A stretch of DNA of 64,000 nucleotides from Planctomycetota bacterium (GTDB lineage: Bacteria > Planctomycetota > UBA1135 > UBA2386), in the NCBI GenBank assembly GCA_965223545.1, contig OZ245006.1, forward strand, positions 3,392,001-3,456,000, written 5' to 3'. Made by a program: the position numbers and the translations under genes. Under the pieces are notes generated by a model. That model saw nothing but the letters and a program-made list of their open reading frames with translations, was not told the origin of the DNA and made no database searches. This document shows positions 1 to 64,000 of the stretch, piece by piece; the stretch's first letter is position 1, and each line of letters opens with the position of its first letter.

Positions 1-1260
1 CCCGACGGCAGTCGTCCGATCAAGCGATTCGGAACGACGACGCCCCAACTAGAGGCGCTCGCGGACTGGCTGGAGGAGCTCGGAGTGCGATCCGTCGCGA
101 TGGAGAGCACCTATGTCTACTGGATTCCCGTCTACGAGCTACTCGAGTCGAGAGGCTTCGAGGTCATCCTCGCGAATGCCCGCGAGGTGAAGAACGTGCC
201 GGGCCGCTCCAAGTCCGATGCCAGCGATTGCAGTTGGCTGCAGAAGCTACACACCTATGGCCTCATTCGCGCTTCGTTCCGGCCTCCGAAGGACATCTGT
301 GCGTTGCGGACCCTGCAACGCCATGCCGCGTCTTTGATCGCGCAGCGCACGCGCCACACGCAGTTGATGCAGCGGTCACTGGATCAGATGAACGTGGCGA
401 TCCATCGCGCGGTAACGGACATCACCGGCAAGACCGGCCTCGCGATCATCCGCGCGATTCTCGCTGGTGAACGCGACCCTCGAGCGCTCGCCAGACTGCG
501 TGATCCGCGCTGCAAGATCTCCGAGAAGGAGCTCGCGGATCACTTGCAAGGGACCTGGATCGAGGAGCACATCTTCACTCTCGCTTCGGGCTTGCGGATG
601 CTCGAGCACACCGACCACGAGATCGAGTCGGTCGAGAAGCGATTGATGGCGATGATCGAGGACCTGCAACCGGAGGAAGCCAAGACGGCCGACGTCCCCG
701 AGCATCCAGACCCCCGCAAGGAGAGGAGCATCCGAACGAAGGGCGGCCGGGAGCTTCGCGATGCCCTCTGCCGGCTCGTCGGGTGTGATCTCACGCGAAT
801 CGACGGTATCAGCCCGAGCACGGCCATGATCGTGCTCACCGAGGTCGGCTACGACCTCGATGCTTTCCCGACCGAGAAGCACTTCGTCTCCTGGCTACGC
901 CTGTGCCCACGTCAAGCCGTCTCGGGTGGAAAGCGCATCAAGAAGCACCGCAACAACATCGCGGTCAGCAGGATCGCCACGGTCCTCCGGATGGCCGCCC
1001 TGTCCCTCCAACGTACTCAGACAGCTCTCGGCGCACACTTCCGCAAGATCGCCCGCGCGAAGGACGGCAACGTCGCCATCTTTGCCATCGCCCGCAAACT
1101 GGCCCTGCTCATCTACCGCATGCTGAAGTTCGGCCAGGACTACGTAGACGAAGGCGCCAAGGCCTACGAGGAGCGCTTCACCCAGCGACGCATCGTCGGA
1201 CTCCGACAGAACGCTAAATCCCTCGGGTACAAGCTCATACCGATCGTCGAGGCTGGGTGA
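1..1260 (+). CDS. IS110-family (DEDD) transposase/recombinase, 5'-truncated by window edge
   Basis: Frame open from base 1 (PDGSRPIKRFGTTTPQLEALADWL...). RuvC-like motifs VAMEST and SKSDASD; C-terminal IS116/IS110/IS902-type motifs TRIDGIS, WLRLCP..SGG, AIFAIARKLA. Confidence 0.95.
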   Translation, partial: PDGSRPIKRFGTTTPQLEALADWLEELGVRSVAMESTYVYWIPVYELLESRGFEVILANAREVKNVPGRSKSDASDCSWLQKLHTYGLIRASFRPPKDICALRTLQRHAASLIAQRTRHTQLMQRSLDQMNVAIHRAVTDITGKTGLAIIRAILAGERDPRALARLRDPRCKISEKELADHLQGTWIEEHIFTLASGLRMLEHTDHEIESVEKRLMAMIEDLQPEEAKTADVPEHPDPRKERSIRTKGGRELRDALCRLVGCDLTRIDGISPSTAMIVLTEVGYDLDAFPTEKHFVSWLRLCPRQAVSGGKRIKKHRNNIAVSRIATVLRMAALSLQRTQTALGAHFRKIARAKDGNVAIFAIARKLALLIYRMLKFGQDYVDEGAKAYEERFTQRRIVGLRQNAKSLGYKLIPIVEAG

Positions 1261-1272
1261 GTTTCAGGTCAG
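1..1272 (+). mobile_element. IS110-family insertion sequence, right part (left end outside window)
   Basis: Transposase followed by about 12 nt (GTTTCAGGTCAG), then a half copy of a host repeat (GCTCCGTAC); boundary is inferred. Confidence 0.75.
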
Positions 1273-1281
1273 GCTCCGTAC

Positions 1282-2466
1282 TCACCAGGAGCGTGCTGCC
1301 AGCAGCTCGATCAGGCGGCCGATGCGCGTGCGCGTTGCCTCGTCCACGAGGGGGCGCGCCGCGTAGGTCTGCAGCGCGGTGACGTGGCGCCGGTCGCCGT
1401 AGGTGGCGATGCGCTCCAGACACTCTTCGACGATGTGCGGACTGGCGCGCGTCTCGAGCAAGCCGACGAAACCATCGGCCGCGGCGGCATAGGCTTCCTT
1501 GCCGACCCCGTGGCCGAGACCCCAGCGGGCGCGCTCGGAGACGTTGGGATCCGCGGCGGCAAGAGCGTCGACGAGCACACCGACAACTGCCGGCGACTTG
1601 TCTCGCAAGGTGCTCAGACCGAAGTAGATCGCGTCGTGCCGAGTTTCGGGTGCCGCGCTCAAGGCGAGCAGACGCTGCTCGACGCGGGGTCCGACCCGCG
1701 CACCCCAGAGTCCCGACAGTGACCCTTCGCGCACGCTCTCGTCGGCGTCGTCGAGCAGCGAGAACACGACGTCATCGATGGCACCATCCAGCGCACCGTC
1801 GTGGAACATCATCAGGATGTGACTCATCGACTTGCGCACCTCGGCGGCCGGGTCACGGGCGAGCGCCACCAACCGTGCGCCGTCTTCGGGCCGCACTTCG
1901 GTGTTCATCAAGGCATACAGCGCTGCGGCGCGCACCTCCGCGTCGCCGTGCTCCAGCAGTGGCCGCACCAACGGGCGCATGGCAGCCTTGTCGTAGTCGA
2001 GCTTGCGCAGTCCCGCGAGCGCGCGCAGCGCGGCCTGCATCGCCACCGGGTCGTCGCCGCCCAACGCGCGCCGGATCGCCTCGAGGGCCGCTTGCCGTGC
2101 GGCGGGGTCCGCGGTTTGCAGCGCGGCCTCGCGCCACTCCCGGATGAGCTCGGCGCGCCGCCGCATGCGCGCGCACTCCGCCTCGCGCTGCGCTGCGGCA
2201 GCCGAGGACTCCTGCGCGCCGGCAACGGTCTTCGTCCGATCCGGTACTGCCCGGGCCTGCTCCAGCTGCACGCGCAGCTGCGCCACCTCGGCTTGCAGCT
2301 GTTCGAACGCCGCGCGTTCTGCGGGCTCCTGTTGAATCGGGGGCGCACTCACCCGGGACGCGGTGCGCCGCCCGATCTCGAAAGCGGCGACGCTGCACAC
2401 CGCGACTGCGGCGAGCCACGCCCAGCGCGCCGCACCGGACTCTCGCCCTGTTGTCATTACATGCAT
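1282..2466 (-). CDS. Membrane-anchored HEAT-repeat protein
   Basis: N-terminal TM (WAWLAAVAVCSVAAF), coiled coil, repeated L..D....VR..A motifs; ATG overlaps upstream TGA (TGATG). Confidence 0.75.
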   Translation of the reverse strand: MHVMTTGRESGAARWAWLAAVAVCSVAAFEIGRRTASRVSAPPIQQEPAERAAFEQLQAEVAQLRVQLEQARAVPDRTKTVAGAQESSAAAAQREAECARMRRRAELIREWREAALQTADPAARQAALEAIRRALGGDDPVAMQAALRALAGLRKLDYDKAAMRPLVRPLLEHGDAEVRAAALYALMNTEVRPEDGARLVALARDPAAEVRKSMSHILMMFHDGALDGAIDDVVFSLLDDADESVREGSLSGLWGARVGPRVEQRLLALSAAPETRHDAIYFGLSTLRDKSPAVVGVLVDALAAADPNVSERARWGLGHGVGKEAYAAAADGFVGLLETRASPHIVEECLERIATYGDRRHVTALQTYAARPLVDEATRTRIGRLIELLAARSW

Positions 2467-3809
2467 CACGATTTGCGTAAGTGCGACAGCGCGCGCTCCA
2501 GGATCGGATCGCGCTTCTCGAGCTCGGCGGGGTCGACCTCGACCGACACATCGGGCGCGATGCCGACCCCTTCGAAGCAAGTGCCGTCAGGCAACAGCGC
2601 CTGCCAAGACGGCACATTGAGGACGACGTCGTTGGACAACCGGTGCGGCTTGGGGTTGCCGCTGCTGCCGAAGGTCCGTTGGCCGATCACCGTGCAGCCC
2701 TCCACCTGCTTCATCATCAAGACGAACGCCTCGTTGCTGCTCATCACGTAGCGGCTCACCAACAGCGCGACCGGGATCCGGAGACGCCGGGCATCGGTGT
2801 TGCCGCTAATGCTCCGCTCGCGCACCGGGCCGAAGCCGTCCGGCCCCTTGGCGATGCGGTAGCGGTTCTTGGCGTAGACCCGCGCACCCTCGACGAACCA
2901 CGCGGCAACCTGCCGCGCGATCCCCTCGTCGCCGCCGGAGTTGGCACGCACGTCCAACACCAGCGCGCGCGAACCGCTCTCCGCGATCTGCGCCAACAGC
3001 TCGAACAAGAGCTGCTGGTTCAGGGAGCGCGACCAACTGCCGATCATCAGATAGGCGATGTCGTCCTCGGTGCGCCCAACGGCCAAACCGCGCGCCGGCT
3101 CGCGCAACCGCACGAGATAGCGCTGCAATCCCGACGGCCGCACCAGAGGATCGACGGCGCGGCTAGCGGTACCGACCTGGGCTCCACCGACGCTCAGAGT
3201 CAGGTGCAAGTCCTGCGCCTCGGCCAGCAGGGCGGCCACCGCGCGCACCCAGCCCTGATCGGTACGCGCGCCGTGAATCGCCGCGCGGTGCTCGCCAAAC
3301 CGGTCCCCCCAAGCCACGTCGAGGCGGTCGTAGTACGAATACGCTGACTCGAGCACCGCCTGCACTTCGTCCAGGGCCCGTGCGTTGCGCTGTTCTTGCT
3401 CGGCGGGCGGCCGCAGCTCTGCCGGCAGCGTCGCGAACTGCCAAGGTGCCGGACGGAGCGCGACTCCCTTGCCGCTGCGAAAGTTGGTCGCCGCTGGACA
3501 GTTCAAGGACAGGCGATAGCTGCGTCCCGGCTCCAACGTCACCGGTAGAACGCAGGTCTTGGAGTCCTTCCAATACGGGCGCTTGCCGTCGGTCACCGGC
3601 GGGAACGCCGGGCCGCCGCCGCAGAACGAGAAGCCGCCGGTGCTCATCGGCCGGTCGAAGACCACGATCAGCTCGGCCACCCCAGCCGCGTCGACCTCGA
3701 CGTCGCCGTCCGCGGGCGTCCGCTGGACGATGGTCGGTGGTTCTTGGGCCACACCGAGTGCCGTCGTGAGCAGAGCCATTGCCCACGGCCGAAACGGTTT
3801 CCGCGTCAT
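2466..3809 (-). CDS. S41-family peptidase with N-terminal Ig-like domain
   Basis: Signal peptide; LVLDVRANSGG, SSNEAF, IGQRTFGSSG, EGVGIAPDV motifs; AGGAGG RBS before ATG 3809. Confidence 0.88.
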   Translation of the reverse strand: MTRKPFRPWAMALLTTALGVAQEPPTIVQRTPADGDVEVDAAGVAELIVVFDRPMSTGGFSFCGGGPAFPPVTDGKRPYWKDSKTCVLPVTLEPGRSYRLSLNCPAATNFRSGKGVALRPAPWQFATLPAELRPPAEQEQRNARALDEVQAVLESAYSYYDRLDVAWGDRFGEHRAAIHGARTDQGWVRAVAALLAEAQDLHLTLSVGGAQVGTASRAVDPLVRPSGLQRYLVRLREPARGLAVGRTEDDIAYLMIGSWSRSLNQQLLFELLAQIAESGSRALVLDVRANSGGDEGIARQVAAWFVEGARVYAKNRYRIAKGPDGFGPVRERSISGNTDARRLRIPVALLVSRYVMSSNEAFVLMMKQVEGCTVIGQRTFGSSGNPKPHRLSNDVVLNVPSWQALLPDGTCFEGVGIAPDVSVEVDPAELEKRDPILERALSHLRKS

Positions 3810-3855
3810 GCCTGCCTCCTGAGTTGCGGCCATTGTATCGTGCGCGGCCTTCGCC

Positions 3856-5352
3856 ATGCGCAACCCGATCTTCGACCCCGGTCGGTGGCTTCCGCTGCTG
3901 TTCACCCTCGGCCTCGCCGCGTGCGAGCGCGAGGACACGCCCACCGCGGCGACGGACGCCGGCGGCCGGCCACCCAACGTCCTGTTCCTCTTTGCCGACG
4001 ATCAGCGCCCCGACACGATCGCGGCGTTCGGCAACGAGCACATCCGCACGCCGAACCTGGATCAACTCGCCGCACGCGGCCATCGCTTCGCCAACAACTA
4101 CTGCATGGGCTCGATCCACGGCGCGGTCTGCCAGCCGAGCCGCGCGATGATCCTCACCGGTCGCACGCTCTACCGCGTGCCCATGGACTTGGCCGGGATG
4201 ACAACACTTCCTCAGCTGCTGGGCGAGCGGGGCTATGCGACCTTCGGCACCGGCAAGTGGCACAACGGCGCCGACGCGTTCACCAAGAGCTTCCAGCAGG
4301 GGCGCGCCGTGATGCTCGGCGGCATGTCCGACCACACCGCGGTGCCGATCCGCGACATGACCGACGACGGGGGACTGACGCCGGTTCGCACCGGCGACAA
4401 GTTCTCCAGCGAGCTGTTCGCCGACGCCGCCATCCAGTTCTTGCGCGAGCACGACGAAGCGGAGCCGTTCTTCTGCTATGTGGCGTTCACCGCACCACAC
4501 GACCCGCGGCAGCCGCCACAGCCCTACCGCGACGATTACTACGAAGCGCGACCGCCGCTGCCGGCCAACTACATGCCGCAGCACCCGTTCGACAACGGCT
4601 GGATGGTCGGTCGCGACGAGTACCTCGCGGCTTGGCCGCGCACCGAGGAAGTCGTGCGCGACCAGCTGGCGGAGTACTACGGCTTGATCACCCACCTCGA
4701 CGCACAGGTCGGCCGCATCCTGGCGGCGCTCGAGGCGCGCGGGCTGACCGACAACACCATCGTGGTCTACACCGCCGATCACGGCTTGGCCGTGGGCAGC
4801 CACGGACTCATGGGCAAACAGAACGTGTACGAGCACTCGATGGGTTGCCCGCTGCTGATCGCGGGTCCCGACATCCCGGCTGGCGAGAGCGCTGCGCTGA
4901 CCTATCTCTACGACCTCTTTCCGACGCTTTGCGGACTCACCGACACCACGCCGCCGGCGGGGGTCGAGGGACGGGACCTGGCGCCGCTGTGGCGCGGCGA
5001 GCGAGAGAGCGTGCGCGACTCGCTGTTCTTGACCTACGAGAACTCGATGCGCGCTGTGCGCGACGCGCGCTACAAGCTCATCCGCTACCCGCGCGTCGAC
5101 CACCGGCAGCTGTTCGACCTGCAAGAAGACCCCGACGAGCGCCACGACATCGCCGCCGCGCCCGAGCACGCTGAACGCGTCGCCCGCATGACGGAGCTGA
5201 TGCGCGACTGGCAGCGCCGCACCGATGACCCCCACCCACTCGAGGTCGACGAGCCCGAGCCGATGGAAATCGACCTCACCGGCCGCGCGCGCAAACCGGA
5301 CCGCTGGCAACCGCAGTGGATCATCGACAAGTACTTCGGAGAACAGCGATGA
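3856..5352 (+). CDS. Formylglycine-dependent sulfatase (choline-sulfatase-like), probable lipoprotein
   Basis: PNVLFLFADDQ, CQPSRA (CxPxR), GKWH, TADHG, GKQN; LAAC lipobox. Confidence 0.93.
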   Translation: MRNPIFDPGRWLPLLFTLGLAACEREDTPTAATDAGGRPPNVLFLFADDQRPDTIAAFGNEHIRTPNLDQLAARGHRFANNYCMGSIHGAVCQPSRAMILTGRTLYRVPMDLAGMTTLPQLLGERGYATFGTGKWHNGADAFTKSFQQGRAVMLGGMSDHTAVPIRDMTDDGGLTPVRTGDKFSSELFADAAIQFLREHDEAEPFFCYVAFTAPHDPRQPPQPYRDDYYEARPPLPANYMPQHPFDNGWMVGRDEYLAAWPRTEEVVRDQLAEYYGLITHLDAQVGRILAALEARGLTDNTIVVYTADHGLAVGSHGLMGKQNVYEHSMGCPLLIAGPDIPAGESAALTYLYDLFPTLCGLTDTTPPAGVEGRDLAPLWRGERESVRDSLFLTYENSMRAVRDARYKLIRYPRVDHRQLFDLQEDPDERHDIAAAPEHAERVARMTELMRDWQRRTDDPHPLEVDEPEPMEIDLTGRARKPDRWQPQWIIDKYFGEQR

Positions 5353-5885
5353 GCGACGAGAAGAACGCCAGCCCGCTGAAGTGGGTCGGCGGCTTGGTGG
5401 TCGCCGTACTCGCGGCGCTCGGCTACATCAAGCTCGACGAGAGCGAGCCGGCGACACCGGACGCAAGTCCAGCGATCCACGCGCCGGAGGCGAGCACGAC
5501 CCCGACGCCGGACGCCACCGTGCACACTCCGGCACCCGCCGCAGAAACCGCTGCCGAGCCCGCCGCTGACTCCGCTAGCGAACGGCGCACTGCGGTGGTG
5601 ATGGGCCCCAAGGGCCGCACCGACCTCGCACCGACACTCGAGCGCATCGAGAAGGGGATCGAGCACCCCCACCGCAACGACGGCAGCGTGTTCCAGAACC
5701 GCGAGCGGCGCTTGCCGCGCAAGCCGTCGGGCTACTACCGCGAGTACGTGCACCCCACGCCGGGGGAGCGCGGGCCAGGCGCCCAGCGCGTCGTGATCGG
5801 CAAGGACGACGAGGTCTACTACACCGCCGATCACTACAAGACCTTTCGCCGCGTGAAGTGGGACTTCCGCTGGGAGGAGCGATGA
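5349..5885 (+). CDS. Barnase/RNase Sa-like guanyl-specific ribonuclease with N-terminal membrane anchor
   Basis: FQNRERRLP, YYREY, RVVIG, YYTADHYKTF; TM plus Pro/Ala/Thr linker; ATGA overlap with sulfatase. Confidence 0.88.
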   Translation: MSDEKNASPLKWVGGLVVAVLAALGYIKLDESEPATPDASPAIHAPEASTTPTPDATVHTPAPAAETAAEPAADSASERRTAVVMGPKGRTDLAPTLERIEKGIEHPHRNDGSVFQNRERRLPRKPSGYYREYVHPTPGERGPGAQRVVIGKDDEVYYTADHYKTFRRVKWDFRWEER

Positions 5886-6301
5886 CCGCCGACGACCCCC
5901 TCGCACCGTTTCGATTCGACGACGAAGCCACGCTGCTCGCCGCCGACGACTACGCCCACGTGGCGCGCATTCCCGCAGGCCTGCGCCGCAAGCGCGAGCT
6001 GATGGCGGCGCTGGCGGCCAGCCTCGCCCTGCCGCGCTACTTCGGCAGCAACTGGGATGCGCTGTCCGACTGCCTCCGCGACCTGTCCTGGCTGCCGGCG
6101 GGCAAGGTGCTGCTGCTGCACGGTGACGTGCCCCCCAAGCGCGGCGCGCACCGCGAGACCTACCTCGACATCCTGCGGGAGGCACAGCAGAGCTGGGCCG
6201 AGGACGACGTGGGCAGGCTGGTGGCGGCGTTTCCCGCGGCGGCACGGAGCGAGGTCGAGCGCCGGCTGGGCGACGTCGCCGCCGACGATGCGGACGAATA
6301 A
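5882..6301 (+). CDS. Barstar-family RNase inhibitor
   Basis: [22 protein letters not shown] signature; ATGA overlap with RNase. Confidence 0.92.
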
Positions 6302-6368
6302 GGGACCCACCGCGAAGGCTGCCCGTAGAACGATCGGTAGCGCACCAACGCCCGTGCGGAGACCAACC

Positions 6369-6917
6369 ATGGCAACGACCCGACTCACGCTCTCCTGCGT
6401 CGTCCTGCTCCTGGCCGGGACCGGCTGCACCGACACCACGGTCGTCGACAGCATCCCCGGCCCGCCGGCCGCCGCGCATCCGACTTCGGCGCCCACCGCG
6501 GCGGCGACCACGCCGCAGGTCGAGAAGGTCGTCAAGACCGAGGCCGAGTGGCGCGCCCAGCTGACCCCGGAGCAGTACCACGTCACTCGCGAGAAGGGCA
6601 CCGAGCGCGCCTTCACCGGCGAGTACTGGAACCACAAGGGAGACGGCGAGTACCGCTGCATCGGCTGCGACCTGCCGCTGTTCGACTCGGAAACCAAGTT
6701 CGACTCGCGCACCGGCTGGCCGAGCTTCTATCAACCTCTGCGCGCCGAAGCCGTCGCGACAGAGCGCGACACGACGTTCGGCATGGTCCGCGTCGAGGTT
6801 CTTTGCGCGCGCTGCGACGCCCACCTCGGCCACGTCTTCGACGACGGGCCGCGGCCCACAGGCATGCGCTACTGCATCAACAGCGCCGCGCTGCGGTTCG
6901 CGCCGGACGTGCAGTAG
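6369..6917 (+). CDS. msrB: Peptide-methionine (R)-S-oxide reductase, probably exported/lipoprotein
   Basis: [42 protein letters not shown]-terminal signal ending GTGC. Confidence 0.95.
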
Positions 6918-6942
6918 CGGCGGCGACACGTTGACGGGCGGA

Positions 6943-9900
6943 TCACTCGACGCCAACAGCGAACGGCGCCGCACTCGGCAGCGCCAGCAAGTCCAGAGTC
7001 CCGGCGCGGAACAAGCGAACGTGCCACGCGTAGTCGCCCAACGGCGCGGTCTCCGGTAGGAAGAGGCCGAAGGCAACACCGCGCAGCGCGACGGGTGTCC
7101 AGTTGGCGACGAAGGGCACCGGGGACAGCGACAGGCCCCCGCCCGCCTGCAGGTAAGCCAGAGTGCCGTCCGGCAGCTCGAGCATGACCCACGCGTCGAG
7201 CGGCGGGGGCGCCACACCGGGGGCGACGTCCAACGTCAGCGTGTGTAGCCGACCCGCAGTGAGCGTGGCCGCGTTGACCTCCGCCGCGGCGTGGAGCGCG
7301 TTGGGCCTTGACTGCGCGTTCGCCGGATCGCCACCGGCCACGACCTCGGTGCGGTCACCGTAGCCGTCCTCGTCGCGATCGACGCCGATACGCAGGCCAC
7401 CGCCTCGGGGCACGACCGTGTAGGTGAGCGGCTCGCTGGCTGAAGCCGTCGCCCGCAGAGCGGCTGGGCTCACCGTTTCGCCATCGACGTCACCCACGAA
7501 CACGCCGAACAGGCGGTCGAAGAACCAGCCGCGCGGTACCCCGCCGACGACCCCCTTGACCACGACATCGGTCCGGCCGGGGCGCTGGCCGGCGAGCGCC
7601 AGCATCGCCGCGACGGCGTCCGCTTGGCCGAACGCCGGCACTGCCGCGCCATCGCTGACCGTGACCTGCTTGCCGACCGCCGCGTGCGTGTCCTGACTGG
7701 GCGGCCCCGGCGGATTGGCGGTGTTCTCCGGGTTGGGATTGACGTCCTCACCAAAGCCGGTGAACGCGAGCACCAGGGCGACGAAGTCGGCCACTGCCTG
7801 GTCGGAGCCAAAGTCGAAGATGCGCGCCATCGCCCGGCGGACGACGGTGTCCTCGCGCCCGTCGTTCATGTAGCCGAAGCCGGTCTTGCTTTGCTGGCTG
7901 GTGAAGTCGGTGCCGATCTTCTCGTAGAGATTGCGCCAGCTCTGCCCCTTGTTGCCGCGGTGGATCGTCGTGTCATCCGGCCGCAGCGCGAGGTGTGACT
8001 CGCCGTTGGGCCCCTTGGGAATCGTCACGTAGCGCCGGCCGTTCCAGCGCATGTGCGTGGTCATTCCGGTGGGCAGCGTGTGGCACTGCACGCACCGCGT
8101 CGCTCCGGGCGCGGTCTGGGTGAACAGCCGAAAGCCGCGCTCGGCGTTGCCGTTGGGCAGCGGCGCCCCGGCGGGCAGCGCGTAGCGACCGGTGGAGACG
8201 ATGCCATCGAGCGGCAGGTCCGTCGGCAAACTGTTGTCGAAGCTGCGGAACGGGTTGGGCGGATAGGCGACGGTCGCCAAGAAGTCCTCGAACTCCTGCA
8301 TCTCCGCCGCCTGCAGCGGACCGTCGTCACCCTGCAGACTCTGGTAAGCGCCAGCAAACCCCTCGATGCCGTCCTTGTCGCCGCGGTGATGGAACGGCTC
8401 GAGTCCGATGATGTCCTGCAGCGTCTGCGTCGTCATCGGCCCCTTCATCGGGTGCCAGTCCTGATAGCCGGGCAAGAAGCCGGTGGCGTAGAGGTTGTGT
8501 GCGTTGGGGCCCGGCTTCGGCACGTGCTGCGGCGCGGTGACGTTGGTCCCCAGCACGGCCTGCATGGCCCCCTGCGGGTCGCCGAGGTCCCAGGCCAGCG
8601 CGTCTTCGCGCGCATCGATGTGGCACGACGCACACGATGCTTGCCCCAACCCCGACGTCGCATGCGTGTCGTACAGGTGGCGGCGGCCGACGCGGATCGC
8701 GGCCGGCGTGGGATCGAACATCGGCACGGTCGCCAACAGGGTCTCCGGCGCCGCCAGGCCGACGACCGAGATCGTGGCCGCGAAACGATCGAGCACGTAG
8801 AGCTGCTGCCGTCCCTCGTCGATCGCGACACCCACCGGCCCCTCGCCGACCTCGACGCGGCCGAGCCGATTGCCGGCGGGGTCGACGACGATCACGTTGT
8901 TCGAGCCCATGCCCGTGACGTAGCCGCGCGTGCCGGCTCCGTTCCAGACGATGCCGCGCGGATCGCCGATCGAGCGATCGCGCTCGCTCTGCGCGACGTT
9001 GGGGGTCGAGTAGTCCAGGTGCCCGGCGTTGAGATCGACGACCGTCGCGCCGGCCGGATCGGCTGGATCGAAGACGCCGAGCTGCACGCGCACGAAGGTG
9101 CCGTTGATGTTGGGCTCGAAGCGAATCTCGTTGGTCGCATCCGTGCCGACCACGGTCACCGCGCCACTCGCCGGGTTGACGGCAATGGCCATGACCGCGT
9201 TCATCAGGCCAGTGGCAAAACCGCGCACTGCCAGCGTGCCGGCATCGATCACCGCGACGTCGCGATCGGGCATGTCCCAGCCGACGACGCGCAGGCTCGC
9301 GTTGGCACGCTCGCCGCTGATCCACCGCGTCCAGTCACCGCCGTTGTCGTCGAGCCACTGCCCACTCGCGTTCTTCCGGACGATCAACCCGACGGGCGGC
9401 GCGGGGTTGGCGCCGCCGGGCAAGTACTCGCTCTTGATCGGCGGCACGAATGAGCCGACTGCCGGCGGCGCCAACGTCGGGCCGCCCGTGTTGGGTGGCG
9501 GGTTGGTGCCGCCGTATGGTCCCTCGGTGAACACCGGCGCTCCGGTCAGCGGCCCGGCCGCGTTGCCGCCGGCGACGTTGGGGATGAGGTTGCGCCGATC
9601 ACCACCACCGACCAGCGTGGTCGCGTTGCTGGAGCGAAACACAGCGGCATAGACCTCGCTGCCGTCCGCGCTCACCGCGAGCGCACGCGGCTCTTCGACC
9701 GGCAGATCGACGGTCGCCACCAATGCCCTTGTCGCCGGGTCGAACACCAGCACCTGGTTGGCCTGCGAGCACGCGACGAATGCCCGTTGCGGCGTGCCCG
9801 CGAACACGACGTCGTACGGCTCGTCGGCGGTGTGCAGCGTGGCGACCACGCGCGCGACACCGGTGTCGACGACGCTGATCGAGTCCGAAACGTGGTTGAC

Positions 9901-10167
9901 GACCCACGCCTCGCTGTCCGTGCGAAAGCGAACCGAGACGGGGTCGAGGCCGACCGGTACGGCGCCGCGCGCCACCGGTAGACCCGAGTCGAGCGCGAAC
10001 AGCTCGACGCGATTGTCCGGCAAGTTGACCGCCGCCAGCGTCGCGCCGTCGGGACTGACGTCGATGGCGTGCAGGGGCGGGTTCTCCCAGTTCACGAAGG
10101 GCTGGGCCGCGACGGGAGCGGCCGCGAGGACCGCCAAAAGCAGGCGGAGGACGACGGGGTAGCGCAT
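6943..10167 (-). CDS. Secreted YVTN beta-propeller plus di-heme cytochrome c (peroxidase/MauG-like) protein
   Basis: Signal peptide; propeller repeats (VPVGLDPVSV, VEVGEGPVGV); two CxxCH (CASCH, CVQCH); DRDEDGYGD Ca-binding-like motif; C-terminal beta domain. Confidence 0.8.
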   Translation of the reverse strand: MRYPVVLRLLLAVLAAAPVAAQPFVNWENPPLHAIDVSPDGATLAAVNLPDNRVELFALDSGLPVARGAVPVGLDPVSVRFRTDSEAWVVNHVSDSISVVDTGVARVVATLHTADEPYDVVFAGTPQRAFVACSQANQVLVFDPATRALVATVDLPVEEPRALAVSADGSEVYAAVFRSSNATTLVGGGDRRNLIPNVAGGNAAGPLTGAPVFTEGPYGGTNPPPNTGGPTLAPPAVGSFVPPIKSEYLPGGANPAPPVGLIVRKNASGQWLDDNGGDWTRWISGERANASLRVVGWDMPDRDVAVIDAGTLAVRGFATGLMNAVMAIAVNPASGAVTVVGTDATNEIRFEPNINGTFVRVQLGVFDPADPAGATVVDLNAGHLDYSTPNVAQSERDRSIGDPRGIVWNGAGTRGYVTGMGSNNVIVVDPAGNRLGRVEVGEGPVGVAIDEGRQQLYVLDRFAATISVVGLAAPETLLATVPMFDPTPAAIRVGRRHLYDTHATSGLGQASCASCHIDAREDALAWDLGDPQGAMQAVLGTNVTAPQHVPKPGPNAHNLYATGFLPGYQDWHPMKGPMTTQTLQDIIGLEPFHHRGDKDGIEGFAGAYQSLQGDDGPLQAAEMQEFEDFLATVAYPPNPFRSFDNSLPTDLPLDGIVSTGRYALPAGAPLPNGNAERGFRLFTQTAPGATRCVQCHTLPTGMTTHMRWNGRRYVTIPKGPNGESHLALRPDDTTIHRGNKGQSWRNLYEKIGTDFTSQQSKTGFGYMNDGREDTVVRRAMARIFDFGSDQAVADFVALVLAFTGFGEDVNPNPENTANPPGPPSQDTHAAVGKQVTVSDGAAVPAFGQADAVAAMLALAGQRPGRTDVVVKGVVGGVPRGWFFDRLFGVFVGDVDGETVSPAALRATASASEPLTYTVVPRGGGLRIGVDRDEDGYGDRTEVVAGGDPANAQSRPNALHAAAEVNAATLTAGRLHTLTLDVAPGVAPPPLDAWVMLELPDGTLAYLQAGGGLSLSPVPFVANWTPVALRGVAFGLFLPETAPLGDYAWHVRLFRAGTLDLLALPSAAPFAVGVE

Positions 10168-10243
10168 GGGGCGACTCCGGGGGAGCTGGTCGGACTGCAC
10201 GATAGCGCCCCACGAGTCGCGGGCCGGTTCTCCACGGCCCGGC

Positions 10244-11341
10244 TCAGCCCTCGCCGTTGCCGCCGCGGCCGCGCCGACCCCGACCGCCGCGCCGGCGGCC
10301 GCCGCGCCGGCGGCGCTTCTTCTTGCCGACCTGCTCGGCGCTCGGGCGGTTGGGCGCGCGGCGGCCGGCACCGCCGCGACGTCCGCGGCGCTTGCGCCCG
10401 CCGCGCTTGCGGCGCGACGGCGCCGACTGCTCGTCGGCGCTCGGCAGCGACGGCTTGGCCATGGTCTCGGCCAGCGCCACCAGCTGCTCCTCCGTCTCGG
10501 GCTCGGGCAGCACCGCCGAGGCCGGCACCTCCTCTTCGCCACTCCAGGCGATGTCGAGCGCGACGGCGCTGGCAGCGCGGTAGAGCGGGGCGAACGCGGT
10601 CAGCACTTCCAGCGGCTCGGGCCACGAGCGCGGCGGGCCGACGGCACGGATCGCGCCGACGGCGACGTCCGGCGCCGCGATGTGGAAACCGAGCGAGGCG
10701 AGATCGCCGGCGACGTCGTACTCGTCCGGCTGCGGCGCCTCGATGAACTCCTCTTCGTCCTCTTCGGCCAGCGCGTCGGCACCGGCGCGATCGGTCGATG
10801 CCCGCGCGCTGCGGATCTCGCGCAGCTCGGCCAGCAGCTCCTCTTTGCTGCGGCCGCGCAGCTCGAACAGCAGGAACGGGTCGCGATCGAGCGCTTCGGC
10901 CAGGACGAACTGCGCCGCCGCGACGTGGCTGCACGGAAAGTCCGGCTCGTCACAAGTGCACTCGACCTCGACCTCGTGCCGGCGCTTGGGAAACAGCGAC
11001 GCGCGGCACTGCGCAAAGACGCGCTCGACGTCGCGCGGCATCTCGCCAGACAGTAGCTTGGCGGCGTAGAGCGCCTTGCGCGTCAGCCGGCGCAGCACGC
11101 GCTCCCAAACCACGGCCGACAGCGTGCGCAGCCGAATCTTGAGCTCGTAGACCTCGTCGTCCTCGCCGGGCACCACCGCCTGGATGCGCCCGGGTCCGAT
11201 CTTGAAGTCGCGCACTGCATCCGTCGTGCCCGGCGCCGCCGCGAGCGACCGCGACCAACCGCGACCCAGCCGGCGCAACGCCTGGATCCACCGCGAACCC
11301 CACCAGGTCTCGGTGAACGCCTGTCCCCGCGGACCGCTCAT
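10244..11341 (-). CDS. SWIM zinc-finger protein with Arg/Gly-rich C-tail
   Basis: TWWGSRW start, CTCDEPDFPCSH (CxC...CxH), DPFLLFELRG; coupled to SNF2 gene. Confidence 0.88.
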   Translation of the reverse strand: MSGPRGQAFTETWWGSRWIQALRRLGRGWSRSLAAAPGTTDAVRDFKIGPGRIQAVVPGEDDEVYELKIRLRTLSAVVWERVLRRLTRKALYAAKLLSGEMPRDVERVFAQCRASLFPKRRHEVEVECTCDEPDFPCSHVAAAQFVLAEALDRDPFLLFELRGRSKEELLAELREIRSARASTDRAGADALAEEDEEEFIEAPQPDEYDVAGDLASLGFHIAAPDVAVGAIRAVGPPRSWPEPLEVLTAFAPLYRAASAVALDIAWSGEEEVPASAVLPEPETEEQLVALAETMAKPSLPSADEQSAPSRRKRGGRKRRGRRGGAGRRAPNRPSAEQVGKKKRRRRGGRRRGGRGRRGRGGNGEG

Positions 11342-14300
11342 TCGTCGTCTCCTTCGCCGTCGTCCTCGACCGCGTCACTGGACAGCTCGACCAGGGCGCG
11401 CAGCTCGTCGTCGCGCAGCTCGCTGAGCCACTGCTCGCCATCGCCGTAGGCGATCTCCGCCAACCCCCGCTTCTCGTCCAGCATGTGCGCGATCTTCTCT
11501 TCCAACGTGCCGAGCGCGACCAGCTTGTGCACGTAGACCGTCTCGGTCTGGCCGATGCGGTGCGCGCGGTCGGTGGCCTGCGCCTCGACCGCCGGGTTCC
11601 ACCACTGGTCGTAGTGGAACACGTGCGTGGCGCGAGTCAGGTTGAGGCCGGTGCCGCCCGCCTTGAGCGACAGGATGAACACCGGCGGCGCGTCGGCGGC
11701 CTCCTGGAAGCGCTCCACCATGTCGTCGCGCGCCCGGGCGTTGAGACCGCCGTGCAAGAACGGCACCTCCCAACCGAACGCCGACTCCAGATGCGCGACC
11801 AGCAGCTTGCCCATCTCCACGTACTGAGTGAACACCAGCGCGCGGTCGCCCTGGCCGACGGCCTCCTCGAGCATCTCGGTGAGCCGCGCCAGCTTGCCGG
11901 AATCGGCAGCGCTGACGGTGCCCTTCTTCAGATAGTGCGCGGGGTGGTTGCACACCTGCTTGAGCGCGGTCAACAGCGCCAGCACCTTGCCGCGCCGCTG
12001 CATGCCGCTCTTGCCCTGGATGTCCTTCCAGGTATCCGCCACGGTCTTGCGGTACAGCTTGACCTGCTGCGCCGACAGACTGCACGCCACCGTCGCCTCG
12101 ACCTTGTCCGGCAGGTCCGGCGCGACGTTGGGATCGGTCTTCAACCGGCGCAGGACGAACGGCTCCACCAACCGGCGCAGGCGTTTGGCTGCGCGCGGGT
12201 CGCGGTAGCGCTCGATCGGGCGCGCGACCACGCGGCGGAACTCGGCCAACGGCCCCAGCAGGCCGCGGTTGCCCCAGTCGAGGATCGACCACAGATCGGC
12301 CAACCGGTTCTCCACGGGCGTGCCGGTGAGCGCCAGCTTGCGCTTGGCGTGCAGCCCGCGCAGCGCCTGGGTCTGCGCCGCGCTCGGGTTCTTGATGTTC
12401 TGCGCCTCGTCGATCACGATCCCCGCCCACTCCATCTCGCCGAGCAGCTCGGCGTCGAGCCGCGCGGTCGAGTAGGTGGTCATCACCAGCGCGCCGGCGG
12501 GGCAGTTCTCTTCGAACTCGTCCAGCGAGCGCGCCCGGTCGGGGCCGTGGTGGCGCCGCACCGGCAGCTTGGGCACGAACTTCTCCGCTTCGCGGCCCCA
12601 GTTGCCGAGCACCGACGTCGGGCAGACGAGCAGCGTCGGCCGCCACTCGTCCGGATCGGTCTCACGCAACCGCTGCAGCAGCGCCAGGGTCATCGGCGTC
12701 TTGCCCAAGCCCATCTCGTCGGCGAGCACCGCGCCGACACCCTGCTGTTGCATGTGCACCAACCAGCCGAGACCGACCTTTTGGTAGCCGCGCAACTCAC
12801 CGACGAACCCCTTGGGCTCTTCCATCGGCTGCGCGCGCTCGTGCAGCGCGTCGACCAGCTCTTTGAGCTCATCGACCGCGACCACCGGCACCTCCGGGGC
12901 ATTGGGCGCCACCGGTGCAGTGCCGCGCAAGGCGAAGGTCAGCGCCTCGGCGATCGAGCCGCGACCCTCGGGGATGCCGTGGATCACGCGCGTCAGCGTC
13001 GCCAAGTCACGCGGATCGATGCACACCCAGCGACCCTTCCACCGCTTCAGCGCTCCCTTGGAACGCACCAGCGACTGGAACTGCCGGCCGGAGAGGATCT
13101 CACCGTCGAGCACGATGTTGCAACGGAAGCCCGCCGGTGCATCCCAGGCGATGGCGTGGCCGTTGTCGGCGTCGCGCTGCACCTCGCCCGACACCTCGAG
13201 CTGTGCGTGCAGCCGCCGTTCGCCGCCGCGGTCGAACTCGCGCGGAATGCGCACCCCGTGCCCCATCAAGCCGAGCAACGGCGCCGACGACGACAAGAAC
13301 TGCCACGCTGCGCCGGGCCGTAGATTGACGTGCGTCGGCCGCGGCCGGCCGAGGCTGCGCTCGATCGGCGCGAAGGTGCGCGCCGCCTCGCCCAGCGCCC
13401 GCAGGATGGTGTCGTGCGGATTGCGCACCGTGCGCTGGAACATCCGCGCGTTCTCACTGCCCAGCGTCCACACCGAGGCGAGCGGCAACACCTGCGCCAA
13501 GTCGTCGGTCGACTGCAGCTCGTACTCGAGCCGCCACGGCTCGGTCTCCGGCGCCTCGTCGGCGGGACGGTTGAGCTCGAACAGCACGCGCACGGGCTGA
13601 GCACCGGCGCCGAGCGCGGCGTGCGACCAGCTCCACAGCTCGTCGGGCAAGTGCCGCTCGGGCAAGCCCTGCGGCTCGAACGACGGATCCCCACCGACCA
13701 GCGCCCCGAGCCACCGCTGCGCCCAGTCGGGGGCGTCGGCGGGAGCCCCCACCGCACGCACCCGCGCCATCGCCTGGCGCATCAGGGTGTCGGCACACGA
13801 ATCCAAGAACTCGCGCAGCACCGCCGCCGCCGGCGCGAACTTCGGCCCTTCGTCGACCGCCTCTTCGTCCTCGACCGCACCATTGGTCCGCGCCTTGCCG
13901 TTGGACCGCGCCGAGTTGCGCCCACCGGCGTCTTCTTCTTCGTCGTCGTCGTCGTCGACTTCGACTTCGTCGTCGTCGTCGTCATCGTCGTAGTCGGCGT
14001 CGTAGTCCTCGTCGTCCCAGTCGTCGCCGTCATCGTCTTCTTCTTCGGCCTCGTCCTCGCCCTCATGAGGCCAGGCGTGCGCGCACGCGGGCATCGCTCG
14101 CGACAACAACCGGAACCGCTCGCGGTCCTCGTCTTGCGCAAGCACGACCGCCCACGTCGCGGCGCACGGCTCGCCCTCGTCGCCGCCGTCGATCGTCGGC
14201 AAGAAACGGCCGGCAGCGACCAGCTCGAGCGCGAACTTGGCGGCGTAGCTCCAGGCGGCGATCGCATCGCTCGGACTCGCCGAGCGGTGCGAGCGACCAT

Positions 14301-14601
14301 TGCCCCCCTCGACCCGCGACAGCAGCGACAAGCCGATGGTCAAGGGCATCGCGCAGGCATCGACGGACTGCAGCTGCCACAACGAGACCCCTTCTTCGGG
14401 CTCGTCGACCGGCACCACGACCTCGATGCGCCGCGCCTCGAGCTTGGGCAGCCCGGCACCTACCCAGGCGCGCAACGCCGCTTCGGCGTCGCCCTCCGGG
14501 CTCCAGAACACGAACTCTCCGGCTCCGCGACGCTCGCCGTCGGGGCGGAACAGACAACGCACTGAGCGAATGCTCGGCGGTTTCTTGGTTTTTGCGGCCA
14601 A
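11338..14601 (-). CDS. SNF2-family (SF2) helicase/ATPase
   Basis: LADEMGLGKT, DEAQNIKN, LTGTPVEN, SGKL, LKAGGTGLNL, WWNPAVEAQATDRAHRIGQ; TTG start at 14601 is a guess. Confidence 0.93.
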   Translation of the reverse strand: MAAKTKKPPSIRSVRCLFRPDGERRGAGEFVFWSPEGDAEAALRAWVGAGLPKLEARRIEVVVPVDEPEEGVSLWQLQSVDACAMPLTIGLSLLSRVEGGNGRSHRSASPSDAIAAWSYAAKFALELVAAGRFLPTIDGGDEGEPCAATWAVVLAQDEDRERFRLLSRAMPACAHAWPHEGEDEAEEEDDDGDDWDDEDYDADYDDDDDDDEVEVDDDDDEEEDAGGRNSARSNGKARTNGAVEDEEAVDEGPKFAPAAAVLREFLDSCADTLMRQAMARVRAVGAPADAPDWAQRWLGALVGGDPSFEPQGLPERHLPDELWSWSHAALGAGAQPVRVLFELNRPADEAPETEPWRLEYELQSTDDLAQVLPLASVWTLGSENARMFQRTVRNPHDTILRALGEAARTFAPIERSLGRPRPTHVNLRPGAAWQFLSSSAPLLGLMGHGVRIPREFDRGGERRLHAQLEVSGEVQRDADNGHAIAWDAPAGFRCNIVLDGEILSGRQFQSLVRSKGALKRWKGRWVCIDPRDLATLTRVIHGIPEGRGSIAEALTFALRGTAPVAPNAPEVPVVAVDELKELVDALHERAQPMEEPKGFVGELRGYQKVGLGWLVHMQQQGVGAVLADEMGLGKTPMTLALLQRLRETDPDEWRPTLLVCPTSVLGNWGREAEKFVPKLPVRRHHGPDRARSLDEFEENCPAGALVMTTYSTARLDAELLGEMEWAGIVIDEAQNIKNPSAAQTQALRGLHAKRKLALTGTPVENRLADLWSILDWGNRGLLGPLAEFRRVVARPIERYRDPRAAKRLRRLVEPFVLRRLKTDPNVAPDLPDKVEATVACSLSAQQVKLYRKTVADTWKDIQGKSGMQRRGKVLALLTALKQVCNHPAHYLKKGTVSAADSGKLARLTEMLEEAVGQGDRALVFTQYVEMGKLLVAHLESAFGWEVPFLHGGLNARARDDMVERFQEAADAPPVFILSLKAGGTGLNLTRATHVFHYDQWWNPAVEAQATDRAHRIGQTETVYVHKLVALGTLEEKIAHMLDEKRGLAEIAYGDGEQWLSELRDDELRALVELSSDAVEDDGEGDDE

Positions 14602-14894
14602 GGGATGGACGGACGTCGACTGCGCGACGGGTTTCGCGGTGGCTTCGAGCGACCACGGTGACACGCCCCGGCCGAAGTGGGATGGCTTCCCGTTCCTCCA
14701 GGGTGCCACGGCAATGGCCGCGACGATCGCCGGGCTGGCTGCAGCGGCGTCTCGCGCCGTGCCCGCTGGCGATCCCGGCGAAGGTCGAACCAGCGTCGCC
14801 GCCCACTCTAGCGGCAGTCCGGCGCGGCGCCAATGGCCTTGCAAGGCGATTCTCGCCCGGTCGACCCGCCGGGCCGAACGCCCGCCCGAACGCT

Positions 14895-15455
14895 CTACGA
14901 CGGCTCGGAGAGGTGATCGAGCACGAGCTGCACGCGGCGCTCGATCGCCTGCTCGGGCACGCGGACCGGGGAATAGCCCAGCTCCCGATACACGGCCTCC
15001 AGACAATCCCGCAGCGCGATCGAAGTCGCCGCGTCACTGGTCCTGCCGGTGGCGCGGCGCACGTGCGCGGCGGACAGTGTGTCGAGCACGAACACCCGGT
15101 CGTAGCGCTGCGCGTCGATCGCCGCCGCCAATCCGGCCGGCGCCGGCACGCCGAAGTGCCGGCAGTACGCCAGGCCGTCGACCCGACTGCGATCCAGGAA
15201 CAGGACCGCGGGCGCGCGGCGCAACGCCGCCTCCTCGAGCTCGATCTGACGCCGCAGAACGCGTTCTTGGAACGCCACGCGGTGCCCCTGCCGCCACTGC
15301 CGCTGGCCCTCGACACCGAGCTCGGCGTTGAGCTCCTCGATGACCTGGATGCCGGCCTCGGGCACCGCGTCGTAGCCGCGCGCCACCAGCGCCTCGACCA
15401 GCGTGGTCTTGCCGGAGAACGGTCCGCCGGTGATGACAGCGAGCTGCGTGCGCAC
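14895..15455 (-). CDS. P-loop ATPase/kinase (NadR/AAA_28-like)
   Basis: VITGGPFSGKTT, VPEAG, FLDRSRVD, YDRVFVL. Confidence 0.85.
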   Translation of the reverse strand: MRTQLAVITGGPFSGKTTLVEALVARGYDAVPEAGIQVIEELNAELGVEGQRQWRQGHRVAFQERVLRRQIELEEAALRRAPAVLFLDRSRVDGLAYCRHFGVPAPAGLAAAIDAQRYDRVFVLDTLSAAHVRRATGRTSDAATSIALRDCLEAVYRELGYSPVRVPEQAIERRVQLVLDHLSEPS

Positions 15456-15521
15456 GCGGGGATCTTATCGGGTCGCGCGGAAAGGCTTGGCAGCACGCCG
15501 AAAACCGGCTACGCCCGGGAT

Positions 15522-15884
15522 GTGCCCACTTCCAGCTACGACGACACCAACGTCTTCGCCAAGATCCTGCGCGGCGAGATCCCGGCCGACGTGGTCTTCG
15601 AGGACGACGTCTGCCTGGCGTTTCGCGACGTCTCGCCGCAGGCACCCAGTCACGTCCTGGTGATCCCGAAGGCGCCGATCGCCAAGCTGGCGGACGCGAC
15701 TGCCGATGACAAGGCGGTTCTCGGCCACCTGCTCTGGGCCACCGGCGAAGTCGCGCGCCGGCTCGGCATCGATGAGAGCGGCTTTCGCGTCGTGATCAAC
15801 AACGGCGCGGGCGCCAACCAGACCGTGTTCCACCTCCACCTGCACGTTCTGGGCGGGCGTAACTTCCGCTGGCCACCGGGCTAG
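15522..15884 (+). CDS. Histidine triad (HIT/HinT-like) nucleotide-binding protein
   Basis: FAKILRGEIP, AFRDVSPQAPSHVLVIPK, QTVFHLHLHVLGGR, WPPG end. Confidence 0.95.
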   Translation: MPTSSYDDTNVFAKILRGEIPADVVFEDDVCLAFRDVSPQAPSHVLVIPKAPIAKLADATADDKAVLGHLLWATGEVARRLGIDESGFRVVINNGAGANQTVFHLHLHVLGGRNFRWPPG

Positions 15885-15935
15885 AACGACAGAGAAGGCG
15901 TATGGTCGTGCATCTGCCGCGCGCGGCAGCGCCTT

Positions 15936-17384
15936 GTGAACATGGAAATCGGTCAGCTCCTGATCGGCGGTGAGTGGCGCGACGCCGCGTCGGGCACGAC
16001 CTACTGCACGATCGACCCCGCCGACGAGCAGACCAGCGCGACCTGTGCGGTGGCCGATGCCGCCGACGTCGACGCGGCAGTCGGCGCCGCGCGCGCGGCG
16101 TTCGACGGCTGGGCGTCGACGCCGCCCGAGCGGCGCGCGGCGGCACTCGACGCACTGGCGGCGGCGCTGGAGGCGCGCGCCGACGAAGTCGCCAAACTCG
16201 AGGTGCGCAACACCGGCAAGACGTGGTTCGACGCGCGCCGCGTCGAGGTACCGCTCGCCGCGCGCGTGCTGCGCTACTACGCCGGCTTGGCGACGCAGAT
16301 CACCGGCGACACGATTCCAGTGGCCGGCGAGGCGTTTGCCTTCACCACGCGCGAGCCGGTCGGCGTGGTCGCCGCCATCGTGCCGTGGAACTTCCCGCTG
16401 CTGCTCGCGATCTGGAAGATCGCGCCCGCCCTGGCCGCCGGCTGCACGGTAGTCGCCAAGCCGGCGAGCCTGACGCCACTCAGCCTGCTCGCGCTCGGTC
16501 GGCTGGCGCTCGACACCGGTCTGCCAGCCGGCGTCCTCAACATCGTTACCGGGCCGGGCGACGCGGTCGGCGGCGCGCTGGTGCGCCACGCCGGCGTCGA
16601 CAAGGTGGCGTTCACCGGCTCGACCGCGGTCGGGCGCTCGGTGGCGCGCGATGCAGGTGACACGCTCAAGCACGTGTCGTTGGAGCTCGGCGGCAAGTCG
16701 CCCAACCTGGTGTTCGCCGATGCCGACCGGACGGCCGCGGTCCGCGGCGCGCTCACCGGAATCTTCTACAACAAGGGCGAGGTGTGCGCCGCCGGCTCGC
16801 GACTTCTCGTGCAACGCTCGATCCACGCCGAGTTCGTCGAACAACTGCGCACTGCCGTCGACAAGTTCGTCGTTGGCCACCCGATGCAGCCCGGAGTGCG
16901 CGTCGGACCGGTGATCAGTGCCCAACAACGCGACACCGTGCTCGGCTACATCGCCCGTGGCATCGACGAGGGCGCCCGGCTGGTCACCGGCGGCGCGCGC
17001 GTCCGCGTCGGCGACGGCAAGGGACACTTCATCGCGCCCACGATCTTTGACGACGTCAAGAACGGCATGACCATTGCCCGCGAAGAGATCTTCGGGCCGG
17101 TGTTGAGCGTGATCCCGTTCGACGACGTCGACGACGCCGTCGCGATCGCCAACGACACCGAGTACGGGCTGGCCGCCGGGGTGTGGACCAAAGACCTCGG
17201 CCGCGCGCTGCGCACCGCGCGGCGGTTGCGGGCCGGCACGGTCTGGGTCAACACCTACAATGTCTACGATCCCGCCGTGCCGTTCGGCGGGTTCAAGAGC
17301 AGCGGCATCGGCCGCGAACTGGGGATCGAGGCCATCTCGAGCTACGTGGAGACCAAGTCGACATGGGTGAACCTGGACCGCTGA
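15936..17384 (+). CDS. NAD-dependent aldehyde dehydrogenase
   Basis: IVPWNFP, FTGST, LELGGKSP, GEVCAAGSR, EEIFGPV, PFGGFKSSG. Confidence 0.96.
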   Translation: MNMEIGQLLIGGEWRDAASGTTYCTIDPADEQTSATCAVADAADVDAAVGAARAAFDGWASTPPERRAAALDALAAALEARADEVAKLEVRNTGKTWFDARRVEVPLAARVLRYYAGLATQITGDTIPVAGEAFAFTTREPVGVVAAIVPWNFPLLLAIWKIAPALAAGCTVVAKPASLTPLSLLALGRLALDTGLPAGVLNIVTGPGDAVGGALVRHAGVDKVAFTGSTAVGRSVARDAGDTLKHVSLELGGKSPNLVFADADRTAAVRGALTGIFYNKGEVCAAGSRLLVQRSIHAEFVEQLRTAVDKFVVGHPMQPGVRVGPVISAQQRDTVLGYIARGIDEGARLVTGGARVRVGDGKGHFIAPTIFDDVKNGMTIAREEIFGPVLSVIPFDDVDDAVAIANDTEYGLAAGVWTKDLGRALRTARRLRAGTVWVNTYNVYDPAVPFGGFKSSGIGRELGIEAISSYVETKSTWVNLDR

Positions 17385-19156
17385 AGCAGCAACTCGACGA
17401 GCCGGACGTGTTCTTCCTGCCGCTGTCGGTGCCCGAGCTCGACGCGTTCGACGACCTCGACGCCGGCGTGCTGTCCCGCCGCTTGCCGCACTTCCTGCAC
17501 CTCCTGCTCAACGAGGGCGACCAGGCGCCGACCGGGCTGCTCGAGGTGCAATCGCCGCCCGACGAGGGCCCGGTGCACTGGGTCACGCTGGAGGAGCCGA
17601 TCGACCCCGACGAGGCGTTGCAGCTGCTGCCCGACGCCGATACGGTGCGCGCGCTGGTCACCGGCGTGCTCGGCCGTGAGGGCGACGCACTCAGCGTGAC
17701 CCTGTGGGTGCACCGCAACGGCGAGGACACCCAGTGCGTCGAGGGCCGGCTGTCGACCGGCGCGCCGATGGCGGGACTGCGGCGGCTGACGGTGCGATTG
17801 GCGCGCGCGCTCGAGCTGACCCCCTTCTGGCCCGAGGCGGGGCTACTGACCGAGCGCGGCGACGCGTTCATGGCGTTCTTGCAGGGGCTAGACGGAGCCG
17901 CCCTGCTCAACGGCCACCTCGACATCGACGAAGTCCTCGATCCGCGCCTCAGCTTGGCGCCGTTCGCCGGCGCGCTCGAGCTGGACCACGGCTTCGGGCT
18001 GGCGCTGCGCACCGCGCACATCAGCATGGCCAACGCGCTGGAGAGCGGGCGCATGACCACCGCGGCATCGGTGGCGACGCTGGACGCGTGCTTCGCCTCG
18101 CTGCCGGCCGATGGGGATGGCTGCGTCGCGGTCGCCGAGCACCTGGCGGTGTTGGGCGACGAGGACCGCGCGCGCGCCTGGCTGGAGCACGCCACGAGCC
18201 TCTCGCCGGTGCCGGTGCGCGCGCTCGAGAGCTTGGGCATCCTGCTCGCCAACCAGGGCGACACCGCCCGGGCGCAAGAGCTGTGGCGGCGCGGGCTGGA
18301 GCTCGACGGGCACCCCGACTTCTTGGCCCATTTGGCGCGGCTGGCGTTCAGCGAAGGCGCGACGCACGATGGCTGGGATCGCGCGCTGCGCGGCCTGCGC
18401 CGCATGTGCGAGCGCGCGATACGCCCCGGCGAGTGGGACGACGACGGCCGCGGCGCCGGTCTGCTGCTGCGCTACCTGGTCGAGCACCTCGACGACGAGA
18501 AGCCGCCGGAGGAGCTGGGTGACCTGCTGCTCGATCTGGTCGACGCGCTGCAGACGCCGTCCGACCGCATCGAGCTCGGCCGCTGTCTGCTGGCGGTCGG
18601 CGCCACCGACGCGGCGCGCAGCGAGCTGCTCGCCGGGCTCGCGCAGACCGACGACCCCCGCCTGCGCGACGTCGTCGCCCGTGCGCTGCTCGCGATCGAC
18701 ATTCCCGACTTCGACCGCCGCTTCGCCGCTGCGGTCGACGTCGCCGCGCACGGCGACGACCCCGGGCTCGCGGTCGAAGAGCTGGCCGCGATGCTCGACT
18801 ACCAGGCCTCGTTCTGGCCGGCGCTGTTCTTCATGGGCGTCGCCGAGCGCCGCCGCGGCAACACCGACCGCGCCCTCGACCTGATGGCCGACGTGCTCGC
18901 GCTGCGCCCCGGCCAACCCGACGCGCTGGGCGAGATGGCCGACCTGTTCGCCGCGCGCGGCAACCCCAAGCGCGCGCTCGAGTGCATCGACGACGCACTG
19001 GCAGCGGATGGCGAGGACGCGCAGATGCTGGGTTCGCGGGCGCGCTACCTGGCGGCGCTCGGGCGGCGGCGGGATGCGCGCGAGGCGGTCGACCGCGCGC
19101 TCGCGGTCGATCCCGACCAGGCGGAGCTGTTGGAGCTGAAGCGGCGGCTGGGGTAG
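17363..19156 (+). CDS. Tetratricopeptide-repeat protein
   Basis: Multiple TPR-like helices (e.g. AREAVDRALAVDP); start uncertain. Confidence 0.72.
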   Translation: MGEPGPLKQQLDEPDVFFLPLSVPELDAFDDLDAGVLSRRLPHFLHLLLNEGDQAPTGLLEVQSPPDEGPVHWVTLEEPIDPDEALQLLPDADTVRALVTGVLGREGDALSVTLWVHRNGEDTQCVEGRLSTGAPMAGLRRLTVRLARALELTPFWPEAGLLTERGDAFMAFLQGLDGAALLNGHLDIDEVLDPRLSLAPFAGALELDHGFGLALRTAHISMANALESGRMTTAASVATLDACFASLPADGDGCVAVAEHLAVLGDEDRARAWLEHATSLSPVPVRALESLGILLANQGDTARAQELWRRGLELDGHPDFLAHLARLAFSEGATHDGWDRALRGLRRMCERAIRPGEWDDDGRGAGLLLRYLVEHLDDEKPPEELGDLLLDLVDALQTPSDRIELGRCLLAVGATDAARSELLAGLAQTDDPRLRDVVARALLAIDIPDFDRRFAAAVDVAAHGDDPGLAVEELAAMLDYQASFWPALFFMGVAERRRGNTDRALDLMADVLALRPGQPDALGEMADLFAARGNPKRALECIDDALAADGEDAQMLGSRARYLAALGRRRDAREAVDRALAVDPDQAELLELKRRLG

Positions 19157-19181
19157 GCCAGGGCCAACGAAACGAGGAGGC

Positions 19182-20906
19182 GTGGTCGTGTCGATCCGGG
19201 CACTGTGCGCAGCTTCGCCACTTCGACGCACCACAGTCCTCCTGACCGTCGCGTTCTCAGCGACGTTGGCCTTGGTCCACGCCGGCGCGGCGGGCAGTGA
19301 CACGACACCTCCGGCGCCAGCAGCGGGCCCGGGACTGATGCCACGAGTGCCGACCTCAGGGCAGAAGACCGCCGAGCCGACGGGCACCGTCGACGGCCGC
19401 ATCGCGGTCCGCGCGGCCAGAGGCCCCGAGGTCGTGGTCGCCGGTCGGTGTGTCGACCGCAGGACGTGGCTCCCACTCGCTGGCTGCCGAGTCGAGCTGG
19501 AGGCCCTCGGCTCCGTCGCCGAAGAGCACCCCCGACCCGGACCACTCCGACGCGAAGGGACGTCGGGCGCCGATGGTCGGTTCCAGATCGCCGCGTCTCG
19601 ACACTTCCTCGAGAAGTTCCAGCTGCGCGTGGCCCGCGACGGGTACGGGGCCGTGCACAGCCCGGGGCGCATCGGAGACGCCAAGGACTCCGTCATTCTC
19701 GCCGGCGATGTGCCGATGAGCCCGGCGAGCACGCTCGAGGGCAGAGTCGTCGACCTGCACGGCGCCCCGGCGGCCGGCGTTCCGCTTTGGATCAGGCTGC
19801 GGCCCGCGCCGGAAGAGTGCGCGCCCGGGTTCCACGTCCGCGATTCAGCTTCGGTGACGACCACCGCCGACGGCTCGTTTCGCATCGAGGGCTTGGCTCC
19901 CGGCCGAGTGGACGCGATGCACACATCCGCCACTCCCTACGAGCTCGCGTTCGGGCCGCAGGGATTGACGCTGCATCGGGGCCAAGGCCGAGCGTACCTG
20001 GAGATCGTCGTCCGCCCGCGCGCAGTGCTCGAGGGAGTCGTGCTCGACGCGCGCGGCACACCGGTCGCCGACGCCACGGTGATCTGGCGCGACGCGCGCG
20101 ACGGCTCGCGGCGCTCGGCGCGTGCGACCGCGACTGGAGCGGACGGCCGCTTTCGACTGTGGCGCGGGCACGATTGGTTCAACGGCGGCTGCGGTCCCCG
20201 CGGCCGACTGCAGGTCGTGCATGCCGGATGCGACCCGATCGTGACCGAGGACAGCTACGAATGGGGACGGCGCGATGTGCTCATCGTCGCGCGGCGGCAA
20301 TCCCTGCTGCGGGTATCCGTGCGCTGCGCCGACCGGGGAACACCGATCGCGGCCTTTCGCGCGGCCGTGGTCCCCTGCGCCCCGGACAGCGCGGGAGAAC
20401 CCGGACGGTGGCACACCAGCGTCGCCGGCGGCGGTGAGATCGATCTGCCCGCACGCCGCGGAGTCAACGAGCTGCAAGTCTTACCCGAGAATCCCGCCTG
20501 GTCGCCCGTCGTGATGCGCGTGGCGATCGATGCGCCGGTCCGTGAGCTCGCCGTCGAGCTGCGCCGCAGGCACGAGTGCGCGCTGCGCGTGACCGTCGAC
20601 GGCAAGCCAGCGGTCGGCGCCTGGATCGAAGTCGCGCTGCCGACCGCGGGGACCGGCGAGGAGTTCATCCACGAGCTCGGCCGATCGCCCGGCCCGACTC
20701 TCGGTGCGGCGGCTCTCCTGCACCGCGCGCGTTGCGACGAAGACGGGATCGCGCGCGTCAGCGGACCGCCCACGACGACGCTGACACTGCAGGTGACAGG
20801 CGGCGGCCTTTCCAGCGGCCGAACGACCCGAGTCCGCCTCGATCCCGGTATCGCGCAGCTCGAGATCGCGCTCACGGCCAGCGGCGGCGACCGCGGCCGC
20901 GACTAG
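19182..20906 (+). CDS. Carboxypeptidase-regulatory-like (beta-sandwich) repeat protein
   Basis: Signal/TM; repeats LEGRVVDLHGAPAAG, TTADGSFRIEGLAPG, LEGVVLDARGTPVADA. Confidence 0.7.
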   Translation: MVVSIRALCAASPLRRTTVLLTVAFSATLALVHAGAAGSDTTPPAPAAGPGLMPRVPTSGQKTAEPTGTVDGRIAVRAARGPEVVVAGRCVDRRTWLPLAGCRVELEALGSVAEEHPRPGPLRREGTSGADGRFQIAASRHFLEKFQLRVARDGYGAVHSPGRIGDAKDSVILAGDVPMSPASTLEGRVVDLHGAPAAGVPLWIRLRPAPEECAPGFHVRDSASVTTTADGSFRIEGLAPGRVDAMHTSATPYELAFGPQGLTLHRGQGRAYLEIVVRPRAVLEGVVLDARGTPVADATVIWRDARDGSRRSARATATGADGRFRLWRGHDWFNGGCGPRGRLQVVHAGCDPIVTEDSYEWGRRDVLIVARRQSLLRVSVRCADRGTPIAAFRAAVVPCAPDSAGEPGRWHTSVAGGGEIDLPARRGVNELQVLPENPAWSPVVMRVAIDAPVRELAVELRRRHECALRVTVDGKPAVGAWIEVALPTAGTGEEFIHELGRSPGPTLGAAALLHRARCDEDGIARVSGPPTTTLTLQVTGGGLSSGRTTRVRLDPGIAQLEIALTASGGDRGRD

Positions 20907-20908
20907 CA

Positions 20909-22135
20909 CTAGCGAAACACGTCGGGCACGAGCTCCTCGATCCAAGCCGCCACTTCGCGCGCCACGATGGCGTTGCCGATTTCACTGTAGTGACCTCGCT
21001 CGGCGAACAACGCCGCGCCGTGCTCCCCATACCCCGCCGCCAAAGCGGCGATCACGTCACGCCCCGCATGCACCGCGGTCAACTGAGCCAGGAACGGCGC
21101 GTACGGGACTTCGTGCCCCCGCGCGACGTCGATGATGTCGGCATCCCCCGGCAGTAACACGAACGCGAAGCGCGCACCCTCGTCCTCCGCCAGCCGCCGC
21201 AGGTCGGCGACGATCCTCAGGGTCAGCTCGGAGGCTTCGCTGCCCGGTCGCAGCGCGGTGCGACGCAGGCTCACGTGCGGCGACCTGACGGCGGCGCTGG
21301 CCGCGAGTAGGCCGAGGACCCGGCTGCGCATCCACCACGCGCGGTCCCACATGCCGGGGGCGAAGAACGACTCGAGCGAGGCGAGCTCCCACGCCGCGAA
21401 GTCGCGCGCCGCGCGCGCCACCTCGGCCGGTCGAGCGGTCGGCACGTTGCGCAGGGCCAGGCCGTCGCCGGCGAGGACGAAACGCGGTTTCGAGAACGTC
21501 ATGTCCCGCATGCCGGGCTCGCGCACCACCGGCACGACGTTGACGTTGCGGACGACGTCGGCGGGGTGCAACCCCAGCAGCACCAGTCCCGGTCGGTAGG
21601 CGCGCCCGCACTCGCGGTAGCGCAGGTAGGCCTGGTCGACTCCGTAGGCGGGCACGCCGAGGTTCAGCACCTGCACGACCCGCTCGCCCGAGCTGAGCGC
21701 GCGCTCGGTGAGCGCCGGCCACGCGTGCTCGGCACCGACTTCGGACCCGTGCGTGAACGAGTCGCCGACGGCGACCACGCGGAGAGCGCTGCCATCGGCG
21801 TCGCGCGAGTACGACCGCGAGGCCTCGGCGACCCGGACTCCGCCGGCATCGTAGAACCCCCCTTCCCTCGGGTTGCGGGCCCCCTCCCGCGGCACCCACC
21901 CACAGACGGGGTGGTAGCGGAGATAGCCCCGCTCCGGATGCGCTTCGACCCGATCGGCGAAGTCCCGCAGGGCCTCGTGCGGCGCGGGGTCCGGCGGCAA
22001 TGCGACGCCCCAAAGGGTCTCCCGCCCAGCGCTGTCGACCTCCACGCAGGCCCACGCCACCCCCTCGGCGACCGCGAACGCGGCCACCCCTCCCCCCAGC
22101 ACGCTGAGGCCGACTCGCCAGAGCAAGCGACGCAT
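20909..22135 (-). CDS. SGNH/GDSL hydrolase-family protein
   Basis: VVAVGDSFTHG, LNLGVPAYG, GHYSEIGN; N-terminal TM. Confidence 0.85.
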   Translation of the reverse strand: MRRLLWRVGLSVLGGGVAAFAVAEGVAWACVEVDSAGRETLWGVALPPDPAPHEALRDFADRVEAHPERGYLRYHPVCGWVPREGARNPREGGFYDAGGVRVAEASRSYSRDADGSALRVVAVGDSFTHGSEVGAEHAWPALTERALSSGERVVQVLNLGVPAYGVDQAYLRYRECGRAYRPGLVLLGLHPADVVRNVNVVPVVREPGMRDMTFSKPRFVLAGDGLALRNVPTARPAEVARAARDFAAWELASLESFFAPGMWDRAWWMRSRVLGLLAASAAVRSPHVSLRRTALRPGSEASELTLRIVADLRRLAEDEGARFAFVLLPGDADIIDVARGHEVPYAPFLAQLTAVHAGRDVIAALAAGYGEHGAALFAERGHYSEIGNAIVAREVAAWIEELVPDVFR

Positions 22136-22158
22136 GGCCGCGAATCTGCCGCAGGTGC

Positions 22159-22194
22159 TTGACGCTTCCCATATGTCACTTTATGGTGACCTAT
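22159..22194 (+). promoter_or_regulatory. Sigma70-type promoter overlapped by palindromic operator (probable ArsR site)
   Basis: TTGACG(22159-64)-N17-TATGGT(22182-87); inverted repeat ATATGTCAC-N6-GTGACCTAT (22171-22194). Confidence 0.7.
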
Positions 22195-22218
22195 ACCTTG
22201 AACCAATTGGAGGCACCC

Positions 22219-22698
22219 TTGTCATCTCCCGCCACGCAACTCGACCCTCGCGCCGCGCGCTACGACCTCGAGATCCTCATCGACGCCCCCCGCGACCACG
22301 TCTGGAGCACGCTGATCCAACGCCCCAACGACTGGTGGATCGCCGACATGCGCTGCGTCGCCGCCGACGCCACCATCGCGCTGGATGCCCAGGCCGGCGG
22401 CGCGCTGGTCGAGCGCGCCGCCGACGGCGGCGAGCTGCTGTGGGGCACGGTGCTCGCGATTCAGCCGCGGCAGTCCCTCAACCTCGCCAGCGCGATCGCG
22501 CCGCCGTTCGGCGGACCTTGCCAGACGTATCTGCTGATCGAGCTGCTGGATCAAGGCAGCGCCACCGTGGTCCGCATGACGCACTCGTTGCACGGCCACT
22601 TCGGCGACGAGACGATCCCGCAGATGAAGGACGGCTGGCGCCTGCTGCTCGAGGGCCTCAAGGCCACCGCCGAGGAACGCCCGACCGCCAATGGCTGA
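22219..22698 (+). CDS. SRPBCC/AHSA1-like ligand-binding protein
   Basis: EILIDAPRDHVW...GWRLLLEGLK; GGAGG RBS before TTG. Confidence 0.85.
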   Translation: MSSPATQLDPRAARYDLEILIDAPRDHVWSTLIQRPNDWWIADMRCVAADATIALDAQAGGALVERAADGGELLWGTVLAIQPRQSLNLASAIAPPFGGPCQTYLLIELLDQGSATVVRMTHSLHGHFGDETIPQMKDGWRLLLEGLKATAEERPTANG

Positions 22699-23707
22699 CG
22701 CCGATCGCATCTGGAAGGCGCTGTCGGACCCCACGCGGCGGGCGATGCTGGATCTGCTCGCCGAGGGGCCGCGGACCACCGGCGATCTGTGCGCTCGTTT
22801 CGAGCGCGCGGGGCGCGACCGTCTCGGCCGCACCGGCGTGCTCAAGCATCTGGACCTGCTGCGCGACACGCGGCTGATCCTGACTCGCCGCGACGGCCGC
22901 GTGCGCTGGAACTCGCTCAACCCCGCGCCGATCCAGCTGGTCTGCGACCGCTGGGTCAGCCGCCACGTGCGCGGTGCCACCAGCGCGCTGCTGCGCCTCA
23001 AGCAGGCCGCCGAGGAGCGCGGTCCGGCCCGCGCGGACGCCGCGCTGCCGGTCGGCTCCGCGGTCGCGGGAGGGCCCGCCGGCAGCTTGCGCGTCAGCAC
23101 TCTGCGCGGCGAGCGCATCGCCCTGCGCCGCGTCGCGCCCGACCGCGACGCCGACGCGCTGTACGAATGCGCCCACGGCACGCCTCGGCGCGAAGCCGTC
23201 TGGACCTACATGGGCTACGGCCCCTTCGCCGACCGGTCCGCGATGCACACCTGGCTCGAGCAATGCGCGGCATCGACCGACCCGCTGTTCTTGACGGTCC
23301 ACGATCGCGGCGCACGCACGCCGATCGGCATGGCGTCGTTCTTGGCCATCGACCGCAGCCAACGCCGCGTCGAGCTCGGCCACATCTGGTACGGCCCCGG
23401 CGCGCAGCGCTCGACCGCCAATACCGAGGCGGTCTACCTCATGCTGCGCGAGGCGTTCGCGCGGCACTACCGCCGGGTCGAATGGAAGTGCGACGCGCTC
23501 AACCAGCGCTCGCGCGCCGCCGCACTGCGGCTGGGGTTCACCTTCGAAGGGCTGTTCCGCCAGCACCTGATCGTCAAGGGGCGCAACCGCGACACCGCCT
23601 GGTTCTCGATGGTCGATTCGGAATGGGAACCGGCGCGGGAAGCGTTGGAAACGTGGTTGCAGTGGAAGGACGACGACCGGCCGCCGCTGGCATCGCTGCG
23701 CGGATGA
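22691..23707 (+). CDS. ArsR-family HTH fused to RimJ/RimL-type GNAT acetyltransferase
   Basis: KALSDPTRRAMLDLL..KHLDLL (ArsR), then VELGHIWY, YRRVEWKCDALN..SR..A.RLGF.FEG.FRQ..KGRNRDTAWFS. Confidence 0.88.
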   Translation: MADADRIWKALSDPTRRAMLDLLAEGPRTTGDLCARFERAGRDRLGRTGVLKHLDLLRDTRLILTRRDGRVRWNSLNPAPIQLVCDRWVSRHVRGATSALLRLKQAAEERGPARADAALPVGSAVAGGPAGSLRVSTLRGERIALRRVAPDRDADALYECAHGTPRREAVWTYMGYGPFADRSAMHTWLEQCAASTDPLFLTVHDRGARTPIGMASFLAIDRSQRRVELGHIWYGPGAQRSTANTEAVYLMLREAFARHYRRVEWKCDALNQRSRAAALRLGFTFEGLFRQHLIVKGRNRDTAWFSMVDSEWEPAREALETWLQWKDDDRPPLASLRG

Positions 23708-23786
23708 GGCGCGGCGGGGGAGGCAGTCGGCGCCCAGTCGGCGATCCGAGGTGCCAGCGGGCTCACGAATCGGGACACTGGCGGCC

Positions 23787-24539
23787 ATGGATGAGATCTT
23801 TGGCGCGTTCGAAGTGCACGACCCCGCAGGGATCCGCGCGACGCTGGCGGCGGGCACCGATCCGCGCGCGGTGGTGAGAGGCCGTTCGTTGACGATGGCG
23901 CTCGTCGAGATGTACACGCGGTCGCCGCGTTTCGCGGAGTGCATGGCCGCGATGCTGGACGCTGGCGGAACGCTCGGGGATCCCGTGCTCGAGGCGTGCC
24001 TGCTCGACGACGACGCGGCGCTGGCAGCGCACCTCGCAGAGGACGCGCGCCACGGCGACCGGCGCTTCGACCTCGCCTGTGCCTACACCTCGCTGCGCGG
24101 CGCGAGCGCGTTGCACGTGTGTGCCGAGTACAATTCGGTGCGCTGCCTGCGCGTGCTACTGGACGCCGGCCTCGACGTCGACACACCAGCAGGAGTCGAT
24201 GCGGACGGGATCGGCGGCCACACGGCGATCTTCCACACCGTCAACAGCAACGGTGCTCATTGCCGGCCCGCCCTGGAGCTGCTGGTCGATGCCGGCGCGC
24301 GGCTCGACCTCCTGGTCCCGCGGCTGTCGTGGGGCGGCGGCTTCGAGTGGGAGACGCTGATCTTCGACGTGACCCCGGTGTCCTACGCCCAGTGCGGGCT
24401 CTATCACCAGTTCCACCGGCGCGAGGAACCGCTGTACGACAACATCGAATTCATGCTGGAGCGGCGCGAGGGGCACCGGCCTCCGCGGCGCAACGTGCCC
24501 AACCGCTACGCGCAGGACGGCGGGTATCCGCGGAACTGA
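23787..24539 (+). CDS. Ankyrin-repeat protein
   Basis: GASALHVCAEYNSVRCLRVLLDAGLDVD, GHTAIFH..LELLVDAGA. Confidence 0.8.
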   Translation: MDEIFGAFEVHDPAGIRATLAAGTDPRAVVRGRSLTMALVEMYTRSPRFAECMAAMLDAGGTLGDPVLEACLLDDDAALAAHLAEDARHGDRRFDLACAYTSLRGASALHVCAEYNSVRCLRVLLDAGLDVDTPAGVDADGIGGHTAIFHTVNSNGAHCRPALELLVDAGARLDLLVPRLSWGGGFEWETLIFDVTPVSYAQCGLYHQFHRREEPLYDNIEFMLERREGHRPPRRNVPNRYAQDGGYPRN

Positions 24540-24564
24540 CGGGCGCCGAGACCGCGCGTTCTCG

Positions 24565-25764
24565 TCATCCGCCCGCGGGCAGCGGGATTAGCGGAGTGCT
24601 CGCCCGGAGCTCCGCCAACAGCACGAGCGCGTCGAAGCGAAACACCAAGGCGTGAAGCTCGGCCTGCTCGCGCCGCGCGGTCTTGTTGCTCAACGCCGGA
24701 CGCAGGGCGCGCAGGTCGATCACGCTGTCGGCGCCGTCTTCGGGCAGGGCGGCGAGCAGCCGCGCCGTCGGCGACGCCGGGTCGATGAGGTCGCGCTCCG
24801 CGCCATCGGCGGCCACCGACTTCTTGCCGAAGACGAACACGTGGAACGAGTCGCCGCCGCGGGCGACCGCCGCCTCGGCCGCGTGGTTGCCGATGTCGAG
24901 CTGATCGAACGGGCTGTAGCCGCGGCCGGCGTGGGCCGCACCGAACTTGAGCAGGACCTTGCCGGGCTCGGCGGCGAGGCGGTCGGCGAAGTGGCGCTTC
25001 ATCAGCGCGATCCGGCTGCGGTTGTTCTCGTAGTAGCGGCCACCGTGATAGTGCCCGTAGATCTCCTGGGACGCCCGCAGCTCGGCGAGCATGCGGCGGA
25101 GGGCAGCGTCTTCGTCGGCGAACGCGGCATCCAGCGCGCGCCAGGCTTCGGCGTCGGCGCGCGCCATGAAGCCCTTGGACGGGTCGCGGGTGGCCATGAA
25201 GTGCGCCAGCGCATCTTGTTCGCGGGCGCTCCAGTCACTCGCGAGCGCGCGCGCGTCTTCCGAAGCGGCGTTCGCGGCGAGATGCGAAAGGAGGAAGCCG
25301 GGCGAGCCAGTGAACTCCTGGTCCAGCCCCCACACTCCATAGTCCCCGGCAACTGCGTCGGCGAACAGCTGCGCTTCCTCCTGCCAGAACAAGAACGCGA
25401 CGGCGAACGGGTAGCTGCGGACAAAACCGACCACGCCCGCGGCACCGTCCGCGCGCGCCACGCCGACCAAGTGGTCGGTCGTGCACGGGCCGGTCTCGGT
25501 GGCAAACGAGCGGTAGCCATGCGCGCGCAGCTCGTCCAACAGCCAGCCCGTCAGCGTGCAGGTCTCGACGTTGCCGTGGCTCTCGCCGATCACGGTGAAC
25601 TCGGCCCGCGCGGCTTCTCGCAGCAGGAACTCGGCGCCCGCCGCGGACGGCGTGGACTCCCGCCACTCGAAGGGCAGCCGGCTGGCCGCGATCCGCTCGT
25701 CGAGGCTCTGCGCGGGGATGAGGGTCGTCAAACAGAGAAGGGCAAGCGAATGGCGTAGCATCAC
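24565..25764 (-). CDS. Secreted hypothetical protein, possibly EreA/ChaN-like hydrolase fold
   Basis: Signal peptide; IGESHG, ATETGP, WGLDQEF, KFGAAH; coupled to TetR gene. Confidence 0.55.
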   Translation of the reverse strand: MMLRHSLALLCLTTLIPAQSLDERIAASRLPFEWRESTPSAAGAEFLLREAARAEFTVIGESHGNVETCTLTGWLLDELRAHGYRSFATETGPCTTDHLVGVARADGAAGVVGFVRSYPFAVAFLFWQEEAQLFADAVAGDYGVWGLDQEFTGSPGFLLSHLAANAASEDARALASDWSAREQDALAHFMATRDPSKGFMARADAEAWRALDAAFADEDAALRRMLAELRASQEIYGHYHGGRYYENNRSRIALMKRHFADRLAAEPGKVLLKFGAAHAGRGYSPFDQLDIGNHAAEAAVARGGDSFHVFVFGKKSVAADGAERDLIDPASPTARLLAALPEDGADSVIDLRALRPALSNKTARREQAELHALVFRFDALVLLAELRASTPLIPLPAGG

Positions 25765-26477
25765 GGGGTCGACTCAGGATGAGGAAGGAAGACGCGGCGG
25801 GCCACGTGCAGCACGGTCTCGCGCGCGACTGCGTCGTCGGCAAAGCGATCGTTGCGCGAGCTGTACTTGCGGCCTCGGGTGAACTCGCCGCACAGCTCGA
25901 TGACGAAGTGCGCGGCGACGCGCGCGTCGGGCGTCGCGACCAGCGCTCCCGTTTCGCATCGCGAAGCCAAATATCGCGCGAGCAACTCCACCGTCAGCCG
26001 CCGCACCCCGGCGTGATAGACGCCGGCGAGCTCCGGCCACTCGCGCGCCGACACGTCGAGCATGCAGATGGCGAGCGCGTAGTGATCCATGACGTCGTAG
26101 AGCTCGCCGATCACGGCGTCGAGCTCGGCGGCCACGGCGCCCGGAGACGCAGCGGTGGTGGCGCTGGCGCGCAGGCGCGGGGTGAAGTCGCGCCCTTCGA
26201 CGAAGTCGCGCACGTACGCGGCGAGCGCCGCCCGCGTCGGCGGCGGTCCGGCGAGCAGCTCCGCGACCGCCGCCGGCTTCTCGTGGAAGGCGTGGCGCAG
26301 CGCCGCGGCGAACAGCGCTTCCTTGCTCTTGGAGTAGCGATACAGGGTGCCCAGCGCGACGCCGGATGCCGCGGCGATGTCGAGCATCTGCGCGCGCTTG
26401 AAGCCGAACCGAGCGAACGTCGCGGCGGCGCCGGCGACGATCGAGGCAGTGCGGGTGGCTTGGCGGGTGGCGGGCAT
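25761..26477 (-). CDS. TetR/AcrR-family regulator
   Basis: FARFGFKRAQMLDIAAASGVALGTLYRYSKSKEALF HTH. Confidence 0.92.
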   Translation of the reverse strand: MPATRQATRTASIVAGAAATFARFGFKRAQMLDIAAASGVALGTLYRYSKSKEALFAAALRHAFHEKPAAVAELLAGPPPTRAALAAYVRDFVEGRDFTPRLRASATTAASPGAVAAELDAVIGELYDVMDHYALAICMLDVSAREWPELAGVYHAGVRRLTVELLARYLASRCETGALVATPDARVAAHFVIELCGEFTRGRKYSSRNDRFADDAVARETVLHVARRVFLPHPESTP

Positions 26478-26486
26478 CGGCCTACT

Positions 26487-26505
26487 AGAATGAAGCGTTC
26501 ATTCT
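26487..26505. promoter_or_regulatory. Perfect palindrome, probable TetR operator
   Basis: AGAATGAA-GCG-TTCATTCT starting about 10 nt upstream of the TetR start. Confidence 0.72.
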
Positions 26506-26624
26506 TATTTGGCAAGCCCGGTTTCTTCGAGTAGTGCTCGGGCTGCCTGTCACGGACCGCACCCGGCCTCCCATCTCCCGAGGGTCCGGCGCGCAGCGCG
26601 CCAACCAACACCGGAGACCAACCC

Positions 26625-27524
26625 GTGAAGACCCTCGTCACCGCCGTCCGCCTCTGCCTCGTCGCCGCCGTCCTGAGCGTGGCGGCACCCGCCCAGTTCT
26701 TCTACATCACCACGCCGCTGCTGTTCTCGTGGGAGATCTCAGCGCCCGCCGCGATCGTCGTGGACGCCAGCGATGGCCGGATCCTGTGGGGCAAGGCCGC
26801 GCACCAGCGCCGCGCCAACGCCAGCACGACGAAGATGGTCACCGCCCTGGTGGCGCGCGACTTCTCGCGGCTGCCGCTCGGCCATCCGGCGCGCCGGTCG
26901 TTGGGCAGCACGGTCTCGGTCGGCTGGAAGCCGCCGCTGCTCAACGTCGGCGGCGGCGGCAGCGCCAACCTCCAGTACGGCGAGCGCCTGACGCTGCACG
27001 ACGCGTTGCGCTTCTTGATGCTGCCGTCGGCGAACGACGCCGCCGTCGCGATCGCGGAGCACTGCGCGTTCACCGAGTTGCAGTTCGTCTCCCTGATGAA
27101 CCAGAAGGTGGCGCAGCTCGGGCTGACCGACACGTTCTTCGTCACGGCACACGGCGCGGAGATCTGGCCGATCACGAACGCGCACTATTCGAGTGCCTAC
27201 GACCTGGCGCAGATCGGCCGGCGCGTGCTCGCCGACCCCGTGCTGGCGGCGATCGTCGGCGCGGGATCGCTGTCGGTGAAGACGTCGCGGCAGGGCAACG
27301 TCACCATCTACGACACGAACAAGTTCGTGCTCTACCAGAGCTACAGCGGCATCGTCGGCATCAAGACCGGCACGACGCCGTCGGCGGGGCGCTGCCTGGT
27401 GTCGGCGGCGACGCGGTCGGGCCGCACCGTGATCAGCGTGGTGCTCGGCGCGAGCTCCGATGCGGCGCGCTACGCCGACGCCCGGCGGCTGATGGACCAC
27501 GGCTTCGCTTGTCTGGGGCTGTAG
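26625..27524 (+). CDS. D-alanyl-D-alanine carboxypeptidase (peptidase S11)
   Basis: ASTTK (SxxK), SAN (SxN), IKTGTT (KTG); signal peptide. Confidence 0.9.
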   Translation: MKTLVTAVRLCLVAAVLSVAAPAQFFYITTPLLFSWEISAPAAIVVDASDGRILWGKAAHQRRANASTTKMVTALVARDFSRLPLGHPARRSLGSTVSVGWKPPLLNVGGGGSANLQYGERLTLHDALRFLMLPSANDAAVAIAEHCAFTELQFVSLMNQKVAQLGLTDTFFVTAHGAEIWPITNAHYSSAYDLAQIGRRVLADPVLAAIVGAGSLSVKTSRQGNVTIYDTNKFVLYQSYSGIVGIKTGTTPSAGRCLVSAATRSGRTVISVVLGASSDAARYADARRLMDHGFACLGL

Positions 27525-27544
27525 CGCAGCGGCGGTGCGCGCGC

Positions 27545-28186
27545 TCAGGTGCGCGCCGGCTCGACGGCGTCGATTTCCATGACGCGCGCGATCCAGGCCC
27601 TGGTCGCGGCGAACTCCGGCGCCAGATCGCAGCGCTCGGCGGCGAACCGCGCGGGGCTGCCTTCGGACAAAGTCGTGGGGTCGGTCACCGCGAAGCGGAA
27701 GAACGGCGCCACGGTGAGGTCGGCGGCGTTGGGGCGGTCGCCGCCGAGATACGGTGCCTCGGAGAGAGCGCTTTCGACCCGCTGGGGCAGCTCGTTGAAG
27801 CGCGCCTGGACCCGGGCGTTGACGGCGGGATCGTCGGTGCCGGCGAGGAAGCCCTGCAGCAGCATCGCCAGCGTGGAGCCCACCTCGTCGACGGCGAACC
27901 GCTCCCAGGTCTGGATCGCGCGCTGCCCGTCGCGGGTCGCGGCAAACAGGCGCGGCTCGGGCCAGTTGGCGTCGAGGTAGCGCACGATGCCGAACGAGTC
28001 GTAGACGACGCGGTCTCCGTCGAGGAGCACCGGCGTCAGCGGCTGGCCGCTGCGGGCGATGACCTCGTCGCGATCGGCGAACCCGACTTCGATGGTGTCG
28101 AAGGCGAGGCCCTTCAGCTTCAGGGCGAGGCGCACCTTGGTGTTGTGCGGAGAGGGCGGAAGGGTCAGGAGAGTGAGCTTGGACAT
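27545..28186 (-). CDS. Glutathione S-transferase-family protein
   Basis: SPHNTKVRLALKLKGL, SGQPLTPVL, DSFGIVRYLD, YLGGDRPNAADL. Confidence 0.88.
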   Translation of the reverse strand: MSKLTLLTLPPSPHNTKVRLALKLKGLAFDTIEVGFADRDEVIARSGQPLTPVLLDGDRVVYDSFGIVRYLDANWPEPRLFAATRDGQRAIQTWERFAVDEVGSTLAMLLQGFLAGTDDPAVNARVQARFNELPQRVESALSEAPYLGGDRPNAADLTVAPFFRFAVTDPTTLSEGSPARFAAERCDLAPEFAATRAWIARVMEIDAVEPART

Positions 28187-28210
28187 GGTTCCTCGCGGCT
28201 TCTGCTTGTC

Positions 28211-28254
28211 ACTTGTGTTTTGCAAGCTACATGGACGGCTTGCAAAATGCAAGC
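28211..28254. promoter_or_regulatory. Two tandem operator boxes between divergent GST and HxlR genes
   Basis: ACTTGTG-TTT-TGCAAGC (28211-27) and perfect GCTTGCA-AAA-TGCAAGC (28238-54). Confidence 0.7.
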
Positions 28255-28273
28255 GACCATCGACAATCGCCTC

Positions 28274-28690
28274 ATGTCTGCCGACCGCCGATGCCACGCG
28301 TCGGGCTGCCCGATCGCGCTGTCGCTGGACGTCTTCGGCGACCGTTGGACGCTGCTCGTGCTGCGCGACCTGTTGTTCCGCGGCAAACGGCGCTTCTCGG
28401 AGTTCGCGGCCGCCCCGGAGGCCATCGCCACCAACGTGCTCGCCGACCGCCTGCGCCGCCTCGAGCAGGACGGCGTGGTCGCGCGGCACCACGACCCCGC
28501 CGACGGCCGCCGCTGGCTCTACCGCGCCACCGAGAAGGGCGCTGACCTGATCCCGGTGCTGCTCGAGATCGTGCATTGGGGCACGGTGCACGGCGGCGGG
28601 GCGCGCGCGCCGGCGGAGTTCGCGCGGCGGCTGCGCGCCGACCGCGAGGGGTTCATCGCGGAGCTGCGCGCGCGTTGTCTGGGGGAGTAG
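28274..28690 (+). CDS. HxlR/DUF24 winged-helix regulator
   Basis: SGCPIALSLDVFGDRWTLLVLRDL, RFSEF, LADRLRRLE, YRATEKG. Confidence 0.92.
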   Translation: MSADRRCHASGCPIALSLDVFGDRWTLLVLRDLLFRGKRRFSEFAAAPEAIATNVLADRLRRLEQDGVVARHHDPADGRRWLYRATEKGADLIPVLLEIVHWGTVHGGGARAPAEFARRLRADREGFIAELRARCLGE

Positions 28691-28695
28691 GTGAT

Positions 28696-28719
28696 GAATC
28701 GGAGCCTGGCTCCGTACGT
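28696..28719. repeat. REP-like repeat, short copy
   Basis: GAATCGGAGCCTGGCTCCGTACGT between convergent genes; resembles 43995-44016. Confidence 0.65.
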
Positions 28720-30804
28720 TCAGAAGTCGATGCGGGTTGCGCTGGCCGCGGACGGGTCGAGTCCAGGACCGGGAGTGAGCCCGACCGCCGCCACCGACAG
28801 GATCCAGCCGACGGCGCTGAGGGGGATCTGACCGGCGGACAAGGTCAGCTGCGATTGCGCGGAGCCGGCCGCGTCCAGCACGCCGACGAACCCCGTGGTC
28901 AGCCCCCCGCCGGCGAGGCCGGCGGCGGTCAGCGGGTCCCAGTTGATCGGCACTTGCGCGCCGAAGAGCTGGACGCCCGGTAGCGTGCCCGACACGCTCA
29001 GCAGGGTCGCGTAGGGCATCCCGGCGCGGGCCGCGGTGCCCCGCAGGCGCACCGTGAACCCACCCCCGGCGACCGCCGACAGCCGAGCGGCGTCGGGCCG
29101 CGCACTCAGCGCCGGAGCGCGCACCGGCAGTGACAGCCGCGAGGGCCGCGCCGCGGTGTGGACCACGTCGATGCGATAGCTGTCGAAGTAGGGCACGGTG
29201 TGCATGTCCGTGCGACCCGGCGGCCGCCGGTAGGTGTGGTTCTCCAGCACCAGCACCCAGCGGTGCCCCGCCGGCAGGACGTAGTGGATGCCGGTCAGGG
29301 GGACCGCCAAACGCTCGCTGGTCGCCACCCGCCCGCGCAGGGCGCGAAACCCGTCCGCCACCCAGCGGCGGGCGCCGGCCGGACTCTGATCGAACAGCAC
29401 CGCGTGCAGCTGCAGGTTGGCCGCGGTGGAGTCGATCTCCACTTCGAGCGCGGGACGGCCGGTGAGCTCGACGGCGGCCGACGCCGGCGGGCCGACGAAC
29501 TCGACTTGGTCCAGGGGGATGTCGGCGAGCACCCTGGTGGCTCGGTTGCGCGTCGCCAGCCAGTTGGACGGACCGTAGCCCGCGGGCACGTTGTGGTGGA
29601 TCGGGTCGGCCGGTTCGGCGGACGAAGGCGGTGTCGGGTCCAAGGACTGCGTCTGCCGCAGGTAGAGAACGTCGTTCCGCGTCACGCCGGTCGCCGGATA
29701 CGAGCCGAAGTGGCGCAGCTGCCAAACGCTGTCGATGTCGAGGTAGACCGACGGGTCGGCGGGCATGGTCGACAACTGAAAGCGCGGCTGTTGCGCCACC
29801 TCTTCTGGGCGGCCTTTCATGATGTGTGCGAACCAGCGCCGCTCGATCTCCTCCCACGTGGCGAGCTCCAGATGGTTCAACGGCGACCCGTGCTCGCCGG
29901 TCGAGACGTGCACCTGGCGCGGGGTCGACGCGGGCATCGAGTTGATCGCGTCGACCATCGCGTCGGTGGTCGCCCACCAGTCGTACCATGAGTTGTGCGC
30001 GAACACCGCGGTGGTCGAGTTGCGGATCAGGGTCGGGTCGGCGCGCCAGGGCGTCGCGATGAGCGCGCGCCACGCATCGAAATCCTGGGCCAGAAACGCC
30101 TGCTGCCCGGCCTGCAAGAACGCGGGCTCGAACACGATCGGCCCGGGCACGAACCACTTGAGGATCATCCGCCCCGAAAACGTCTGCAGCTGTGGCGCGA
30201 TCAGATCGGCGAAGTCCGGGTTGGCCGCGCCGGGCGAGACCAGGCGGATGGACGGAAAGTGCGTGTGCGGGCCCCGCGGTGTCACCAGCGGGTTGCCGCT
30301 CCACGCCGCGGCGGCCCACGCATGGCCCGCTCCCTGCGACGTGCCGCGCACGGCGAGCCTGCCGAAGTCGAAGATCGGCCCAAGCAGCGCCGCCGCGCGG
30401 TGCAGGATCTCGACCATGTCGCCTTTCTCGAGCCCGCCAACCATGGTGCCGCCGTCACCGGGATTGAGGGCGATGGTCTCCCCCTGGCCGCGGACGTCGT
30501 AGGCGATCGCGACGTAGCCGCGCCGCGCGAAGTCCGTCGCCGGCCGCGCCTTGCCCTTGCGGCTGTCGCCGCCGGCGGGCACGAACAGCACCGCCGGCCA
30601 TCCCCCGGGCGGCGCGGCAACTGCCGCGGGATCCGGGTATCGCAGGTCGATGCGGGTGCGGTAGCCGTCGGTGTAGGTGAAGTCGAGGTCGAGCTGTTCA
30701 ACGAGCCCGAATCCCCCGATCGGCGGCGGCGGATCCTGCGCCCTGGCCCCCCCCGGGGCGGGACCGAGAACAGCGAGGAGGGTCAGAATGAGCACGGTGC
30801 GCAT
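28720..30804 (-). CDS. Secreted CocE/NonD (S15) alpha/beta hydrolase with extra C-terminal domain
   Basis: FARRGYVAIAYDVRGQG, GTSQG nucleophile elbow, PepX_C-like VELTGRP; signal peptide. Confidence 0.82.
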   Translation of the reverse strand: MRTVLILTLLAVLGPAPGGARAQDPPPPIGGFGLVEQLDLDFTYTDGYRTRIDLRYPDPAAVAAPPGGWPAVLFVPAGGDSRKGKARPATDFARRGYVAIAYDVRGQGETIALNPGDGGTMVGGLEKGDMVEILHRAAALLGPIFDFGRLAVRGTSQGAGHAWAAAAWSGNPLVTPRGPHTHFPSIRLVSPGAANPDFADLIAPQLQTFSGRMILKWFVPGPIVFEPAFLQAGQQAFLAQDFDAWRALIATPWRADPTLIRNSTTAVFAHNSWYDWWATTDAMVDAINSMPASTPRQVHVSTGEHGSPLNHLELATWEEIERRWFAHIMKGRPEEVAQQPRFQLSTMPADPSVYLDIDSVWQLRHFGSYPATGVTRNDVLYLRQTQSLDPTPPSSAEPADPIHHNVPAGYGPSNWLATRNRATRVLADIPLDQVEFVGPPASAAVELTGRPALEVEIDSTAANLQLHAVLFDQSPAGARRWVADGFRALRGRVATSERLAVPLTGIHYVLPAGHRWVLVLENHTYRRPPGRTDMHTVPYFDSYRIDVVHTAARPSRLSLPVRAPALSARPDAARLSAVAGGGFTVRLRGTAARAGMPYATLLSVSGTLPGVQLFGAQVPINWDPLTAAGLAGGGLTTGFVGVLDAAGSAQSQLTLSAGQIPLSAVGWILSVAAVGLTPGPGLDPSAASATRIDF

Positions 30805-30952
30805 GCTCGTGGTTTGCCGCAGGCTCGATCGGTGTCCCATGAACTCTTCGCGGCTCGAACCGCAGGGACAAATCGCGCAGCGACGTCGTGGTTCAAGGCA
30901 AGGTGACCGACGTGGCGGGATCGGCGGTTCGAAGCGTCGATTGCCGACCGCG

Positions 30953-30988
30953 AAGCGAGAAAATCGAGCCTGACACCGTACGTTTCGG
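30953..30988. repeat. REP-like repeat, single arm
   Basis: AAGCGAGAAAATCGAGCCTGACACCGTAC matches the right arm at 43988-44016 with one mismatch. Confidence 0.8.
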
Positions 30989-30991
30989 GGA

Positions 30992-31690
30992 ATGATTCGC
31001 TTGCGTCCTTCTGCGGCGCGGGGGCAGGCCGACCACGGCTGGCTGCTTGCGCGCCACACGTTCTCGTTTGCCGACTACGTCGACCCGGAGCACATGGGCT
31101 TCGGCAGCCTGCGGGTGATCAACGAGGATCGCGTGCAGCCGGGCCGGGGGTTCCAGACGCATGGGCACCGGGACATGGAGATCCTGACCTACGTGCTCGA
31201 CGGCGTGCTCGAGCACAAGGACAACACCGGCAACGGCACCGCGATCCGGCCCGGTGAGCTGCAGCGGATGAGCGCCGGCACCGGCATCCTGCACAGCGAG
31301 ATGAACGGCTCGGACCGCGAAATCGTGCACTTGCTGCAGATCTGGATCACACCCGAGCGCGAGGGACTGGCGCCGGGCTACGAGCAGCGCGCGTTCGACG
31401 TGCACACGCCCGGCGCACGGCTGACCCTGGTGGCGGCGCGCGACGGCCGCGATGGCGCCCTCACCGTGCACCAAGACGTCGAGGTCCACGCCGGCACTCT
31501 GGCGGCGGGAACGCGCTACCAGCACGCGCTGGCCACCGGCCGCTGCGGGTGGATTCAGATCGCCCGCGGCAACGGCGTCGTGGCCGGCCACCGCGTCGCT
31601 GCGGGTGATGGGGTCGCGATCGCCGACGAGGCCAGCGTGACGATCGAGGCCGAAGCCGATACCGAGCTGTTGCTGTTCGACATGGCGTGA
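30992..31690 (+). CDS. Pirin-family protein (YhhW-like)
   Basis: GWL.ARHTFSFADY, LRVINED, HGHRDMEI, MSAGTGILHSE, LLQIW, LLFDM. Confidence 0.95.
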   Translation: MIRLRPSAARGQADHGWLLARHTFSFADYVDPEHMGFGSLRVINEDRVQPGRGFQTHGHRDMEILTYVLDGVLEHKDNTGNGTAIRPGELQRMSAGTGILHSEMNGSDREIVHLLQIWITPEREGLAPGYEQRAFDVHTPGARLTLVAARDGRDGALTVHQDVEVHAGTLAAGTRYQHALATGRCGWIQIARGNGVVAGHRVAAGDGVAIADEASVTIEAEADTELLLFDMA

Positions 31691-31709
31691 GTGGCCGGCG
31701 CCGTCGGCG

Positions 31710-33350
31710 TCACCGCAGGTCGAGCGCGGCGCCCGTCGTCACGTGCAGGGATTCCCGCTGCTCGTCACCGTCGCCGCGCTTGATGTGCGCGGAGTAGTGC
31801 CCCGGCGCCAGCCGCAGATCGAACGGGCGACTGGCGGTGATCCACCGGTCGTAGTGGAGCCGGCCCGCAGAGTCGAACAGCTGCAGACGCACGGGCGACG
31901 CTGCTGCCGGCGGCGTCACGCGCAACACGACTGCCTCGGTCAGCTCTGCCCGGACGACCCCGTCGACCAAGGCCGCGGTGTCGAACACCGCTTCTCCGAT
32001 CATCGCCCCACTCTGGATCTTGAGGAGGTAGCGCCCGGGCGCAACCCGAGCGGAGTAGGGCAGCGTGCGGCGGCCGAGGCGCAGAACCCGCGGCGCCAAT
32101 GCCGGGTGAGGCGGGCGCTCGAGCCCGAGCAAACTCACGCTCACCTCGGCGTCGCGCCCGATGCCATCAGCTTCGATGTGGAGCTGCACCGGCTCGTGCA
32201 CCGCGAGGTCGCCGAAATCGAGCTCCTGCCCCGGCGCCAACTCGAAGCGCACCGGCGCCACGACGCGGTCTGCCGTTGCCACGTCGAGGTACAGCGTTCC
32301 CGGCCGCAGGTGGCGCAGAGTAATCCGACCGTCTGCGCCCACGGGATCGCCCTGCCGATAGCTCTGCGCGTCGTTGACGCCGACGCGCGCCTCCGTGACC
32401 GGCGTGCCCGTCGCGCCGTCGACCAGCCGCAGCTTCACCGAACCCAAGCTGCCGAACACGTCGTCCAACGGAACGACCAACGAGACCTCGGCCTGGCCGA
32501 CGTCCACCGGCACGGTGGCCAACACTGCCGTCCGCAGCACGGCGCTGACGTGCAGCGCCTGGTCCCCCGGCAATTCCAACAGTCCGTCGTGGCGCGCGTC
32601 GAGCCGGGCCCCGGACCGCGGACCAAACCCACCTGCAGCCACCCACCGGCCGACGCCGTGCGAGGACTGGCGCGCGGACGTCGGCGGCAGCGACGAGGGC
32701 GGCGGCTCCACCGTGGCGATGGCCGACAGCTCGACTCGACGCGCCAGCGCACCATTCTTCACCAGCCGTCGCAACGCACCCGGAAGCCGCTCGCCGTCGG
32801 GGGCGACGAAGCTGACGCGCAGCTCCCAGACGGGCTCGAGCACGACGTCGCAGCGGATCGCGTCTCCTTCACCTCTCACCTCGACTTGCCGCTCGTGGTC
32901 CTCGAAACCCGCGGCGGTAACGGCCAAGTGATACGCCCCCGGCCGGAGCCCCGGCATCGCGAAGAACCGCGATCCCGCGCGCAGGAGCGAGAACCCCACT
33001 CGCTCGCGACTGTCCGCTTGGTACAGGGCAACGCGCGCTTCGGCCACCGCCTCACCTTTTGGGTCGGCAATGCTGCCGTAGACCATCGCCGGAGCGTTGG
33101 AGGCCGGAGCTGGGGAGTCCGGCTCGCGCGCACTGACTGGTACCGCGGGCCCGAGGGGTGCGGGCGCCGGCTCACCGCTCGAGCTCGCCCCGGTGCGGGA
33201 ACCCACCGCCGGCGGCGCTGCAGCAGGCCGGTCGTCCGGCGCCGGAATCACACCGCTGGGCCACCACAGGGCGGCGCCAAGCAGAACGATCAAGCCCGCC
33301 TTGAGCACGGCGAGCCACTGCAGCGCGCGCTTCAGCGCAGACGACGTCAT
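31710..33350 (-). CDS. Membrane-anchored carboxypeptidase-regulatory-like repeat protein
   Basis: TM plus Pro/Ala linker; GLRPGAYHLAVTAAGF; LRLVDGATGTPV; paralogous to the adjacent gene. Confidence 0.7.
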   Translation of the reverse strand: MTSSALKRALQWLAVLKAGLIVLLGAALWWPSGVIPAPDDRPAAAPPAVGSRTGASSSGEPAPAPLGPAVPVSAREPDSPAPASNAPAMVYGSIADPKGEAVAEARVALYQADSRERVGFSLLRAGSRFFAMPGLRPGAYHLAVTAAGFEDHERQVEVRGEGDAIRCDVVLEPVWELRVSFVAPDGERLPGALRRLVKNGALARRVELSAIATVEPPPSSLPPTSARQSSHGVGRWVAAGGFGPRSGARLDARHDGLLELPGDQALHVSAVLRTAVLATVPVDVGQAEVSLVVPLDDVFGSLGSVKLRLVDGATGTPVTEARVGVNDAQSYRQGDPVGADGRITLRHLRPGTLYLDVATADRVVAPVRFELAPGQELDFGDLAVHEPVQLHIEADGIGRDAEVSVSLLGLERPPHPALAPRVLRLGRRTLPYSARVAPGRYLLKIQSGAMIGEAVFDTAALVDGVVRAELTEAVVLRVTPPAAASPVRLQLFDSAGRLHYDRWITASRPFDLRLAPGHYSAHIKRGDGDEQRESLHVTTGAALDLR

Positions 33351-34966
33351 CGATCGATCTCCAGGTGCAGCGTGGCGGCGCGGGCTTCGAGCGGGACCCG
33401 CTGCAGCAGCGCATCCGCGTCGTCGTGTACTTCGGCCATGTAGTCGCCGGGCGGGACCGACAACGTCACTTGCGACCAACGCGGCTCGATCCGCGCCGCC
33501 GCCACCGGGACGCCGCCCCCGTCCCGAACGGTGACCGTGCACCCCGCCAACGGATCGCGCAGTCGGGCCACGATCTCCACCGCGCGCGCCAGTCGAATCT
33601 CGAGCGGCTCGGCGGAAGCCTGGCGACCGTCGACCACCGCGACCCCGATCAGGCCGCCGTCGGCGCGCGCCCGCACCACGTAGCGCCGGGGCCCGGCGCG
33701 GATCTCAAACACCCCCGCACCGTCCGCCCGCGCGTTCCGCCGACTGACGAGTTCACGCGGGAAGTCCATCGTGTCGAGCGCGGTCCATTGCAGCATCGCC
33801 GCGCACGGGACCCCGTCGGGCCCTACGGTGCGGCCGCCGATCGTGACCGGCGGATACAGCAGAAAGTCGCCGAGGTCGACCGCGCCGCTGGCAGGCACGC
33901 GGACCAAATCCCAAAGCGCCTCGTAGCTCTGCGACCGCACTTCGAGGGAGTTCAGGCCCGGCGGCACCCCGTCGACCAGCAGGCGCCCGGAAGCATCCGG
34001 CGCGCCCCCCACCCCGCCACCCTGCGCGCTGGACAACCCCACGTAGACGCCATCGGTAATCGGCTGACCAGACACCCCGTCCACGAGCCGCATCGCGACC
34101 GAGCCGAGCAACGCGGCGACGGTATCGGCTGCCACTTCGAAACGAACCTCGGCCTGGCCCGCCGCGATCGGCTGCTGCGCCACGAGCACGTGTCGGAACA
34201 GGAGCGCTACGTTCGCCGGCGGCGGGCGGTCGAGCTGCAACTTCCCGTCCGGCACATCGTCGCCCGCCGCCGGCGCGCCGATCCCACGCGCGCTGGTGTA
34301 CCGGCCGATTCCCACGTCGCCGACCGTGGTGTTGTCGGTGACCGGTAGATCGCCGTGCAGCGGTTGCGCAGTGGCGACGATCCAAAGCCCCCGCTGGCTG
34401 CGGCCCGCCGCGGAGACCACCTCGAGCGGCTCACCCGTGGGTGTGCGCACGAACACGTCGACCGCGTGCGCGCGCGCCAGTGCCAAGTCGGCCGCCTGCA
34501 GCGGCGCGCCGCGCACGACCAACTCCTCGCGGTAGCGCGCGAACCCATCGGCTGTGGCGCGAACCTCCCACGTTCCCGAGGCCAGGCCACCGACGGCGAA
34601 ACAGTCCTCCGACACGGTCGCGCGCTGGACCGCCGAGCCGCGGCGAAAATGCACGTACGCATCCTCGGGGGGATCACCGCCGTCCGCCGCTACCAGTCGC
34701 CCGCGAACGAACACACTCGCTCCGGCTCCGGTGGGCGCCACTGCGGCGCGCGCGGCGGTCGCGGTCCGCGGCGCACCTTCGTCTCTCGCCGTTGGGTGCC
34801 CGGGTACCGCGCTACCCTGCATCGAAGTCGACGCCGATTCCGCCCCCGCGTCGTGCGCCGGCGGCAGCTGCGGCGGCAACGCGCCGCGCGAGCGCGACCA
34901 CCACAGCGCGACGAGCACCGCGAGCACCAACGTCTCCGCAATCAACAACAGCTGTAGGCCGCGCAT
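33347..34966 (-). CDS. Membrane-anchored carboxypeptidase-regulatory-like repeat protein
   Basis: TM plus linker; GLASGTWEVRATADGF; MRLVDGVSGQPI; ATGA-type overlap with downstream paralog. Confidence 0.7.
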   Translation of the reverse strand: MRGLQLLLIAETLVLAVLVALWWSRSRGALPPQLPPAHDAGAESASTSMQGSAVPGHPTARDEGAPRTATAARAAVAPTGAGASVFVRGRLVAADGGDPPEDAYVHFRRGSAVQRATVSEDCFAVGGLASGTWEVRATADGFARYREELVVRGAPLQAADLALARAHAVDVFVRTPTGEPLEVVSAAGRSQRGLWIVATAQPLHGDLPVTDNTTVGDVGIGRYTSARGIGAPAAGDDVPDGKLQLDRPPPANVALLFRHVLVAQQPIAAGQAEVRFEVAADTVAALLGSVAMRLVDGVSGQPITDGVYVGLSSAQGGGVGGAPDASGRLLVDGVPPGLNSLEVRSQSYEALWDLVRVPASGAVDLGDFLLYPPVTIGGRTVGPDGVPCAAMLQWTALDTMDFPRELVSRRNARADGAGVFEIRAGPRRYVVRARADGGLIGVAVVDGRQASAEPLEIRLARAVEIVARLRDPLAGCTVTVRDGGGVPVAAARIEPRWSQVTLSVPPGDYMAEVHDDADALLQRVPLEARAATLHLEIDR

Positions 34967-35067
34967 CGGGCACTCCTCTCGGCCTGATCGTAGCAAAGCG
35001 GCGGAACGGGGCGGTGGCGGCATCCACACCGGAAGAGACGCCGCCGCCCGAATTCGCGACGGCGTTT

Positions 35068-35499
35068 CTACGCGCCGGCGCGAGGTCGGCGTGTTCCGAT
35101 CCAGACCGCGACGACTGCGGCAAACGCCGCGAGCAGCGGAATCGCCAGCACCGCGACCTCCTCGTAGCGGAATGGCGCCGGCAGTGCGCCGGCGCTGACG
35201 ATGCCGAACGCCGCCCACGTGACGTGGTCGCGGGCGCGGCCACGGACGAACGGCGCCGCCGCGATCAACACGAACGCGGTGTGGAAGATCAGGAATCCGG
35301 CCGGGCTCTTCTGCCACGCCGCCTGCAGCGAGCCCTCGAAGCGATACAGCCAGACCAGCACCACGTGGCTCGACACCACGAGCGCGGTGAGCGCGGCCAG
35401 CACCGGCCAGCGGCGGCCGGCGATGCGCAGCGCGGTGTCCTTCGCCAGCAGGACGTAGCCGGTACCGGCCAACCCGAAGATCACCGCGTCCTCATGCAT
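35068..35499 (-). CDS. Hypothetical integral membrane protein
   Basis: 4-5 hydrophobic segments; fills intergenic space. Confidence 0.55.
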   Translation of the reverse strand: MHEDAVIFGLAGTGYVLLAKDTALRIAGRRWPVLAALTALVVSSHVVLVWLYRFEGSLQAAWQKSPAGFLIFHTAFVLIAAAPFVRGRARDHVTWAAFGIVSAGALPAPFRYEEVAVLAIPLLAAFAAVVAVWIGTRRPRAGA

Positions 35500-35591
35500 G
35501 TGGGCGCGACGTTAAGAACGCACGGCGCGTTCGACCACCACCTCGCGCCGCGCCCAGGCGGCGCGGACCGCCCGGCGGCGCGGCGCGCCGC

Positions 35592-36770
35592 CTACTTGGC
35601 CGGCGCCGCCAGCATCTCGGTCGGGTCGATCGCCTCGCGCATCTCGCTGTCGAGCACGAAGGCGTAGCCGGCCTCACCCAACCAGTCGTGGATCAAGTCC
35701 ATCGGCGTGCACAAGCCCATGTGCGGCACCACGACCGGGTTGCCGCGGCCGTGCGTGTAGATCTTGGAGAACACACCGACCAGCTCGCGGGTTTCGGCCA
35801 GGTAGACGCCACCGCCGGAGTTGCCGAAGTAAGTCGGCGCGTTGATCATCCAGTAGTTGGCGCCGTTGAGCTCGTTGTCGGTGCTGCTGATCTCGCCCTG
35901 CGTCGGAATCGGGTCGTTGCCCAGCGGGCAACCCACCGCGTAGATCCGGTCCCAGGTCTGCACGCGGTCCGCCGTCTGCCGCGTCACACAGGCGGCGACG
36001 GATTGGAACTGCTGCTCGGAGCGAAGCCGCATCAACGCCGCGTCGATGCGCTCGTCGTAGCACAGCATGTCGGCGCGCTCCTCGAGCTTGCCGTCCGCCG
36101 TGTAGATCGTCACCGCGATGCCGTCGCGCCGCGCGGTCGGCGTATCCGCCAGGATGTTGCGGATGACGTGGTACGAGGTGAGCACGTAGGTCTCGACCGT
36201 GTCCTTCTTCGGGTTGTGCCGCGAGTAGATCACGGTGCCGGAGCCGACGGTGTCGTCACCGTTGAGCTGCACGGTCGGCGCCAACAGCCGGCGGTTGAGC
36301 ACGCCGACGTCGGGCACGACGCGCTCGGTCAGCACCTCGAGGGTCGAGCGCTGCGCCTCGAGCTCCTCGCGCGCCTGCCGCCCCGAGGCCTCGATCTCGC
36401 GGTGGAAGGCGTCGACGAGCTCGCGGGTGCGCGTCACGTCGCGCTCGATCTGGGTCTGGAAGCGCGCCGCCTCCAGCTTGGTCTCCTCCAGCACCGCGCG
36501 CAGGCGCGCGGTCTCGTACCCCCCGGCCGACGCATCGGCGACGCGCCGCTCGAGGAAGTCGATCTTCTCCTGCAGGGTCGACCACGTGCGCCGATCTGCG
36601 TCGGCGACCTCTTGTGACCGCTCGGCCTGCGCGACCATGCCGTCGACCCGATCGGCCAGCCGCTCGACGCGGGTTTGCTCGCCGCGCAGCTGCTCGATGC
36701 GGTGGTGGTACGAGACCAGCACGACCGCTACCGCGAGGCCGCCCATGACTTCCAGGAGTGTCCGCTTCAT
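35592..36770 (-). CDS. Trypsin-like (S1) serine protease with TM anchor and coiled coil
   Basis: GSGTVI, LTSYHV, DAALM, AVGCPLG, GNSGGG. Confidence 0.88.
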   Translation of the reverse strand: MKRTLLEVMGGLAVAVVLVSYHHRIEQLRGEQTRVERLADRVDGMVAQAERSQEVADADRRTWSTLQEKIDFLERRVADASAGGYETARLRAVLEETKLEAARFQTQIERDVTRTRELVDAFHREIEASGRQAREELEAQRSTLEVLTERVVPDVGVLNRRLLAPTVQLNGDDTVGSGTVIYSRHNPKKDTVETYVLTSYHVIRNILADTPTARRDGIAVTIYTADGKLEERADMLCYDERIDAALMRLRSEQQFQSVAACVTRQTADRVQTWDRIYAVGCPLGNDPIPTQGEISSTDNELNGANYWMINAPTYFGNSGGGVYLAETRELVGVFSKIYTHGRGNPVVVPHMGLCTPMDLIHDWLGEAGYAFVLDSEMREAIDPTEMLAAPAK

Positions 36771-37025
36771 CGATGTCCGTCTCAGATGTGATGTGCTTCG
36801 ACGCCTGCCCGCGCAGCGACTGAAATCGACGTGAACGCTGTTGGAAGTTGATGCAAAATGGCCCTACCAACTGGGTTACGTCTCCACCCCTCGCCGTCCG
36901 CTGCGCCGCGAGACCGATCGCAAGGGACCTTCTGGCGACGCGGTGACGCGCAGAGCGACACTCTGCGGAGCGCTTCCGCGAAGGCGCGGAGTGGACGCGA
37001 CCACGCCTGCTAAGATCGTCGGGGC

Positions 37026-38279
37026 ATGGCGCTCGCACCGATCCCCGACATCCTGGCCGAGCTGGCCGCCGGCCGGCCCATCATCCTCGTCGACGACCCC
37101 GATCGCGAGAACGAGGGCGATCTGTGCTTCGCGGCACAGCACGCCACGCCGGAGCTGGTCAACCTGCTGGCGCGCGACGCGCGCGGCCTGATCTGTCTGG
37201 CGCTCGACGGCGCCATCTGCGACCAGCTGCACTTGGCACCGCAGCCCCGGCGCAACAACTCACGCTTTCAGACCGCGTTCTTGACCAGCATCGAGGCCGC
37301 GCGGGGGGTGACCACCGGCATCAGCACGGCGGACCGGGCGACGACGATCCGCGCGGCGGTGGCCCCCGGCGCGGTGCCCGAGGATCTCTGCACGCCGGGC
37401 CACGTCTTTCCGCTGCGCGCGCGCGACGGCGGCGTGCTGGTCCGCGCGGGACAGACCGAGGGCATCGTCGACCTGTGCCGGCTCGCGGGTCTGCGGCCGG
37501 CCGGCGTGATCTGCGAGATCATGAACGACGACGGCACCATGGCACGGATGCCACAGCTGGAGGAGTTCGCCGCCAAGCACGACATCAAGATCTGCGCGGT
37601 GGCCGATCTGGTCGAGCACCGCCGGCGCCGCGAGCGCATCATCGAGCGCGTCGCCGCCGCCCGCATGCCCACCGCGCACGGCGACTTCCTCAGCTTCACC
37701 TACAACAGCAAGGTCGACGGCCGCGCCCACGTCGCCCTCACTCTGGGCATCGAAGCACCGGCCGAGGAAGGTGGGCGCTTTCCGCCGATCGACGAGCCGC
37801 TGCTGGTGCGGGTCCACTCGCAGTGCCTGACTGGCGACGTGTTCGGTTCGCTGCGATGCGACTGCGGCGAGCAGCTGCACCACGCGATGCGCACCGTGCA
37901 GGAGGCGGGGCGCGGCATCATCCTGTACATCTCGCAGGAGGGCCGCGGCATCGGCCTGGCGCACAAGATGCGCGCCTACGCGCTCCAGGACCAGGGCTTC
38001 GACACCGTGGAGGCCAACCTGCACCTCGGCTTCAAGGCCGACGAGCGCGAGTTCGGCACCGGCGCCCAGATCCTGCACGACCTCGGCGCGCGCCAGCTTC
38101 GGGTTCTCACCAATAACCCGCGCAAGCTGGCCGGCCTGCAGGGATACGGCCTCGAGGTGGTCGACCAGGTGCCGCTGCGGATCACTCCCAACCCCCATAA
38201 CACCAGGTATTTGGAGACCAAGCGCACCAAGCTGGGTCACCTCCTGGGCCGGCCCGACGAAGTCACGGGAAGAAACTGA
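37026..38279 (+). CDS. ribBA: Bifunctional DHBP synthase / GTP cyclohydrolase II
   Basis: DDPDRENEGD, TTGISTADR, PGHVFPL, ICEIMNDDG, VRVHSQCLTGD..SLRCDCG, QEGRGIGL, LTNNP. Confidence 0.97.
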   Translation: MALAPIPDILAELAAGRPIILVDDPDRENEGDLCFAAQHATPELVNLLARDARGLICLALDGAICDQLHLAPQPRRNNSRFQTAFLTSIEAARGVTTGISTADRATTIRAAVAPGAVPEDLCTPGHVFPLRARDGGVLVRAGQTEGIVDLCRLAGLRPAGVICEIMNDDGTMARMPQLEEFAAKHDIKICAVADLVEHRRRRERIIERVAAARMPTAHGDFLSFTYNSKVDGRAHVALTLGIEAPAEEGGRFPPIDEPLLVRVHSQCLTGDVFGSLRCDCGEQLHHAMRTVQEAGRGIILYISQEGRGIGLAHKMRAYALQDQGFDTVEANLHLGFKADEREFGTGAQILHDLGARQLRVLTNNPRKLAGLQGYGLEVVDQVPLRITPNPHNTRYLETKRTKLGHLLGRPDEVTGRN

Positions 38280-38303
38280 CGTGGCGACCCTCAAAGGGTC
38301 TCC

Positions 38304-38912
38304 GTGTTCGCCTTGAAGACCAACGACCGCGCCGACGCCGAGCTCATCCAGGAAGTCCTGGAGGGCTGCGAGGATGCGTTCCGCGAGCTGATCGGCCGCT
38401 ACGACGAGCGGCTGTTCCGCTTGCTGGCTCGCTATACGCGCGATCGCATGGAGACCGAGGACCTCGCGCAGGAGGTCTTCGTCAAGGTGTTTCGCAAGCT
38501 ACACACGTTCCAGCAGGACTCGGGCTTCTACACCTGGCTCTACCGCATCGCGATCAACACCGCCTCGGACTACCTGTCGCGCCACAAGCGGCGGCGGTTG
38601 GTGCTGGTCGAGGACGCGACCACCTTCGAGCGCGGCGAGGCCGATGACGACGGCGCCGCGGCTCCGCTGCTCGAAGAGGAGATGCGCGCCGTCACCCGCA
38701 GCGTGCTCGACCGGCTGCCGGAGAAATACCGCACGATCCTGATCCTGCGCGAGTACGAGGAGCAGTCGTACACCGACATGGCGGCGACCCTCGGCTGCAG
38801 CATCGGCACGGTAGAGTCGCGGCTGTTCCGCGCCCGGCGGCGGTTCAAGGAAGCCCTCGAGCGCTGCTATCCCGAGCTCGTCCCACAGATGTACGGAGGG
38901 ACCCAGACATGA
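38304..38912 (+). CDS. ECF sigma factor (RpoE/SigW-like)
   Basis: EDLAQEVFVKVF, FYTWLYRIAIN, SY.DMA..LGCSIGTVESRLFRAR. Confidence 0.93.
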   Translation: MFALKTNDRADAELIQEVLEGCEDAFRELIGRYDERLFRLLARYTRDRMETEDLAQEVFVKVFRKLHTFQQDSGFYTWLYRIAINTASDYLSRHKRRRLVLVEDATTFERGEADDDGAAAPLLEEEMRAVTRSVLDRLPEKYRTILILREYEEQSYTDMAATLGCSIGTVESRLFRARRRFKEALERCYPELVPQMYGGTQT

Positions 38913-39385
38913 AGCACACCGATTCCGACGAGCGTTTGGTCTCGCGGCTGGTGGACGGCGAGGCCTCCGCCGGCGATCACAGCACCGCGAAGCGCGGCGT
39001 GGCCGGACCATCAGAACGGCTGGCCGAGCTGGTCGACGAGCAGCGCGCCGTGCGCCAGTGGTTTGCCGACAGCCGCCGCGGCGAGCCGGCGGCCGAAGTG
39101 CCGGCCGGGTTTGCCGACGCGGTGCTCGCGCGCACGCGCCGACTGCCGACGCGATCCGAGCTGCGCGCCGAGCTGGCGCCGCTCGGCGAGACCGAGATCG
39201 CCAGTGTGTATCGGGTGATGCGCCGGATCGCGATCGCCGCGGCGCTGATCTTCACGCTGTCGATGGCCGCCTGGGCCGGCTTGATCCGAGCCCCCGACCC
39301 GCAACACCTCGAGGCCTCCGACCTCGACCGCATCCAGCAGATCGATGCCGCGATCGAGGCCGAAGCCCGCCGCCGAGGACGGTGA
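38909..39385 (+). CDS. Putative single-pass anti-sigma factor
   Basis: LVSRLVDGE start, VPAGFADAVL, one TM; ATGA overlap with ECF. Confidence 0.72.
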   Translation: MKHTDSDERLVSRLVDGEASAGDHSTAKRGVAGPSERLAELVDEQRAVRQWFADSRRGEPAAEVPAGFADAVLARTRRLPTRSELRAELAPLGETEIASVYRVMRRIAIAAALIFTLSMAAWAGLIRAPDPQHLEASDLDRIQQIDAAIEAEARRRGR

Positions 39386-39771
39386 ACGGTCTGCGGCGCG
39401 CGATCGCCTTGACGGCGCTGGCGTGCTTCGCCGCCGGCGTCGCGGCCGGGCTGGCCGTGAGCTCCGGCAGTGCCGCGCTCGGCAGCAGCGCGCAAACCGA
39501 ACACGAGGCATTCATCACCAAGCTGGCCGAACGCTACGATCTGCGCGAGCCGCAGGTGCGCGACCTGCGCGCGGTGCTGCTGATGCGCGACGACGAAGTG
39601 ATGCGCATCGCCAACAGCTTCGAGGTCGACCGCTGGCCGCGAGAGGCGCAGAATCAGCTGATCGCGGCGCGGCAGCGCATGCAGAAGCGAATCGAACACA
39701 TCCTGGACGAAGAACAGCGGGCGCGCTACTTGCGTGACTCGGACACCTCCGACGACGACAAAGACGAATAG
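39382..39771 (+). CDS. Small exported helical protein (Spy/CpxP-like, tentative)
   Basis: TM (FAAGVAAG), helical repeats ending ILDEEQRARY; GTGA overlap. Confidence 0.55.
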   Translation: MNGLRRAIALTALACFAAGVAAGLAVSSGSAALGSSAQTEHEAFITKLAERYDLREPQVRDLRAVLLMRDDEVMRIANSFEVDRWPREAQNQLIAARQRMQKRIEHILDEEQRARYLRDSDTSDDDKDE

Positions 39772-39773
39772 CG

Positions 39774-41759
39774 ATGGCGAAGGCAGTTGGTCTGGACCCC
39801 GGCGAGTTCGAGGTCAAGCTGGTCGAGCTGGATGGCTCCTACCGCCGGCCGCGGTTGACGCGCGTCGCCGTGGAGCCGGTCGCCAGCTTGGGCTCCCGAG
39901 AGGCGTTCGCCACCAACATGGCGGACGCGGCACTGCTGGCGTTCGACGAGGCAAGCATCGGCAAGGACGGGTTCGGCATGGCGTTCCCGTGCCGAGAGGC
40001 CGTGCTGCGCCATCTCAACGTGCCGTTCATCGGCCGTGAGAACATCCGCAAGGTCATCAAGTTCGAAGCGGAGGGCTCGATCCACAGCCACAACGTCGAC
40101 GACATGGTCGTCGACTTCGCCACGCTGGAAGAGATCGAGAACGAGACCCACGTGTTGGTGGCGGCGGTGCCGAAGCCGAGCCTGCGCAACACGATGCAGG
40201 CGCTGCAGCGCAACGGCATCGAGCCGGAGACCGTCGACCTCGACACCATGGCACTGTTCACCGCCGCCGAGTGGTGCGGGGCGTTCAACGGCGGCGAGAC
40301 GCCGGAGGCGACCGGCGAAGACGGCGACGCGCTGGCGCCGATCCCGACCAGCAAGCCGGCCCGCTTGGTGCTGGACCTCGGCGCGCGCTCGACGCGCGTG
40401 CTGGTGGTCGTCGACGGCAAGCTCACCGACATGCGCACGCTGCGGACGGGCGCCGACTCGATGGCCGACGAGGTCGGTGCGCTGATGGGCGTCGGCCTCG
40501 CCCAGGCGCGGGAGGCGGTCGAGGAGAGCCTGCGCACGGACGAGGACTTCGTCGTGGTCGGCGGCGAGGACTTGTTCGCGGAAGAAGAGGAGGCCGAGGA
40601 GACCGGCGACGAAGCCGCGCAGCCGGCCGAGGCCGGGGCCGAGGTCGCCGACGACGAGGCGCGCACGCATCTGGTCCCGCACTCCGAGGTCTCCGCGGCG
40701 CGCGATCGGTTCTTGGCGCGGCTGCGGCGCGAGCTGATCCGGTTCATGACCGCGGTGCCGACCGCGGCCAACGTGGAGGCGGTGTTCGTCACCGGCGGCG
40801 CCAGCCAGACTCCAGGGTCGATCGACGTGATCCGCGAGGTGTTCGGCCAAGAGCCGAAGGGGCTGGACCTGCTTGCCAACCTCAACCACAAGCTCGACAG
40901 CGACGAGATCCGCGCGCTCGGCCCCAAGCTGGCGGTTGCCGTCGGCCTCGCGCTGAACACGCTGGGCGGCCGCGCGAGCTTCAACTTCCGGCAAGAAGAG
41001 CTCGCGTTCACCAAGGGGTTCGACCGCGTCAAGTTCCCGCTGGCGATCGCCTGCATGCTGCTGCTGTTCTTGGCGCTGATGTTCGGCATGCGCTCGTGGC
41101 GCGAGCTGCGGTTGCTCGGCGAGACCTACGGGGCGACCCACTCGGTGACCGAAGAGCAGCGTGCGCGCGGCAAGGTCGAGCGCAAGGCGATCTTCTGGGG
41201 CCACCTGGGCGCCATGGTCAACGAGAACACCTGGTTCGAACGCAACCAGGACTTCGACCGCCGCGCCTACAACCAGCTGGTCGACAAGTTGCTCGCCACC
41301 GAGACGTTCAAGCGCCTACCGGTGGTGCGCCGCGAGCTCGATGACTACTACCGCAACCAGCAGAAGGAGTCGGGCTACTACGCCGACCTGCGCATCGGCT
41401 CGGGGCTCGGCGCCCTCGTCGAGTTTGCAGCGCTGCTGTCAGCCAACGAGGAACAGCTGGGCCGGTATCTGGTGGAGAAGATCGACCTCAAGCTGCCGTT
41501 CAAGGCGGATTCGCGGAGGTTGACCGCCACGATCGTCCTGCGCTCGGACGCGCAGTCGAACTTCCGCGTCAAGTGGCAGCACCTGCAGGACGCACTGCGG
41601 GCTACGTGCGAGTCCGCGGACTCGGTCTTCGACGAGCTGCGCGATAGCAAAGAGGTGCAGCTGTTCGACGAGGGCGGCGATTCCGGTTGCCGATACTCGG
41701 TGACGCTCGGAGTCCGAGCCGACCGCGAATACCCGATCTTTCCGAGGGCGACGTCATGA
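39774..41759 (+). CDS. PilM-like actin-fold protein fused to TM and periplasmic PilN/GspL-like region
   Basis: VGLDPG, LVAAVPK, LVLDLGARST, VFVTGGAS, AVAVGLAL, FNFRQEEL, then TM and about 220-aa C-terminal domain. Confidence 0.78.
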   Translation: MAKAVGLDPGEFEVKLVELDGSYRRPRLTRVAVEPVASLGSREAFATNMADAALLAFDEASIGKDGFGMAFPCREAVLRHLNVPFIGRENIRKVIKFEAEGSIHSHNVDDMVVDFATLEEIENETHVLVAAVPKPSLRNTMQALQRNGIEPETVDLDTMALFTAAEWCGAFNGGETPEATGEDGDALAPIPTSKPARLVLDLGARSTRVLVVVDGKLTDMRTLRTGADSMADEVGALMGVGLAQAREAVEESLRTDEDFVVVGGEDLFAEEEEAEETGDEAAQPAEAGAEVADDEARTHLVPHSEVSAARDRFLARLRRELIRFMTAVPTAANVEAVFVTGGASQTPGSIDVIREVFGQEPKGLDLLANLNHKLDSDEIRALGPKLAVAVGLALNTLGGRASFNFRQEELAFTKGFDRVKFPLAIACMLLLFLALMFGMRSWRELRLLGETYGATHSVTEEQRARGKVERKAIFWGHLGAMVNENTWFERNQDFDRRAYNQLVDKLLATETFKRLPVVRRELDDYYRNQQKESGYYADLRIGSGLGALVEFAALLSANEEQLGRYLVEKIDLKLPFKADSRRLTATIVLRSDAQSNFRVKWQHLQDALRATCESADSVFDELRDSKEVQLFDEGGDSGCRYSVTLGVRADREYPIFPRATS

Positions 41760-42367
41760 GCTGGCTGCGTGAGATGGACCTGTACAAGTGGATCATCACC
41801 TTGTCGCTGTTGCTGCTGGCTCCGGTGTGCTGGTGGGCGTACTCGCTGCAGGGCGAGCTCGAGGTCGCCAAGAAGGCGGTTGCGGACGCCACCAAGCGCG
41901 GCGGTGAAATCGAGCAGATCGGCACTTTGCAGAAGGCCGTGATGGAGCAGCGCCGCTCGACCGTGACGCAGCAGAGTGTCAGTCCCGACGACTTCCAGCT
42001 GTACTTCGACCGGCGGATCCAGGAATCGGCGCGCACGCAGGACAAGGAGAGCGGTGAGTTCCGCCACACCGACTACCGCCTCATCGAGCTGTCCGGGGCT
42101 GGTGCCGGTCAGGGTGCGCGCGACAAGCTGGTCAAGGTCGAGTTTCGGCCGCCGGGCCAACCCGAGAAGCTGCTGTCGCGCAGCTTTCTGTTGGCGATGC
42201 TGTTCAACTGCGAAGCCGGATCCCCGATCTGGAAGCTCCGCGATCTGACCATCAGCAACGCGGACGAGGCGCTCAAGCGCGCCCGCAAGGGCCCGCCGCC
42301 ACCGCAGCTCGACGACGTGTGGAAGGTCGAGAGCATGGTCTTCGCTGCGCGGCAACCCAGTCGCTGA
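41756..42367 (+). CDS. Single-TM coiled-coil protein (PilO/GspM-like position)
   Basis: TM plus coiled coil; ATGA overlap with pilM-like gene. Confidence 0.55.
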   Translation: MSWLREMDLYKWIITLSLLLLAPVCWWAYSLQGELEVAKKAVADATKRGGEIEQIGTLQKAVMEQRRSTVTQQSVSPDDFQLYFDRRIQESARTQDKESGEFRHTDYRLIELSGAGAGQGARDKLVKVEFRPPGQPEKLLSRSFLLAMLFNCEAGSPIWKLRDLTISNADEALKRARKGPPPPQLDDVWKVESMVFAARQPSR

Positions 42368-42396
42368 GCGAGCTCGAACGGCAGCCTTCTCGCTCG

Positions 42397-42846
42397 ATGC
42401 GCGGCGTCCTGTTGGCACTCCTGGCGACGACCTGCTCGTGCAGCCAGCTGGTCCGCTACACCGATGAGCTCGGCGACGCCCGCAGCGGGCGGTCGCTGGC
42501 CGTCACCACCACCGCCAACACCGGCGCGTTCCTCGGCTTCATCGCCGGCCTGCCGTTCGACCTGGCCGCGCTGCCGGTGACCTTCGTCATCTACCGGATC
42601 CAACGCGAGCAGAACAAGCTGCAGGCGGATCCGATCTCGACCATGCTGTTTCCGTCCTTCGTCCTATGGCGGGCGGGCACGCTGCTGGCGGCGCCGTTCG
42701 ACATGATCGAGTTCGTCACCTGGCGGGCCTGGCAGCCACCGGTCGCCCCCAACCGGCAGGAGCAGCTGGCGATCGAGTACGAGATCGACGAGGAGACGCT
42801 GGGCAGCTACCCGGTGACGCCGATCTACCCGCTCGCCGAGCAGTGA
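42397..42846 (+). CDS. Hypothetical lipoprotein/membrane protein
   Basis: MRGVLLALLATTCSC signal; hydrophobic segments. Confidence 0.55.
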   Translation: MRGVLLALLATTCSCSQLVRYTDELGDARSGRSLAVTTTANTGAFLGFIAGLPFDLAALPVTFVIYRIQREQNKLQADPISTMLFPSFVLWRAGTLLAAPFDMIEFVTWRAWQPPVAPNRQEQLAIEYEIDEETLGSYPVTPIYPLAEQ

Positions 42847-42985
42847 CAAGATGGCAGGCGGCGGCCGCCGACGGGCGTGCCGCGGCAAGGCCGAAGAGTA
42901 TCCGTAACTTCAGCAATTCATGGTGGTTACGTAGAACGCGAAGCCCCCGCGATCGATTGGCCCGCGATGTGCGGTGCCTCCGCGC

Positions 42986-44008
42986 ATGACACAACCGCCA
43001 CGGCAGGCGCGCTCGCTGGGACCCGCGGCCCTGTTGCCGGTCCTGCTCGCCAGTCCGCCCCCCGCCGACGCCGCGGTGACGGGGCCCTATCGCGTGCTGG
43101 CGCCCCTGGGCCAGGGCACGATGGGCGCGGTCGCGCTGGCCGAGCAGCGCTCGCCTGTGCAGCGCCTGGTCGCGCTCAAGCGCCCGCGACAGGGCCAGGC
43201 CGGCGCCACCGTGCAGCGCGCGTTCGCGCACGAGGCGCGCGCCTTGGCGAGCGCGAACCACGACCACGTGGTGCGGCTGTTCGACACCGGCACCACTCCG
43301 GATGGACAGCCGTACACGGCGCTCGAGTACGTGCCCGGTCTGCCGATCACCGAGTACTGCGACCGCAACCGGCTCGGGTGGCGCGCGCGCCTGGAGCTGT
43401 TCGTGCAGCTGTGCGACGGAGTCGGCCACCTGCACGAAGAAGGCGTGGTGCACCGCGATCTCAAGCCGCACAACGTGCTGGTCACCGAGGCCTCGGGCCC
43501 GCCGCGCGTCAAGATCGTCGACCTCGGCCTCGCCGGCTTCCTGCACGACGGCGGTGAGAGCGGCCCGCGCGGCATGCTCGGCACGCCGGGCTACTTGGCG
43601 CCAGAACAAGCGGCCGGCGCAGCGCCCGCCCCCGCCGCCGACATCTACGCCCTCGGCGCCATCCTCTACGAGCTGCTCGCCGGCGCGCCACCACACACCC
43701 CGGCCGCCCTACTGGCCGGCGGCATCGGCGACGTACCCCGCCTGCTGCGCACCCAAGCGCCACCAACCCCTGCACAACGCTTCGCCGCGGCCGGCGCCCA
43801 GCGCGGCGCGATCGCCGCCGCCCGCCGCAGCTCGCGACTCGCCCTCGGCCTCCGCCTGCGCGGCAAGCTCGCCCGCCTCGCCCACCGCGCCGTGCAGATC
43901 GACTCCGCAGACCGACCCCCCTCCGCACAAGCCCTCGCCACGGAAGTACGGAGTCAGTCTCGATTTTCTCGCTTGGCGGCAGCCGCCAAGCGAGAAAATC
44001 GAGCCTGA
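42986..44008 (+). CDS. Hanks-type Ser/Thr protein kinase (kinase domain only)
   Basis: LGQGTMG, VALK, HRDLKPHN, DLGLA, GTPGYLAPEQ, DIYALG. Confidence 0.92.
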   Translation: MTQPPRQARSLGPAALLPVLLASPPPADAAVTGPYRVLAPLGQGTMGAVALAEQRSPVQRLVALKRPRQGQAGATVQRAFAHEARALASANHDHVVRLFDTGTTPDGQPYTALEYVPGLPITEYCDRNRLGWRARLELFVQLCDGVGHLHEEGVVHRDLKPHNVLVTEASGPPRVKIVDLGLAGFLHDGGESGPRGMLGTPGYLAPEQAAGAAPAPAADIYALGAILYELLAGAPPHTPAALLAGGIGDVPRLLRTQAPPTPAQRFAAAGAQRGAIAAARRSSRLALGLRLRGKLARLAHRAVQIDSADRPPSAQALATEVRSQSRFSRLAAAAKRENRA

Positions 44009-44021
44009 CTCCGTACTTCCG
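43941..44021. repeat. 81-bp near-perfect palindrome (REP-like)
   Basis: CGGAAGTACGGAGTCAGTCTCGATTTTCTCGCTTGGCGGC-A-GCCGCCAAGCGAGAAAATCGAGCCTGACTCCGTACTTCCG: 40-bp arms, 1 mismatch. Confidence 0.95.
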
Positions 44022-45209
44022 CTACCGCCAGAGCGCGTGGGCGACGACCTCGGCCAGGTCGGCGAAGAACGGGTCGGCCTGCTGCGCGTATGCGTAGGTA
44101 TCGTCGTTGAGGACCCCGTTCGGGTTGGTGTAGAGCACCGCGGCGAGGAAGAACCCCCGTCCCGTGCGCCGGTCCTCGATGTAGGCGTTGTCGACCGAGA
44201 AGCCGTAGGCCCGACCGACCTTGTTGTAGATGCGGATCGCGTCGCGGGGGATCACCCGCGCGATCCCGGGCAGGAACAGCTTGACGTAGTCGTCCGGGTA
44301 GCGCGCCGGATCGTAGCGCGGGTTGTCGAACTCGCGTGGCAACCGCGCCATCGCGTCGAGCAAGAACGCCCGTTGCTCCACGCTCAGCTCGGGAAACCCC
44401 CGTTTGCCGGTGTCGACATCGGGACGCACGAGCGCGACCAGGAGGTCCTGCAGGTCCCCGAGCCGCATCGAGTTCTTGTGCAAGAACGACAGCGGCGCCG
44501 CGACGCGGCGACCACCGGCGAGGTGAGCGCGGCCGATGTCGAGCCCCGGCAGCCCGGCGTTGTCCTCGAGCAAGCCACACTCCCGCGCCCCGCGCTCGAG
44601 GGTGTCGTCGCCGAAGCGCAGCGCGATCGGTCGCGCCCACCGCTGCTCGGCCGGCGGGCGCAGCTCGCTCAAGCGGTGCAGGATGCGACAGGACGCGAAG
44701 CCACCCGCACGCATCGCCTCGTTGAGCGGCCCGGGGCCGACCATCTCATACAGGTCGTTGAACGCCTGATTGTCGCTCACCGCGAACAGCTTGTGGATCG
44801 CGTGGCGCACGGTGATGCGGCCGCCGCGCAGGTTGGTCGGATCCCGTTCGCGATCGCGATCGCCGGCGAACAGAGAGCCGATGGTCAGGGCCGTGTCCAC
44901 ACCGAAGCCGGTGCCGCGTTCGGTGTTGATGCGGTTGAGGTCGAGCAGCGCGGCCACCGCCGCGCACACCTTGATCGCGCTGGCCGGATAGAAGTAGCGC
45001 TCCTGGTCGCCCCACCGCGCTCGGCGGAGCACGGCCCGTTCCCCACTGGCATCCACTTCGGCCACCGAGATCATCAGGCGACAACCGTCGGGATCCGCCA
45101 GCTGTCGCTCGAAGCGATCGGCGTGGGCCGCCAGCAACGCCGACAGATCCAACGGCTGTTCGACAGGCTGCGCCAGCAAGCCGACCGCGAGTGCGACAGT
45201 CCACGGCAT
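44022..45209 (-). CDS. Serine hydrolase, class A beta-lactamase-like fold
   Basis: FYPASAIK (SxxK), SDN, NKVG; signal peptide. Confidence 0.8.
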   Translation of the reverse strand: MPWTVALAVGLLAQPVEQPLDLSALLAAHADRFERQLADPDGCRLMISVAEVDASGERAVLRRARWGDQERYFYPASAIKVCAAVAALLDLNRINTERGTGFGVDTALTIGSLFAGDRDRERDPTNLRGGRITVRHAIHKLFAVSDNQAFNDLYEMVGPGPLNEAMRAGGFASCRILHRLSELRPPAEQRWARPIALRFGDDTLERGARECGLLEDNAGLPGLDIGRAHLAGGRRVAAPLSFLHKNSMRLGDLQDLLVALVRPDVDTGKRGFPELSVEQRAFLLDAMARLPREFDNPRYDPARYPDDYVKLFLPGIARVIPRDAIRIYNKVGRAYGFSVDNAYIEDRRTGRGFFLAAVLYTNPNGVLNDDTYAYAQQADPFFADLAEVVAHALWR

Positions 45210-45344
45210 CGGGACTGCAAAAATTACCGTCACCCGAGGCCCAGCGCCCCGACCCGACGGTTTCCGGGAGGCGGAATATTCGTACTGCACATCCAACCTG
45301 GCTTTTGCGAGTGCCAGGCGAACGCCACTCACAGAACGAGACCC

Positions 45345-47477
45345 ATGAGACCCACCACCTTCGCCGCTGCCGGCCTCCTGGTCGCGCTCGCAACCGCAAG
45401 TTCGACCCCCGCCGCCCCCGCGCAAGACAACTCTGCTCGGGACGCGAACGACCGGCAAGAAGCCCCGCGCCGCTGGATCGTGACCTTCAACCAGCGCGAC
45501 TTCGACCTCGACGCGCTGCAGGGCGCGTATGCGCGCCGTGCCGACGCAGCCGAAATCGACCGGATCGTCGCCGGGCTGAGGACTGCCGTGCACGCCGACC
45601 AGGCGGACTTCGTCGCCCACTGCGCGGCGCGGGGCGTCGTGGTCACCCACCAATGGTGGCTCGTCAACGCCTGCGCGGTCGTCGCCGACCCGGCCCAGCT
45701 CGATGAGATCCGGCGCCATCCGCGCGTGGCGGACGTGCAGGCCGACCGGGTCGCCAAGCCCGGTGAGATGATCCTGCGCTCCACCGATACCAACAACCAC
45801 GGCACCGACGCGGTCCAGGCGCAGGGAGTCCTCGGCGACGGCGTGACCGTCGCCGTGGTGGACTCGGGCCTCGACATGGATACCGCCGGACGAGGCCGCC
45901 CGCACCGCTCGTTCTTCGTCGACGGCGATCCGAGCAACCCGAGCGGCGGCGGCATCGGCGGCTCACGTGTCCTGGCCAACGTCCAGGTCGGCGCACAGCC
46001 GGCCGAGGACGCGATCAACCACGGCACCCCGATCGCGGCGGTCGCCGCCGGCGAGGTCTGGCTCCACCGCCTCGCCGACCGCGGACACGCGCCGCGCGCC
46101 AGCATCGTCGGCTACGCGGTCGCGGACCTGAGCAGCGGCCTGACCACGGCGACGACGCTGACCACGGCGTGGCAGCGCATCGCCGCCGAGGCCGCGCGCT
46201 ACAACATTCGCGTCGCCAATTGCAGCTACGAGGGGATCTCCTTCCCCTACATCGTCGACCAGGTGGCGATCGACCAGCTGGCACTGATCGCCGACGTGGT
46301 CGTCGTCGGGATGGGCGGAAACGGCGGCGCCAGCAGCACGTCGGGCTACGGAGCGACCAACATGACGGCGGTCGGCGCGGTGTTGCCCGACACCCACGCA
46401 GTGGCTGCGTTCTCGTCACGGGGACCGCTGTTCGGCAATCCGGGCCGCTGCTACCCCGACATGGTCGCCAACGGCGTCAACATGGACATGCCGCGTGCCG
46501 ACGACGAACGCGGCCTGACGACGAGCCAAGGCACCTCCTATTCGGCTCCGCAGGTCGCCGGCGCCGCGGCTCTGTACGTGTCGCTCCGGCCACAGGCCAC
46601 CGCGACCGAGGTCAAGGCGGCGCTATTGGCCACCACCAGTGACATCTCGGCCGCCAATCCGGTGGCCCCGTACAACTCGAAGAACGCGTACGGAGCCGGC
46701 TACTTGCAGGTGCCGGCCCTCGTCCATACCGCGCGCGGCCGCGGGCTGACCGTCAGCAGCTCGGTGGATCCGCAGACACCGCTACGGTTCCGTTTGCCCG
46801 TGGCGCAGGGTCGATCGTACGGCGTCGCACTGGCCTGGTTCCGTCAGGATCCGCGCCAGGCGTCGTGGAGCAATCTCGATTTGGAGGTCTCGCTGGCAGG
46901 GCAAACCATCGCCGCATCGGAACAGACCAACGGCACCAGTGAACATCTGCGCTTCGTGGCATCCGCATCCGGGACCCTCGACATCGAGGTGCGCGCCGTG
47001 TCCCTCGGCCCCAACACCGGCGCGGGACAACCGTTCTCGCTGGTCGCCACCGACACGTCGAACACCTATTCCACCGGCTCCTTCGCCACGTTCGGCGGCC
47101 GGTGCGGCGGCCTCCTGCGCGGCGACGCCAACACGCCGCCGGAGATCGGGTTGCCCTACTCGCTGCTCTACAACCCGCGCGCCCCCCTGCCGTCGCCCGC
47201 CATCCTGCTGACCGGGAGCTCCAACACCCAGCTGGGGGCGATCACCCTGCCGTTCGACCTGACCCCGCTGGGTGCCCGCGCGTGCTGGCTGTCGACCAGC
47301 GCCGAGGCCATCACCGCGATCCCGTTCGTCCTGCTCGGCGCGCAGACCGCGGTGATCACGGTGCCGCCCAACGCCGCTCTGATCGGCGCGTCGGTGTACC
47401 ACCAAGCGGTCGAGCCCTGGCCCAACCCCCTGGGCGTGGTCACCAGCAACGGCATCGCCGCGACGATCGGCGGCTGA
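45345..47477 (+). CDS. Secreted S8 (subtilisin-like) peptidase with propeptide and C-terminal domains
   Basis: VAVVDSG, HGT, GTSYSAPQVAG catalytic triad; signal peptide. Confidence 0.92.
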   Translation: MRPTTFAAAGLLVALATASSTPAAPAQDNSARDANDRQEAPRRWIVTFNQRDFDLDALQGAYARRADAAEIDRIVAGLRTAVHADQADFVAHCAARGVVVTHQWWLVNACAVVADPAQLDEIRRHPRVADVQADRVAKPGEMILRSTDTNNHGTDAVQAQGVLGDGVTVAVVDSGLDMDTAGRGRPHRSFFVDGDPSNPSGGGIGGSRVLANVQVGAQPAEDAINHGTPIAAVAAGEVWLHRLADRGHAPRASIVGYAVADLSSGLTTATTLTTAWQRIAAEAARYNIRVANCSYEGISFPYIVDQVAIDQLALIADVVVVGMGGNGGASSTSGYGATNMTAVGAVLPDTHAVAAFSSRGPLFGNPGRCYPDMVANGVNMDMPRADDERGLTTSQGTSYSAPQVAGAAALYVSLRPQATATEVKAALLATTSDISAANPVAPYNSKNAYGAGYLQVPALVHTARGRGLTVSSSVDPQTPLRFRLPVAQGRSYGVALAWFRQDPRQASWSNLDLEVSLAGQTIAASEQTNGTSEHLRFVASASGTLDIEVRAVSLGPNTGAGQPFSLVATDTSNTYSTGSFATFGGRCGGLLRGDANTPPEIGLPYSLLYNPRAPLPSPAILLTGSSNTQLGAITLPFDLTPLGARACWLSTSAEAITAIPFVLLGAQTAVITVPPNAALIGASVYHQAVEPWPNPLGVVTSNGIAATIGG

Positions 47478-47519
47478 TCGCAGGTGACGGCGGCGGGGTT
47501 TCCTGCCACGCTATGTGGC

Positions 47520-48077
47520 ATGACCCCCCGCCCCTCGTGGTTGCCGGTCCTGCTCCTGTTGACCCTCGGCTGCGCCACGTCGCAGGTGCGCAACGGCCCG
47601 GTCGCGCACGTGCCGGTGTTCGCCGCCGACGACCCGCGCGTCGAGACCGCGGGGTTCGTCCGCGAGACACTGCGGCTGACCCGGACCATCGACGGCACGG
47701 ACTACACGCTCATGGCCTTTGCCGTCGGCAACACGCTGACCTTGGGCGCGATGGTGAAGGGCGAGTTTCAGGGCCGCGTCGACTGGCTGGTCGGCCGTCG
47801 CCGCCTGCGCTTCGACTTCGACACCGCCGCCGCCTCGAGTGAGGTGCCCGTCGCCGTGCGCGAAGACGCCGCGTGGACGCAGGCCCGTTTCACCGGCCAG
47901 GGCGCGTCCTTCGAGGAAACCCACTGGATCAACGTCGAGCTCCCGCTCGACGATTGGCTCGCCAACGACACAGCGCTGATGTTGACGTTCCGCCCGCACG
48001 GCAACGACTCCGTCGTCCTGCCCGACACGGGGTTCGCCTATTGCTGCGTGCTGGTGCCGCAGAGAAGAGAGCAATGA
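47520..48077 (+). CDS. Hypothetical lipoprotein
   Basis: LLLLTLGC lipobox; ATGA overlap with the next gene. Confidence 0.6.
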   Translation: MTPRPSWLPVLLLLTLGCATSQVRNGPVAHVPVFAADDPRVETAGFVRETLRLTRTIDGTDYTLMAFAVGNTLTLGAMVKGEFQGRVDWLVGRRRLRFDFDTAAASSEVPVAVREDAAWTQARFTGQGASFEETHWINVELPLDDWLANDTALMLTFRPHGNDSVVLPDTGFAYCCVLVPQRREQ

Positions 48078-49669
48078 CGTCGGTCGACAGCGCGGAGGCC
48101 TCGACCGAGCTGGCGGCAAAGTTCGCGGCGCTGCAGCAGCGTCTGCCGCGCCTCTACCAAGTCATCCATTCCAACCACCCGCGCAAGCACCGCTCGGTGA
48201 TCGTGCCGTCGCTCACCTTCGATCAGGACGAGCTGGCCAAGGTCGCGGGCGTGTCCTTCTACGAAGAGCGGCTGCTGTTCTTCTTGTTGCGACTGCGCGA
48301 CCCGCGCGCGCGCGTCCTCTACATCACCAGCTTGCCGGTCGATCCCGACATCGTGCAGTACTACTTGCACTTGATGGTCGGCATGCCGGCGAGCCACGCC
48401 CAGCGCCGGCTGACGATGCTGTGCGTGCACGATGCCAGCCCGCGGCCGCTGACGCAGAAGGTGCTGGAACGCCCCCGCGTCATGCAACGCATCCGCGACT
48501 GGGTCGGCGATCGACGGTCGGGCTACCTGACCTGCTTCAACAGCACGCTGCTCGAACAAGAGCTCGCGGTGCACTTGGGGATTCCGCTCAACGCCGTCGA
48601 CCCCGCGCTCGCGGCCCTGGGCACCAAGTCCGGCAGCCGTCGGTCGTTCCGCGAAGCCGGGGTCGAGCTGCCGGCCGGACGCGAGGGGGTGCGGACCGAG
48701 GATGACGTCGTCGAGGCATTGGCCGCGCTGCGCGAAGAACGTCCGCGCGCCCGGCGCGCGGTGGTCAAGCTCGACGCGGGCTTCGCGGGCGAGGGCAACG
48801 CGGTGTTCACCTTTCCGCAAGAGCCACCCCGCGACCCGGCGGAGCTGCGCAACACGCTGCGCGCGCAGCTGCCGCTCATGCGCTTCGCCGATGACGCCGA
48901 GGCACCGGCGCGCTTCTTGGCCAAGCTCGCCGAGATGGGGGGCATCGTCGAGGAGTTCGTCGAGGCCACCGAGGTGCACAGCCCGAGCGTGCAGATGCGG
49001 ATCACGCCGACCGGCGACCTGCGCTGCGTCTCGACCCACGACCAGGTGCTCGGCGGCCCCTCCGGACAGGTCTATCTCGGCTGTCGTTTTCCGGCCAACG
49101 ACGAGTACCGCGCACTGATTCTCGACCGCGCGCGCCGCATCGGCGACCTGCTGCGCGAGCGCGGCGTCCTCGGGCGCTTTGCGGTCGACTTCCTCGTCTA
49201 CCGCTCGGCCGACCAGCCGCGCTGGCAGTGCGTGGCCATCGAGATCAACCTGCGGATGACGGGCACGACCTTCCCACTGGTCGCACTGGAGTTCTTGACC
49301 GGCGGCACACTCGACGCGGACTCGGGTGAGTTCATGTCACCGCGCGGTGTGTGCAAGTACTACTTCGCCACCGACACGCTCGCCTCGCCGGCGTACCGCG
49401 GCCTGCTGCCCGAGGACTTCATGGAGATCATGGTCAAGCACGGCCTTCACTTCCGGCCGGCGGACGAGAGCGGCGTCGTCTTCCACATGATCGGTGCCCT
49501 GTCGCAGTTCGGCAAGATCGGCGTCACCTGCATCGCCAACCAACCGGCGGAAGCGGACGCGCTCTACAACCGCACACGCCAAGTCCTGGACACCGAGGCC
49601 GGCGCACCTCCCAACGTCATCGGCCGCATGAGCCCGCTGTTCGACGACTGGCCGCGCGGTATGGACTGA
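48074..49669 (+). CDS. PGM1 (pheganomycin peptide ligase)-related ATP-grasp protein
   Basis: YEERLLF.LL.LRDP, LGTKSGSR, VVKLDAGFAGEGN, SPSVQ, STHDQVLGG, YLGCRFP, AIEINLR.TGTT.P. Confidence 0.85.
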   Translation: MTSVDSAEASTELAAKFAALQQRLPRLYQVIHSNHPRKHRSVIVPSLTFDQDELAKVAGVSFYEERLLFFLLRLRDPRARVLYITSLPVDPDIVQYYLHLMVGMPASHAQRRLTMLCVHDASPRPLTQKVLERPRVMQRIRDWVGDRRSGYLTCFNSTLLEQELAVHLGIPLNAVDPALAALGTKSGSRRSFREAGVELPAGREGVRTEDDVVEALAALREERPRARRAVVKLDAGFAGEGNAVFTFPQEPPRDPAELRNTLRAQLPLMRFADDAEAPARFLAKLAEMGGIVEEFVEATEVHSPSVQMRITPTGDLRCVSTHDQVLGGPSGQVYLGCRFPANDEYRALILDRARRIGDLLRERGVLGRFAVDFLVYRSADQPRWQCVAIEINLRMTGTTFPLVALEFLTGGTLDADSGEFMSPRGVCKYYFATDTLASPAYRGLLPEDFMEIMVKHGLHFRPADESGVVFHMIGALSQFGKIGVTCIANQPAEADALYNRTRQVLDTEAGAPPNVIGRMSPLFDDWPRGMD

Positions 49670-49782
49670 GCCTCAGGGTCCGCGAAACCTTCGCGCGGCA
49701 ACAACCTTTCGGAAGGCTCGATGCCGCTGGAACTTCGACAACGCAGCTCCCGGAGGCTCGAAGACAACACTGGCGTCTGCGC

Positions 49783-52203
49783 TCAGCGGGACCCCGCCGG
49801 CGGATCCTCCACCGCGGCCAAGCACGCGTCCAGCTGCGCGGCGAGGTCGGCGACCACCGGCTCTCGACAGATGCGGTGATGCAAGCCGGCGACGGTGCGC
49901 ACTTCGAACGGTCGCTCCGTCCACCGTTCCCAACCGAGCTGCGGGGACGGCGCCACTCCCACCGGCTGGGTCGCGCCCACGAACAGCACGACGTGACCGT
50001 CGTACGGAACCACGCGGTAGCCGGCCAACGCCTCCTCGTTGGCGGCGCGAATGCGCCGGTTGAGCTCCGGGACGGGCGCCGCCCGGCGGCCGACCACGCC
50101 GGCCACCGCGCCGCGGCAGGCCTTGACCGCCAGCGACCCGACATAGCGCCAGCGGTCGAACCCGCGGCGGAAAGCAAAGCTGCTGGCGCAGTGCTGCAGG
50201 TGGTGCACACAACCGTAGAGCCACTGCCGGCCCGGCCCCGTGCCCGGTGGATACTCGAAGTAGCCCGGCGCCCAGGTGTCCAACAAGCCGACCAGCGAGG
50301 TCCGCTCGCCCTGCGCCAAGAGCTGCTGCGCAATCTCATAGGCGACCACTCCACCAAACGACGCTCCCGCGATCCGGTACGGCCCGTGGGACTGCACTCC
50401 GCGCACGATCTCGAGGTAGTCCGCCGCCATCTCCCGCAGGTCGTGATGCAACGGGGCGCGGCCATCGAGCCCCCGCGGTTGTAGGCAGTAGACCGGCAGG
50501 TCGACCGGCAGACGCCGCACGAGATCCCGGTAGTAGAGCACGTTGCTCGCGATGTGATGGATCAAGAACAACGGGGGGCGCGCGCCCGTGGTGCGCGCCG
50601 CCACCAGCGGCGCCCGCGAACCGAGCTCGCCGGCGGGTCTCGGTGCGCGCGCCCGCCGGTCCAACGCCGCGACGATGCCGGTCACCGTGGGCGCCGAGAA
50701 CAGGACACCCAGCGGCACCGCGACGCCGGTCTCCGCCTCGATGCGGGCCAGGGCCGACAGCGCGACGCGCGACGAACCGCCCAACGCCGTCAAGTCCTCG
50801 TCGACCGCCACCTCCACCACCCCCAACGCCTCCGCCCAGATCCGGGCGACCAACGCGTGCCGGTCTTCGCGCCGCGCAGCTTCGTGGATGGAGACGTGCC
50901 GCGGCGCGCCAGCGAGGTCGCCTACCGCAACCGCCGGTGCCGCGCAGCCCTCGTCGAGCACCCGTCCCACGAGGGCCGCGAGCTCCTGCACCGCGGCGTC
51001 GTCGAAGTGGGCGGGAGCATGCACGGCGATCCGCAGGCCCGCGGGCCCGTCGTCCACTTGCAACGTCAGCGCCGCAACGGCGCCGGCTGCGGCGAACGCG
51101 AACGGCCGCCAACCGCGCGGTAGGGGACTCGTCGGCCGAGCCTCGGAATGAAAGACAAGCCACGCCGTACACGGCTCGGGATCGACGCCGGCACCGTCGC
51201 GCAGCGCGTCGATGACCATGCTCCACGGCACATCCTGATAGGGATGGGAGCGGTAGTAGGCCCGCCCCGTGGCGGCCACCAGATCGCCGAAGGCGATCGC
51301 GTCCTCCAGCTCGCCAACCAGAGCAACGGTGTTGGTGAACGTTCCGACGACTGCCTCGCTGCGGACGTCGCGACCGGCGACGGGCGTGGCCAACGCGATT
51401 CGGCTGCCCGCTCCGGCAGCGCGCAGCGCGACCTGCCAGGCCGCGGCAAAGGTGGCGAACGGAGTTACGCGGCGGGCACGCGCCAGCGCGGCCACCGCGC
51501 CAGCGGTCGACGGCGCGAGCCGCACCGCAACGCGCAGCGGACCGCCAGGCGATGCGCTGGTGCGCAGCCCGGCGCGCTGCACGCCGGGACGCAGCTGCCG
51601 CACCCAGTGGTCGAGGTGCCCGGGGTCCACGCGCGCGGAACGGTTCGCACGCGCGAAGGCCAGATAGCTCTGCGCCGGCGCGGGCCGGAGCGGCGTACGA
51701 CCCGCGACGCACTCTCCGTAGGCGAACACCAAGTCGTCCGTGAGCAGCCGCAGCGACCAGGCATCGGCAGCGATGGCGTGCACCACGATCAGTAGTGCGT
51801 GCGCTCCTCCGTCGAGCGCATCCACGCGCCACCGCCACGGCGGGCCGCCGTCGAGGGCGATGGGCGCGGCCAACGCCGCGGACCACGACCGCTCCAGCTC
51901 CGCCTGTGAGCGCCTCGGTCCGCCGACACCCTCGTCCGCGGGAACCACCGCCCCGCCATCCCACTGCCGCGGCTCGCCCGGCGCCCCGCCGACTCGAAGA
52001 CGCAGCGCGTCGTGCCGTTCCACCAACCACAGCAACGCTCGCCGCAGGGCGCCGACATCCAACCGCCCCTCGATGTAGAGACCGATGGGCCGGTTGTGGA
52101 TCTCGGGCGCCGCCGCCTCCTGCAAGTGCCGCCACACCAAGTCCTGCGCCCACGACAAGGGGGCCGCGCCATCGGCTGCCTGATCCACGGTGCGGTCTCG
52201 CAC
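49783..52203 (-). CDS. NRPS-like condensation-PCP-thioesterase protein lacking an adenylation domain
   Basis: C motifs LSWAQ, RHDALR, VHAIAADAWS, TPVAGR, VGTFTNT; PCP DLTALGGSS; TE GPYRIAGASFGG..LLDT; GTG start is a guess. Confidence 0.85.
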   Translation of the reverse strand: MRDRTVDQAADGAAPLSWAQDLVWRHLQEAAAPEIHNRPIGLYIEGRLDVGALRRALLWLVERHDALRLRVGGAPGEPRQWDGGAVVPADEGVGGPRRSQAELERSWSAALAAPIALDGGPPWRWRVDALDGGAHALLIVVHAIAADAWSLRLLTDDLVFAYGECVAGRTPLRPAPAQSYLAFARANRSARVDPGHLDHWVRQLRPGVQRAGLRTSASPGGPLRVAVRLAPSTAGAVAALARARRVTPFATFAAAWQVALRAAGAGSRIALATPVAGRDVRSEAVVGTFTNTVALVGELEDAIAFGDLVAATGRAYYRSHPYQDVPWSMVIDALRDGAGVDPEPCTAWLVFHSEARPTSPLPRGWRPFAFAAAGAVAALTLQVDDGPAGLRIAVHAPAHFDDAAVQELAALVGRVLDEGCAAPAVAVGDLAGAPRHVSIHEAARREDRHALVARIWAEALGVVEVAVDEDLTALGGSSRVALSALARIEAETGVAVPLGVLFSAPTVTGIVAALDRRARAPRPAGELGSRAPLVAARTTGARPPLFLIHHIASNVLYYRDLVRRLPVDLPVYCLQPRGLDGRAPLHHDLREMAADYLEIVRGVQSHGPYRIAGASFGGVVAYEIAQQLLAQGERTSLVGLLDTWAPGYFEYPPGTGPGRQWLYGCVHHLQHCASSFAFRRGFDRWRYVGSLAVKACRGAVAGVVGRRAAPVPELNRRIRAANEEALAGYRVVPYDGHVVLFVGATQPVGVAPSPQLGWERWTERPFEVRTVAGLHHRICREPVVADLAAQLDACLAAVEDPPAGSR

Positions 52204-52270
52204 GCCTTCACCGTAGCAGCTCACGGCGACCGCGCCGCCCCACGGCGCGCGCACGCCGTAGACTGCAGCA

Positions 52271-53596
52271 GTGCCCTCGGATCCCCCGCCCGCGCCTCCG
52301 CCGCGCCCAGCGCCCGCGGAGCACGAACGCCTGGCCGGTTTGGCGCGGCGCTTCGGCACTCCTCTCTATGTCATCGATGAGGCCACGCTCCGCGCCAACG
52401 CGCGCAGCGCACGCGCGGCGCTCCAAGCGGCGGCCGACGACGTCGAGGTCTACTTCTCGTACAAGACCAACCCGCTGCTGGCAGTGCTGCGCATCCTGCG
52501 CGACGAGGGGCTCGGCGCCGAGGTCATCTCCGCGCACGAGGCCTGGCTCGCCCAACAGGTCGGGGTCCCGGCCGAGCGCGTGATCGTCAACGGCCCGGTC
52601 AAGCCGCCGGCGCTCCTCGAACACGCCCTCCAGCACCGCACCCGCGCGGTTTTCGTCGACTCGACCGATGAGCTCGAGACGCTGATCGCCCTCGCCGGCA
52701 CGCGCCCCCGACCGCTGCCGGTCGGCCTCCGCATCGCGCCGCGCATGGGCTGGCGCGCGCACTTCGGCTTCACTCCCACCGCGGCGCTGACCGCGGCGTC
52801 CGTGATCCGCGCCAGCCCGGCTCTCGAGTTGGCCGGCCTCTCGGTGCACCTCGGCACCAACATCGGCACCACCGCGCCGTACGAACGCGCCGTGCGCGAC
52901 CTGGTCGCCCTGATGGCGGAGCTGCGCCCGCGCGGTGCACCGATTCGAATGCTGGATCTGGGTGGCGGCTTCGGCGTCCCGGCGGTGCGCTCCCTGCGCC
53001 GCACGCAGCGCTGGCGCCTCAAACTCCGCGGCCGACTGCCACCTCTCGCCTCTCACCCACACCCGCCGACCGCGCCCGAGTTCGCGGCCGCGATCCGCAC
53101 CGCCCTGCGCACCGCGCTCGCCCGGCACGCAATCCCCGAACCCACCCTCCTGTTCGAACCGGGCCGGCTGGTGACCTCCTCGGCGCAGACCCTGCTGGCC
53201 CGCGTGCACGCCGTCAAGCACACAGCGGGCACGCCGACGGCCGTGACCGACGTCGGCGCCATGTGTGTGGCACCGATCCTGGCCAAAGAAGAACACCGCA
53301 TCGAGAAGATCGGCGCCGGCCCGCCGGGAACGCGGCGCCAGCACCACATCGTCGGCCCGCTTTGCACGCCCGCCGACCGCCTACCGGTTCCCGCGTGGCT
53401 CCCACCGCTGCAAGCCGGCGATCTCTTGGCCATCGCGGACGCCGGAGCGTACTTCACTCCGACCGAGAATCGGTTCGGGCCACCGCCACCGGCCTGCGTA
53501 ATGGTCGGGCCGGATGGCGAGGCGTGTTTGGTGCGCCGGCAGGAAAGCGACGACGACCGAGTGGTGACCCAGCAACAGGAACCCCGCGCGCCTTAG
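52271..53596 (+). CDS. PLP-dependent group IV decarboxylase (diaminopimelate decarboxylase-like)
   Basis: FGTPLYVIDE, FSYKTN, HLGT, LDLGGGFG, FEPGR, VGPLCTPAD, DAGAY. Confidence 0.9.
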   Translation: MPSDPPPAPPPRPAPAEHERLAGLARRFGTPLYVIDEATLRANARSARAALQAAADDVEVYFSYKTNPLLAVLRILRDEGLGAEVISAHEAWLAQQVGVPAERVIVNGPVKPPALLEHALQHRTRAVFVDSTDELETLIALAGTRPRPLPVGLRIAPRMGWRAHFGFTPTAALTAASVIRASPALELAGLSVHLGTNIGTTAPYERAVRDLVALMAELRPRGAPIRMLDLGGGFGVPAVRSLRRTQRWRLKLRGRLPPLASHPHPPTAPEFAAAIRTALRTALARHAIPEPTLLFEPGRLVTSSAQTLLARVHAVKHTAGTPTAVTDVGAMCVAPILAKEEHRIEKIGAGPPGTRRQHHIVGPLCTPADRLPVPAWLPPLQAGDLLAIADAGAYFTPTENRFGPPPPACVMVGPDGEACLVRRQESDDDRVVTQQQEPRAP

Positions 53597-53601
53597 ATCG
53601 A

Positions 53602-56007
53602 TCATCGCAACCGATCGACCACGACGACGACCGTCTCTGTGTGCCCCGGCTCGACAGATCCCTTGGCCACGAAGTCACCAACGATTCGATCGACGTCGCG
53701 GCCGGGGGTCGCACTGAGCTCGAATGGGCCCGACATCACCGGCACGGAAACCCTCCCGGTTGCTCCGGTCATCAGCCCCGAGAGCCACCGCCGCTCGGCG
53801 CCGGTGTAGACATCCAACGGAAGCGCTGGCACGGCCTGTCCGTCCGCATCCTCGACCAGAATCTCCAACTTCGCGTCGAACGGGTTGCTGACCACCACGG
53901 GATCTCCGGTGGGCACTTCGAACCCTACTTCGACGGGCTCGGCGCAGCCTTCGAATACCGCAGCGACACGGTAGCTTCCTGGAAACAGGTGCGTCAGCTC
54001 ATAGGAGCCCGCGCACGCGACGGCGGGGCCACCGCACCTCCAGCCACTCCCACCGAGTCCGGCGAAGTCGGAACCCATCAAGAACAACCGCGCGTCCGCC
54101 GCCTGGCCCTTGCTGTCCGTCGTTCGCACAGTGACAGAATGCTCACCCAGGGCCAGGTCCACACTGTCATCGCCCGCCGGCGGCGGAACGAACCAATGCA
54201 CTCCATTCACCACGAGCCGGAGCGCCGCTGCAGTCCCCAGCGCCTCCCGCTTCGCGGGCACCGCAAATTCACCAAACTCCCGTGTCGTCGCTACGGATCC
54301 CTGAAACGAAACCTGGACGCCAGGAACGCCGGAGTTCCCCCGAACGACTCGCCCTCGAATCACGCTCGCCTCCTTCATCGTGATTTCCGTCAGGTCCAGC
54401 CAGCTGCTGCGGCCTGCCACCACTTCAATGCGGGCCAACTCGCACCAGGCTCCATCGCTCGCGTTCCGTGGAATCTCGTACACCGTGTACCAACCCGGCT
54501 GGGCTGCCGTCAGCATGAATCTCCCGTCCGCTCCAATGACGGCAGCTCTACGCACCCCACCTTCATCGCGCGCAAACACCAAGCAGTACCAGGAACTCGG
54601 GTGCAGGCCAATGACCGCTCCTCCCCGATCCAATCGAAAGTCGACGACACGCTCTTCGGCAGTCAGACTGAGCGGCCCTTGCAGGGCGCGCTCCAACCCC
54701 GGCGACTCAACAACCGCCAAGTATGCGCCGTCCTTCAAGGCCGGGACTCCGTAGGCACCTTCCGAGTCTGTCACAGCCTCGGTCCATTCTCCGAATTCGA
54801 ACATCTGCTCGCCTTCCACCGGCACACCCAGGCGTTCCTCGATGCGCTCCAACCCAGTTCTCTCGCCCCACCGCCGCACGCGCACGCTGGCGCCCTCCAC
54901 GGGCTCACCGTCAGGGCCACGGACCACCCCCGTCATCGACGCTCCAGCGATCACCGCTACGACGACGTCGCGCTGTTCGCCCGCCTCGATCTCGACGAAA
55001 TCCACCGATGGCTTCACCTCGAACACTCCTTCTCGCCTGTCGACACCCGTGAGAGTGAACCAACCAGCCGGCAACTCCAAAGTTGCAGCTCCGTCTACCA
55101 TGGGCGCCTGCCAACTGACGCCGGCCTCCTCGGCGCGATGCGGCAACGCGACGACGCCAGTGCAAGGCGCGCTGCCCGCTGCGAGTCGCACCTTCAGCAC
55201 GCCAGGTTCCGCCAATGTGACCGGCCAGGCTTTGATGCCCTCCTGCACTCGCTGAACGCTGCTTGCGTGCAGCGTTTCGATCACTCGCATGCCCACGCGA
55301 TGGCCAGATCTAGCCAAGATGACGCCGTCCCGCATGATCACGCCATCGAGGCGCACGGATCCCGGCACTACACTCTCCAACCTCGCGAACCCGGAGAACG
55401 CCCGGTGGGACCAGGGCATCGCATTCCCGTGCACTTCGATACTCGCCCGATCAGCTCTTGGCCCCCGCACATGCACGACCAAACCGCTCATCGCGGGCCT
55501 CTCGGTCACGCGCACGACATGGCGGTTGTCTGATTCCCGCAACAACCACTCGGCACGCCCAACGCGCCCGTCGGAAGTGCGCGCGACGACGGTGTAGACC
55601 CCAACCGCCAAGCCATCGATCCGAAAGCTGCCGTCCTGAGTACTGCGTGCCCTCCTGTCCTGGCCATCTCCGCGGGAGCCAAATGGCCCCAGGACCACGT
55701 CGACGTCTTCCACCGCACGCCCGCTGTGGTCCTCGACACGCCCCGTAAGCGACGCAAGCACACCTTCGACGATCCAAGGGATCGGCCTGCTCTCCCCGGC
55801 GGCGTCGACTGCCGACACCCGCGTGTTCTCCACGGCCTGCTCCGTCGGCAGCTGCTCTTCCAGCACCTGGTCAGCCACAGTCGCAACCTTGTCGGTCGCA
55901 TCCTGTGCCAGCTCAGGTGGGCGCTCACCGATCAACCCCCAGACTCCGATCAAAACAACCAGAACCACCATGGATGCCGCCGCGAACCACAGGAACTGCG
56001 CTCTCAT
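53602..56007 (-). CDS. Membrane-anchored carboxypeptidase-regulatory-like repeat protein
   Basis: N-terminal TM; LTGRVEDHSGRAV, MTGVVRGPDGEPVEGASV, TDSEGAY repeats. Confidence 0.72.
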   Translation of the reverse strand: MRAQFLWFAAASMVVLVVLIGVWGLIGERPPELAQDATDKVATVADQVLEEQLPTEQAVENTRVSAVDAAGESRPIPWIVEGVLASLTGRVEDHSGRAVEDVDVVLGPFGSRGDGQDRRARSTQDGSFRIDGLAVGVYTVVARTSDGRVGRAEWLLRESDNRHVVRVTERPAMSGLVVHVRGPRADRASIEVHGNAMPWSHRAFSGFARLESVVPGSVRLDGVIMRDGVILARSGHRVGMRVIETLHASSVQRVQEGIKAWPVTLAEPGVLKVRLAAGSAPCTGVVALPHRAEEAGVSWQAPMVDGAATLELPAGWFTLTGVDRREGVFEVKPSVDFVEIEAGEQRDVVVAVIAGASMTGVVRGPDGEPVEGASVRVRRWGERTGLERIEERLGVPVEGEQMFEFGEWTEAVTDSEGAYGVPALKDGAYLAVVESPGLERALQGPLSLTAEERVVDFRLDRGGAVIGLHPSSWYCLVFARDEGGVRRAAVIGADGRFMLTAAQPGWYTVYEIPRNASDGAWCELARIEVVAGRSSWLDLTEITMKEASVIRGRVVRGNSGVPGVQVSFQGSVATTREFGEFAVPAKREALGTAAALRLVVNGVHWFVPPPAGDDSVDLALGEHSVTVRTTDSKGQAADARLFLMGSDFAGLGGSGWRCGGPAVACAGSYELTHLFPGSYRVAAVFEGCAEPVEVGFEVPTGDPVVVSNPFDAKLEILVEDADGQAVPALPLDVYTGAERRWLSGLMTGATGRVSVPVMSGPFELSATPGRDVDRIVGDFVAKGSVEPGHTETVVVVVDRLR

Positions 56008-56021
56008 TGTCTTACCTCGTC

Positions 56022-57515
56022 CTATGTGTTTTTACCTGACGACGTGCCTGGCAAGACGCTCGAAATAGCAGCACACGCATCGCGGTAACGCTCTGCGGTG
56101 CGGGCCACTCCCCATTGCAGCAGGAAGGAACGCGGCGCGCCGGCGGCGCTCGGCGGTCGCCACCAGCCGCGCGCGGCGCCCGCAGCGGCCACGCGACCCA
56201 GACTCGCAGCGCTCCACTCACCGACCGTCACCCGCGCACGCGCGGCCAGCGGCGCATGCGCGCGCACGAAATCCTCGTAGTCAGCGCGGCTGTGCGCGCC
56301 CAGCTGCGCGGGCCCGCGCAGTGCGGAGCCGCCGCCCCACTTGCGCTGGCCGAACAGCGCGTCGGCGACGCCGGCGTCGCGGAGAATGCGGCGCGCGATC
56401 GGCCGGTCGTAGCGGCCGCCGATGCGCGCGGGTCGCATCGCTTCGGCCCGCGCCAGCGCGGTGATCGCGGCGGCCCACTGCGCGCCGTAGTGCAAGGGCG
56501 CGAGCTGGATCGCCGGCAGGGCGAGGCCGAACTCGGTGAAGCCGACGCCGCCGAGGCCGCCGAAGGTGCGTTGCGCCAGGTCGGGGCGCAGCCGGGGCTC
56601 GAGGCCGAGGATGTCGTCGCCGAAGATGCCGGTGAGCACCAGCCGGCCGCGCAGCACGTCTTCGAACGAGGCGAAGCCGACCGGAGCGCCGCGGGGGTTG
56701 ACGGCGAACTGGGCCTCGGGGAGATCGCGGCGGTCGCGGTAGGCGTCGCGCGGCCGACCGACCACCTCGAGACCGAGCGCGGCGCCGACGTCAGCGCCAC
56801 TGTCCGCCGGCACGTCGTCGTAGGTGAACGCTTGTCGGAGCCCGTATGGTCGCGCCAGCGCGGCGACGGCGTTGCAGTCGTAGCCGGCGGACAGGGTGGC
56901 GATTGGCTCGTAGCGCCGCTGGCGGCCGGCGGCCACGGCGTTGTCCAGCACGCGGCCGATGCAGGCGGAGAGTTCCGCGATGTACGCGTCGACATCGCCG
57001 GGCACCGGCGGCTGTCGCTTGCGCTGCCACGCCGGCGGCGAAGGCGGCGCAAAGACCACGTTGACGAACTCGAACAGCTGCAGCTGCCCGCGATGGGTCG
57101 GCACGGAGCGCTCACCGCGGTAGATCCCCGCGCGCACTTGGGCCAAGTGGTCGAGGGCATAGCGATCGCGCTCGATGCAGAGTGCGTCGCCGGCAGCGCA
57201 GAGCGCGAACACCGACGAGTTGGAGATCCACCATCGCTGCGCGTCGCCGGCGACATAGAGCCGATCGCACAAGTTGCTCCCGGCAGCCGCCCACAGAGCG
57301 CCGTCGCGCAGCTCCAACGCGGTGCCGGCGAGCAGCACGGCATCGACCGGGGACGAATCCGCGAAAGGCCCGTCCCAGACTCCGGCGACCAAGCCGTTGG
57401 CGCGCCGCTCCACCGCTGCGCCGTGGGTGACGTGGACCGTGGCATCGCCGTCTTGCAGCTGCGCACACCAGGCCAGCGGCGGCAACGTCGGACAGAGCTC
57501 GAGGACCAAGCGCAC
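56022..57515 (-). CDS. Hypothetical protein with asparagine-synthetase-like PP-loop
   Basis: ATLSAGYDCNAVAAL (LSxGxD-like), LTGIFGDD, YDRPIARRIL. Confidence 0.55.
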   Translation of the reverse strand: MRLVLELCPTLPPLAWCAQLQDGDATVHVTHGAAVERRANGLVAGVWDGPFADSSPVDAVLLAGTALELRDGALWAAAGSNLCDRLYVAGDAQRWWISNSSVFALCAAGDALCIERDRYALDHLAQVRAGIYRGERSVPTHRGQLQLFEFVNVVFAPPSPPAWQRKRQPPVPGDVDAYIAELSACIGRVLDNAVAAGRQRRYEPIATLSAGYDCNAVAALARPYGLRQAFTYDDVPADSGADVGAALGLEVVGRPRDAYRDRRDLPEAQFAVNPRGAPVGFASFEDVLRGRLVLTGIFGDDILGLEPRLRPDLAQRTFGGLGGVGFTEFGLALPAIQLAPLHYGAQWAAAITALARAEAMRPARIGGRYDRPIARRILRDAGVADALFGQRKWGGGSALRGPAQLGAHSRADYEDFVRAHAPLAARARVTVGEWSAASLGRVAAAGAARGWWRPPSAAGAPRSFLLQWGVARTAERYRDACAAISSVLPGTSSGKNT

Positions 57516-57574
57516 GGACGGATCGGCCCAGCATAGCGAAGGCCGCCGCTGGTAGACTGGACGTTCGAGCAGAC

Positions 57575-58732
57575 ATGCCGGCCGCCGAACGCCGTGATTC
57601 TCCGCCCACCGGCGCCGAGCGGCGCCGCTATCTGCGCCTTACGCAGGAAGTGTTCGTGCGGTGCCAAGCGCACATCGACGGCGGCGACGAGCAGGTCTTC
57701 GTCTACCCGGACCGACAGGGGTGGCGCCGCCGCCTGGCGGAGGTCGAGGAGTATTGGCGCCGGCAGCTGCCGTGGTTCGGGATGCGCGTCGACGAAGGGC
57801 CGGCAGGAACGCTGCACCTCGTCAGCGCCGGCGACGCGCGAACCGCGCACTACCTCCGTGCGTTGGCCCACCGGAGCGGCCAGCACCACGATCTCGACCG
57901 CGTCCTCCGCTCGCAGCTGACGGTGAGCGGCAGGGCAGCGTCGCGCCTGCAGCGCGGGTGGCGCCGCTGCACGCAGGGGCTGCGCCAGCTCCCGCAGTTC
58001 TTGGTCATCGGCGCGGCGAAGGCGGGGACCGGCTTTCTCTACCACGCGCTGACCCAACACCCCGAGGTGATCGGGGGCTGGAGCAAGGAGGCGTACTTCT
58101 TCGACCACGGCTTCGCGCGCGGCCTCGGCGCGTACCGGGCCCACTTCCCGCTGCGCACCAGGGGGCGCCGGCTCACGGGCGAAGCCACCCCATGCTACTT
58201 GTTCCATCCCCACGCCCCGCGCAGGGTCGCGGCCACGCTCGCCGAGGTCCGCGTCATCGTGCTGCTGCGCAACCCGGTCGACCGCGCCTACTCCGACTAC
58301 AGCCAGGCGCGGCGCATGGGGCGCGAGCCCCTGTCGTTCGAGGCCGCCCTCGATGCCGAACCAGCGCGCACCGAGGGCGAGCTCGAACGCATGCTCGCCG
58401 ATGAGGCGTACTTCGCCGCCAACCGATGGCACCACTCCTACTGTGGGCGCGGCCGCTACGCCGAGCAGCTCGAGCGCTGGTTCGCCCATCTGCCGCGGGC
58501 GCACTTCTTGGTGCTGCGCAGCGAAGATCTGTTCACCGCACCACGACGTGCCGCGGCCCGCGTCGCCGCGTTCTTGCAGATCGCCCCATGGCAGTTCGCC
58601 GAGACCCGCCGCAACTCGGTGCCGTACCCGCCGATGCCCGCCGGCGTGCGCACCCGCCTCGTCGAGCACTTTCGGCCGCACAACGAGCGGCTGGCGCGGC
58701 TGCTCGGCGAACCCGTGGACTGGGATCGGTGA
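57575..58732 (+). CDS. PAPS-dependent sulfotransferase with extra N-terminal domain
   Basis: FLVIGAAKAGT (5'-PSB), KEAYFFD, GEATPCY, LLRNPVDRAYSDY (3'-PB). Confidence 0.9.
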   Translation: MPAAERRDSPPTGAERRRYLRLTQEVFVRCQAHIDGGDEQVFVYPDRQGWRRRLAEVEEYWRRQLPWFGMRVDEGPAGTLHLVSAGDARTAHYLRALAHRSGQHHDLDRVLRSQLTVSGRAASRLQRGWRRCTQGLRQLPQFLVIGAAKAGTGFLYHALTQHPEVIGGWSKEAYFFDHGFARGLGAYRAHFPLRTRGRRLTGEATPCYLFHPHAPRRVAATLAEVRVIVLLRNPVDRAYSDYSQARRMGREPLSFEAALDAEPARTEGELERMLADEAYFAANRWHHSYCGRGRYAEQLERWFAHLPRAHFLVLRSEDLFTAPRRAAARVAAFLQIAPWQFAETRRNSVPYPPMPAGVRTRLVEHFRPHNERLARLLGEPVDWDR

Positions 58733-58748
58733 CGCATCCGCGCCTCGC

Positions 58749-59858
58749 TCAAGTACCCGCGGCCGACCGACGCCGCTCGACTTCGCGGGCGAACCACTCC
58801 GCGTCGAGCGGCAGGTCGAGCGTGCGACCCTGCCACGCCGAGCCGACAATCGCGTTGGCGAGCTCGACCGAGGCGACGCCATCGGCGACCGGAGCCAGCA
58901 GCGCGGCTTCGCCCCGTACTGCTGCCGCGAAGTTCTCCAGCACGGCGTTGTGCTGGCCACCGTCGCCGTCGAAGCGCAGCTCCTCGAGCACCGCCTGCGG
59001 AGCCGCGAACCACTCCTCGCTGCTCTGCGCAAACGCGCGCGCGCTGCACTCATTGCGCTCGATCCGCACGCCGTCGTCATCGATCACCACGCGGCCCATC
59101 TCCGCCGCGACCTCGAGCCGGTCGACGCCCGGCGCCTCACCCGTGGAGGTCTCCACCACTACGCGCAGACCGTCGGCGTAGTCCAGGACCGCAACCGCTT
59201 CGTCTTCCACCTCGACGGCGTGGTGCCGGCCGAACCCGCAGAAGCCGGTGACCCGCTGAGGCATGCCGAAGCACCACTGCAGCAGGTCGAGCTGGTGCGA
59301 CGTCTGGCCGAGCAGGACTCCGCCGCCCGCACCGCGCCACGTGCCGCGCCAAGGCCGACTGCGGTAGTAGAACTCGGGGCGGAACCAGCGCGTCGCCGTC
59401 CAGTGCACGCGATGTACTGCCCCGAGTGCTGCCGCACGCAGCTCCCGCCGCAGCCAGGAATAGCGCGGGTCGGTGCGCCGGTTGAGCACGACGCCACACA
59501 CGCGGTCGGGCCGGGCGGCGGCGGCCGCAACGATCTCACGCGCGGCGCGCACATCGGGCGCCAGCGGCTTCTCGATCAGCACGTGCAGGCCGCATTGCAG
59601 CGCGTCGACCGCGATCTGCGCGTGGCTGGGATGCGGTGTGGCGATCAACACCGCGTCCACGGCTCCACTGCGCGCCAGCTCGCGGTGGTCGACGAACGCG
59701 GGCGTCCCCTCGGGCGCGCGCGCGTGCCGGCGCGCATCGCGGCTGCAAACCGCCGTCAAGGCACAGTCACCGGCCGCGCCCTTCGCGAGTCGCTGCAAAT
59801 AGCTGGTGCCCATGCCGCCCAGGCCGACGACTCCCAACCGCAACGCCGGCGCGCTCAC
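58749..59858 (-). CDS. Gfo/Idh/MocA oxidoreductase
   Basis: GVVGLGGMG, VDAVLIATPH, HVLIEKP, GGGVLL...HQLD, VEVED. Confidence 0.92.
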   Translation of the reverse strand: MSAPALRLGVVGLGGMGTSYLQRLAKGAAGDCALTAVCSRDARRHARAPEGTPAFVDHRELARSGAVDAVLIATPHPSHAQIAVDALQCGLHVLIEKPLAPDVRAAREIVAAAAARPDRVCGVVLNRRTDPRYSWLRRELRAAALGAVHRVHWTATRWFRPEFYYRSRPWRGTWRGAGGGVLLGQTSHQLDLLQWCFGMPQRVTGFCGFGRHHAVEVEDEAVAVLDYADGLRVVVETSTGEAPGVDRLEVAAEMGRVVIDDDGVRIERNECSARAFAQSSEEWFAAPQAVLEELRFDGDGGQHNAVLENFAAAVRGEAALLAPVADGVASVELANAIVGSAWQGRTLDLPLDAEWFAREVERRRSAAGT

Positions 59859-60523
59859 AGCCCTTCTCCGCGACCGACCTTGAAGAACGTCCGGGCGATC
59901 AGGCCCAGATCGTAGCGCAGCAGCGACAGCTGTCCGCGGCGGGCAAACTCGTGGTAGTACGCCGTGTCACACTCCCAGGTCTCGCACTCGGTGCCCTTGG
60001 CCAGCTGGAACACGCCGGTCAGCCCTCCCCGCATGCCCGAGTTGGCGATCAGCGCCAGCCGGTTGGGCTCGTTGCGCGGCACCGGCCGCGGCCCGACGAA
60101 GCTCATGTGACCGGCGAGGATGTTCCACAGCTGCGGCAGCTCGTCCATGTAGTAGCGCTGCAGCAACGCGCCCATCCGCGTGGTGTGGTCTTGGTCGCGC
60201 TCGTGCGCCTTGACCGCCGGCATCCCCTGCCCATCGGCACCGACGAACCCGGCCAAGCTCTGGGGTCGCAGCACGCGGAACTTCAGCAGGGGAAAGAATG
60301 TCCCGTCCGCCGAGCGCCGCTCGGCATAAAGGGGGCTCGCCCAGCCACGACCCGCGAGTAGGTCTTCGAGCACGATGGCCACCGCGATCAAGATGCCGAA
60401 CGGACCGACGACGACGATGCCGCACCCGGCCATCAACCGATCGACGGTCGCCTTGAGCCAGCGCGGACGATCCACCCGGCGCAGAGGAGGCAGCTCGGGC
60501 GTGGGCTCTTTCCACTCGGTCAT
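59855..60523 (-). CDS. Bacterial sugar transferase (monotopic phosphoglycosyl transferase)
   Basis: LLKFR, MDELPQLWNILAGHMSFVGPRP, GLTG..Q. Confidence 0.9.
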   Translation of the reverse strand: MTEWKEPTPELPPLRRVDRPRWLKATVDRLMAGCGIVVVGPFGILIAVAIVLEDLLAGRGWASPLYAERRSADGTFFPLLKFRVLRPQSLAGFVGADGQGMPAVKAHERDQDHTTRMGALLQRYYMDELPQLWNILAGHMSFVGPRPVPRNEPNRLALIANSGMRGGLTGVFQLAKGTECETWECDTAYYHEFARRGQLSLLRYDLGLIARTFFKVGRGEGL

Positions 60524-60600
60524 CTTCCTGGACGGCGAGGCGAAGGCTGCCGCCAGGAACCGCTGCCGTCAAGTCGGGTGACCGGTCGCGCTCCGCTCCC

Positions 60601-61569
60601 TCAGCGCGGGCCGAGCCAACCGATGAGGTTGTCGATGGCGCGGTCGTAGCGCTCCAGCGACCCGTCGCGCAGACGCCAAAGCGCGACGCCAAGGACGGCT
60701 GTGCGACCCCGACCCAGCCCGCCGACGACGAGAAGGGGACGGCCCTCGACTTCATCGGTCCGCAACAAAACCGTGCCTCCGGCGCGCGCTGCACCCAGCC
60801 CACCGTGGTGAGGAGACTGGACACGCCACTGCGCGCCCGACGGGGAGCCGTCCACGCCCACCAACAACGGGTGTGCCGCGCCCGCGGCGGTGACGATCGC
60901 CGCCGACCCGAGCGGCGACCCGTCGCCCACGCTCGCCGCCACCGGCAGCCACGGCCCGAACGGCGTCTGCCACAGCTGGGGATCGCGCGCCGCATCTTCC
61001 AGCACCACGACACCCGCCCCACCGCGCACGCGCGCCTCCAGCGCACTCCACCACTCCGCGGCTTCCAACGGCGTGGCCCAGGCATCGGCCCAACGGACGT
61101 CGCCGATCAAGATCACGTCCGCCGCCGCGACCTGCGCGGCGGTCGGCCGCGGATCGAACGCGGTCGGCGCGGCCTCAGTCCTGTCTTGCTGCAGCCATAC
61201 GTGGGCACGGATCTCGGCGCGCCGGCGCAGCCAGGCAGACAGATAGCGAAACTCCCAAGACGGTGTTCCGGCCAGGTAGAGCACGTGCGAGCGGGCGCCG
61301 CCTTGTGCCAGCCCGTCGCGCTCTGCGCGCGGATTCCAGGCCACGGCCAAGACGACCGCCGCGCCCGCCAGCAGCACCGCGGCAGCCGCCGCCACCCGGC
61401 GCGGCCGGCCCCCGACATCGCGCGGCAGTGGTCGATCTCCGGGATCGGCCAAACCCAACCGCGCCAGCAGCGCGGTCCGCGCCTGCGCGGAAGGCCCGCG
61501 ACCGTGAACTTCTTCGAGACAAGTCTCGATCCACGCCTGGCGCAATGCGCGCGTCTCGGCAGGTGTCAT
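60601..61569 (-). CDS. Putative anti-sigma factor with extracytoplasmic class-I GATase-like domain
   Basis: Short N-terminus, TM, then VLYLAGTPSWEFRYL..DVILIGD..GGAGVVV..GRGR; overlaps ECF stop. Confidence 0.6.
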   Translation of the reverse strand: MTPAETRALRQAWIETCLEEVHGRGPSAQARTALLARLGLADPGDRPLPRDVGGRPRRVAAAAAVLLAGAAVVLAVAWNPRAERDGLAQGGARSHVLYLAGTPSWEFRYLSAWLRRRAEIRAHVWLQQDRTEAAPTAFDPRPTAAQVAAADVILIGDVRWADAWATPLEAAEWWSALEARVRGGAGVVVLEDAARDPQLWQTPFGPWLPVAASVGDGSPLGSAAIVTAAGAAHPLLVGVDGSPSGAQWRVQSPHHGGLGAARAGGTVLLRTDEVEGRPLLVVGGLGRGRTAVLGVALWRLRDGSLERYDRAIDNLIGWLGPR

Positions 61570-62087
61570 CGCATCCTCCGTCGTATGCACGACTGCAGCG
61601 CCGCTCGCGTGCGCCGCAGCAAGCTCTTGGTCGCCTCCACGCTCGCGCCGATCCGATCGCCGATCCGGGCGAGGGCGAGCCCCTCGGCGTAGCGCATCTC
61701 CAGCACGTGCCGCTGGCGGAACGCCAAGCCGACCAGACAGGCCTGCAACGCGCCGAGCCACGCCGCGCCGCCGTCGTCGCCCACTTCGCCGAGCCAGAAC
61801 TCCTCGAGCACCGCCGGGTCGACGCTCGCCACCCCATCGCGCTCGCGGGCGCGCTGCCGGGCGAACGCGCGCCGCACCGTCGTGCGCAGCCACGACGCCG
61901 TGACTCCGGCGCCGCGGTCCACCGGCGGCCGCGCCATCAGCCGGACGAACGCCTCCTGCACGAGGTCGTCGGCCTGGGCCGGCGACGCCCCCAGGAACCG
62001 CGCGTAGCGCCAGGTCGGTGCGTAGTGCGCATCGACCAGTGGCTTGTCGACGCGGACGGCGGCGGGGGACTCGACGGGGAGGACCAA
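61566..62087 (-). CDS. ECF sigma factor
   Basis: ADDLVQEAF, WLRTTVR, RQRHVLEMRYAEGL, ATKSLLRRTR; start uncertain. Confidence 0.82.
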   Translation of the reverse strand: MVLPVESPAAVRVDKPLVDAHYAPTWRYARFLGASPAQADDLVQEAFVRLMARPPVDRGAGVTASWLRTTVRRAFARQRARERDGVASVDPAVLEEFWLGEVGDDGGAAWLGALQACLVGLAFRQRHVLEMRYAEGLALARIGDRIGASVEATKSLLRRTRAALQSCIRRRMR

Positions 62088-62148
62088 TGCAAACAGAGAA
62101 CGGGGAGCCCGCGGTCGGGGTCGCGAAATCCGGCGGCGGCCGCCCGAC

Positions 62149-63270
62149 CTATCGACCGCGGATCGCGGCGGCGGCGGCCTGGGCGGCCGCGGCGACCTCC
62201 TCACCGAACACGTCCGCCCGGCTGTATTGGGCCAAGATCGGCAGCGCGGCCCCCGCCCCACGGCCGAGGTTGCCGAGGGCGGCAAACAGGATCTCCAAGA
62301 ACGCATCGTCGCGCGTCGGGTTGCACAGCGACAAGAGGATCTCGGTCGCTTCTTCCGCCCGTTCGCGATGCAGCGAGAGGCCGCGCACCGCGCGCTGCAA
62401 GCGCTCGGGGTCACCCTCGTGAACCCACCGCCACAGCACCGCGAACGCGAGGGGATGTGCCGGCGCGATCGCCGCCAACGCCTCTTCGAAGCAGAAGACG
62501 GCATCGCCGGTGAGGCCGAAGTCCATCAGCTCGTCGTCGACGGAGCCCTCGTGCAGTGCCTCGAGCCACTTGGCGATCGCGGGTCCGGCGGCGGCCCCCT
62601 GCGTGCGCCGGGTCGCCAGCACGCGCGCGGCAAACATCGCCTCGACGACCCGATCCCGCTGCACCCGGCGGACGAGCTCATCGGTGGTCGCCAACGGCGA
62701 CACCGCCAGGCGTCGGTGCAACCGCATCGCAGCGCCGCGCATCCACCACGCCGAGATGTCGGCGTTGCGGTGCGTGACCTCGGGCGACGCCCACGACAAC
62801 AGCTGCTCGCGAGTCGGCGCCCGGATCGCGGCGAGGTCGTTGGCCAACGTCACGTGCCAGGGGCCGAGCTCCGCGATGATCGCCAGCGCGACGAACTGGC
62901 TCGCGAACCGCCGCCGGCGCAGCTCGGAGAGCGCGGCGCGCACCGCGGGCTCGCTACCGGGACCGAGCCGGCGCAGCACGTCGATCACGCGGTCGGCGGC
63001 CGGCCACAAGCGCCGCGGGTCTGCCTCGCCTTGCATCCGTTCGAACAGATGCTCGGCCACCGCCCGCCCGGCAGCGGGACCGAGCAAGAACACCTCTTCG
63101 GCGACGGCCGCGAGCTCGTACTGCGACTGCAGCGCCTGCGGCAAGACGCGCTCCAGCCGCGCGCGCCATTCCGGGTCCTGCCGGCCCGCCCCCCGGCCCG
63201 CCCACAGGACCGCACCTCCCGCGGCTGCCGCCACGAGCGCAAAGAAGACCATTCGTCGAGGCGATCGCAT
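62149..63270 (-). CDS. Membrane-anchored HEAT-like repeat protein
   Basis: N-terminal TM; ALGNLGRGAGAALP, LRRLGPGSEPAV HEAT-like motifs. Confidence 0.6.
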   Translation of the reverse strand: MRSPRRMVFFALVAAAAGGAVLWAGRGAGRQDPEWRARLERVLPQALQSQYELAAVAEEVFLLGPAAGRAVAEHLFERMQGEADPRRLWPAADRVIDVLRRLGPGSEPAVRAALSELRRRRFASQFVALAIIAELGPWHVTLANDLAAIRAPTREQLLSWASPEVTHRNADISAWWMRGAAMRLHRRLAVSPLATTDELVRRVQRDRVVEAMFAARVLATRRTQGAAAGPAIAKWLEALHEGSVDDELMDFGLTGDAVFCFEEALAAIAPAHPLAFAVLWRWVHEGDPERLQRAVRGLSLHRERAEEATEILLSLCNPTRDDAFLEILFAALGNLGRGAGAALPILAQYSRADVFGEEVAAAAQAAAAAIRGR

Positions 63271-63460
63271 GCCAATCCTCGCGTGCAGGGAGCGACGGCG
63301 GCCCGAGGCCGGCCGGCCTGTCCTACCGACCCGATCACCCGCGGTAACCGCACCCAATGCCGCTCAAGCCCGAGTGCTCGTTTTGCCGACAGTAACCGCA
63401 GCGGCGGCCGTGGTCGCCACCCCCGCTCCCCGACCCCACAGCGCCAACGAGGTCGCTCCG

Positions 63461-64000
63461 ATGACGCCCGAGTACACGTCCCCCCAGGTGGTCGCCGAGA
63501 TCGGCTGCAATCACCTCGGCCGCATGGAGGTCGCGTTCGAGCTGATCGACCTCGCCCGGCAGGCCGGCGCGCAGCACGTCAAGCTGCAGAAGCGCACTCC
63601 ACGCGAGCTGCTTACGCCGGAACAGTACGCGGCACCTCACCCCAACCCACACCACAGCTACGGTGCGACCTACGGCGAGCACCGCGAGTTCCTCGAGCTG
63701 GACCAGGAGCAGCACGCGGAGCTGAAGCAGCACGCCGAGGCACAAGGGCTGATGTACTCGTCCTCGGTGTGGGACGTCACCGCCGCCCGCCAGATGGTCG
63801 AGCTCGGCCTCACGCACATCAAGGTGCCGTCGGCGTGCAACAACCACTTCGACCTGTTGCGCGTGCTGCGGGACGAATACGACGGCGGCGTGCACCTCTC
63901 GTTCGGCATGACCACCCATGCCGAGGAGCGCGCGGTCATCGAGTTCTTCGCCGCCACCGGTGCGGCCCGCGACCGGCTCGTGATCTACGCGTGCACGTCC
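63461..64000 (+). CDS. NeuB-family nonulosonate (sialic acid/KDN-type) synthase, 3'-truncated; absent from the ORF track
   Basis: Manual translation MTPEYTSPQVVAEIGCNHLG..AGAQHVKLQKR..YGEHREFLE..SSVWD..IKVPSA..HLSFGMT..YACT. Confidence 0.92.
   Translation, partial: MTPEYTSPQVVAEIGCNHLGRMEVAFELIDLARQAGAQHVKLQKRTPRELLTPEQYAAPHPNPHHSYGATYGEHREFLELDQEQHAELKQHAEAQGLMYSSSVWDVTAARQMVELGLTHIKVPSACNNHFDLLRVLRDEYDGGVHLSFGMTTHAEERAVIEFFAATGAARDRLVIYACTS

What the first reader, a model, noticed from the sequence alone, without database searches (positions are those of the whole stretch)
1255..1284. IS110 right end abuts half of a dispersed host repeat: candidate bridge-RNA target site
Seen: after the transposase TGA come GTTTCAGGTCA and then GGCTCCGTAC (1272-1281). 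That 10-mer is identical to the 3' part of the repeat copy at 28701-28717 (GGAGCCTGGCTCCGTAC) and close to 44001-44016 (GAGCCTGACTCCGTAC) and 30966-30981. In three of the four sites, CTCCGTAC lies 0-5 nt from the stop codon of a minus-strand gene. Established: IS110-family DEDD recombinases are guided by a bridge RNA from their non-coding end, and IS621 inserts into REP elements. Inference: this element targets a lineage-specific REP family, which would be a new target specificity, and the other copies are empty target sites. The right non-coding end is very short, so the bridge RNA should be at the left end, outside the window.
Basis: partly seen in the sequence, partly recalled or inferred. 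Interest (0 to 1): 0.75.

Follow-up and report, generated by a model that had tools for sequence, protein, structure and literature searches.

The report
IS110 transposon with displaced donor guide
An RNA-guided jumping gene in this bacterium nearly always lands in the same short palindromic repeat, as known relatives do, but one strand of its guide RNA matches a site well inside its own end, across a DNA hairpin, which suggests an undescribed way of recognising the DNA to be moved.

Summary
Confirmed and extended. The IS110 element has 23 near-identical copies. All 23 left flanks end in GAGCC-AG and 22 of 23 right flanks start AG-GCTCC; the empty palindrome occurs 85 times. The core is AG (1271-1272). 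A two-loop RNA lies in the left end, outside the window. Its guides GAGCCAG (target) and CAGGTCAG (donor) covary with flanks and ends in homologues (0 of 10,000 permutations each). The repeat flanks a Y1 (TIRYT-like) transposase gene. Window copies 30966 and 44001 belong to a sister repeat that is never occupied (0 of 43), so only 28701 is an empty target. REP-targeting IS110s are known (IS621, ISPpu9, ISPpu10). What I did not find in print: the second donor-loop strand shows no match beside the core. It matches, same-sense, an 8-nt motif about 25 nt inside the left end, behind a hairpin with symmetric spacers (78 of 84 bases against 47 expected; weaker out of sample). This suggests a folded-back donor. 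No RNA, circle or activity was observed.

The parts
1..1260 (+). IS110 DEDD recombinase gene, 460 aa (D29, E76, D114, D117, S349). The gene and the element begin before the window. Outside parts, in G000:C1 coordinates (window base 1 = C1:3392001): left target half GTACGGAGCC 3391615-3391624; left AG core 3391625-3391626; left-end hairpin 3391634-3391650; motif M (GCCCTTCA) 3391650-3391657; inverted repeat GAAACT 3391664-3391669; conserved two-loop RNA 3391703-3391851 with short target strand at 3391726, target guide GAGCCAG 3391751-3391757, donor 5' strand ATCCTTCA 3391776-3391783, donor guide CAGGTCAG 3391817-3391824; ATG 3391878.
   Evidence: expression of the RNA not shown
1257..1270 (+). 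Right end of the element: inverted repeat AGTTTC, then AGGTC; matched by the donor guide
1271..1272 (+). Right copy of the AG core (CT on the other strand)
1273..1284 (+). Right half of the interrupted repeat (GCTCCGTACTCA); its last three bases are the stop codon of the convergent HEAT-repeat gene on the minus strand
28692..28722 (-). Empty family-1 repeat, a true candidate target; the core is at 28706-28707, read on the minus strand
30955..30981 (-). Family-2 repeat (GTGTCAG variant); not a target
43946..44016 (.). Inverted doublet of family-2 repeats (GAGTCAG); not a target

Best explanation
This is a recently expanded IS110 element of an AG-core, about 460-aa clade. SHOWN from sequence: it sits between two AG cores, 1643-1644 bp apart, in the centre of a palindromic repeat. 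That repeat flanks, in inverted orientation, one Y1/HuH transposase gene and is scattered in about 100 copies, often at stop codons. A conserved two-loop RNA sequence in the left end carries a 7-nt guide equal to the left target arm plus core, a leaky 3-4 nt guide for the right arm, and an 8-nt guide equal to the right end plus core. INFERRED: the recombinase binds this RNA and recombines donor and target at the AG core, as IS621 does. Read on the CT strand the guide order is the IS621 order, so the element is inverted relative to its core. About 10 bp (GAGCC-AG-GCT) explain most of the site choice. INFERRED, less sure (about 0.5): the fourth guide reads its donor arm not beside the core but at motif M, about 25 nt inside the left end. 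The DNA would fold back at the intervening hairpin (cruciform or single-stranded donor), bringing the complement of M next to the core and the two short inverted repeats into symmetric positions.
For: Flanks of 23 copies and 85 empty sites against 0.3 expected. Both repeats flanking the Y1 gene at C1:3914532 are occupied. Target guide against left flank: 25 of 28 distinct guides match over 6 or more nt, null mean 1.7, 0 of 10,000 permutations reach the observed mean. Donor guide against right end: mean 6.9 against 3.8 nt, n=19, 0 of 10,000. Short target strand against right flank: 57 of 148 bases against 34.4, 0 of 2,000, in one of five registers only. The base after the target guide can pair with the first left-end base in 30 of 32 (24 identical, 6 wobble; my count). 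Sister repeat with one mismatch: 0 of 43 occupied. Donor 5' strand against M: 78 of 84 against 47.0, 0 of 20,000; z=8.7 only in left-end positions 16-45 and same sense, the other 17 cells below 3; changes coincide on a tree, 46 joint against 74 summed; out of sample 134 of 208 against 121.0, 42 of 20,000. Spacers around the hairpin are equal in 24 of 34 and within 1 nt in 33 of 34. The element's own left end folds as single-stranded DNA with M as an 8-nt bulge, z=-4.1 and -3.6. RNA stems: 19 of 30 pairs show compensatory change.
Against: No transcript, circle or activity was seen here. The own M matches its guide at only 6 of 8 bases, and its predicted fold (bulge 8 bp from the core) differs from the simple 8+8 geometry of most homologues. 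In distant homologues the match is loose (about 5 of 8) and the spacer symmetry is poor. No displaced motif was found for the target loop (z=-0.9). In ISPpu9, whose A box has the same layout, mutating the hairpin did not stop circle formation in a PCR assay, whereas mutating the bases next to the AG did disturb it (PMC12288879, section 17). The right-arm target pairing is weak in homologues (39% of bases).
Confidence: 0.85

Rival explanations
1. The donor 5' strand does pair with the DNA at M, but as an accessory or regulatory contact in duplex DNA (anchoring the left end, or occluding the left-end promoter). Catalysis uses only the right-end half match plus the core and handshake bases.
For: The ISPpu9 hairpin mutant still forms circles. 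Half-match excision is reported for IS621 (abstract of 10.64898/2026.08.31.748434). One copy here ends at an unrelated AG as part of a tandem duplication. The match decays in distant homologues.
Against: It does not explain the symmetric spacers (24 of 34 equal) or the mirrored position of the inverted repeats.
Confidence: 0.27
2. M and the donor 5' strand covary at the RNA level: both are in one precursor transcript and pair alternately with a third segment or with an antisense RNA like Asr9.
For: The two are same-sense. ISPpu9 has a structured 5' leader and an antisense RNA (PMC8450116 passages; PMC12288879 discussion).
Against: No complementary partner covaries in the RNA, the rest of the left end, 120 nt downstream, the right end or the flanks. 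The strand sits exactly where a guide sits in the internal loop.
Confidence: 0.1
3. Site choice needs the repeat's hairpin, or the Y1 protein bound to it, in addition to the guides (a structure gate as proposed for ISPpu10).
For: All 22 regular insertions are in repeats and none in the other 10-mer sites. The 7-mer alone occurs 1,959 times. A target stem-loop gates ISPpu10 (10.64898/2026.03.19.712850, sections 7 and 11).
Against: The 10-mer GAGCCAGGCT occurs only 104 times, 85 of them in the repeat. The deficit at other sites is not significant (22 occupied with 88 empty, against 0 with 16; p=0.07) and could be selection against insertion in genes. Doublets are not preferred (8 of 23 occupied, 31 of 80 empty). 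Right flanks of homologues are rarely hairpins (4 of 32 with z below -2).
Confidence: 0.2
4. GCTCCGTAC is part of the element (a terminal inverted repeat), and the dispersed copies are footprints or MITE ends of this IS.
For: In this copy the two flanks are inverted complements.
Against: Only 8 of 23 copies have the full right 9-mer. Homologues with the same right end have unrelated flanks that follow their own guides. The repeat flanks a Y1 gene, and its sister flanks a second Y1 gene.
Confidence: 0.01

Closest known systems
ISPpu9 (Pseudomonas putida; PMC12288879, PMC8450116)
   Same: AG core, REP target, circles recombined at AG. Its A box (Table S4) reads AG + 8 nt + hairpin + 8 nt + 7 nt + CAAAC, and its B box GTTTG + 5 nt + AG: the same layout as here.
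   Different: It targets GTAG-type REPs and carries ssr9. In the parts I read its guides are not mapped and the A-box hairpin is left unexplained. I did not obtain its transposase or RNA sequence, so kinship rests on the end layout only.
IS621 and ISCro4 bridge recombinases (PMC11208160; PDB 8wt6-8wt9, 9t56)
   Same: DEDD plus Ser recombinase fold (Foldseek E about 1e-12), two-loop RNA in the left end, guides that include the core, a handshake-like base, REP target (IS621).
   Different: About 20% identity and 460 against about 330 aa. The core reads AG on the gene strand. The long guides are on the 3' strands of the loops. The fourth guide matches a displaced motif, not the bases beside the core.
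ISPpu10 (10.64898/2026.03.19.712850)
   Same: REP-targeting IS110 with a hairpin-forming target.
   Different: CT core; there the structure is in the target. Here the evidence for a structure is in the donor end, and a target gate was not shown (p=0.07).
IS1111 group (PMC11187229, PMC11208160)
   Same: Sub-terminal inverted repeats; on the gene strand the top-strand match precedes the bottom-strand match.
   Different: The RNA is upstream of the gene, the inverted repeats are only 5-7 bp and the left one lies about 38 nt inside, and the protein is much longer than 330-350 aa.
TIRtrons/TIRYT and TnpA-Y1 subclass 2.1 (PMC3733652; 10.1101/279083)
   Same: Y1 HuH gene with a C-terminal helix-turn-helix, flanked by inverted repeats that are also dispersed as singles and doublets.
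   Different: The repeats are GTAC-tagged (0 occurrences of GTAC found in either paper's main text). Searches listed no paper whose title or abstract start describes an IS110 targeting such repeats.

Membership tests
IS110 family | PF01548 plus PF02371, with DEDD and catalytic Ser | tested here: met
   NF033542 248 bits, cut-off 140; DEDD 46 of 46; Ser 39, Thr 7
IS110 family | Site-specific insertion at a short core, without a longer target duplication | tested here: met
   AG at both ends in 23 of 23; rejoined flanks equal existing empty sites
IS110 group (against IS1111) | Long left end holding the RNA, short right end | tested here: met
   left end about 250 nt, right end 10 nt after the stop
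Bridge-RNA systems | Conserved two-loop RNA whose target-loop strands covary with both target arms | tested here: met
   the right arm is short and leaky
Bridge-RNA systems (IS621 type) | Donor-loop strands pair with both donor arms next to the core | tested here: not met
   the right-end arm is met; no diagonal with left-end positions 1-8 or 1-15; the match is displaced to M
Bridge-RNA systems | RNA is expressed and bound by the recombinase | not testable with these tools
   no RNA holder listed
IS110 family | Circular intermediate | tested here: inconclusive
   no joint in contigs of 4 runs and no junction in the assembly; contigs drop rare forms
IS1111 group | RNA downstream of the gene; 11-13 bp sub-terminal repeats 7 and 3 bp from the ends | tested here: not met
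GTAG-type REP/RAYT | GT(A/G)G tag and a RAYT above the NF047646 cut-off | tested here: not met
   the tag is GTAC; the two Y1 proteins score 63 and 57 bits against a cut-off of 80
TIRtron / TnpA-Y1 subclass 2.1 | Y1 domain with a C-terminal helix-turn-helix, flanked by inverted repeats | tested here: met
   (HTH hit below its cut-off)
TIRtron / TnpA-Y1 subclass 2.1 | Placement in the published subclass tree | not tested
   reference set not at hand

The most novel reading that the evidence does not exclude
A whole AG-core, long-recombinase branch of IS110 (apparently including ISPpu9) recognises its donor in a folded-back state. One donor guide reads the right end; the other reads an inverted, displaced arm about 25 nt inside the left end, brought next to the core by a hairpin. 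The donor would then be a cruciform or single strand gated by structure, one flank of the donor core would be almost free in sequence, and donor-arm calls that assume contiguity would miss this guide.
Probability: 0.5. Interest if true: 0.8.

Novelty: new variant of a known kind. Interest (0 to 1): 0.62.

Why it matters
The targeting is a clean natural case of bridge-RNA selection, with a built-in one-mismatch control (the sister repeat), on a repeat type tied to a TIRYT-like gene, which itself is flanked by two insertions. That part is a new member of a known kind. The displaced donor guide matters more. It would be a second geometry for RNA-guided recombination. It would explain the unexplained A-box hairpin of ISPpu9, and it bears on the current question whether IS110 donors are single- or double-stranded. 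It is directly testable by compensatory mutation, and anyone reprogramming recombinases of this clade would need to know it.

Tried and rejected
Circle junction: none in the assembly and no joints in Logan contigs of 4 runs; this is no evidence either way. No RNA holder was listed. Rfam gave no real match. The sigma-70 scan of the left end found nothing. A single-sequence fold of the left end was unremarkable (z=-1.5). A donor-guide match beside the core was looked for and not found. A displaced motif for the target loop was not found. Four other registers for the short target strand gave no signal. A structure gate or doublet preference at the target was not supported. The first out-of-sample parse was faulty and was redone, where 18 of 58 hits could not be parsed. 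The tree has one wrongly picked protein (L111). The plasmid searches gave no named close element (best full-length match 46%). ISPpu9's RNA was not obtained, so the prediction for it is untested. Supplements of the bioRxiv papers and all figures were not visible; a model of this RNA may be among the 86 of 10.64898/2026.10.21.760802 or in the supplements of PMC11208160.

Full report
Observation. The window is G000:C1:3392001-3456000 in an 8.1-Mb, 69.7% G+C genome. The gene at 1-1260 starts 123 bases before the window (C1:3391878) and encodes a 460-aa IS110 recombinase (PF01548 and PF02371; NF033542 above cut-off; DEDD invariant in 46 of 46 aligned homologues, Ser/Thr at 349). A model with mean pLDDT 89 matches IS621 and ISCro4 best.

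Boundaries and target. The genome holds 23 full copies, 99.3-100% identical, with 12 variable columns. Each lies between two AG dinucleotides 1643-1644 bp apart. All 23 left flanks end in GAGCC, 22 in GTAC(G/C)GAGCC. Of the right flanks 22 begin GCTCC, but only 8 continue GTAC. Rejoined flanks equal existing empty sites (54 listed). So the element ends at 1270, the core is 1271-1272, and GCTCCGTAC is host repeat. The one exception (C1:4826224) is a tandem duplication of about 170 bp plus the element that ends at an unrelated AG. It resembles the half-match products described in 10.64898/2026.08.31.748434 (abstract seen) and 10.64898/2026.08.14.744561 (passages).

What the repeat is. Two related repeat families exist. 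Family 1 (GTACGGAGCCAGGCTCC; 79 exact empty copies, 113 with up to one mismatch) flanks, inverted, a Y1 transposase gene at C1:3914532, and both flanking copies carry the IS110. Family 2 (123 matches with up to three mismatches) flanks a second Y1 gene at C1:1729868. Both proteins have a Y1 domain, a weak C-terminal helix-turn-helix hit, and score below the RAYT cut-off. This fits the TIRYT / subclass 2.1 descriptions (PMC3733652 passages; 10.1101/279083 section 19 and passages); tree placement was not tested. Homologues occur in 17 of 60 same-family genomes, and 8 of 23 foreign loci have a best flanking inverted repeat containing GTAC. The exact family-1 17-mer (either central base) has 98 matches here and one each in 3 of 60 relatives, so it is lineage-specific as proposed. 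The repeats hug stop codons: 76 of 145 and 42 of 115 within 9 nt of the end of a frame of 150 or more codons, against 33 of 1,500 control GTAC sites. The IS protein was found at E below 1e-40 in none of 36 same-family genomes and in 1 of 60 relatives overall (38% identity). The closest relatives are 78% (an unclassified MAG) and 50-61% (Myxococcota and others), which suggests horizontal arrival and recent expansion (inference).

The RNA. Of 138 upstream regions examined, 58 gave a near-full match to a conserved 150-nt element, 31 a partial match and 49 none. A covariance model later gave 63 matches in 83 mostly more distant loci. The consensus has two internal loops, with 19 of 30 pairs compensated, and no Rfam match. 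The 3' strand of loop 1 equals the left flank plus core (here GAGCCAG): 25 of 28 distinct guides match over 6 or more nt, mean 6.6 against 3.3, 0 of 10,000 permutations. The 3' strand of loop 2 equals the right end plus core (CAGGTCAG): mean 6.9 against 3.8, n=19, 0 of 10,000. The 5' strand of loop 1 is complementary to right-flank positions 1-4 in one register of five (57 of 148 against 34.4, 0 of 2,000; without this element and its closest relative 52 of 140, 1 of 2,000). [quoted passage not shown] Read on the CT strand, the order of guides is that of IS621 (PMC11208160 passages), so the element is inverted relative to its core. The predicted 10-bp target GAGCC-AG-GCT occurs 104 times, 85 in family 1. 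Family 2 differs at one guide position and is never used (0 of 43 against 21 of 103, p=5e-4). The lack of insertions at non-repeat 10-mers is not significant (p=0.07, with 3 variant repeats counted as repeats by eye).

The unexpected part. The 5' strand of the donor loop shows no match to the bases beside the core. It equals, in the same sense, a motif M about 21-30 nt inside the left end. The layout is AG, 8 nt, GC hairpin of variable length, M (8 nt, mostly ending CA), 4-7 nt, GAAAC; the GAAAC is an inverted copy of GTTTC in the right end. With M located by the GAAAC rule alone (31 of 42 left ends), 14 distinct guides match 78 of 84 bases against 47.0 (maximum 64, 0 of 20,000). Among 34 dereplicated left ends the match is 7-8 of 8 in 25 and at least 6 in all 34, and the spacers are equal in 24 and within one base in 33. 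Of 18 region-by-sense cells only this one stands out (z=8.7; next 2.9). On a rough protein tree of 30 loci, one protein mis-picked, guide and M change together (35 and 39 changes, 46 joint). In loci not used for discovery (58 hits, 40 parsed, 26 distinct guides) the signal holds but is weaker, 134 of 208 against 121.0, 42 of 20,000; the overlapping window 40-60 also scores above null (525 of 20,000) and spacer symmetry is poor. This element's own M matches 6 of 8 and forms an 8-nt bulge in a 13-bp single-strand stem.

Mechanism. Shown: boundaries, target, four covarying segments. Inferred: RNA-guided recombination at AG. More speculative: because guide and M are same-sense, the guide can only pair with the strand that the other donor guide also reads. 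If that strand folds back at the hairpin, the complement of M lands opposite the 8-nt spacer, beside the core, where the missing donor arm would be, and the two short inverted repeats become symmetric about the junction. This fits a cruciform or a single-stranded donor; copy-out excision is reported in 10.1101/2025.10.25.684509 (abstract and passages), and a single-stranded circle in the abstract seen. Against a strict need: ISPpu9 has the same end layout (Tables S4 and S5 in supplement part 2), yet its hairpin mutant still gave circles by PCR (section 17). The contact may therefore serve integration or efficiency, or be accessory.

Comparison and novelty. REP-targeting IS110s are established (IS621, ISPpu9, ISPpu10), and natural guide change is reported (PMC11187229 passages). 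Nine literature searches and the passages read, including section 8 and passages of 10.64898/2026.10.21.760802, showed no mapping of this clade's guides and no displaced donor arm. The library lacks most subscription papers, and figures and bioRxiv supplements were not seen, so absence from print is not established.

Verdict. Targeting: new member of a known kind, confidence about 0.9. Displaced donor guide: the covariation is solid in the close clade, and the fold-back mechanism stands at about 0.5. Overall a new variant of a known kind, interest 0.62.

Noticed in passing
G000:C1:3912816-3917196: Two inverted IS110 copies occupy both repeats flanking the family-1 Y1 gene, forming a potential composite unit and interrupting both of that gene's own flanking repeats.
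   Followed up: partly
G000:C1:4826058-4829691: Tandem duplication of about 170 bp plus the IS, ending at an unrelated AG; looks like a half-match product.
   Followed up: partly
G000:C1:988112-988240 (L012): Remnant in which the first 40 or so codons of the transposase are fused to the right end, with no left end and a non-repeat right flank.
   Followed up: no
G000:C1:1714944-1718285: Two tandem copies fill both halves of one repeat doublet; one is inserted in the opposite polarity relative to the GTAC tag, so polarity follows the central A, not the tag.
   Followed up: partly
L095, L096, L016, L110, L117, L123, L142: Several homologues have left flanks that resemble the right end of related IS110 elements, most with matching target guides: IS110 inserting next to IS110.
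   Followed up: no
L033, L059, L132, L138, L140, L222: A subgroup has an AA core and A-rich target guides; several appear to sit at the end of another transposase gene.
   Followed up: no
G000:C1:1355010 and 11 other places: Twelve similar short Y1 transposase matches form a separate multi-copy family; the one inspected lies just after what looks like the end of a group II intron reverse transcriptase (recalled likeness, not tested).
   Followed up: no
genome-wide; window 1282-1284, 28720-28722: The outer ends of the repeats (TGA...TCA) often supply or abut stop codons: 76 of 145 family-1 matches, with a peak at 2 nt.
   Followed up: partly
G000:C1:2159100-2159175; 1013439; 4330725: Short direct duplications of repeat halves and flanking bases next to some insertions.
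   Followed up: no
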